IMG/VR virus record: IMGVR_UViG_2648501165_000007
Location: 1 to 6,904 of that record
Length of the DNA stretch: 6,904 nucleotides
Source of the DNA: a virus
Taxonomy: Duplodnaviria; Heunggongvirae; Uroviricota; Caudoviricetes
Reading direction: 5' to 3' (one strand)
The notes beneath the pieces were generated by a model. The model saw only the letters and a program-made list of their open reading frames with translations, did no database searches and was not told the origin of the DNA. How positions within the stretch are numbered: position 1 is the stretch's first letter; each line of letters begins with the position of its first letter. Positions 1 through 6,904 of this stretch are shown piece by piece. The translations under genes were made by a program, and so were the position numbers.

Positions 1-9
1 CTAATTCAC

Positions 10-402
10 TCACAGTACCGCCTCCTGAAAGTTTCCCCGATAGAACGCCAGCACACGCTGCATAACTTCGCTCTGGCGGCACTCACGACAAATTATGTTC
101 TGCCGTCTGTTGTAACGACGTATTTCTCCGTCAGGTAACTTTCGAATCAGTGTCGGGTCAGCAGCCTTCTCCGGTGTCTTACGCCATACGCGATACGCCT
201 GCTCTGATGGAAATACCCCGCAACCAGAGAGCCAGACATCACCACTGGCCGCAAGCGCACCAGATAAACAACGAATAGCGGTCTTACTGACACCCGTTTT
301 ATCTGCCAGTTGTCGAAAAGTTTCTCGTCCGCTCAGGCGCACGAATTCCACAATGCGCGCCTTCACTTCTTCCCGCTCTTCTGGTGTAAATACTTTTGCC
401 AT
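10..402 (-). CDS. hypothetical prophage protein, 130 aa from the ATG at 402 (the track ORF extends to a TTG at 417); possible HTH segment
   Basis: ORF track 10..417. The ATG at 400-402 is preceded on the minus strand by GGAGG about 5 nt upstream. The TTG at 415-417 abuts the stop of the upstream gene with no RBS. Segment FRQLADKTGVSKTAIRCL looks helix-turn-helix-like. No family recognised. Confidence 0.5.
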   Translation of the reverse strand: MAKVFTPEEREEVKARIVEFVRLSGRETFRQLADKTGVSKTAIRCLSGALAASGDVWLSGCGVFPSEQAYRVWRKTPEKAADPTLIRKLPDGEIRRYNRRQNIICRECRQSEVMQRVLAFYRGNFQEAVL

Positions 403-417
403 AAGCGCCTCCGGCAA

Positions 418-1188
418 TCACTTTTCCGATACAACACGGCGGGAAGAATCAGTAATCTGTCGAACAATATCCCGGTGCTTGTTCAGCTCCCGCAGCGCGG
501 CGCAGACTCGCTCCCACTTCTGGACATCACTTTTCGCCCTGCGCAGCGCCAGGTTTGCCCTGCGCAGGGACGGAAAAATCAGCTCATCTGCTTGCGTTTC
601 GGTAAACGATAGCAACGGCTGCACAATGTCCGCCACAGTTTCTGTTTTAATTTCTTCCTGTGTTGCGGCTTCCCGGACTGGTAACGCAGCACCTGCTGGC
701 TGAGGAAAGGCCTTACCATCATTTTTCGTTACCGGCGCGGCTTTCGGATCTGCTGGTAAATTACCCCCCGACATGCAGTAACGAAATTTACCGTTCTGAT
801 TAACGCGTGCCAGCCGCCCCGTTGCGGTTACCACCGCCAGCGTGGAAGCAACCTTGCGAGTACTGACGCCAACCTTCCCCGCCAGTTCCTCACACGTTTT
901 AGCACCATCCTGACCGATAAACTCAACCATCATGTCTGCGGTAACTTTTGGAGCGACCTCTTCGGTTACCACATCCGGCGCTTCAGGTTGTAGTGCCTGC
1001 CCTTCGGTTACCCCAGCTTCACCTTCGACAGCCAGAAACCAGGTGTGACCCGTTTTATCAACAACGCCATTTTTTTTGAGTTCCCACAGTTCGTTAAGAA
1101 CTTCTTCACGGCTGATATCAAGCCGCGCCGCCAGTTCAACAGAATTGGCTTTTCCCATCGCTTTCAGTGCATGCAATACAGTTTCCAT
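418..1188 (-). CDS. hypothetical prophage protein, 256 aa, acidic, with winged-helix-like segments
   Basis: Long ORF with ATG at 1186-1188 and a GAGGT-type RBS about 9 nt upstream on the minus strand. Same orientation as the replication genes and tightly packed (DnaC-like stop at 1214). HTH-like stretches NSVELAARLDISREEVLNEL and KTCEELAGKVGVSTRKVAS. Resembles a recurrent enterobacterial prophage protein from memory only. Confidence 0.6.
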   Translation of the reverse strand: METVLHALKAMGKANSVELAARLDISREEVLNELWELKKNGVVDKTGHTWFLAVEGEAGVTEGQALQPEAPDVVTEEVAPKVTADMMVEFIGQDGAKTCEELAGKVGVSTRKVASTLAVVTATGRLARVNQNGKFRYCMSGGNLPADPKAAPVTKNDGKAFPQPAGAALPVREAATQEEIKTETVADIVQPLLSFTETQADELIFPSLRRANLALRRAKSDVQKWERVCAALRELNKHRDIVRQITDSSRRVVSEK

Positions 1189-1213
1189 CGAAAATTTACC
1201 TCGTCAAAAATTC

Positions 1214-1954
1214 TCACATACCCTGACGTCCAACGTTTGACCGCCAGCTCTCCCAGTTAAAATTCACCCAACGACCACCATTCATGGTCATACGGTCCAT
1301 CACCCGATCTCCGAGGAGTGTGCTCATCGCTGCGTGATTCAGGTTCGTCAGCATTCCGACACTACGCATCGAAGCCGTTCTGCGGTCGACTATCTGGTTC
1401 AGCGTGACCTGCTCGTTGCGCGTATCCCGCTGCATGCCAATTTCATCAAGGACCAGAAGGTCAACTCCACAAAGCTCCTGTAAAAATTTTTCCCCGGACT
1501 GGCCGTTGTCGTAGCCGTCATGCAACACGCTCATGACATCGGACACGGTGACGATAATCACGCTTCTCCCCTTCGCCATCAGCCGATTGCCAATCGCTGC
1601 TGCCAGGTGATTTTTACCGGTACCAGGTTTACCGCTGAACACGAAGTTTGTACATCCGGTCATCAATTCATCGGCAATGGATTTCGCCTGGCTCAGAGCA
1701 TGGCGCTGACCGTCGTTCTGCACCTGGTAATTCGCAAACGAGCATTTACGGTGCAACGGCTGGATGCCTGAACGATTCAGAATTTTTTCCACCCGCAACT
1801 GGCGATTCAGGCGGTTGATCTCCTCGCTACGTTTCTGGCCTTCAGCAAGTTGCCACTCGCGCCACTCCGCTACCGTTCTGAATGGGGCGGTTACATGTGG
1901 CGGGGTCAGTCGGCGGATGCGTTCCAGAACGCCGCCTGTCGCAATATTTTTCNN
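1214..1954 (-). CDS. ydaV: DnaC-like replicative helicase loader (AAA+), YdaV-like
   Basis: Walker A FSGKPGTGKNHLAAAIG and Walker B LLVLDEIG in the track ORF 1214..1798. Manual upstream translation in the same frame gives KNIATGGVLERIRRLTPPHVTAPFRTVAEWREWQLAEGQKRSEEINRLNRQL, which aligns with the remembered YdaV N-terminus. The inferred ATG (plus 1952-1954, c+NN) lies inside the N run, so the start is inferred rather than seen. Confidence 0.8.
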   Translation of the reverse strand, partial: XKNIATGGVLERIRRLTPPHVTAPFRTVAEWREWQLAEGQKRSEEINRLNRQLRVEKILNRSGIQPLHRKCSFANYQVQNDGQRHALSQAKSIADELMTGCTNFVFSGKPGTGKNHLAAAIGNRLMAKGRSVIIVTVSDVMSVLHDGYDNGQSGEKFLQELCGVDLLVLDEIGMQRDTRNEQVTLNQIVDRRTASMRSVGMLTNLNHAAMSTLLGDRVMDRMTMNGGRWVNFNWESWRSNVGRQGM

Positions 1955-2721
1955 NNNNNNNNGTCCGGCAACGAGACAGTGTTAACCTGTCGGAGCAACG
2001 TCTCAGGCCGAACACCTTTCGGCGCGAACAGGCCCTGGTATTCATTGGCGATGCTGTGTCGAATCACCTGCTCAGGTGAAAAACCCTGCTGGCGGAATTT
2101 TTCCAGCTCCCGTATCGCCCCGTTAGCGCCCTGCTCCGTTCGAATCGGTTTACGCAATGCCTGCCTGAACTTAACCCACTCATGCCAGAGTGTTTCCGGC
2201 AACCAGTCAGGCAGCTCGATAGCCTCCGGCTCGAATTTTTTAGACGCTCGTTTTTGGCGAGGGGGATTTAGGGGGAGATCAGTATTTATATCTTCCTCTT
2301 CCTCTTCCTCTGGTAACGCTTTTTGATCCGTTTGTGTAACGCTGCCAGCGTTACCTTTTCGTTTCAGTTCGCGTATTTTTGTAACTCGCTCGTTTGTAAC
2401 CGCCCGTTTTTTAGAGCTTTTTCCGTTATGACGTTCAAAGTTAGGTAGAGAAAGCCCACCGTCATTTTCGACCAGCCATCCAACCTGAATTAACGCATCA
2501 GCAAAACCAGCCATAAAAGTGATGCGGTCTATTGCACTTTTTGTAACGCCGCGAGCGTTACAATCTGCATTACCGTCTATCATTTGTTGATCCGCCCATG
2601 CCCAGAAGCGAATAACCTTCCCTAATGCGGCATCTGGATCAATATTCAGAATCTCAGCAAGCCTGAATATTTCCGGCTTATCCGGCGTAATAACCTCGAG
2701 CTTTATCCAGTTTGAAGCCAT
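1951..2721 (-). CDS. ydaU: replication initiation / replisome organiser protein, YdaU-like (functional analogue of lambda O)
   Basis: ATG at 2719-2721 with AAGGTG RBS. N-terminal region MASNWIKLEVITPDKPEIFRLAEI...GVTKSAIDRITFMAGFADALIQVGWL is typical of phage replisome-organiser N domains. Poly-Glu linker (EEEEEE, 2293-2310) separates N- and C-terminal parts. The 3' end is masked by the N run 1953-1962; the stop was placed at 1951-1953 (Nga on minus), assuming an ATGA overlap with the ydaV-like start. The track ORF reads through to 1906 in an unreliable frame. Confidence 0.65.
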
Positions 2722-2754
2722 TTGTTTTCACCTTGTAACGCTCGCAGCGTTACA
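2312..2754. repeat. dispersed palindromic sites TGTAACGC-N3-5-GCGTTACA (three full copies plus half-sites) within and upstream of the ydaU-like gene
   Basis: Full inverted repeats at 2335-2354 (TGTAACGCT gcc AGCGTTAC), 2542-2562 (TGTAACGC cgcga GCGTTACA) and 2734-2754 (TGTAACGCT cgc AGCGTTACA, perfect 9-3-9). Half-sites GGTAACGCT 2312-2320, TGTAAC 2380-2385, TGTAACCGC 2395-2403. Confidence 0.7.
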
Positions 2755-2798
2755 TTTAACTGATACCGAACAAAACAATCCGGCACGATCAATTTCAA

Positions 2799-3221
2799 TC
2801 AATGCACTACGACAGAATCGCCGGGCGACCCACCACCGCTGAAATGTGCTTTCCGGTAAACGGCCTGGACTGCATCATCATGCGCATCAATTGCCGTACT
2901 CAACGCTTCCTGCGCCGCCAGTAATGCACGGCGTTCCAGGGTATCGAAGATACGGAGTCGGTGACGCAGCTCGCGCGGAAGAATTGCCAGAACCGCAGGG
3001 ATCAGTTTCTGAATTTTTTCCCTTTGCGCTTTCGTTTCACCTTTCAACCAACGGTGATAGATATTCTGCTGATTGTTCCAGTCCTTGCCTGGTACAAGGG
3101 GCAATTCGCCGCCCCCCTGGCGCAGATATTCTTCAGTAATTGCGTTAGCGACCCACGCCTGCCCTTTTTCGGCTGCCAGGGCCAACAACACTGATTCGAT
3201 ATGCTCATGCCTGATTTTCAT
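2799..3221 (-). CDS. ydaT: YdaT-like protein (reported functional equivalent of CII-type regulators in Rac-like prophages)
   Basis: 140-aa ORF starting MKIRHEHIESVLLALAAEKGQAWVANAITEEYLRQGGGELPLVPGKDW, matching the remembered YdaT sequence and length. Its ATG (3219-3221) overlaps the stop of the Cro-like gene in an ATGA arrangement, indicating translational coupling. Confidence 0.65.
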   Translation of the reverse strand: MKIRHEHIESVLLALAAEKGQAWVANAITEEYLRQGGGELPLVPGKDWNNQQNIYHRWLKGETKAQREKIQKLIPAVLAILPRELRHRLRIFDTLERRALLAAQEALSTAIDAHDDAVQAVYRKAHFSGGGSPGDSVVVH

Positions 3222-3460
3222 GAATCAACCGCTCCTATGCTGTTTTCGCTATGCTTACCGTCTGGGGGGAATACATCGTCAAGTCCACAATGAGCGCCAA
3301 GCCGATTAAGGGTAGAAACAATTTTTCTGCACTCCTCTAGCCCAGGGGTACGAAAATTTGCTTCGTAATTTGCCAGTCGGCTTTGTATCCACCCTAACTG
3401 AACAGCGAGTTGTCTTTGAGACAACCCAAGCTGTTTTCGATATGTTGAAATTTTGTTCAT
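3218..3460 (-). CDS. Cro-like HTH (XRE-family) regulator, 80 aa
   Basis: HTH segment LSQRQLAVQLGWIQSRLANYEA. ATG at 3458-3460 with GGAGG RBS about 7 nt upstream on the minus strand. Divergent from the repressor gene and first gene of the replication-side operon. Confidence 0.7.
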   Translation of the reverse strand: MNKISTYRKQLGLSQRQLAVQLGWIQSRLANYEANFRTPGLEECRKIVSTLNRLGAHCGLDDVFPPDGKHSENSIGAVDS

Positions 3461-3556
3461 TGAAAACCTCCGATGACAATTTTAAACACACCTTGTGTTA
3501 TATGGTCAAGCTGTTTTGTGTTTTATGTAAATCACGATTCGTGATACAAGGATGCA
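3461..3556. promoter_or_regulatory. divergent promoter/operator region between the Cro-like and repressor genes
   Basis: Candidate minus-strand promoter: -35 TTGACC (plus 3504-3509), 17-bp spacer, -10 TTTAAA (plus 3481-3486). Inverted repeat AACACA cct TGTGTT (3485-3499) overlaps its -10. Second perfect palindrome ATCACGA t TCGTGAT at 3531-3545, 12 bp upstream of the repressor ATG. No convincing plus-strand -10/-35 found by eye. Confidence 0.55.
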
Positions 3557-3976
3557 ATGGAAAAAGAAAACGAAAAAATTGCCGCTAGTAGGCTCAATGA
3601 CAAAATTGCAATGCGTCTTAAAGAGCGCAGGCAGAAGCTTGGTTTATCTCAAGGAAAACTTGCTGAAATCTGCGGATGGACGCAATCGCGTATAGGTAAC
3701 TATGAGGCGGGCAGCAGAAATGTTGGAGTGCATGACGCTGTCGTATTGGGAAAGGCACTTGGCATATCTCCTCCTGAGCTCCTCTTTGGAGAACAGGAAT
3801 CTTCTGAATTGTGGTTAAATGAATCCCAACGAAAACTTCTTGAGTTGTTTAACCAGCTACCGGGCTCAGAACAACAACGAATGATTGAGTTATTTGAAGT
3901 CCGGCTAAAAGAAATCGATGAGTATGTAGAAAAATATTTGAGAGGCAGGCTTAAAGATAATCCCCCACCGGAGTAA
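3557..3976 (+). CDS. DicA-like HTH repressor (CI-type immunity repressor lacking a peptidase domain), 139 aa
   Basis: HTH LSQGKLAEICGWTQSRIGNYEAG near the N-terminus, followed by LLFGEQ and KLLELFNQLPGSEQQ, matching the remembered DicA architecture (ELLELFNALPESEQ). AAGGA RBS 4 nt before the ATG. Divergent from the Cro-like gene. Confidence 0.75.
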   Translation: MEKENEKIAASRLNDKIAMRLKERRQKLGLSQGKLAEICGWTQSRIGNYEAGSRNVGVHDAVVLGKALGISPPELLFGEQESSELWLNESQRKLLELFNQLPGSEQQRMIELFEVRLKEIDEYVEKYLRGRLKDNPPPE

Positions 3977-4005
3977 TGATCTTGCTATCACAGTAATATG
4001 CCAAT

Positions 4006-4031
4006 CAGCCCGCTATCAGCGGGCTTTTTTG
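4006..4031 (+). terminator. intrinsic terminator after the repressor gene
   Basis: Stem AGCCCGCT (4007-4014) / AGCGGGCT (4018-4025) with short loop ATC, followed by a T tract to 4030; lies 30 nt after the repressor stop. Confidence 0.7.
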
Positions 4032-4072
4032 TACCATCATCATATGACACCCACCACAAAACACATTTCGTG

Positions 4073-4101
4073 TTGACACAAGAAAACGCATTGTGTTTAA
4101 T
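4073..4101 (+). promoter_or_regulatory. sigma70-type promoter TTGACA-17-TTTAAT with an inverted repeat in the spacer (operator-controlled promoter of the leftward operon)
   Basis: TTGACA at 4073-4078, 17-bp spacer, TTTAAT at 4096-4101. Inverted repeat ACACAA (4076-4081) / TTGTGT (4091-4096) sits in the spacer. A further AACAC attt c GTGTT repeat lies at about 4059-4073. Half-sites resemble the ACACA/TGTGT repeat in the 3461-3556 region. Confidence 0.6.
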
Positions 4102-4281
4102 AAGCATATCCAAACAACGCCCCACCAGAGAACGGCAGGACAATACCTCGAGTTATCCAGCCACTGAACAGGGCTAAGTAGCCAGCCTGAGGCATACGAA
4201 CATGACGGCAGTTGTTGATTGATACAAAGCGCAGTAGATAAAACGTTCCGCCACCCGGCGTTAAGGGGAAATGAGGTCAAC

Positions 4282-4434
4282 ATGGATACTATCGATCTTG
4301 GCAACAACGAATCTCTGGTATGTGGCGTGTTTCCCAATCAGGACGGCACATTCACCGCCATGACGTATACCAAAAGCAAAACGTTTAAAACCGAAGCTGG
4401 CGCACGTCGCTGGCTTGCCAGAAATACTTGCTAA
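4282..4434 (+). CDS. ydaF: small protein, YdaF/YdfA-like, 50 aa
   Basis: ATG at 4282 with GAGG 5 nt upstream. Translation MDTIDLGNNESLVCGVFPNQDGTFTAMTYTKSKTFKTEAGARRWLARNTC matches the remembered Rac YdaF / Qin YdfA small proteins in length and sequence. The track ORF 4219..4434 starts further upstream without an RBS. Confidence 0.55.
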   Translation: MDTIDLGNNESLVCGVFPNQDGTFTAMTYTKSKTFKTEAGARRWLARNTC

Positions 4435-4656
4435 TCCATTATTTGGATTAATTCAATATTCTCGCTGTAGGGGTATAGCAGAAACCACCAAAGCCCGGAG
4501 GTGGTGAAATAAAANNNNNNNNNNATTTAAAACTGAAACAGGCGCACGTCGCTGGCTTGCCAAAAATACCAGCTAATCCATTTATTGGATTAATTCAATA
4601 TTCTCGCTGTAGAGGTATAGCCGAGGCCACCAAAGCCCGGAGGTGGTGAAATAAAA
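4384..4656 (+). repeat. tandem direct duplication, two units offset by 142 bp and roughly 90 percent identical
   Basis: 4384-4514 aligns with 4526-4656 at a constant offset of 142, with scattered substitutions. Unit 1 covers the last 17 codons of the ydaF-like gene plus about 80 bp downstream. Each unit carries a hairpin TAATCCA (5 nt) TGGATTA directly after the stop codon. The junction is masked by N 4515-4524. Confidence 0.8.
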
Positions 4657-4759
4657 CCGGGCATAACACGAAGGCGCATTTCCGGTATCCATAAAGAGTC
4701 GGTCTTGTCTGTCAAATTTAAATGGTGGGAGTGCGCCTCCGGTTGTGAATAACAACACT

Positions 4760-4821
4760 GCTGTGTGTAGTCTTGGCGGCATCAGTTTTTTCTTGAAGTT
4801 CGACTGATGTCCGCCCTTTTT
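4760..4821 (+). ncRNA. dicF: DicF-like small RNA (cell-division-inhibiting sRNA family of Qin-type prophages)
   Basis: TTGGCGGCATCAGTTTT and GACTGATGTCCGCCCTTTTT resemble the remembered DicF core (UUUGGCGGUAUCAGUUUU ... GACUGCUCUGCCGCCC). Hairpin GGCGGCATCAG (4775-4785) / CTGATGTCCGCC (4804-4815) followed by TTTTT (4817-4821) forms the terminator. The 5' boundary is approximate. Confidence 0.5.
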
Positions 4822-5129
4822 AAAGTGAATTTTGTGATGCNNNNNNNNNNAAGCTATTGTCCTTCGTAGCAGAGTTATGGGTGAAATATCCGGCGTTAAT
4901 TGTTAACTGGTTAACGTCACCTGGAGGCACCAGGCACCGCATCAACAAAGTTCACTTCAGTGATGAAAGGTGAGAGAAAATGTTGAATGTAGCTATTGAA
5001 AACCAGAACGGGTGGAATTATAGTGCACCTGCACCTCATAAAACGGGTGCCGGGATTTGCACCCCGATGATCACTAGAGCGCATAACCGCGCCAAAGCGG
5101 TTTTTTTATGCGTAAAGCGCAGCCACATT

Positions 5130-5215
5130 CAGATTATGGTGGGGCGTATGGGGCCGTTTTCGGGCGGGCCGGATTCTCTAGTGACCGGTAGTGCAAACCC
5201 TGTACGTCTCACCAC
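5130..5215 (+). ncRNA. candidate c4-like antisense regulatory RNA embedded in the leader of the Rha gene
   Basis: Element a' CTCTAGTGA (5176-5184) and b' GTGCAAA (5191-5197) are complementary to two upstream/downstream pairs: b1 TTTGCAC 5056-5062 and a1 TCACTAGAG 5071-5079; b2 TTTGCAC 5224-5230 and a2 TCACTAGAG 5256-5264. a' is flanked by CCGG/CCGG, which could close a loop. Boundaries are guessed. Confidence 0.4.
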
Positions 5216-5273
5216 CCATGAGATTTGCACCTCCGGTGGTGAGTTTACCAACTTATCACTAGAGGCTGCCATC

Positions 5274-5828
5274 ATGGCTACTATCCCTACCCTTTCTCAC
5301 CCTGACGTAACCATCGAAAATGGTCGTGCTGTCACTACGTCTGTTGCAGTTGCAGAGTTTTTCCGCAAGCTGCATAAAAACGTCATTCAAAAAATTGAAG
5401 CTCTGGAATGTTCCTCAGAATTCACTGAGCTTAATTTTAAGCCAAGTGAATACACCGACTCAACCGGGCGCAAACTCCCTATGTACCAAATCACCAAAAA
5501 CGGCTTCGTTTTCCTGGTGATGGGCTTCACTGGCAAAAAAGCCGCTGCATTCAAAGAGGCCTACATTGCTGAGTTCGACCGCATGGAAGCAGAACTACGC
5601 CAGAATAATACCACTCCCACAAACAAAATCATTCCGGGCGATGGGCGCACTCTGGTTGTTCGCTTCGACAAATTCGGCAACGTCGAATTCACTGAAACCG
5701 TTCCTGATGACGCTCTCGTCTGTACCCTAGACACTTTCCGCCTTTATCTGGAGAAACAGGGCTGGACTCTTGTAAACCGAAGCGCAATTAAAAACATGAC
5801 CGTCGAGCAGTTGCTGAGTATTAAATAG
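5274..5828 (+). CDS. Rha-family phage regulatory protein (antirepressor-like), 184 aa
   Basis: ATG at 5274 with GAGG 9 nt upstream. Motif RAVTTSVAVAEFFRKLHKNVIQKIEAL ... YQITKNGFVFLVMGFTGKKAAAFKEAYIAEFDRME is the Rha-domain signature. The track ORF 4980..5828 carries a 98-codon N-terminal extension over a structured repeat-rich leader, judged non-coding. Confidence 0.7.
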   Translation: MATIPTLSHPDVTIENGRAVTTSVAVAEFFRKLHKNVIQKIEALECSSEFTELNFKPSEYTDSTGRKLPMYQITKNGFVFLVMGFTGKKAAAFKEAYIAEFDRMEAELRQNNTTPTNKIIPGDGRTLVVRFDKFGNVEFTETVPDDALVCTLDTFRLYLEKQGWTLVNRSAIKNMTVEQLLSIK

Positions 5829-5874
5829 TTTTCTGGAATTTTCTTAATACGACAAATTTATTAAGGAGATAATT

Positions 5875-6096
5875 ATGATTGCTCATCACTTCGGAACCGA
5901 TGAAATACCACGCCAGTGCGTGACTCCTGGCGATTATGTTCTTCATGAAGGCCGGACATATATTGCCTCGGCAAACAATATTAAAAAGCGAAAACTTTAT
6001 ATTCGTAGCCTAACTACAAAAACATGCATTACTGACTGCATGATTAAAGTCTTCCTCGGTCGTGATGGTTTACCTGTAAAGGCGGAGTCATGGTGA
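5875..6096 (+). CDS. kilR: KilR-like small protein, 73 aa (Rac prophage cell-division inhibitor family)
   Basis: Strong RBS AAGGAG 6 nt before the ATG at 5875. Length 73 aa and position immediately upstream of the ydaE/racC/recE-like genes match the Rac order kilR-ydaE-racC-recE. Sequence identity is from memory only. Confidence 0.6.
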
Positions 6097-6266
6097 CGAC
6101 TAAGAAAATAAAATGTGCTTACCACCTTTGCAAAAAAGACGTTGAAGAAAGCAAAACTATAGAAAGAATGCTTCACTTCATGCACGGGACTTTATCAAAA
6201 GACGAACCGAGAAAATATTGCAGTGAAGCTTGTGCCGAAAAAGACCAGATGGCACACGAACTTTAA
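6090..6266 (+). CDS. ydaE: YdaE-like small Cys4 zinc-binding protein, 58 aa (not in the ORF track)
   Basis: Manual translation from ATG 6090: [58 protein letters not shown], stop TAA 6264-6266. Cys pattern C-x4-C ... C-x3-C. The start overlaps the kilR-like stop (ATGGTGA), indicating translational coupling. GTG 6093 is an alternative start. Confidence 0.55.
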
Positions 6267-6340
6267 TTAATTGACTATTCGAAACTGAATTTATGCCAGA
6301 AATGGCAGGGATTCGCTCAACCTTAATTCAGGAGAAAAAC

Positions 6341-6616
6341 ATGATTACCAATTATGAAACCACTGTTGTAACTACCGATGACATTGTTCACGAGGTGAAT
6401 CTGGAAGGAAAGCGCATTGGCTACGTAATTAAAACAAAAAATAAAGAAACCCCATTCACTGTGGTTGATATCGATGGTCCATCAGGCAACGTAAAAACAC
6501 TTGATGAAGGTGTCACAAAAATGTGCCTGGTTCACATCGGAAAGAATCTGCCCGCAGAAAAAAAAGCCGGATTTCTGGCAACTCTGATTGCAATGAAATT
6601 AAACGGTGAAATCTGA
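6341..6616 (+). CDS. racC: RacC-like protein, 91 aa
   Basis: ATG at 6341 with AGGAG 6 nt upstream. Length (91 aa) and position directly upstream of recE match Rac racC; the sequence itself is not recognised. The track ORF 6293..6616 starts at an upstream ATG without an RBS. Confidence 0.5.
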   Translation: MITNYETTVVTTDDIVHEVNLEGKRIGYVIKTKNKETPFTVVDIDGPSGNVKTLDEGVTKMCLVHIGKNLPAEKKAGFLATLIAMKLNGEI

Positions 6617-6717
6617 AAGAAATAGCCTGCGTATGGCGCAGGCTATGAACAGTGTGTATCCGGCAAGATCATTCACTGAACAAAACGAATTTTAATCTGA
6701 GTTGAGGTTAAAAAACA

Positions 6718-6904
6718 ATGAGCACAAAACCCCTCTTCCTTTTACGGAAAGCGAAAAAATCATCCGGTGAGCCTGACGTCGTCCTGTGGGCAAGCGACGA
6801 TTTTGAATCAACCTGTGCCACTCTGGACTACCTGATCGTTAAGTCAGGTAAAAAACTGAGCAACTATTTTAAAGCTGTTGCCACGAATTTTCCTGTCGTT
6901 AATG
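6718..6904 (+). CDS. recE: exodeoxyribonuclease VIII (RecE), N-terminal 62 codons, truncated by the window end
   Basis: Translation [62 protein letters not shown] matches the remembered N-terminus of E. coli RecE with a few substitutions. The ORF is open to the end of the window. Confidence 0.7.

Follow-up and report, generated by a model that had tools for sequence, protein, structure and literature searches.

The DNA analysed here, referred to as the window, is a whole stretch of 6,904 nucleotides from an E. coli prophage of the Rac-like, lambdoid type; it corresponds to the immunity and replication region and is 99.8% identical to NZ_CP074819. The genes and protein segments that matter for the present analysis are the following:

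3218-3460, minus strand: cro-like HTH gene
2799-3221, minus strand: ydaT/CII-like gene
1963-2721, minus strand: visible part of the replication initiator gene, with its ATG at 2721
1214-1952, minus strand: ydaV-like gene for a DnaC/IstB-type helicase loader (Pfam IstB_IS21 and Bac_DnaA; annotated ydaV in RefSeq)
2317-2721, within the initiator gene: initiator N-domain, residues 1 to ~135
Residues 96-159 of the initiator: disordered linker in the AlphaFold2 model
C-terminal part of the initiator: DnaT-like domain, with weak DnaT matches

The ydaV-like loader gene lies directly downstream of the initiator gene, the DUF1627 and DUF977 genes come after ydaV, and a racR-like repressor is encoded on the plus strand. 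The stop codon of the initiator gene is masked by an N10 block at positions 1953-1962; in the relative L001 the full protein has 262 aa. The initiator matched PHROG 2509 ('replication initiation protein') with residues 1-262 aligned to profile positions 1-277 of 277 (E=1.5e-89), and PHROG 678 ('replication initiation O-like') covered residues 77-236 only. No Pfam match to the protein was obtained even at E<=10, be it to Phage_rep_O, to DUF1376 or to any other family. In the AlphaFold2 model residues 11-95 are confidently predicted (helices and a beta hairpin), and residues 54-57 and 96-159 are of low confidence. Fold searches returned weak, generic winged-helix matches only, from which no family can be assigned, and a sequence search of the PDB gave marginal DnaT matches at the C-terminus only. 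The N-domain family is large: 6,891 representatives were found at E<=1e-3 in a library of 1.84 billion proteins. The first-pass annotation had called the gene ydaU-like, which is true of its C-terminal half (81% identical to K-12 YdaU from residue 139, over the C-terminal 124 aa) but not of its N-terminal domain. Like YdaU of the K-12 Rac prophage, the initiator occupies the operon position between ydaT and ydaV (cro-like, ydaT, initiator, ydaV); unlike it, its N-domain is not DUF1376 (PF07120, 2.7e-26 in K-12 YdaU) but an unrelated domain.

A 21-bp inverted repeat occurs three times in this region. The pattern TGTAACGC-N5-GCGTTACA matched only at 2335-2355, 2542-2562 and 2734-2754 in the 6.9-kb window, where 0.02 matches are expected by chance (none of 200 shuffles reached three), and the three sites give the consensus (T/G)GTAACGC-N5-GCGTTAC(A/C). 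The half-site TGTAACGC occurs five times, always within 2335-2754, against an expectation of 0.18 (0/200 shuffles reached five), and seven of the eight exact GTAACGC 7-mers of the window fall in 2313-2753. The three full inverted repeats with a common core that had been recognized at first sight are thus borne out. We refer to them as sites A, B and C, and list them here together with the further half-sites and the purine tract that accompany them:

2734-2754, no strand assigned: site A, palindrome TGTAACGCT-CGC-AGCGTTACA, non-coding, within the 77-bp gap
2567-2573, minus strand: additional left half-site in degenerate form (coding strand GTAATGC), 12 nt 5' of the left arm of site B
2542-2562, no strand assigned: site B, palindrome TGTAACGC-CGCGA-GCGTTACA, initiator codons 54-60 (CNARGVT)
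2381-2387, plus strand: weak half-site, GAGTTAC on the coding strand, one mismatch, R112-V-T
2335-2355, no strand assigned: site C, GGTAACGCTG-G-CAGCGTTACA on the coding strand, initiator codons 123-129 (GNAGSVT)
2313-2319, plus strand: additional half-site of right-arm type (coding strand GCGTTAC), at codons A135-L-P
2285-2311, minus strand: GA-rich polypurine tract formed by the poly-Glu codons, coding strand AGAGGAAGAGGAAGAGGAAGATATAAA

The layout described in the first-pass annotation is correct in that the 77-bp gap between the stop of the ydaT-like ORF (2799-3221) and the initiator ATG at 2721 holds one palindrome (2734-2754), and that two palindromes lie within the initiator coding sequence, at codons 54-60 and 123-129, the latter near the poly-Glu codons. 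Site A abuts the AAGGTG ribosome-binding site and comes to within 13 nt of the ATG. Site C, which has a single mismatch to the 21-bp pattern at its outermost base, lies nine codons ahead of the poly-Glu codons. Since model confidence (pLDDT) is low at residues 54-57 and 96-159, sites B and C are predicted to occupy a loop and the interdomain linker, respectively, that is, places where the protein appears to tolerate them. The half-site at 2313-2319 follows the right arm of site C by 23 nt and directly abuts the purine tract, and the junction between the two, GCGTTACC(A/T)GAG, is conserved in relatives. The degenerate half-site at 2567-2573 is an exact GTAACGC at +148 in many relatives, and the weak one at 2381-2387 is an exact GCGTTAC at +334 in several. 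Of the three half-sites originally proposed, 2312-2319 (GGTAACGC) reproduces the 7-mer core exactly, 2379-2386 (TGTAACTC) carries one mismatch and 2394-2401 (TGTAACCG) is weak. Likewise, the proposed spacing of about 200 bp is present here, the centre-to-centre distances being 207 and 192 bp, but relatives depart from it, with B and C separated by 189 to 264 bp in step with the length of the protein segment between the two tolerant loops. We therefore rejected a fixed 200-bp spacing as a functional feature.

Two of the three palindromes are part of a coding sequence, and we compared codon usage at 40 xNAxxVT peptide sites from 26 diverse loci with that in the rest of the same genes. The Asn codon was AAC at 39/40 sites (53% elsewhere in the same genes), the Val codon GTT at 39/40 (36% elsewhere), the Thr codon ACA at 33/40 (29% elsewhere) and the Ala codon GCT at 27/40 (21% elsewhere). 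The residue preceding Asn varies between C, G, S and R, yet is encoded by an NGT codon at 39 of the 40 sites, and Ser preceding Val was encoded by AGC in 28/29 cases, with TCT used once, in L106. The sole overall exception, a SNAKQVT peptide at another position, uses unrelated codons and serves as an internal control. The palindrome is also found in non-coding DNA, namely as site A (here and in other Enterobacterales) and in two more places in the genome of phage CP2, and among 55 distinct close E. coli relatives changes within the sites were almost confined to the central spacer. The fixation of codons, taken together with the non-coding copies, indicates that selection acts on the nucleotide sequence and that the conserved NAxSVT peptides are a consequence of it. 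The palindromes are DNA-level elements and not a by-product of coding. This agrees with the initial judgement that coding constraint alone is insufficient to produce them, and the comparison of homologous initiator genes that had been suggested along with it revealed sites kept at synonymous positions across phyla.

The relatives compared comprised 27 homologous loci (one genome per species), 8 phage records and 80 viral contigs. Palindromes were present within the initiator gene at offsets of +148/151/160 and of +337 to +441 in Enterobacterales, Xanthomonas, Ralstonia, Pseudomonas and Planctomycetes (including the isolate Novipirellula rosea), and at the same offsets in one Ignavibacteriae MAG and one Saccharibacteria MAG. 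The phages TL-2011b, CP2, YL1, PAN70 and VW-6S carry them at +148/160 and about +340 to +440. A counterpart of site A is located at -32 to -44 in Enterobacterales relatives and is absent from most non-enteric ones, in which B and C persist. Starting instead from 80 viral-contig stretches picked solely because GTAACGC-N5-GCGTTAC occurs in them, we found the N-domain to be encoded in 66, with the palindrome placed at these offsets. The complete genome of TL-2011b has both palindromes within the initiator gene, its remaining exact half-sites being isolated and occurring at the chance rate. Phage CP2 has two extra site clusters far from its initiator gene, so that not every cluster need be an origin. 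The C-terminal domains and the downstream loaders or helicases vary among palindrome-bearing loci, and these comparisons show that the sites are exclusively linked to the N-terminal ~135 aa of the initiator, which are their only constant partner.

A census of 495 exact half-sites between -120 and +520 in 92 distinct loci was used to define how the sites are built. Inverted pairs 12 nt apart account for 278 of these half-sites; the other 217 are without such a partner and represent in-phase direct repeats or singles. Distances between neighbouring half-sites fall into discrete classes of 11-12, 22-24 and 33-35 bp; in orientation, ><, ><<, >>< and >><< are the most frequent arrangements, and the consensus across loci is A-n-n-GTAACGC-T-nnn-A-GCGTTAC-A. 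Such quantised spacing fits protein half-sites on duplex DNA.

The half-site sequence is not the same in all relatives. At B as well as C, CTAAC-N9-GTTAG is present in the planctomycete MAGs L101 and L107, and GTCAC-N9-GTGAC in Vibrio phage 1.211.A. The latter variant recurs at B in the Paraglaciecola MAG L108, whose site C instead consists of two direct TGTCAC copies with degenerate right arms. In epsilon15 and phiPSA1, whose N-domain is 32% identical, two GTCCGC are followed by two GCGGAC. K-12 YdaU, with its DUF1376 N-domain and shared C-domain, has ATGTTCAAACA repeats at +389 to +458, in the part of the gene that encodes the linker, and no GTAACGC. In nearly every genome, the sites of that genome shift to the same variant class. 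Across these loci the half-site sequence changes together with the type of N-domain, a covariation that is confounded by phylogeny. A conserved basic segment of the protein likewise differs, being RALTxxRV where the half-sites are of the GTAAC or CTAAC class and RAxDAxRKR where they are of the GTCAC or GTCCGC class, although phylogeny confounds this comparison too. A class change shared by all sites would be expected for a trans-acting protein of matched specificity, and not for independent hairpins.

The purine tract that abuts the last half-site is likewise under selection. Directly after the last half-site the coding strand reads CC(A/T)GAG(G)AAGAG..., and in 23/27 loci neither strand holds a longer purine run than this tract. 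Of 92 distinct loci, 84 have a tract of 20 nt or more, and in 50 of 82 scored loci its start lies within 2 nt of where the last half-site ends. Its translation differs by lineage (PEEEEEE/EEEEEE, PEKRREEK/EKRREEK or REEKRREE). We examined the Arg codons of this segment with the test anchored on the GTTACC junction, as a tract defined by its purine content would have made the test circular. Within the 12 codons past the anchor, Arg was encoded by AGA in 113/116 cases, compared with 61/738 (8%) elsewhere, and in genes with a GC content of at least 0.55 the values were 39/41 and 6/199, respectively. The excess of AGA implies that the GA tract, too, is selected at the nucleotide level, and codon comparisons between relatives thus show such selection for both the palindromes and the tract. 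The tract has a GC content of ~0.43-0.45 and is strongly strand-asymmetric, not A+T-rich; in many lineages it is a mirror repeat. No classical or marked A+T-rich unwinding element was found near the sites, where the local GC content is 0.35-0.50. DnaA boxes (TTWTNCACA) were not found near the repeats, the sole match in the window (4744-4752) being at chance level. The 77-bp gap contained no promoter-like site, and 2300-2760 gave no match to an Rfam family. We consider the GA tract at 2285-2311 a candidate unwinding or strand-capture element.

Which molecule do the sites serve? The first-pass annotation had considered operators for a dimeric regulator, either the YdaT/CII-like protein or the initiator itself, or an unusual origin. 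That the YdaT/CII-like protein or another immunity-region regulator uses the sites as operators is extremely unlikely. YdaT proteins are DNA-binding oligomers (PMC9986795, PMC11879457) and site A does lie directly downstream of the ydaT-like gene, but the published YdaT site, TTGATT-N6-AATCAA, is unlike the palindromes (PMC9986795), and the Rac YdaT footprints are located at the ydaS promoter and near the ydaT start, with ydaU unmentioned (PMC11879457). A screen by profile HMM (blastp misses distant homologues, e.g. that of L097) revealed YdaT in 13 enteric loci. The YdaT profile had no homologue in the whole genomes of TL-2011b and CP2, both of which have the palindromes, and none in PAN70, YL1, VW-6S, L089, L094, L096, L100, L102 and L105, in which the palindromes are kept. 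As the sites persist in whole genomes and many loci without a YdaT-like ORF, and as the published YdaT site differs, we rejected YdaT as the binder and the proposal that it is the regulator falls. We also regard it as very unlikely that a host DNA-binding protein recognizes the sites, or that they are passive, either as products of coding constraint or as a recombination junction of module shuffling. The conserved NAxSVT peptide would be compatible with coding constraint, and the boundary of the C-domain by the GA tract, which forms a mosaic junction with K-12 YdaU, with shuffling; however, synonymous positions are fixed, the residue before Asn moves only among NGT codons and non-coding copies exist. 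Moreover, the hosts belong to unrelated phyla with no known common regulator of such specificity, and the class of the half-sites follows the phage N-domain rather than the host. These findings leave little room for YdaT, a host factor or coding constraint as the explanation.

The palindromes could instead act as hairpins in single-stranded DNA or mRNA, that is, as a priming or primosome signal, an element of RNA stability or translation, or an antisense terminator. Every site folds stably (-7.6 to -9.4 kcal/mol, z -4.1 to -5.5), the changes of class (GTAAC/GTTAC to GTCAC/GTGAC or CTAAC/GTTAG) preserve the complementarity of the arms, and the C-terminus of the initiator has weak similarity to DnaT, a primosome protein. 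We nevertheless consider hairpins improbable, because the arms are conserved and do not covary freely (139 full sites have identical 7-nt arms), sites within one genome mostly share a variant class, which independent hairpins would not need, and 217 of the 495 exact half-sites have no inverted partner at the 12-nt offset. The outermost pair is, furthermore, broken in Pseudomonas copies (GCGTTAG), and an Rfam match is lacking. As for a terminator, site C scores terminator-like on the plus (antisense) strand, but it is the only site to do so and its T-run is not conserved in relatives. The other main rival is a purely regulatory role, in which the initiator would bind the sites for autoregulation or titration (through a transcription roadblock, or occlusion of translation at site A) with the origin located elsewhere. 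Iteron plasmids such as P1 and F use initiator sites for autorepression, and by analogy the same may hold here, where site A abuts the ribosome-binding site, neither an A+T-rich element nor a DnaA box is nearby, and CP2 has further clusters outside the gene. On the other hand, B and C lie deep inside the gene, an unusual place for a repressor site, and it is site A that is missing in most non-enteric relatives and B and C that are kept. Further, the pairing of the last half-site with a nucleotide-selected GA tract in the linker-coding sequence mirrors the layout of the lambda ori (PMC5043065). Overall, regulation without an origin at this place seems unlikely.

The comparative evidence favours the two other options, the initiator itself as binder and an unusual origin, and the palindromes behave as sites for a dimeric, sequence-specific binder would. 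Most likely, then, the palindromes mark where the initiator protein binds to start copying of the phage genome, and we believe that, together with the extra half-sites and the GA tract, they probably constitute the replication origin of the prophage, situated within and just upstream of its own initiator gene. The best-supported description would be a lambda-type origin in the gene of a different, uncharacterised initiator family, bipartite or tripartite in arrangement and GA-rich rather than AT-rich. Binding by the initiator and firing at this locus are inferred from the exclusive link of the sites to the N-domain and from the joint change of half-site class and N-domain type; what the GA tract, site A and site B do is likewise inferred. 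In such an origin, dimers of the initiator N-domain, with their winged-helix-like fold and conserved basic segment, would bind the 19-21-bp dyads GTAACGC-N5-GCGTTAC and also the extra half-sites that are in phase with them. Site C and the half-site at 2313-2319, set against the GA tract, would form the core at which the duplex opens, and the DnaC-like YdaV would load DnaB there. Site B (~200 bp upstream) and site A (before the ribosome-binding site) may be auxiliary, contributing to a larger nucleoprotein complex and/or to self-limitation of the initiator; the roles of A and B are speculative, and their distance from site C is not fixed. The searchable literature, of which coverage is incomplete, especially for the older oriJ papers, contained no binding or replication data for this initiator family and no account of these sites, and the exact position of oriJ (Rac) was not found in the literature searched.

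The putative origin resembles the lambda ori in several respects. Both lie inside the initiator gene, consist of repeated dyad-symmetric sites and are followed by a helicase-loader gene, and both have a purine-asymmetric region next to the repeats and a protein that tolerates linker changes (PMC6022878, PMC5043065). The region by the lambda iterons has nearly all its purines on one strand (PMC5043065), and small in-frame deletions in the AT-rich part of the lambda ori leave O able to complement (PMC6022878). The palindromic form had been contrasted initially with the direct iterons of lambda, a contrast that does not stand: each lambda iteron, too, is an inverted repeat to which O binds as a dimer (PMC6022878, PMC5043065), and the palindromic form is thus not the unusual feature here. 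The differences lie elsewhere. Whereas the lambda ori lies in the sequence encoding the interdomain linker, a position here shared by site C and the 2313-2319 half-site (predicted linker 96-159), site B is located in a loop-coding part of the N-domain and site A is non-coding. The initiator, unlike lambda O, has no Phage_rep_O match in Pfam, and its sites (GTAACGC-N5-GCGTTAC) differ from the lambda iteron. Instead of four adjacent iterons, the sites fall into two or three clusters at intervals of 190-260 bp, of which one lies within the sequence encoding the DNA-binding domain and another precedes the gene; the extra half-sites are in 11-12-bp phase, and the flanking tract is GA-rich (~45% GC), not A+T-rich.

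The iteron plasmids P1 (RepA), F (RepE) and R6K (pi) also have initiator repeats in more than one cluster around the rep gene, and one of the clusters overlaps expression signals and could give autoregulation, in likeness to the sites described here. Unlike the latter, plasmid iterons are mostly direct repeats of 17-22 bp that are bound by monomers and do not lie in coding sequence, and the plasmid origins contain DnaA boxes and an A+T-rich element. In Bacillus phage SPP1, oriL lies within the gene of its own initiator, G38P, and is bound by the N-terminal domain of that protein; G38P belongs to an unrelated family, its repeat sequence is unrelated and its host is Gram-positive.

As the concept is that of the lambda origin (PMC6022878, PMC5043065), these sites do not amount to a new category. 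Their novelty lies in a split layout that is conserved across phyla, the replacement of the AT-rich tract by a GA-rich one, the half-site arrays in 11-12-bp phase and the natural variants of specificity. A bolder reading, which we offer tentatively and hold to be possible rather than probable, is that these loci represent a widespread, undescribed type of phage origin, in which split clusters bracket the code for the DNA-binding domain, the sites are imprinted on the protein and the GA tract is opened. Such an origin would go with an initiator family that forms over 4,000 clusters at 50% identity, with hosts from Proteobacteria to Planctomycetes and Saccharibacteria, and the conserved NAxSVT peptides would be imprints of DNA sites on the initiator sequence. 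One strand of the GA tract might be captured by the DnaT-like C-terminal domain of the initiator, or the tract might adopt a non-B structure under supercoiling.

If the origin assignment is true, it would provide a sequence-level prediction of the origin, together with an initiator recognition code, for a large family that is without a Pfam model and takes in epsilon15, TL-2011b, Xanthomonas phage CP2 and many relatives among Ralstonia and Pseudomonas phages. The natural variants (GTAAC, CTAAC, GTCAC and GTCCGC) make recognition and GA-rich unwinding directly testable. The locus also offers a case of overlapping constraints, in which a DNA signal would have frozen a coding sequence at synonymous positions across phyla, and this would bear on gene annotation, on codon-based selection tests and on phage engineering, because recoding of the initiator gene would then destroy the origin.

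The C-terminal tail of the replication initiator, with the sequence PDSAIPPGFRG, is conserved (window approximately 1963-2010, minus strand; residues 244-262 of the 262-aa initiator in the unmasked relative L001). This tail weakly matches the primosomal protein DnaT (NCBIfam, E=0.006) and gives weak PDB matches to DnaT (2ru8 and 6aep), and homologues are annotated as 'primosomal protein I' in several phage records. In the window itself the stop codon of the initiator gene and the start of the ydaV-like helicase loader gene are masked by the first of three N10 blocks, which stands for about 38 bases as judged by the length of the match in the 99.8% identical genome NZ_CP074819.

Masked N10 blocks in the window
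1953-1962, N10 block at the initiator stop codon and ydaV start
4515-4524, N10 block
4841-4850, N10 block

The second block is flanked by near-duplicate segments (4370-4514 and 4525-4660), which look like a scaffold or assembly artefact.

Among the homologous proteins P0012-P0058, the initiator is 374-380 aa long in many E. coli and Salmonella sequences, which carry an extra ~114 aa directly after the poly-Glu/GA tract (columns ~175-310 of alignment A1), that is, within the proposed origin. A Pfam search with this insert returned no match; its motifs, GRIDIVV...IELD among them, are a hint of a putative small nuclease-like domain.

In the product of K-12 ydaU the N-domain is DUF1376, and several copies of ATGTTCAAACA, both direct and inverted, occur in the linker-coding region of the gene (4263-4578 of the K-12 Rac locus). 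These copies are good candidates for the initiator sites of oriJ. In Xanthomonas phage CP2, two additional GTAACGC/GCGTTAC clusters with trailing GTTAC repeats are distant from the initiator gene, one lying after the spanin gene and the other where the leftward operon begins. Both may serve either as secondary origins or in regulation.

Additional clusters in the CP2 record (L239)
5976-6030, GTAACGC/GCGTTAC cluster with trailing GTTAC repeats
34142-34190, GTAACGC/GCGTTAC cluster with trailing GTTAC repeats

On the plus strand of the window, antisense to the initiator gene, CTTTTCGTTT comes directly after the palindrome in the linker-coding region (site C), and this stretch (2336-2364) scores as intrinsic-terminator-like; the relatives do not conserve the T-run.

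Inverted repeats and RNA matches were also detected in and beside the immunity region.

Features in and beside the immunity region of the window
3479-3545, AACACA/TGTGTT inverted repeats, one side of the racR-like repressor gene
4059-4098, AACACA/TGTGTT inverted repeats, other side of the same gene
5031-5107, plus strand, isrK (Rfam match, 68.6 bits)
5132-5219, plus strand, C4 antisense RNA (Rfam match, 78.1 bits)

The AACACA/TGTGTT repeats look like putative operator sets for the racR-like repressor and the Cro-like protein. The isrK and C4 matches, placed just upstream of a 282-aa ORF (4980-5828), resemble a P1/P7-type c4-ant immunity module beside the lambdoid immunity region.

Follow-up and report, generated by a model that had tools for sequence, protein, structure and literature searches.

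The tandem repeat in the window (the whole 6,904-nucleotide stretch of DNA analysed here) is most probably an assembly artefact, namely a false duplication in which two alleles of one segment were placed in series across a scaffold gap. A preliminary description of this DNA had taken the repeat for a genomic tandem duplication; an assembly error is now the best-supported explanation. Our comparison covered assembled sequences. The positions of the features discussed below are collected in Table 1.

A repeat search revealed one strong direct repeat in the window, formed by 4384-4514 and 4526-4656 (131 nt, 91% identical, 142 nt from start to start). The homology reached one base further, to 4383 and 4525, and the two units showed 13 differences per 132 nt. 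Both units adjoin the same run of 10 Ns, with unit 1 ending at 4514 and unit 2 beginning at 4525 after the run, and the longest identical run between them (30 nt, 4485-4514) lies at the extreme end. TRF gave no report of this repeat, probably because of the intervening N-run. The coding parts translate as FKTEAGARRWLARNTC in unit 1 and FKTETGARRWLAKNTS in unit 2, each followed by a stop codon, and both translations agree with those quoted earlier. The preliminary description had further proposed that the coding fragment diverged like a gene, with differences that are synonymous or conservative. The counts do not bear this out: there were 6 differences in 51 coding nucleotides versus 6 in 80 non-coding nucleotides (Fisher p = 0.54), and 3 of the 5 changed codons, as read by eye, were replacements (A>T, R>K and C>S). 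The differences are spread evenly between the coding and non-coding parts and are too few for testing selection on copy 2.

Table 1. Positions of the features of the repeat, its flanks and the scaffold gaps (window coordinates)
Feature	Position	Strand	Basis
10-N scaffold gap standing for 38 nt in homologues	1953..1962		Seven homologous loci, identical 12-nt flanks
DUF1391 gene, full length (50 aa, ydfA/ydaF type), whose final 16 codons form the coding part of unit 1	4282..4434	+	Pfam PF07151, E = 5e-30
32-nt stretch identical in V1-type and V2-type genes; left branch point of the bubble	4351..4382	+	Alignment; k=31 simulation
Unit 1 (allele V1): 3' end of the DUF1391 gene and first 80 nt of the leader, to the end of contig 2	4383..4514	+	100% identity in 8 genomes; simulated V1 arm of the k=31 bubble
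Hairpin TAATCCA-N5-TGGATTA over the stop codon; unit 2 copy at 4574-4592	4432..4450	+	Fold prediction
Hairpin ACCACC-N10-GGUGGU; unit 2 copy at 4626-4647, with alternative pairing GCCCGG...CCGGGC	4484..4505	+	Fold predictions
10-N scaffold gap between contig 2 (1963-4514) and contig 3 (4525-4840)	4515..4524		Ns in LARS01000413.1
Unit 2 (allele V2): equivalent segment of a Rac-type ydaF allele, first 132 nt of contig 3; 16-codon fragment	4525..4656	+	100% identity in 16 genomes
DicF-like hairpin with U-tract	4762..4816	+	Rfam RF00039, 42.8 bits, below the 48-bit cut-off, E = 6e-8 (741-nt search)
10-N scaffold gap standing for 35 nt	4841..4850		Otherwise identical L003 allele (strain 2014C-3061)

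The window was found to be the complete reverse complement of the NCBI WGS scaffold LARS01000413.1 (GCA_000969495.1, 6,904 bp), N-runs included. Since the Ns were already present in the deposited NCBI record, the three 10-N runs of the window are the depositor's scaffold gaps, and they divide the scaffold into four contigs (1-1952, 1963-4514, 4525-4840 and 4851-6904). A gap of 10 N, as a minimum or artificial length, is what Velvet (whose maximum k is 31 by default) and SPAdes put between contigs. We considered whether the Ns could be a mask that preserves length and rejected this reading, as homologues have 35 and 38 nt in place of two of the three runs and the Ns are present in the NCBI record. 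As judged from the homologous sequences, the 10-N runs are placeholders whose length is not preserved in the record. It follows from the lengths at the two other runs that the offset of 142 and the ten hidden nucleotides are arbitrary and have no physical meaning. The earlier observation of two units at a constant offset of 142 thus stands as far as the 91% identical repeat in the text is concerned, but the offset itself carries no information, and the ten masked nucleotides, which were said to conceal whether copy 2 has a start codon, are a gap of arbitrary length. Additionally, the stretch missing at 1953-1962 contains the start codon of ydaV together with the stop codon of the upstream gene. 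In the list of open reading frames, the deposited upstream frame runs artificially through these Ns and fuses two genes, while ydaV loses its 5' end.

The positions of the contig ends were compared with the polymorphic sites defined by a panel of 50 related loci. The right-hand contig ends at 1952, 4514 and 4840 each lie exactly 30 nt past a difference between panel alleles, with identity in between, and only 2.25% of the window positions share this 30-nt property. At distances of 25, 28, 29, 31, 32 or 35 nt, none of the three contig ends had the corresponding property. In particular, the end of unit 1 at 4514 is exactly 30 nt past the last difference between V1 and V2, at 4484, and contig 3 starts at 4525 with the first base where the L003-type allele departs from the contig 2 allele after the 32-nt identical stretch. 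Two separate loci with the segment in single copy, one of V1 type (L011) and one of V2 type (L003), then served as input for a simulated de Bruijn graph with k=31. The simulated unique arms were 4353-4514 and 4495-4656, which, minus the k-1 overlap, give 4383-4514 and 4525-4656, exactly the two units. The repeat therefore corresponds, base for base, to the arms of an unpopped bubble in the simulated graph. When an L002-type locus (C at 4810) was added to the simulation, the end of contig 3 at 4840 was reproduced as well; alleles of the L005 type were rejected as the cause of this end, since they predict 4843 rather than 4840 (alignment read by eye). The observed start of contig 4 (4851) and the branch point expected from the panel alleles differed by one base. 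The pattern of right-hand contig ends is what a k=31 de Bruijn assembler yields with a second similar sequence among the reads, and additional paralogous sequence in the read set is independently required by the breaks at 1952 and 4840.

The graph also bears on a real hetero-allelic tandem duplication, which would have arisen by illegitimate or microhomology-mediated unequal exchange between V1-type and V2-type Rac-like prophages and which we consider unlikely. Under this alternative, ...GTGAAATAAAAC would be joined to (C)ATTTAAAAC, and the assembler would merely have failed to close the junction. With C as the junction base, the k=31 simulation ended contig 2 and began contig 3 at the observed positions, and an AAAAC microhomology, read from the sequences, is present at both putative breakpoints. 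However, the junction would have to fall 0-1 nt from the first difference between V1 and V2 with C as its first base; with no junction base, or with a base other than C, the simulated k=31 graph contained no repeat, and no gap would arise. The scaffolder set contig 3 directly after contig 2, which speaks for a real duplication, and this placement needs read-pair links, which true adjacency would give too. If the duplication were true, the leader hairpins would be doubled upstream of the RNA of the DicF-like/KilS region and a start-less DUF1391 tail would be left behind; even then, the duplication would amount to a private structural variant and be of limited interest.

Comparison with other assemblies revealed that each unit matches a known allele. 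Unit 1 with its left flank (4150-4514) was 100% identical in 8 complete E. coli genomes, where the segment was present once at the examined loci. The whole of contig 3 (4525-4840) was 100% identical in 16 complete genomes, namely strain 2014C-3061 (L003) and 15 others, and the first 629 nt of contig 4 (4851-5479) were 100% identical to L003, the only locus compared over that stretch. The segment equivalent to unit 2 occurs once in each of the loci examined, L003 among them, where it follows a full-length Rac-type ydaF, and no repeat of the segment was found in L003, L011 or L012. The 5' part of the unit 1 gene showed 89.8% identity to the Qin ydfA of K-12 versus 83.8% to the K-12 Rac ydaF, and the earlier suggestion of a Qin-type ydfA set against a Rac-type ydaF is thus reasonable. 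The view that copy 2 did not arise from copy 1 by recent slippage was likewise upheld by the identity of 4525-4840 and 4851-5479 to the Rac-type ydaF region of 2014C-3061. Copy 2 is rather a different, pre-existing allele of the same segment, and the two units are alternative versions of one locus, each of which is single-copy in other assemblies.

These identities weigh against both ways of obtaining a genuine duplication. An old in-situ tandem duplication, whose copies later diverged under selection in the manner of a gene, would account for the 91% identity with some synonymous changes. However, each copy with its flanks is, over 316-365 nt, base for base a separate single-copy allele, a result that divergence in situ cannot yield; the contig of copy 2 contains no start codon for it; and the coding and non-coding parts differ at similar rates. 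An origin of this kind is scarcely conceivable, and it is effectively refuted by the identity of each copy to an allele that circulates separately. For the hetero-allelic duplication, the 100% identity of both copies to alleles that are single-copy elsewhere means that a rare illegitimate event between prophages would be needed.

We searched for the head-to-tail junction in independent assemblies. In 5,426 complete E. coli genomes, no head-to-tail arrangement of the units was found. The 273-nt region was matched by 373 of these genomes, and among the 40 listed of the 373, 37 single-copy matches put both halves of the query onto one place of 131-132 nt. A genome with both units at the observed identity should rank first among the 373 matching genomes, and none did. 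A synthetic head-to-tail junction query gave two-piece (single-copy) matches only in the complete E. coli genomes. The junction pattern, in which unit 1 may be separated from unit 2 by 0-30 nt, matches the window itself, and it had zero matches in the GTDB species representatives, IMG/VR and the JGI metagenomes. No complete E. coli genome was nearly identical to the whole window, the best showing 94.5% identity over 87% of it. The window thus lacks the uninterrupted junction of a true tandem duplication, having an N gap in its place, and the junction was present in none of the independent assemblies searched (complete E. coli genomes, GTDB representatives, IMG/VR and JGI metagenomes), which argues against the hetero-allelic duplication. 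The recombination scar with alleles in tandem that had been proposed at this site is not supported: its junction is an assembly gap, its unit boundaries are graph branch points, and none of the independent assemblies searched contains it.

The leader does duplicate in nature. A 122-nt tandem duplication of the leader between ydaF and DicF was found in E. coli 266917_2 (L002, 2566-2687 and 2688-2809) and also in strains 3059 and Nord58 (H31-H33). Like the pair in the window, it belongs to the part of the prophage that separates ydaF from the DicF-like hairpin, and its unit is of similar size. In contrast to the pair in the window, it is found in gap-free complete genomes, its copies are 98% identical and in register, and it lies wholly 3' of the gene and includes no ydaF tail. 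The presence of a 122-nt tandem repeat in three complete genomes shows the leader to be prone to duplication and to this extent favours the hetero-allelic duplication, whereas the copies of the known real duplication are 98% rather than 91% identical.

Taken as a false duplication, the repeat would have formed as follows. The read set of GCA_000969495.1 would have held two versions of a 132-nt segment that comprises the end of the DUF1391 gene and the beginning of the DicF-like leader. The most likely origin of the second version is another Rac/Qin-like prophage of this genome, a mixed population being less likely. Because no identical stretch of at least 31 nt lies within the two versions, a k=31 de Bruijn assembler would have kept them as two arms of a bubble, of which arm V1 would have remained on the left flank (contig 2) and arm V2 on the right flank (contig 3). 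The scaffolder would then have linked contigs 2 and 3 by a 10-N placeholder despite their overlap in homologous coordinates. We infer both the identity of the assembler and the true residence of the second allele. With the repeat read as an artefact, the true locus holds one unit, and its plausible true sequence is the window minus 4515-4656.

Several observations on related genomes are consistent with a second copy in the read set. The region around the repeat has a median of 2 and up to 13 copies per E. coli genome, and O157 strains are known to carry several copies of the dicBF locus (PMC5069750). In 2 of the 8 complete genomes with the exact V1 allele, a second ydaF-leader locus lies ~580-600 kb away, and a k=31 graph of the two loci of strain F2_407_2_2 breaks at the position that corresponds to 4514.

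The arrangement is similar to the heterotype false duplications described by Ko et al. (2022, PMC9516828), among whose hallmarks is a gap that separates the two copies on a single scaffold, alongside reduced read depth over each copy and discordant read pairs. Here, too, an N gap separates the pair within one scaffold, the two copies represent diverged versions of a single locus and are each joined to one flank only, and a spurious gene fragment is present in the form of a 16-aa partial gene at unit 2. In the window, a gap lies between the copies, alternative single-copy versions exist, and the ends fall at graph branch points. Unlike in those cases, the organism here is haploid, so that a second haplotype is no possible source of the other version, which must stem from a mixed culture or a paralogous copy of the prophage. 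The fragment of unit 2 has no start codon within its contig, and the spurious 16-aa partial gene is on record at the gap edge of the NCBI scaffold (L050, 2329-2380, corresponding to window 4525-4576); a gene fragment of 16 residues at this edge would thus be a consequence of the false duplication. In this scaffold, the artefact has already yielded a spurious 16-aa gene call, and another gap fuses two genes. Copies that touch an N-run in a draft scaffold should be regarded as an unresolved contig overlap until reads say otherwise.

The underlying locus, in which a Rac-like prophage carries a DUF1391 gene together with a DicF-like leader, is ordinary and well known. The gene order of the prophage is ydaV, ydaT, a pair of cro-like and cI/DicA-like HTH genes, the DUF1391 gene, the leader, the DicF-like hairpin, a Rha/Ash-type ORF, kilR, ydaE and the start of recE. 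The gene at 4282-4434 is a full-length DUF1391 (PF07151) gene with start and stop codons, which unit 2 is not, and the PGAP label for its homologue is 'DUF1391 family protein'. The hairpin TAATCCA(n5)TGGATTA and the CCACC..GGTGG element reported in the preliminary description are indeed present in each unit and are predicted to fold. Both of the two substitutions in the first hairpin (4432-4450) lie in its loop. Such loop substitutions, together with pairing-preserving ones, are hints from predicted structures that the leader structure may be under selection. The leader is strongly structured, and the single-copy, 261-nt version from L003 folds with z = -4.8. The three pairing-preserving substitutions, at 4480, 4483 and 4484 (compared over 4459-4484 versus 4601-4626), swap the pairs UUCU/AGAA versus UCUCG/CGAGG, and an extension of the stem of the second hairpin is kept in both units.

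The DicF-like element that had been noted just downstream of the repeat was recovered as a conserved hairpin with a U-tract, although its score lies below the gathering threshold of the Rfam DicF model (Table 1). In the K-12 MG1655 annotation, the ncRNA kilS (b4833) is located upstream of kilR. By BLAST, the kilS region (2906-3003 of the K-12 Rac locus, L054) maps to window ~4725-4822, around the DicF-like hairpin; a literature search found no paper on KilS. By analogy with the Qin dicBF operon (PMC5069750), the leader may be the leader or precursor of a prophage sRNA.

We compared the locus with the Qin dicBF operon of K-12 (ydfA-ydfB-ydfC-dicF-dicB) and with the K-12 Rac region (ydaF...kilS-kilR). 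The shared architecture consists of a repressor pair, a DUF1391 gene, a structured leader and a DicF-like hairpin, followed by kilR/ydaE/recE. There were also differences: the window contains neither ydfB, ydfC and dicB nor the sieB insertion of K-12, where sieB is inserted between ydaF and the leader of Rac. Unlike the K-12 loci, the window has a Rha/Ash-type ORF with isrK and C4 RNA matches between the DicF-like element and kilR.

Two further observations were made outside the repeat. Matches to isrK (5031-5107, 68.6 bits) and to the C4 antisense RNA (5132-5219, 78.1 bits), both above the Rfam gathering score, lie inside the 282-aa ORF annotated as Rha (4980-5828). Residues 14-108 in the N-terminal part of this ORF match Pfam Phage_ASH, and the same DNA thus matches RNA and protein families alike; the true start of the protein may be downstream of the RNAs. 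Additionally, a palindrome of ~20 nt, TGTAACGC-N4-GCGTTACA, was found in three copies ~200 nt apart (2335-2358, 2542-2565 and 2734-2757) inside the 271-aa ORF upstream of ydaV, and these copies resemble iterons or an origin embedded in a replication gene.

Follow-up and report, generated by a model that had tools for sequence, protein, structure and literature searches.

The window analysed here, a stretch of DNA of 6,904 nucleotides, belongs to a Rac-like prophage of Shiga-toxigenic E. coli, and its positions 4400-5300 are 99% identical to E. coli 2014C-3061, among others. In a 99%-identical locus annotated by PGAP (L001), the + strand carries in succession an HTH regulator, a small hypothetical gene, ydaF (DUF1391), an unannotated gap of 429 nt, a Rha-family regulator, kilR, ydaE, recE, recT, ralR, xis and int. 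In the window, ydaF, the sRNA with its putative promoter element and its leader, isrK, C4, the Rha-family ORF and kilR lie on the + strand as well. The operon's upstream gene is ydaF (4282-4434, assigned through the PGAP annotation of L001), the positional homologue of ydfA in the Qin prophage, and an ORF at 5875-6096 encodes the FtsZ-directed division inhibitor KilR (73 aa; 'killing protein KilR' of PGAP in L001) as a downstream gene of the operon. The first-pass annotation had placed a DicF-like sRNA in a Rac-type leftward operon also carrying a kilR-like gene, and this placement holds, the operon being of the early-left type. Operator-like palindromes (AACACATTTCGTGTT; ACACAAGAAAACGCATTGTGT) surround a TTGACA hexamer at 4040-4110, directly after a terminator-like hairpin (4007-4025) following the repressor gene; the ydaG-ydaF-kilS-kilR operon probably has its PL-type promoter and operator in this region. 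A weak Trp_leader match (3946-4032; 27.5 bits, cut-off 41) overlaps the same hairpin, and an RT-3 match of 18 bits lies far under its cut-off of 40.5.

Three runs of N in the window (1953-1962, 4515-4524 and 4841-4850) are fixed placeholders of ten letters, the last one standing for 35 nt in the near-identical loci L001, L057 and L123. The run at 4515-4524 separates two direct copies of about 90% identity (4381-4514 and 4525-4658) comprising the ydaF 3' end and downstream sequence, and this repeat reflects either a genuine duplication or the joining of sequence from two paralogous prophage copies.

Upstream of kilR the window harbours an antirepressor module resembling both the P1 immI region (c4-icd-ant) and isrK-anrP of Gifsy-1. 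It consists of the RNA gene isrK (5031-5107; Rfam 68.6 bits, cut-off 50), preceded immediately 5' by a promoter-like site (TTGAAA-17-TATAGT, 4996-5024) and closed by a terminator at its 3' end (5085-5107), of the C4 antisense RNA (5132-5219; 78.1 bits, cut-off 45) and of an ORF for an antirepressor-like, Rha-family regulator (5274-5828). RefSeq relatives annotate the latter from 4980 (282 aa). Since isrK and C4 both lie within the 5' part of this longer frame (4980-5828), the in-frame ATG at 5274 would more plausibly be the start of the Rha-family protein. The junction of the module with the leader downstream of the sRNA is found in 54 of 5426 complete E. coli genomes, showing it to be a minority insertion between the sRNA and its leader on one side and kilR on the other.

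The sRNA itself falls into the 429-nt gap left unannotated by PGAP between ydaF and the Rha-family gene. By alignment, the flagged element is an allele of the already known sRNA KilS and not a new RNA. KilS is annotated in the K-12 RefSeq genome as b4833 ('small RNA KilS') at 1418405-1418502 within Rac, between sieB and kilR. The 98 nt of K-12 KilS align to 97 nt of the window (4725-4821, the full-length form) with five substitutions and one indel, corresponding to about 94% identity; the indel is one U fewer in the loop of the window allele, and the K-12 RNA ends, at 1418405, with the final T of the corresponding U tract. Reading the window sequence, we find CTGCTGTGTGTAGTC at 4758-4772, the single-stranded G/U-rich seed CUGCUGUGUGUAGUC of the RNA, which is joined to many hairpin types in related loci. 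It is followed by the terminator hairpin GGCGGCATCAGT...ACTGATGTCCGCC (4775-4815) and by TTTTT (4817-4821), the sRNA 3' end and likely Hfq-binding tail. Folding results in a hairpin with a GGCGG/CCGCC base, one bulged U, an upper stem of 7-8 bp and a U-rich loop of 14 nt. The full-length RNA reaches -35.4 kcal/mol (z = -3.5) and a 76-nt stretch -23.9 kcal/mol (z = -3.5 versus dinucleotide shuffles). The window shares with K-12 the seed core, the hairpin, the U tract, the 3' flank and leader and the operon from ydaF to kilR. It differs in the absence of sieB upstream, in the presence of the isrK-C4-Rha module between sRNA and kilR, and in a T-to-C exchange converting a CAUUGC stretch, predicted to pair with yncL, into CACUGC. 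Taken as a whole, 4725-4821 is in all likelihood the KilS orthologue of a Rac-like prophage of Shiga-toxigenic E. coli, acting in the general mode of an Hfq-dependent base-pairing sRNA.

In K-12, RIL-seq data led to the prediction of KilS, and a Northern blot with a band at the expected size confirmed the RNA (Bar et al. 2021, PMC8175672). It is missing from an hfq mutant, builds up in stationary phase and sits in the kilR 5' UTR; its own transcription start site was mapped at 1418502 and an internal RNase E site at 1418471, i.e. nt 32 (PMC8175672 and its supplement). With only three RIL-seq interactions, a low sRNA score and yncL as the sole partner named in the main text (PMC8175672), its trans-acting role is weakly documented. 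We infer for the window allele a behaviour like that of the K-12 copy, as well as its promoter and its targets. The K-12 start site maps to window position 4725, about 50 nt 5' of the hairpin, and implies a putative extended -10 element (TGtCAAATT, 4710-4718) for the primary transcript. The K-12 counterpart is TGtTAAATT at -15 to -7, the window having C for T at -12, and a consensus promoter scan of the window reported no promoter at 4710-4718. The RNase E site maps to 4756, two to three nt upstream of the position aligned to the DicF 5' end, predicting a processed form of about 66 nt (4756-4821) as the unit homologous to the 53-nt DicF. The start of 4759 proposed in the first-pass annotation thus comes close to the 5' end probably generated by RNase E at 4756-4759, while the primary transcript probably begins at 4725. 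When the full-length form is folded, part of the seed pairs with the 5' end of the RNA, suggesting that KilS activity may depend on processing.

The hairpin and terminator likeness to DicF noticed in the first-pass annotation is real, the sequence being as described there. The Rfam DicF model (RF00039) matches 4762-4816 on the + strand over its full length with 42.8 bits and an E-value of 5.9e-7 for the window, which is significant and far above chance, yet below the gathering score of 48 bits; K-12 KilS scores 39.1 bits and true DicF 76.7 bits. A global alignment of the window element with K-12 DicF has 47 identical positions in 65 columns. The similarity continues beyond the RNA, as K-12 Rac, K-12 Qin and the window have one and the same 18-nt 3' flank, AAAGTGAATTTTGTGATG, and the downstream leader of about 60 nt (CCGGCGTTAATTGTTAACTGGTTAACGTCACCTGGAGGCACCAGGCAC...) as well as upstream stretches also align with the Qin dicF locus. 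By these alignments, KilS and DicF are homologues, the homology extending into both flanks.

The gene order agrees with this homology. Qin has the order dicA, ydfA (DUF1391), ydfB, ydfC, dicF, leader, dicB, and Rac has racR, ydaG, ydaF (DUF1391), (sieB), kilS, the same leader and kilR. The kilS position is, as read from both gene orders, syntenic with that of dicF in Qin: a DUF1391 gene, the sRNA, a common leader and a division inhibitor. The first-pass view of a setting unlike that of Qin is refuted by the DUF1391 gene upstream and the common leader downstream. The conserved 3' flank and structured leader common to the dicF-dicB and kilS-kilR spacers spans 4822-4979 in the window (alignment A1); the leader is followed in Qin by dicB and in K-12 Rac by kilR. 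It gives sub-threshold Rfam matches to STnc100 (window 4851-4979, 22.5 bits; L001 6304-6450, 40.6 bits; L002 2933-3142, 34.4 bits; cut-off 47), a family described as related to the PasD sRNAs of pathogenic E. coli (2026 preprint), and may be an sRNA in its own right or serve as an element for processing.

KilS and DicF share the GGCGG.AUCAG...CCGCCC-UUUUU terminator scaffold, and the window hairpin shows the features of a DicF-type RNA: the GGCGG/CCGCC base, a CAGU/ACUG upper stem and a subsequent U tract. The architecture in between differs, DicF having a 7-bp lower stem, a 1x3 internal loop and the CAGU/ACUG upper stem where KilS has a 5-bp base, one bulged U and a near-perfect stem of 7-8 bp. 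The 5' seed is UUUCUGGUGACGUU in DicF and CUGCUGUGUGUAGUC in the window, and the loop is UUUUACUCCGUGA in DicF, i.e. its anti-ftsZ sequence, versus UUUUUUCUUGAAGUUCGA in the window. The divergence of the 5' region stated in the first-pass annotation is therefore correct, but it is not confined to this region, as the hairpin loop has changed too. Both RNAs build up in stationary phase, and DicF has an RNase E-made 5' end at nearly the same aligned position as the RNase E site of K-12 KilS; DicF is made only by processing, whereas KilS has a reported transcription start site of its own. A link between KilS and DicF is mentioned neither in the paper naming KilS (PMC8175672) nor elsewhere in the open-access literature searched. 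Within the literature checked, the homology of both RNAs and the modular superfamily discussed below are apparently undescribed. Faubladier and Bouché are said to have reported dicF-hybridising prophage sequences in 1994, which may have covered Rac.

KilS-type sequences, counted as matches covering at least 80% of the query, occur in 1840 of 5426 complete E. coli genomes. A copy at least 99% identical to the window allele is carried by 190 genomes, 100% identical copies existing also in other E. coli, and KilS-type sequences are found in inducible phages such as Rac-SA53 and in the phage record vB_EcoS-683R6. Among the E. coli and phage matches listed, none has an RNA feature annotated underneath, and in two phage records a 'hypothetical protein' is annotated there. 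The lack of an Rfam family of its own together with a score under the DicF cut-off may explain the missing annotation.

A survey by pattern scans of species-representative genomes and IMG/VR contigs, complemented by BLAST, revealed 39 distinct sequences downstream of the seed UUGCUGUGUGUAGUC, with more than 30 different hairpin interiors among them. The seed precedes the KilS loop, the DicF loop, short loops in the Escherichia phages GER2 and PhiR5_2, in Citrobacter phage phiNP a stem of 11 bp (GGCGGUACCAG) and, elsewhere, long hairpins of 60 nt. Conversely, the DicF loop is found behind three different 5' regions, namely those of DicF, of the KilS type and of a Salmonella type (L021). In E. 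coli Z1323CEC0010 (L004 1547-1603) a KilS-type 5' part with its seed is fused to the DicF-type loop UUCUACUCCGUGG directly upstream of kil, reaching 61.6 bits with the Rfam DicF model; judged from its sequence, this chimera would combine both recognition modules. The 15-nt seed followed by unrelated hairpins is present in phiNP (L007 1526-1570) and in about 60 IMG/VR loci (L159-L222), some of the hairpins having about 60 nt (GGCGGUACCAGGGUCUUCAACC...); none of these loci is annotated, and Rfam finds in them nothing or only a 25-bit DicF match. These mosaic lambdoid relatives (phiNP, PhiR5_2, GER2 and the IMG/VR contigs) have the same or a near-identical seed directly before a GGCGG-based terminator hairpin in an early operon, whereas their hairpin interiors are unrelated and their flanks and downstream genes differ.

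Because this survey required the seed, a second sample was anchored on the phiNP-type stem alone, yielding 88 distinct loci. In this sample the 20 nt before the hairpin have 0.94 bits per position versus 0.24-0.31 further upstream, and the seeds vary, AAGCUGUGUGGAGUCUU and GCAGUUGUGUAGUUGUUU being examples. The stem is supported by compensatory pair changes among 80 distinct family hairpins at position 6 (U-A 57, C-G 11, U-G 9, A-U 2), position 8 (C-G 56, U-A 8) and position 10 (A-U 70, C-G 6, G-C 2), the pairs being counted from per-sequence folds, as KilS-type and DicF-type rows are out of step by one column over the 3' stem in the MAFFT alignment A2. The conserved unit, as far as sequence comparison tells, is a G/U-rich single strand of about 15-20 nt plus a terminator hairpin, an arrangement typical of Hfq-dependent sRNAs acting in trans. 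A hairpin of 34 nt, TGGCGG[T/A]ATCAGGAATGATGATNCCGCCCTTTTT, was also observed repeatedly in distant phyla (L009-L036; Verrucomicrobiota, Chthoniobacterales and other MAGs); it has the stem base of DicF, yet is probably unrelated.

These observations are compatible with a model according to which KilS and DicF are two named representatives of a single large superfamily of sRNAs from lambdoid phages, unrecognised so far, in which seed and loop recombine on a GGCGG...CCGCC-U5 scaffold and window-type alleles have shifted target sets. We put this forward tentatively, as a reading nearly as probable as its converse. The occurrence of the unchanged seed UUGCUGUGUGUAGUC on more than 30 interiors, including that of a Citrobacter phage, would suggest a conserved enterobacterial target other than ftsZ. 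Mechanistically, KilS would be transcribed from its weak extended -10 promoter within the operon or be cut from the long operon transcript, and would end at its own intrinsic terminator (4821). Cleavage by RNase E near 4756 would leave the seed CUGCUGUGUGUAGUC exposed as the 5' end of the RNA; aided by Hfq, the seed would then pair with C/A-rich sites in host mRNAs, yncL being the reported K-12 partner. The hairpin would at the same time serve as a cis terminator or attenuator limiting read-through towards rha and kilR.

This last activity could also be the main one. The element would then be mainly an intrinsic terminator or attenuator gating early-left transcription into rha, kilR and recET, the short RNA being a by-product with little activity in trans. 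The location of KilS in the kilR 5' UTR of K-12, the strong hairpin with its U tract, the formation of the DicF 3' end at the corresponding terminator, the few RIL-seq partners of KilS and the position of the PhiR5_2 relative downstream of an N antiterminator gene are all in line with such a role. However, a terminator needs no conserved single strand upstream, and, apart from the stem base, the approximately 20 nt before the hairpin are the best conserved part of the family, in contrast to the freely varying loops and upper stems. Moreover, accumulation of the K-12 RNA depends on Hfq, and chimeras with yncL were recovered (PMC8175672). A predominantly cis-acting element is on balance unlikely, though well worth considering, and the roles as cis terminator and as trans-acting sRNA are compatible and can coexist.

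Assuming the trans-acting sRNA, its possible targets were assessed by segment-wise duplexes with 47 translation-initiation regions using hybrid-only energies, the ranks being weak evidence as even DicF-ftsZ, a validated pair, comes only 14th of 47. For nt 31-52 of K-12 KilS and the yncL 5' UTR, a duplex of CAUUGC/GCAAUG plus CUGUGUGUAG/CUAUACACAUAG is predicted at -20.8 kcal/mol (rank 2 of 47), consistent with yncL as RIL-seq partner in K-12. With the window allele the predicted yncL duplex is weakened to -15.2 kcal/mol (rank 14 of 47) because of the T-to-C exchange in the CAUUGC stretch. In K-12, a site within narW that precedes the narV start by 49 nt (L157, about 41570) is predicted to pair with K-12 KilS nt 30-52 at -29.4 kcal/mol and much more weakly with the window allele (-18.6 kcal/mol); this pairing may be due to chance in a sample of 47 regions. 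Full-length RNAduplex calculations of the sRNAs against ftsZ and yncL were dropped, as they returned unrealistically long duplexes no better than those of shuffles. Within the window, sites complementary to the seed are limited to the opposite strand of the gene itself and one site with three mismatches, within chance expectation.

The homology to DicF raises the question of whether KilS acts on ftsZ. Mutational and compensatory work established that the 3'/loop region of DicF pairs with the ftsZ ribosome binding site and with pykA, and its 5' end with xylR (PMC5069750), which reverses the assignment in the first-pass annotation, where the 5' region was the part pairing with ftsZ. The DicF 5' end UUUCUGGUGAC responsible for xylR pairing is absent from the window, the aligned region being CUGCUGUGUGUAGUC. 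The related suggestion that a changed 5' region could retarget the sRNA remains sound, since the single-stranded 5' region differs and different targets are plausible from the sequence. Were KilS a functional DicF equivalent, its loop would pair with the ftsZ ribosome binding site, and the operon would encode, in the sRNA and KilR, two inhibitors directed at FtsZ. The loop AGUUUUUU(U)CU is indeed complementary, via A-U and G-U pairs, to GGAGAGAAACU of ftsZ, the K-12 KilS loop ranks first of the 47 regions for ftsZ, and kilS occupies the operon position of dicF. The hybrid energy with ftsZ -25 to +7 is -16.0 kcal/mol for K-12 KilS, close to the -16.9 kcal/mol of DicF, but only -11.6 kcal/mol for the window allele, as the missing U breaks the register; the window loop accordingly drops to rank 28 of 47 for ftsZ. 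The anti-Shine-Dalgarno core ACUCC of DicF is gone from the window loop UUUUUUCUUGAAGUUCGA, which is U-rich instead and lacks the complementarity to the ftsZ ribosome binding site characteristic of DicF-type loops, leaving a U-rich and wobble-rich pairing. The KilS hairpin is more stable than that of DicF (-18.7 versus -15.1 kcal/mol), so that its loop-proximal stem is harder to open. Together with an Rfam score below the cut-off and with yncL, not ftsZ, as the only partner named in the main text for the three RIL-seq interactions (PMC8175672), this makes ftsZ targeting by the window allele doubtful and a functional equivalence with DicF improbable.

Finally, that the likeness to DicF arose by chance from a generic G+C-rich terminator, as the sub-threshold Rfam score and the presence of TGGCGGNATCAG...CCGCCCTTTTT hairpins in unrelated MAGs could suggest, is extremely improbable and was rejected, because the identical 3' flank, the leader and the upstream stretches align with the syntenic dicF locus, besides the E-value for the DicF model and the existence of intermediates such as the L004 chimera.

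As a summary, the result for the window is mainly corrective, as the RNA had already been named, detected by Northern blot and annotated in K-12. If the superfamily reading is true, the window allele, with one U fewer in its loop and a C in CACUGC, would have a shifted target set. The modular family represents a natural experiment on the exchange of seeds among phage sRNAs. Should a conserved host target exist for the conserved G/U-rich seed, this target would provide a second route, beside KilR and DicB, by which prophages of the Rac/Qin type act on host physiology.

Follow-up and report, generated by a model that had tools for sequence, protein, structure and literature searches.

C4-type RNA regulation is established in bacteriophages P1 and P7, in P4, and in prophage Gifsy-1. 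The C4 RNA of the P1/P7 immI region contains a loop element and a junction element, which are complementary to one upstream and one downstream pair of sites in the same transcript. The 3′ downstream site of P1 overlaps a GAGG sequence located 8 nt before an ATG codon. The cargo of the P1 operon is Ant1/2, the small icd open reading frame is positioned between C4 and ant, and the promoter is under a C1 operator. The CI RNA of P4, described in terms of seqA, seqB and seqC, originates from the leader of the operon under its control, and it terminates transcription of this replication operon prematurely. No antirepressor-type cargo directly follows the downstream site of P4. The C4 and c4-a1b1 motifs (Rfam RF01695 and RF03163) were defined by Weinberg et al. 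2010 as covariation-supported RNAs that are wide-spread in Proteobacteria and prophages. The supplement of that paper summarises a proposal by Citron and Schuster of competition between the upstream and the downstream sites, and Hartmann 1995 is cited in PMC11143913 for C4 being a substrate of RNase P.

The isrK-orf45(STnc1160)-anrP locus of Gifsy-1 was characterised by Hershko-Shalev et al. 2016 (PMC4825925). The promoter PisrK was demonstrated experimentally, the IsrK terminator is partially read through, and a processed species of about 80 nt, STnc1160, is formed. Pairing between the loop of IsrK and the junction of C4 was proven by compensatory mutations. IsrK supplied in trans raises the translation of anrP about 140-fold, and AnrP induces the Gifsy-1 prophage. 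Constitutive STnc1160 enhanced the toxicity of IsrK and did not blunt it, which fits poorly with a simple model of a repressor and its decoy.

Here, we show that a 6904-nt stretch of viral DNA (the window) contains an ordinary member of this known and very common phage RNA switch, composed of C4 and an IsrK-type decoy and located before a Rha-type gene. A sequence-only reading had proposed a c4-type antisense RNA module in the leader of rha, which is supported by a match to the Rfam C4 model, by the positions of the elements, and by covariation among homologues. The features of the locus are:

4958-5864, plus strand: 907-bp cassette with promoter, IsrK, C4, targets and rha; an insertion relative to K-12 Rac
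4980-5273, plus strand: N-terminal 98 codons of a 282-aa 'Rha family' CDS (ATG 4980) in the RefSeq annotation
4996-5024, plus strand: predicted sigma-70 promoter TTGAAA-17-TATAGT
5031-5107, plus strand: IsrK-family sRNA of 77 nt (Rfam RF01394), bearing the upstream target pair
5056-5062, plus strand: upstream 7-nt target TTTGCAC, exact complement of 5191-5197; P1-style a1 (b1 of the sequence-only reading)
5071-5079, plus strand: upstream 9-nt target TCACTAGAG, exact complement of 5176-5184; P1-style b1 (a1 of the sequence-only reading)
5085-5107, plus strand: predicted intrinsic terminator of IsrK, from a terminator scan (5085-5102, then T7)
5132-5219, plus strand: C4 antisense RNA (Rfam RF01695)
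5136-5273, plus strand: equivalent of Gifsy-1 orf45; two AUGs (5136, 5148), the frame continuing into rha without a stop
5176-5184, plus strand: loop element of C4, CTCTAGTGA; b′ in P1 terms (a′ of the sequence-only reading)
5191-5197, plus strand: junction element of C4, GTGCAAA; a′ in P1 terms (b′ of the sequence-only reading)
5222-5273, plus strand: local hairpin, in which CCUC 5230-5233 pairs with the Shine-Dalgarno sequence GAGG 5262-5265
5224-5230, plus strand: downstream 7-nt target TTTGCAC, exact complement of 5191-5197 (b2 of the sequence-only reading)
5256-5264, plus strand: downstream 9-nt target TCACTAGAG, exact complement of 5176-5184 (a2 of the sequence-only reading)
5274-5828, plus strand: rha, 184 aa, with a Phage_pRha N-terminal domain and a C-terminal domain common to the anti-repressor family phrog_2379

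A direct check of the sequence verified the coordinates of the six complementary motifs, their exact complementarity, and the start-to-start spacing of 15 nt within both the central element and the upstream pair; the spacing in the downstream pair is 32 nt. None of the six motifs occurs elsewhere in the window. The a and b labels of the sequence-only reading are reversed relative to P1 usage, since the annotated P1 genome calls the loop element b′ and the junction element a′, and assigns 'a' to the 5′ 7-nt site and 'b' to the 3′ site, which covers the ribosome-binding site. The architecture is the same under either naming.

The scan with the Rfam C4 model, which the sequence-only reading had suggested as a check, returned a match of 78.1 bits (gathering score, 45) that covers model positions 1-87 of 87. 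P1, P4, and Gifsy-1 were scanned with Rfam in the same way, and the C4 of P1 scored 68.8 bits. The 9-nt element is located inside the 12-nt loop of the third hairpin (GCCGG/CCGGU, 5168-5189), and the Rfam consensus places the 7-nt element in the unpaired junction, both as in P1 c4. The C4 RNAs of the window and of P1 have nearly the same 5′ part (AUGGUGGGGCGU), and the closing stem is almost identical to that of Gifsy-1, as are both orf45 AUGs. The recognition elements differ, with CGGTGAT and ACGCCAA in Gifsy-1 in place of CTCTAGTGA and GTGCAAA. The minimum-energy fold of C4 (z = -3.08) agrees with the consensus, in which a long closing stem surrounds two hairpins. A consensus fold of 30 diverse homologues contains 27 pairs, 18 of which display compensatory changes with both sides altered; the stem of the third hairpin was fixed by the search pattern, and is therefore uninformative as covariation evidence. 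Alignment to the annotated 77-nt C4 RNA of P1 predicts a mature C4 of 79 nt (5138-5216), and similarity to the mature P1 ends is seen at AU↓GGUGGGG (arrow, RNA end) on the 5′ side and at GCCACC/ACCACC on the 3′ side. The local duplexes of the C4 elements with their targets have energies of -13.4/-14.4 and -8.6 kcal/mol. When C4 was cofolded with IsrK or with the downstream leader, the heterodimer was not the favoured state; loop-loop contacts are beyond the reach of nested-structure folding, and therefore only the local duplex energies were used.

The upstream targets are part of an IsrK-family sRNA, for which a separate promoter and terminator are predicted; the sequence-only reading had overlooked this. 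The isrK model matched with 68.6 bits (cutoff 50) over positions 1-77 of 77. The sRNA folds into hairpins 5031-5050 and 5051-5066, followed by a linker and the intrinsic terminator. The upstream TTTGCAC is exposed in the loop of hairpin 2, and the upstream TCACTAGAG is within the single-stranded linker. The promoter matches the consensus at 10 of 12 positions and is the sole promoter-like site in 4700-5400. Transcription is predicted to start near 5031, which is where the Rfam isrK match begins; homology to Stx2a phages begins at 5032. A promoter-like pattern is present upstream of the module in 39 of 45 specificity types, as compared to 1 of 45 in a control region, and a run of at least five T residues separates the upstream targets from C4 in 46 of 52 types. 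The Rfam c4-a1b1 model reached only 18.8 bits in the window, at 5018-5070 and below its cutoff of 46.7, which is a point against the proposed switch; the upstream element falls short of the c4-a1b1 motif of Weinberg et al. and matches isrK instead, with the functional sites present regardless. The situation is reversed in P1, where the upstream sites belong to c4-a1b1 (51 bits) and do not match isrK, whereas in the window they are followed by an intrinsic terminator. Gifsy-1 combines isrK, c4-a1b1 (48.1 bits), and C4 (69 bits), the last of which is positioned over orf45/STnc1160, at the place of the STnc1160 species. Its sigma-70 promoter and its 77-nt IsrK with terminator have predicted counterparts in the window. 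P4 contains an isrK match of 60.8 bits followed by a C4 match of 74.9 bits.

The downstream TCACTAGAG (5256-5264) overlaps the GAGG Shine-Dalgarno sequence of rha (5262-5265) by nucleotides 5262-5264, as the sequence-only reading had noted, and GAGG is located 8 nt before ATG 5274. The geometry is almost identical at b2/icd of P1, where the sites a1, b1, a2 and b2 are annotated (GTTAGTGAGGCCGTAACTATG in P1, TCACTAGAGGCTGCCATCATG in the window), and in Gifsy-1 the downstream sites abut the Shine-Dalgarno sequence of anrP. The analogy to the icd-ant operon of P1/P7 drawn in that reading holds for C4 and for the site over the Shine-Dalgarno sequence, but not for icd. We found no icd-like open reading frame between C4 and rha in the window; rha follows directly, and the site overlaps the Shine-Dalgarno sequence of rha itself. 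Other modules in our collection contain icd-sized open reading frames of 75-85 aa. The hairpin 5222-5273 (-23.8 kcal/mol, z = -3.45) is retained in the fold of the 270-nt leader and buries part of the 9-nt target. Its equivalents in 54 modules have a median z of -2.26, and at least four of the nine target nucleotides are paired in 48 of the 54. The Shine-Dalgarno sequence of rha is thus buried by the local hairpin already without C4, which counts against a model in which C4 blocks it.

The 184-residue Rha protein is recognised by Pfam PF09669 (108.8 bits, cutoff 29.9) and TIGR02681 (114.5 bits, cutoff 45.95), and matches phrog_995 and the anti-repressor families phrog_373, phrog_63, and phrog_2379. 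In Gifsy-1, too, the cargo protein has about 185 aa and an antirepressor-like build of two domains. AnrP belongs to ORF6N/phrog_2379 and Rha to Phage_pRha/phrog_995, and they are linked at the family level only. BLASTP of Rha against Gifsy-1 AnrP gave essentially nothing (E = 0.016 over 38 aa). Residues 101-172 of Rha match phrog_2379, the AnrP family (E = 7e-8), and the N-terminal domains of the two proteins align with a common region of phrog_373 and phrog_63. Given this remote two-domain similarity and the location of its gene, Rha may be an antirepressor.

The AUGs at 5136 and 5148 align with the orf45 AUGs of Gifsy-1 at +107 and +119, and nearly all modules have an AUG at position -32 relative to the core. 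The stop codon of orf45 overlaps the start of anrP (AUGA), whereas in the window the frame continues into rha. Because the leader open reading frame is fused in frame and does not end at the start of the cargo gene, the coupling mechanism of Gifsy-1 is not directly transferable. Among the 45 types in which an AUG at -32 is combined with an ATG located 10-25 nt 3′ of the 9-nt site, the upstream frame is fused to the cargo gene in 18, stops early in 15, overlaps it out of frame in nine, and abuts it in three. We found neither codon periodicity nor amino-acid constraint in 5136-5273. The codon-position entropies, computed on 34 Rha-class loci, are 0.60/0.55/0.54 in the leader, as opposed to 0.66/0.45/1.09 in rha, and the excess at the third position begins at 5274. 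These statistics support ATG 5274, which the sequence-only reading had taken as the start of rha, as the position where amino-acid selection begins.

Covariation between the C4 elements and their targets had been named by the sequence-only reading as a test of the module. We compared 97 non-identical modules of 52 specificity types, gathered mainly by a DNA-pattern search of viral contigs in which the loop was left free. A Rha-protein search of species genomes provided 26 loci, few of which hold the C4 core. The homologues contain 40 distinct versions of the loop element and 14 of the junction element. Exact 7-nt sites are present upstream in 87 and downstream in 95 of the 97 modules, and in less than 1% of controls (0.7% downstream) with elements swapped in from other loci, which remove the effect of shared ancestry only in part. 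The downstream 7-nt site is fixed at +22/23 nt from the core. The 9-nt sites with at most one mismatch are found upstream in 67/97 and downstream in 77/97 modules, as opposed to about 2% of the swapped controls. When G-U pairs are allowed and types are counted, the 9-nt sites are fully paired upstream in 33 of 45 (9% after swapping) and downstream in 28 of 45 (1.5% after swapping). In nearly all modules, a start codon is located 17-20 nt beyond the first nucleotide of the downstream 9-nt site. The elements of a module match both of its own target pairs exactly or nearly exactly at stereotyped positions, and swapped elements do not. The downstream sites co-vary at least as tightly as the upstream ones, which indicates selection for pairing with the downstream sites.

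These data bear on two readings in which the locus would not contain an RNA switch. The shortness of the motifs is the sole argument for regarding them as functionless chance repeats. The composite pattern TTTGCAC-N(5-30)-TCACTAGAG matches three times in the window, with two matches on the plus strand and a complementary one in the central element, but not at all in 200 dinucleotide-preserving shuffles. Together with the two Rfam matches at gathering level and the covariation over 52 types, this reduces the probability of chance repeats to a negligible level, and we rejected this reading. The alternative that 4980-5273 encodes a genuine N-terminal 'Ash' domain of a 282-aa Rha, with incidental complementary motifs, has more in its favour. 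Starting at ATG 4980, 98 codons are free of stops and are annotated as part of a CDS in RefSeq, the translation matches Pfam Phage_ASH (PF10554) with 49.6 bits against a cutoff of 26 and several PHROG families, and orf45 of Gifsy-1 is translated (PMC4825925). Nevertheless, the leader lacks the third-position excess that is strong in rha from 5274 on, and the supposed CDS would contain a consensus promoter and an intrinsic terminator. Two Rfam families cover the leader, with helices that display compensatory changes, and homologues differ in how the upstream frame is arranged relative to the cargo gene. Furthermore, an NCBIfam search placed no model over the leader, and the same Pfam family maps to the old 'cI protein' open reading frame of P4, which overlaps the CI/C4 RNA. 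A genuine Ash domain is thus very improbable, and the 282-aa open reading frame was rejected. Most likely, 4980-5273 is not genuinely coding, and its Pfam 'Ash' hit is to the translation of an RNA leader. Translations of C4/IsrK leader RNA appear to underlie Pfam Phage_ASH and several PHROG families.

Based on the anatomy of the locus and on the homologous systems, a mechanism can be proposed for its function. The present data establish which RNAs are encoded, how they are built, that their sites co-vary, where coding constraint begins, and where the cassette ends on either side, while C4 processing, repression, activation by IsrK, and the role of Rha are derived from the homologues. The segment 4958-5864 is likely a C4-family immunity-type RNA switch of the IsrK-carrying sub-type, as in P4 and Gifsy-1, which controls rha by antisense and decoy RNAs. 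Transcription from the constitutive-looking promoter would begin near 5031, and most transcripts would end at the terminator as the 77-nt IsrK-like sRNA, which presents its 7-mer in a hairpin loop and its 9-mer in the linker. The read-through RNA would contain C4, and RNase P may cut it at AU↓GG, as in P1, to release the stable RNA of about 79 nt. The loop and junction elements of C4 would pair with the mRNA sites 5256-5264 and 5224-5230. The pairing of C4 over the Shine-Dalgarno sequence and the pre-existing hairpin would together keep rha untranslated, and polarity would probably also lower the transcription of kilR downstream. Competition for the C4 elements would come from the IsrK sRNA or from its sequence acting in cis, and an excess of IsrK may free the leader and switch rha on. 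The activation of rha may make use of ribosomes that start at AUG 5136 or 5148 and read in frame into rha. The Rha protein, with its antirepressor-like two-domain architecture, would then target either the prophage repressor or transcription.

Two other mechanisms can be considered for the same RNAs. C4 may act mainly on transcription, as in P4, by pairing with sites in the nascent transcript and causing premature termination at or beyond the IsrK terminator, instead of blocking the ribosome-binding site. P4 and the window have the same Rfam signature of isrK and C4, and the intrinsic terminator directly after the upstream sites is conserved in the 46 types with a T run. Translational repression in P1 reportedly also causes transcriptional polarity. 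The authors of the Gifsy-1 study raised such a mechanism for STnc1160 (PMC4825925). However, the downstream 9-nt site overlaps the Shine-Dalgarno sequence in the P1 geometry, at a conserved distance from the start codon, which is more than a termination-only role would require, and the translational effect in Gifsy-1 is about 140-fold compared with a transcriptional one of about 8-fold (PMC4825925). We therefore consider a mainly transcriptional action unlikely. Transcriptional and translational mechanisms can coexist. Slightly less likely still is a purely cis-acting switch as in the published Gifsy-1 model, in which the upstream sites pair with the C4 elements and lock the long transcript in an inactive fold, IsrK in trans opens the fold for translation from AUG 5136/5148 into rha, and free C4 RNA and the downstream sites have no regulatory role. 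Such a switch is consistent with the mutational and structure-probing data from Gifsy-1 (PMC4825925), with the centroid fold of the 270-nt leader, which contains a long-range alternative to the modular minimum-energy fold, and with the conservation of both orf45 AUGs in the window. The tight covariation of the downstream sites with the C4 elements (95/97 and 77/97) argues against it, as do the downstream sites being the established repression targets in P1 and the relation of the upstream frame to the cargo gene not being conserved. Antisense control of rha by C4, with IsrK as its decoy, remains our preferred explanation.

Alignment with Rac of K-12 showed homology up to 4957, which resumes at 5865. 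The cassette replaces 8 nt, GTAAAAAT, directly 5′ of the Shine-Dalgarno sequence of kilR, and may therefore gate a host-toxic gene. The module of the window is thus located in the early left operon before kilR, whereas that of Gifsy-1 is downstream of Q. Megablast against named phages gave partial matches only, with about 79% identity and starting at 5032. The sequence-only reading considered such a module unusual for a Rac-type prophage; K-12 Rac indeed lacks any match to the C4 and isrK models, but the module is common, with relatives in 2600 of 5426 complete E. coli genomes and up to 11 modules in one E. coli genome.

Since the biology is already established in P1/P7, P4, and Gifsy-1, the main value of the present analysis is practical. 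About half of the complete E. coli genomes carry such modules with the RNA unannotated in RefSeq, which at these modules contains no RNA feature and labels the leader as the N-terminus of "Rha family" proteins, "ash family protein" or "Icd-like". With the leader annotation corrected, many prophage regulators would be assigned their proper start codons. Scans performed in the same way place IsrK/STnc1160 and c4/a1b1, which the searchable literature treats as separate sRNAs, within one framework. As both site pairs co-vary strongly over dozens of specificities, they provide orthogonal RNA-RNA pairs that are ready for use, and an entry point to heteroimmunity between prophages residing in one host. 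We speculate further, in a set of four proposals that is possible but doubtful when taken jointly. IsrK-family sRNAs may generally be the detachable a1b1 half of C4 switches, and serve as sponges for the co-encoded C4. The approximately 40 loop and 14 junction variants may represent largely orthogonal 'addresses', so that co-resident modules would be independent or cross-talk selectively. The cassette in the Rac-like prophage may additionally put the FtsZ inhibitor gene kilR under C4/IsrK control. Cleavage by RNase P inside the conserved AUG (AU↓GG) may decide for each transcript between the production of repressor RNA and the translation of cargo.

The leader of rha in the window carries a full-length C4 antisense RNA preceded by a full-length IsrK RNA, both scoring above their Rfam cutoffs. 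The features of the leader are as follows.

4996-5024, + strand, sigma-70-like promoter TTGAAA-17-TATAGT, the only such site in 4700-5400
5031-5107, + strand, isrK (RF01394), full-length Rfam match, 68.6 bits, cutoff 50
5056-5062, + strand, upstream 7-nt target TTTGCAC
5071-5079, + strand, upstream 9-nt target TCACTAGAG
5085-5102, + strand, intrinsic terminator of IsrK, followed by seven T
5132-5219, + strand, C4 antisense RNA (RF01695), full-length Rfam match, 78.1 bits, cutoff 45
5176-5184, + strand, C4 9-nt loop element CTCTAGTGA, exact complement of both TCACTAGAG sites
5191-5197, + strand, C4 7-nt junction element GTGCAAA, exact complement of both TTTGCAC sites
5222-5273, + strand, Shine-Dalgarno-hiding hairpin, fold z = -3.45
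5224-5230, + strand, downstream 7-nt target TTTGCAC
5256-5264, + strand, downstream 9-nt target TCACTAGAG

The sequence-only reading had proposed a c4-type module with a second target over the ribosome-binding site of rha. Its motif positions and exact complementarity were borne out by inspection of the sequence, and the downstream 9-nt target overlaps GAGG 5262-5265, located 8 nt ahead of ATG 5274. The window has no further copies of the 7-nt or 9-nt motifs, and the composite pattern TTTGCAC-N(5-30)-TCACTAGAG has three matches in it and none in 200 dinucleotide-preserving shuffles. The Rfam consensus structure of C4 assigns the 9-nt element to the loop of its third hairpin (GCCGG/CCGGU, 5168-5189) and the 7-nt element to the single-stranded junction. 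According to the IsrK consensus and fold, the loop of hairpin 2 contains the 7-nt target, and the linker ahead of the terminator contains the 9-nt one. Transcription from the promoter is predicted to start exactly where the isrK match begins. Folding of the 270-nt leader yields the predicted modules (z = -4.76), and its ensemble centroid shows a long-range alternative fold. Within the hairpin 5222-5273, CCUC 5230-5233 pairs with the rha Shine-Dalgarno sequence, and part of the 9-nt target is buried.

Viral contigs were searched with a C4 core pattern in which the loop was left free, and the collection was extended with loci reached through Rha relatives. The resulting set comprises 97 non-identical modules whose flanks are complete; they fall into 52 types, each a distinct combination of loop and junction element. 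Compared with recognition elements swapped in from another locus, a control that only partly removes shared ancestry, exact 7-mers complementary to the locus's own junction were present upstream in 87/97 modules (swapped, 0.6%) and downstream in 95/97 (0.7%), and 9-mers with at most one mismatch to the loop upstream in 67/97 (1.4%) and downstream in 77/97 (2.2%). The covariation expected of a c4-type module is therefore present. When counted per type with G-U pairs allowed, the upstream 9-mer is fully paired in 33 of 45 types (9% swapped) and the downstream one in 28 of 45 (1.5% swapped). The explanation that the complementarity is non-functional is untenable, because so many distinct types keep their own complements. 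The distances of the sites from the core are stereotyped across the 97 modules (about -112, -97, +22/23 and +53/56 nt), and in nearly all of them a start codon is located 17-20 nt from where the downstream 9-mer begins, on its 3' side. Compensatory changes affect 18 of the 27 pairs of the C4 fold. In 39/45 types a promoter-like pattern lies upstream (control region, 1/45), and in 46/52 types the terminator is marked by five or more consecutive T. The Shine-Dalgarno-hiding hairpin is seen again across types.

Phages P1 and P4 and prophage Gifsy-1 were scanned with Rfam in the same way as the window. P1 matches c4-a1b1 (51 bits) and C4 (68.8 bits), P4 matches isrK (60.8 bits) and C4 (74.9 bits), and Gifsy-1 matches isrK (79.3 bits), c4-a1b1 (48.1 bits) and C4 (69 bits). 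The c4-a1b1 model reaches only 18.8 bits in the window, which belongs to the P4/Gifsy type with isrK and C4, whereas P1 has c4-a1b1 instead. The P1 record annotates a1 (TTGACAG), b1 (GTTAGTG(C)), a 77-nt C4 RNA, a2 and b2, and b2 overlaps the GAGG Shine-Dalgarno sequence of icd. The proposed P1-like logic is thus supported, with a C4 match in both and a nearly identical geometry at the ribosome-binding site, but the a and b labels assigned from the sequence alone were reversed relative to P1 usage. The Gifsy-1 C4 match covers "orf45"/STnc1160. Downstream of it (L148, the Gifsy-1 sequence, 34131-34085, minus strand), sites TTGGCGT and ATCACCG are complementary to the C4/STnc1160 elements and, as read from the sequence, abut the anrP Shine-Dalgarno sequence GGAGG. 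The Gifsy-1 model, as presented in the accessible part of PMC4825925, comprises IsrK-orf45 pairing only and does not include the downstream sites.

Based on findings in Gifsy-1 and P1 and on a competition hypothesis, a mechanism for the control of rha can be proposed. According to the Gifsy-1 study (PMC4825925), the IsrK terminator is partly read through, a species of about 80 nt is processed from the long transcript, IsrK in trans increases anrP translation about 140-fold, AnrP induced the prophage, and compensatory mutations prove the pairing of the IsrK loop with a partner stretch that can now be identified as the C4 junction. In P1, translation of icd/ant is repressed through the downstream sites (annotated P1 record). 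C4 is a substrate of RNase P (Hartmann 1995, as cited in PMC11143913), and Citron and Schuster suggested competition between upstream and downstream sites (as summarised in the Weinberg 2010 supplement). C4 may be processed out of read-through transcripts and, together with the local hairpin, would keep the rha ribosome-binding site closed. IsrK would titrate C4, or open the cis fold, and so turn rha on. Two points do not fit this model neatly: the rha Shine-Dalgarno sequence is predicted to be sequestered even without C4, and constitutive STnc1160 is described as not antagonising IsrK in Gifsy-1 (PMC4825925). Alignment to mature P1 C4 places the predicted RNase P cut inside AUG 5136 (AU|GG). 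Processing would then destroy the start codon of an upstream ORF, so that any given transcript could either be processed or serve for translation of this ORF, but not both.

The RefSeq annotation has a 282-aa "Rha family" CDS that starts at ATG 4980. This CDS spans both IsrK and C4, has its start codon upstream of the promoter of the module, and contains both promoter and terminator. Its first 98 residues match Pfam Phage_ASH, and PHROGs 995, 821, 6928, 3960 and 29966 match the translated leader. Codon-position entropy over 34 Rha-class loci is 0.60/0.55/0.54 at positions 1/2/3 in the leader (5031-5273) and 0.66/0.45/1.09 in rha from 5274. Therefore, amino-acid selection starts at 5274, and the rise at third positions supports the earlier choice of ATG 5274 as the start. 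AUG 5136, at -32 relative to the C4 core, is present in nearly all homologues, belongs to the Rfam-conserved AUGG, and is the counterpart of the first orf45 AUG of Gifsy-1. Among 45 types that combine this AUG at -32 with an ATG located 10-25 nt past the 9-nt site, the upstream frame is fused to the cargo in 18, stops early in 15, overlaps it out of frame in nine, and abuts it in three. The flat codon entropy, internal promoter and terminator, and variable frame indicate that the 98-residue "Ash" extension is most likely a translated RNA leader rather than a real protein. By analogy with Gifsy-1, ribosomes may still read a non-conserved upstream ORF from 5136/5148. Phage_ASH also matches the old P4 "cI protein" ORF (L150 8168-8584), in precisely the part that overlaps the CI/C4 RNA, and homologous leaders carry RefSeq labels such as 'ash family protein' and 'Icd-like'. 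Rha, ash and Icd-like protein labels over RNA leaders are probably a widespread annotation artefact. In viral contig L041, a 243-aa ORF reads as a truncated rha followed by another translated leader and another rha.

The 184-aa cargo protein is a member of the Rha family according to profile matches. BLASTP detected no similarity between Rha and Gifsy-1 AnrP; Rha residues 101-172 match phrog_2379, the AnrP family (E = 7e-8), and in anti-repressor PHROGs 373 and 63 the N-terminal domains of the two proteins hit a common region. The same slot in other C4 modules is occupied by icd-sized ORFs or Bro-N/ANT-like proteins. An antirepressor-like role for Rha is plausible.

The C4/IsrK element of the window belongs to a family that has been known since 1990 and was generalised in 2010 (Weinberg 2010); IsrK/STnc1160 was dissected in 2016 (PMC4825925). 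In the literature searched, IsrK and c4 appear as separate small RNAs, so that the unified view may be under-appreciated. Of 5426 complete E. coli genomes, 2600 contain relatives of the leader; the median is two copies per genome and the maximum eleven, and 79 places are on plasmids. The exact version of the window occurs in 42 records. Some viral contigs carry tandem C4 modules: the two cores of L031 are about 1.3 kb apart and differ in loop specificity, and those of L076 are about 650 nt apart.

Two E. coli chromosomes match the window with 100% identity, and its context is a Rac-like prophage (ydaU/V/T, two HTH regulators, ydaF, "Rha", kilR, ydaE, recE). In an alignment with K-12 Rac, the segment 4958-5864 is a discrete 907-bp insertion, which replaces 8 nt, GTAAAAAT, directly 5' of the kilR Shine-Dalgarno sequence (L147, K-12 Rac, 4240-4249); neither the C4 nor the isrK model has a match in K-12 Rac. 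No + strand terminator was found between rha and kilR, and kilR may therefore be co-transcribed with rha. A YdaT-toxin-family gene (2799-3221, -) adjoins a divergent HTH pair (3218-3460, -; 3557-3976, +). The region 2799-3976 is the racR/ydaS-like immunity region and the likely target of any antirepressor from the cassette. The prophage lacks sieB, and beside the missing site 4460-4514 and 4602-4656 form a short local duplication, both aligning to one 55-bp stretch of K-12 Rac (L147 4572-4626; 94.5% identity for 4460-4514). Runs of exactly 10 N at 1953-1962, 4515-4524 and 4841-4850, one breaking the ydaF homologue and another in the kilR leader between KilS and the cassette, resemble masking more than biology. 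Upstream of the cassette, 4725-4821 is a homologue of the K-12 Rac small RNA KilS (93.9% identity), ending in a terminator-like GC hairpin and T run. It contains a sub-threshold DicF match (4762-4816; 42.8 bits, cutoff 48, E = 5e-8), and this DicF-like RNA adjoins the FtsZ inhibitor gene kilR.
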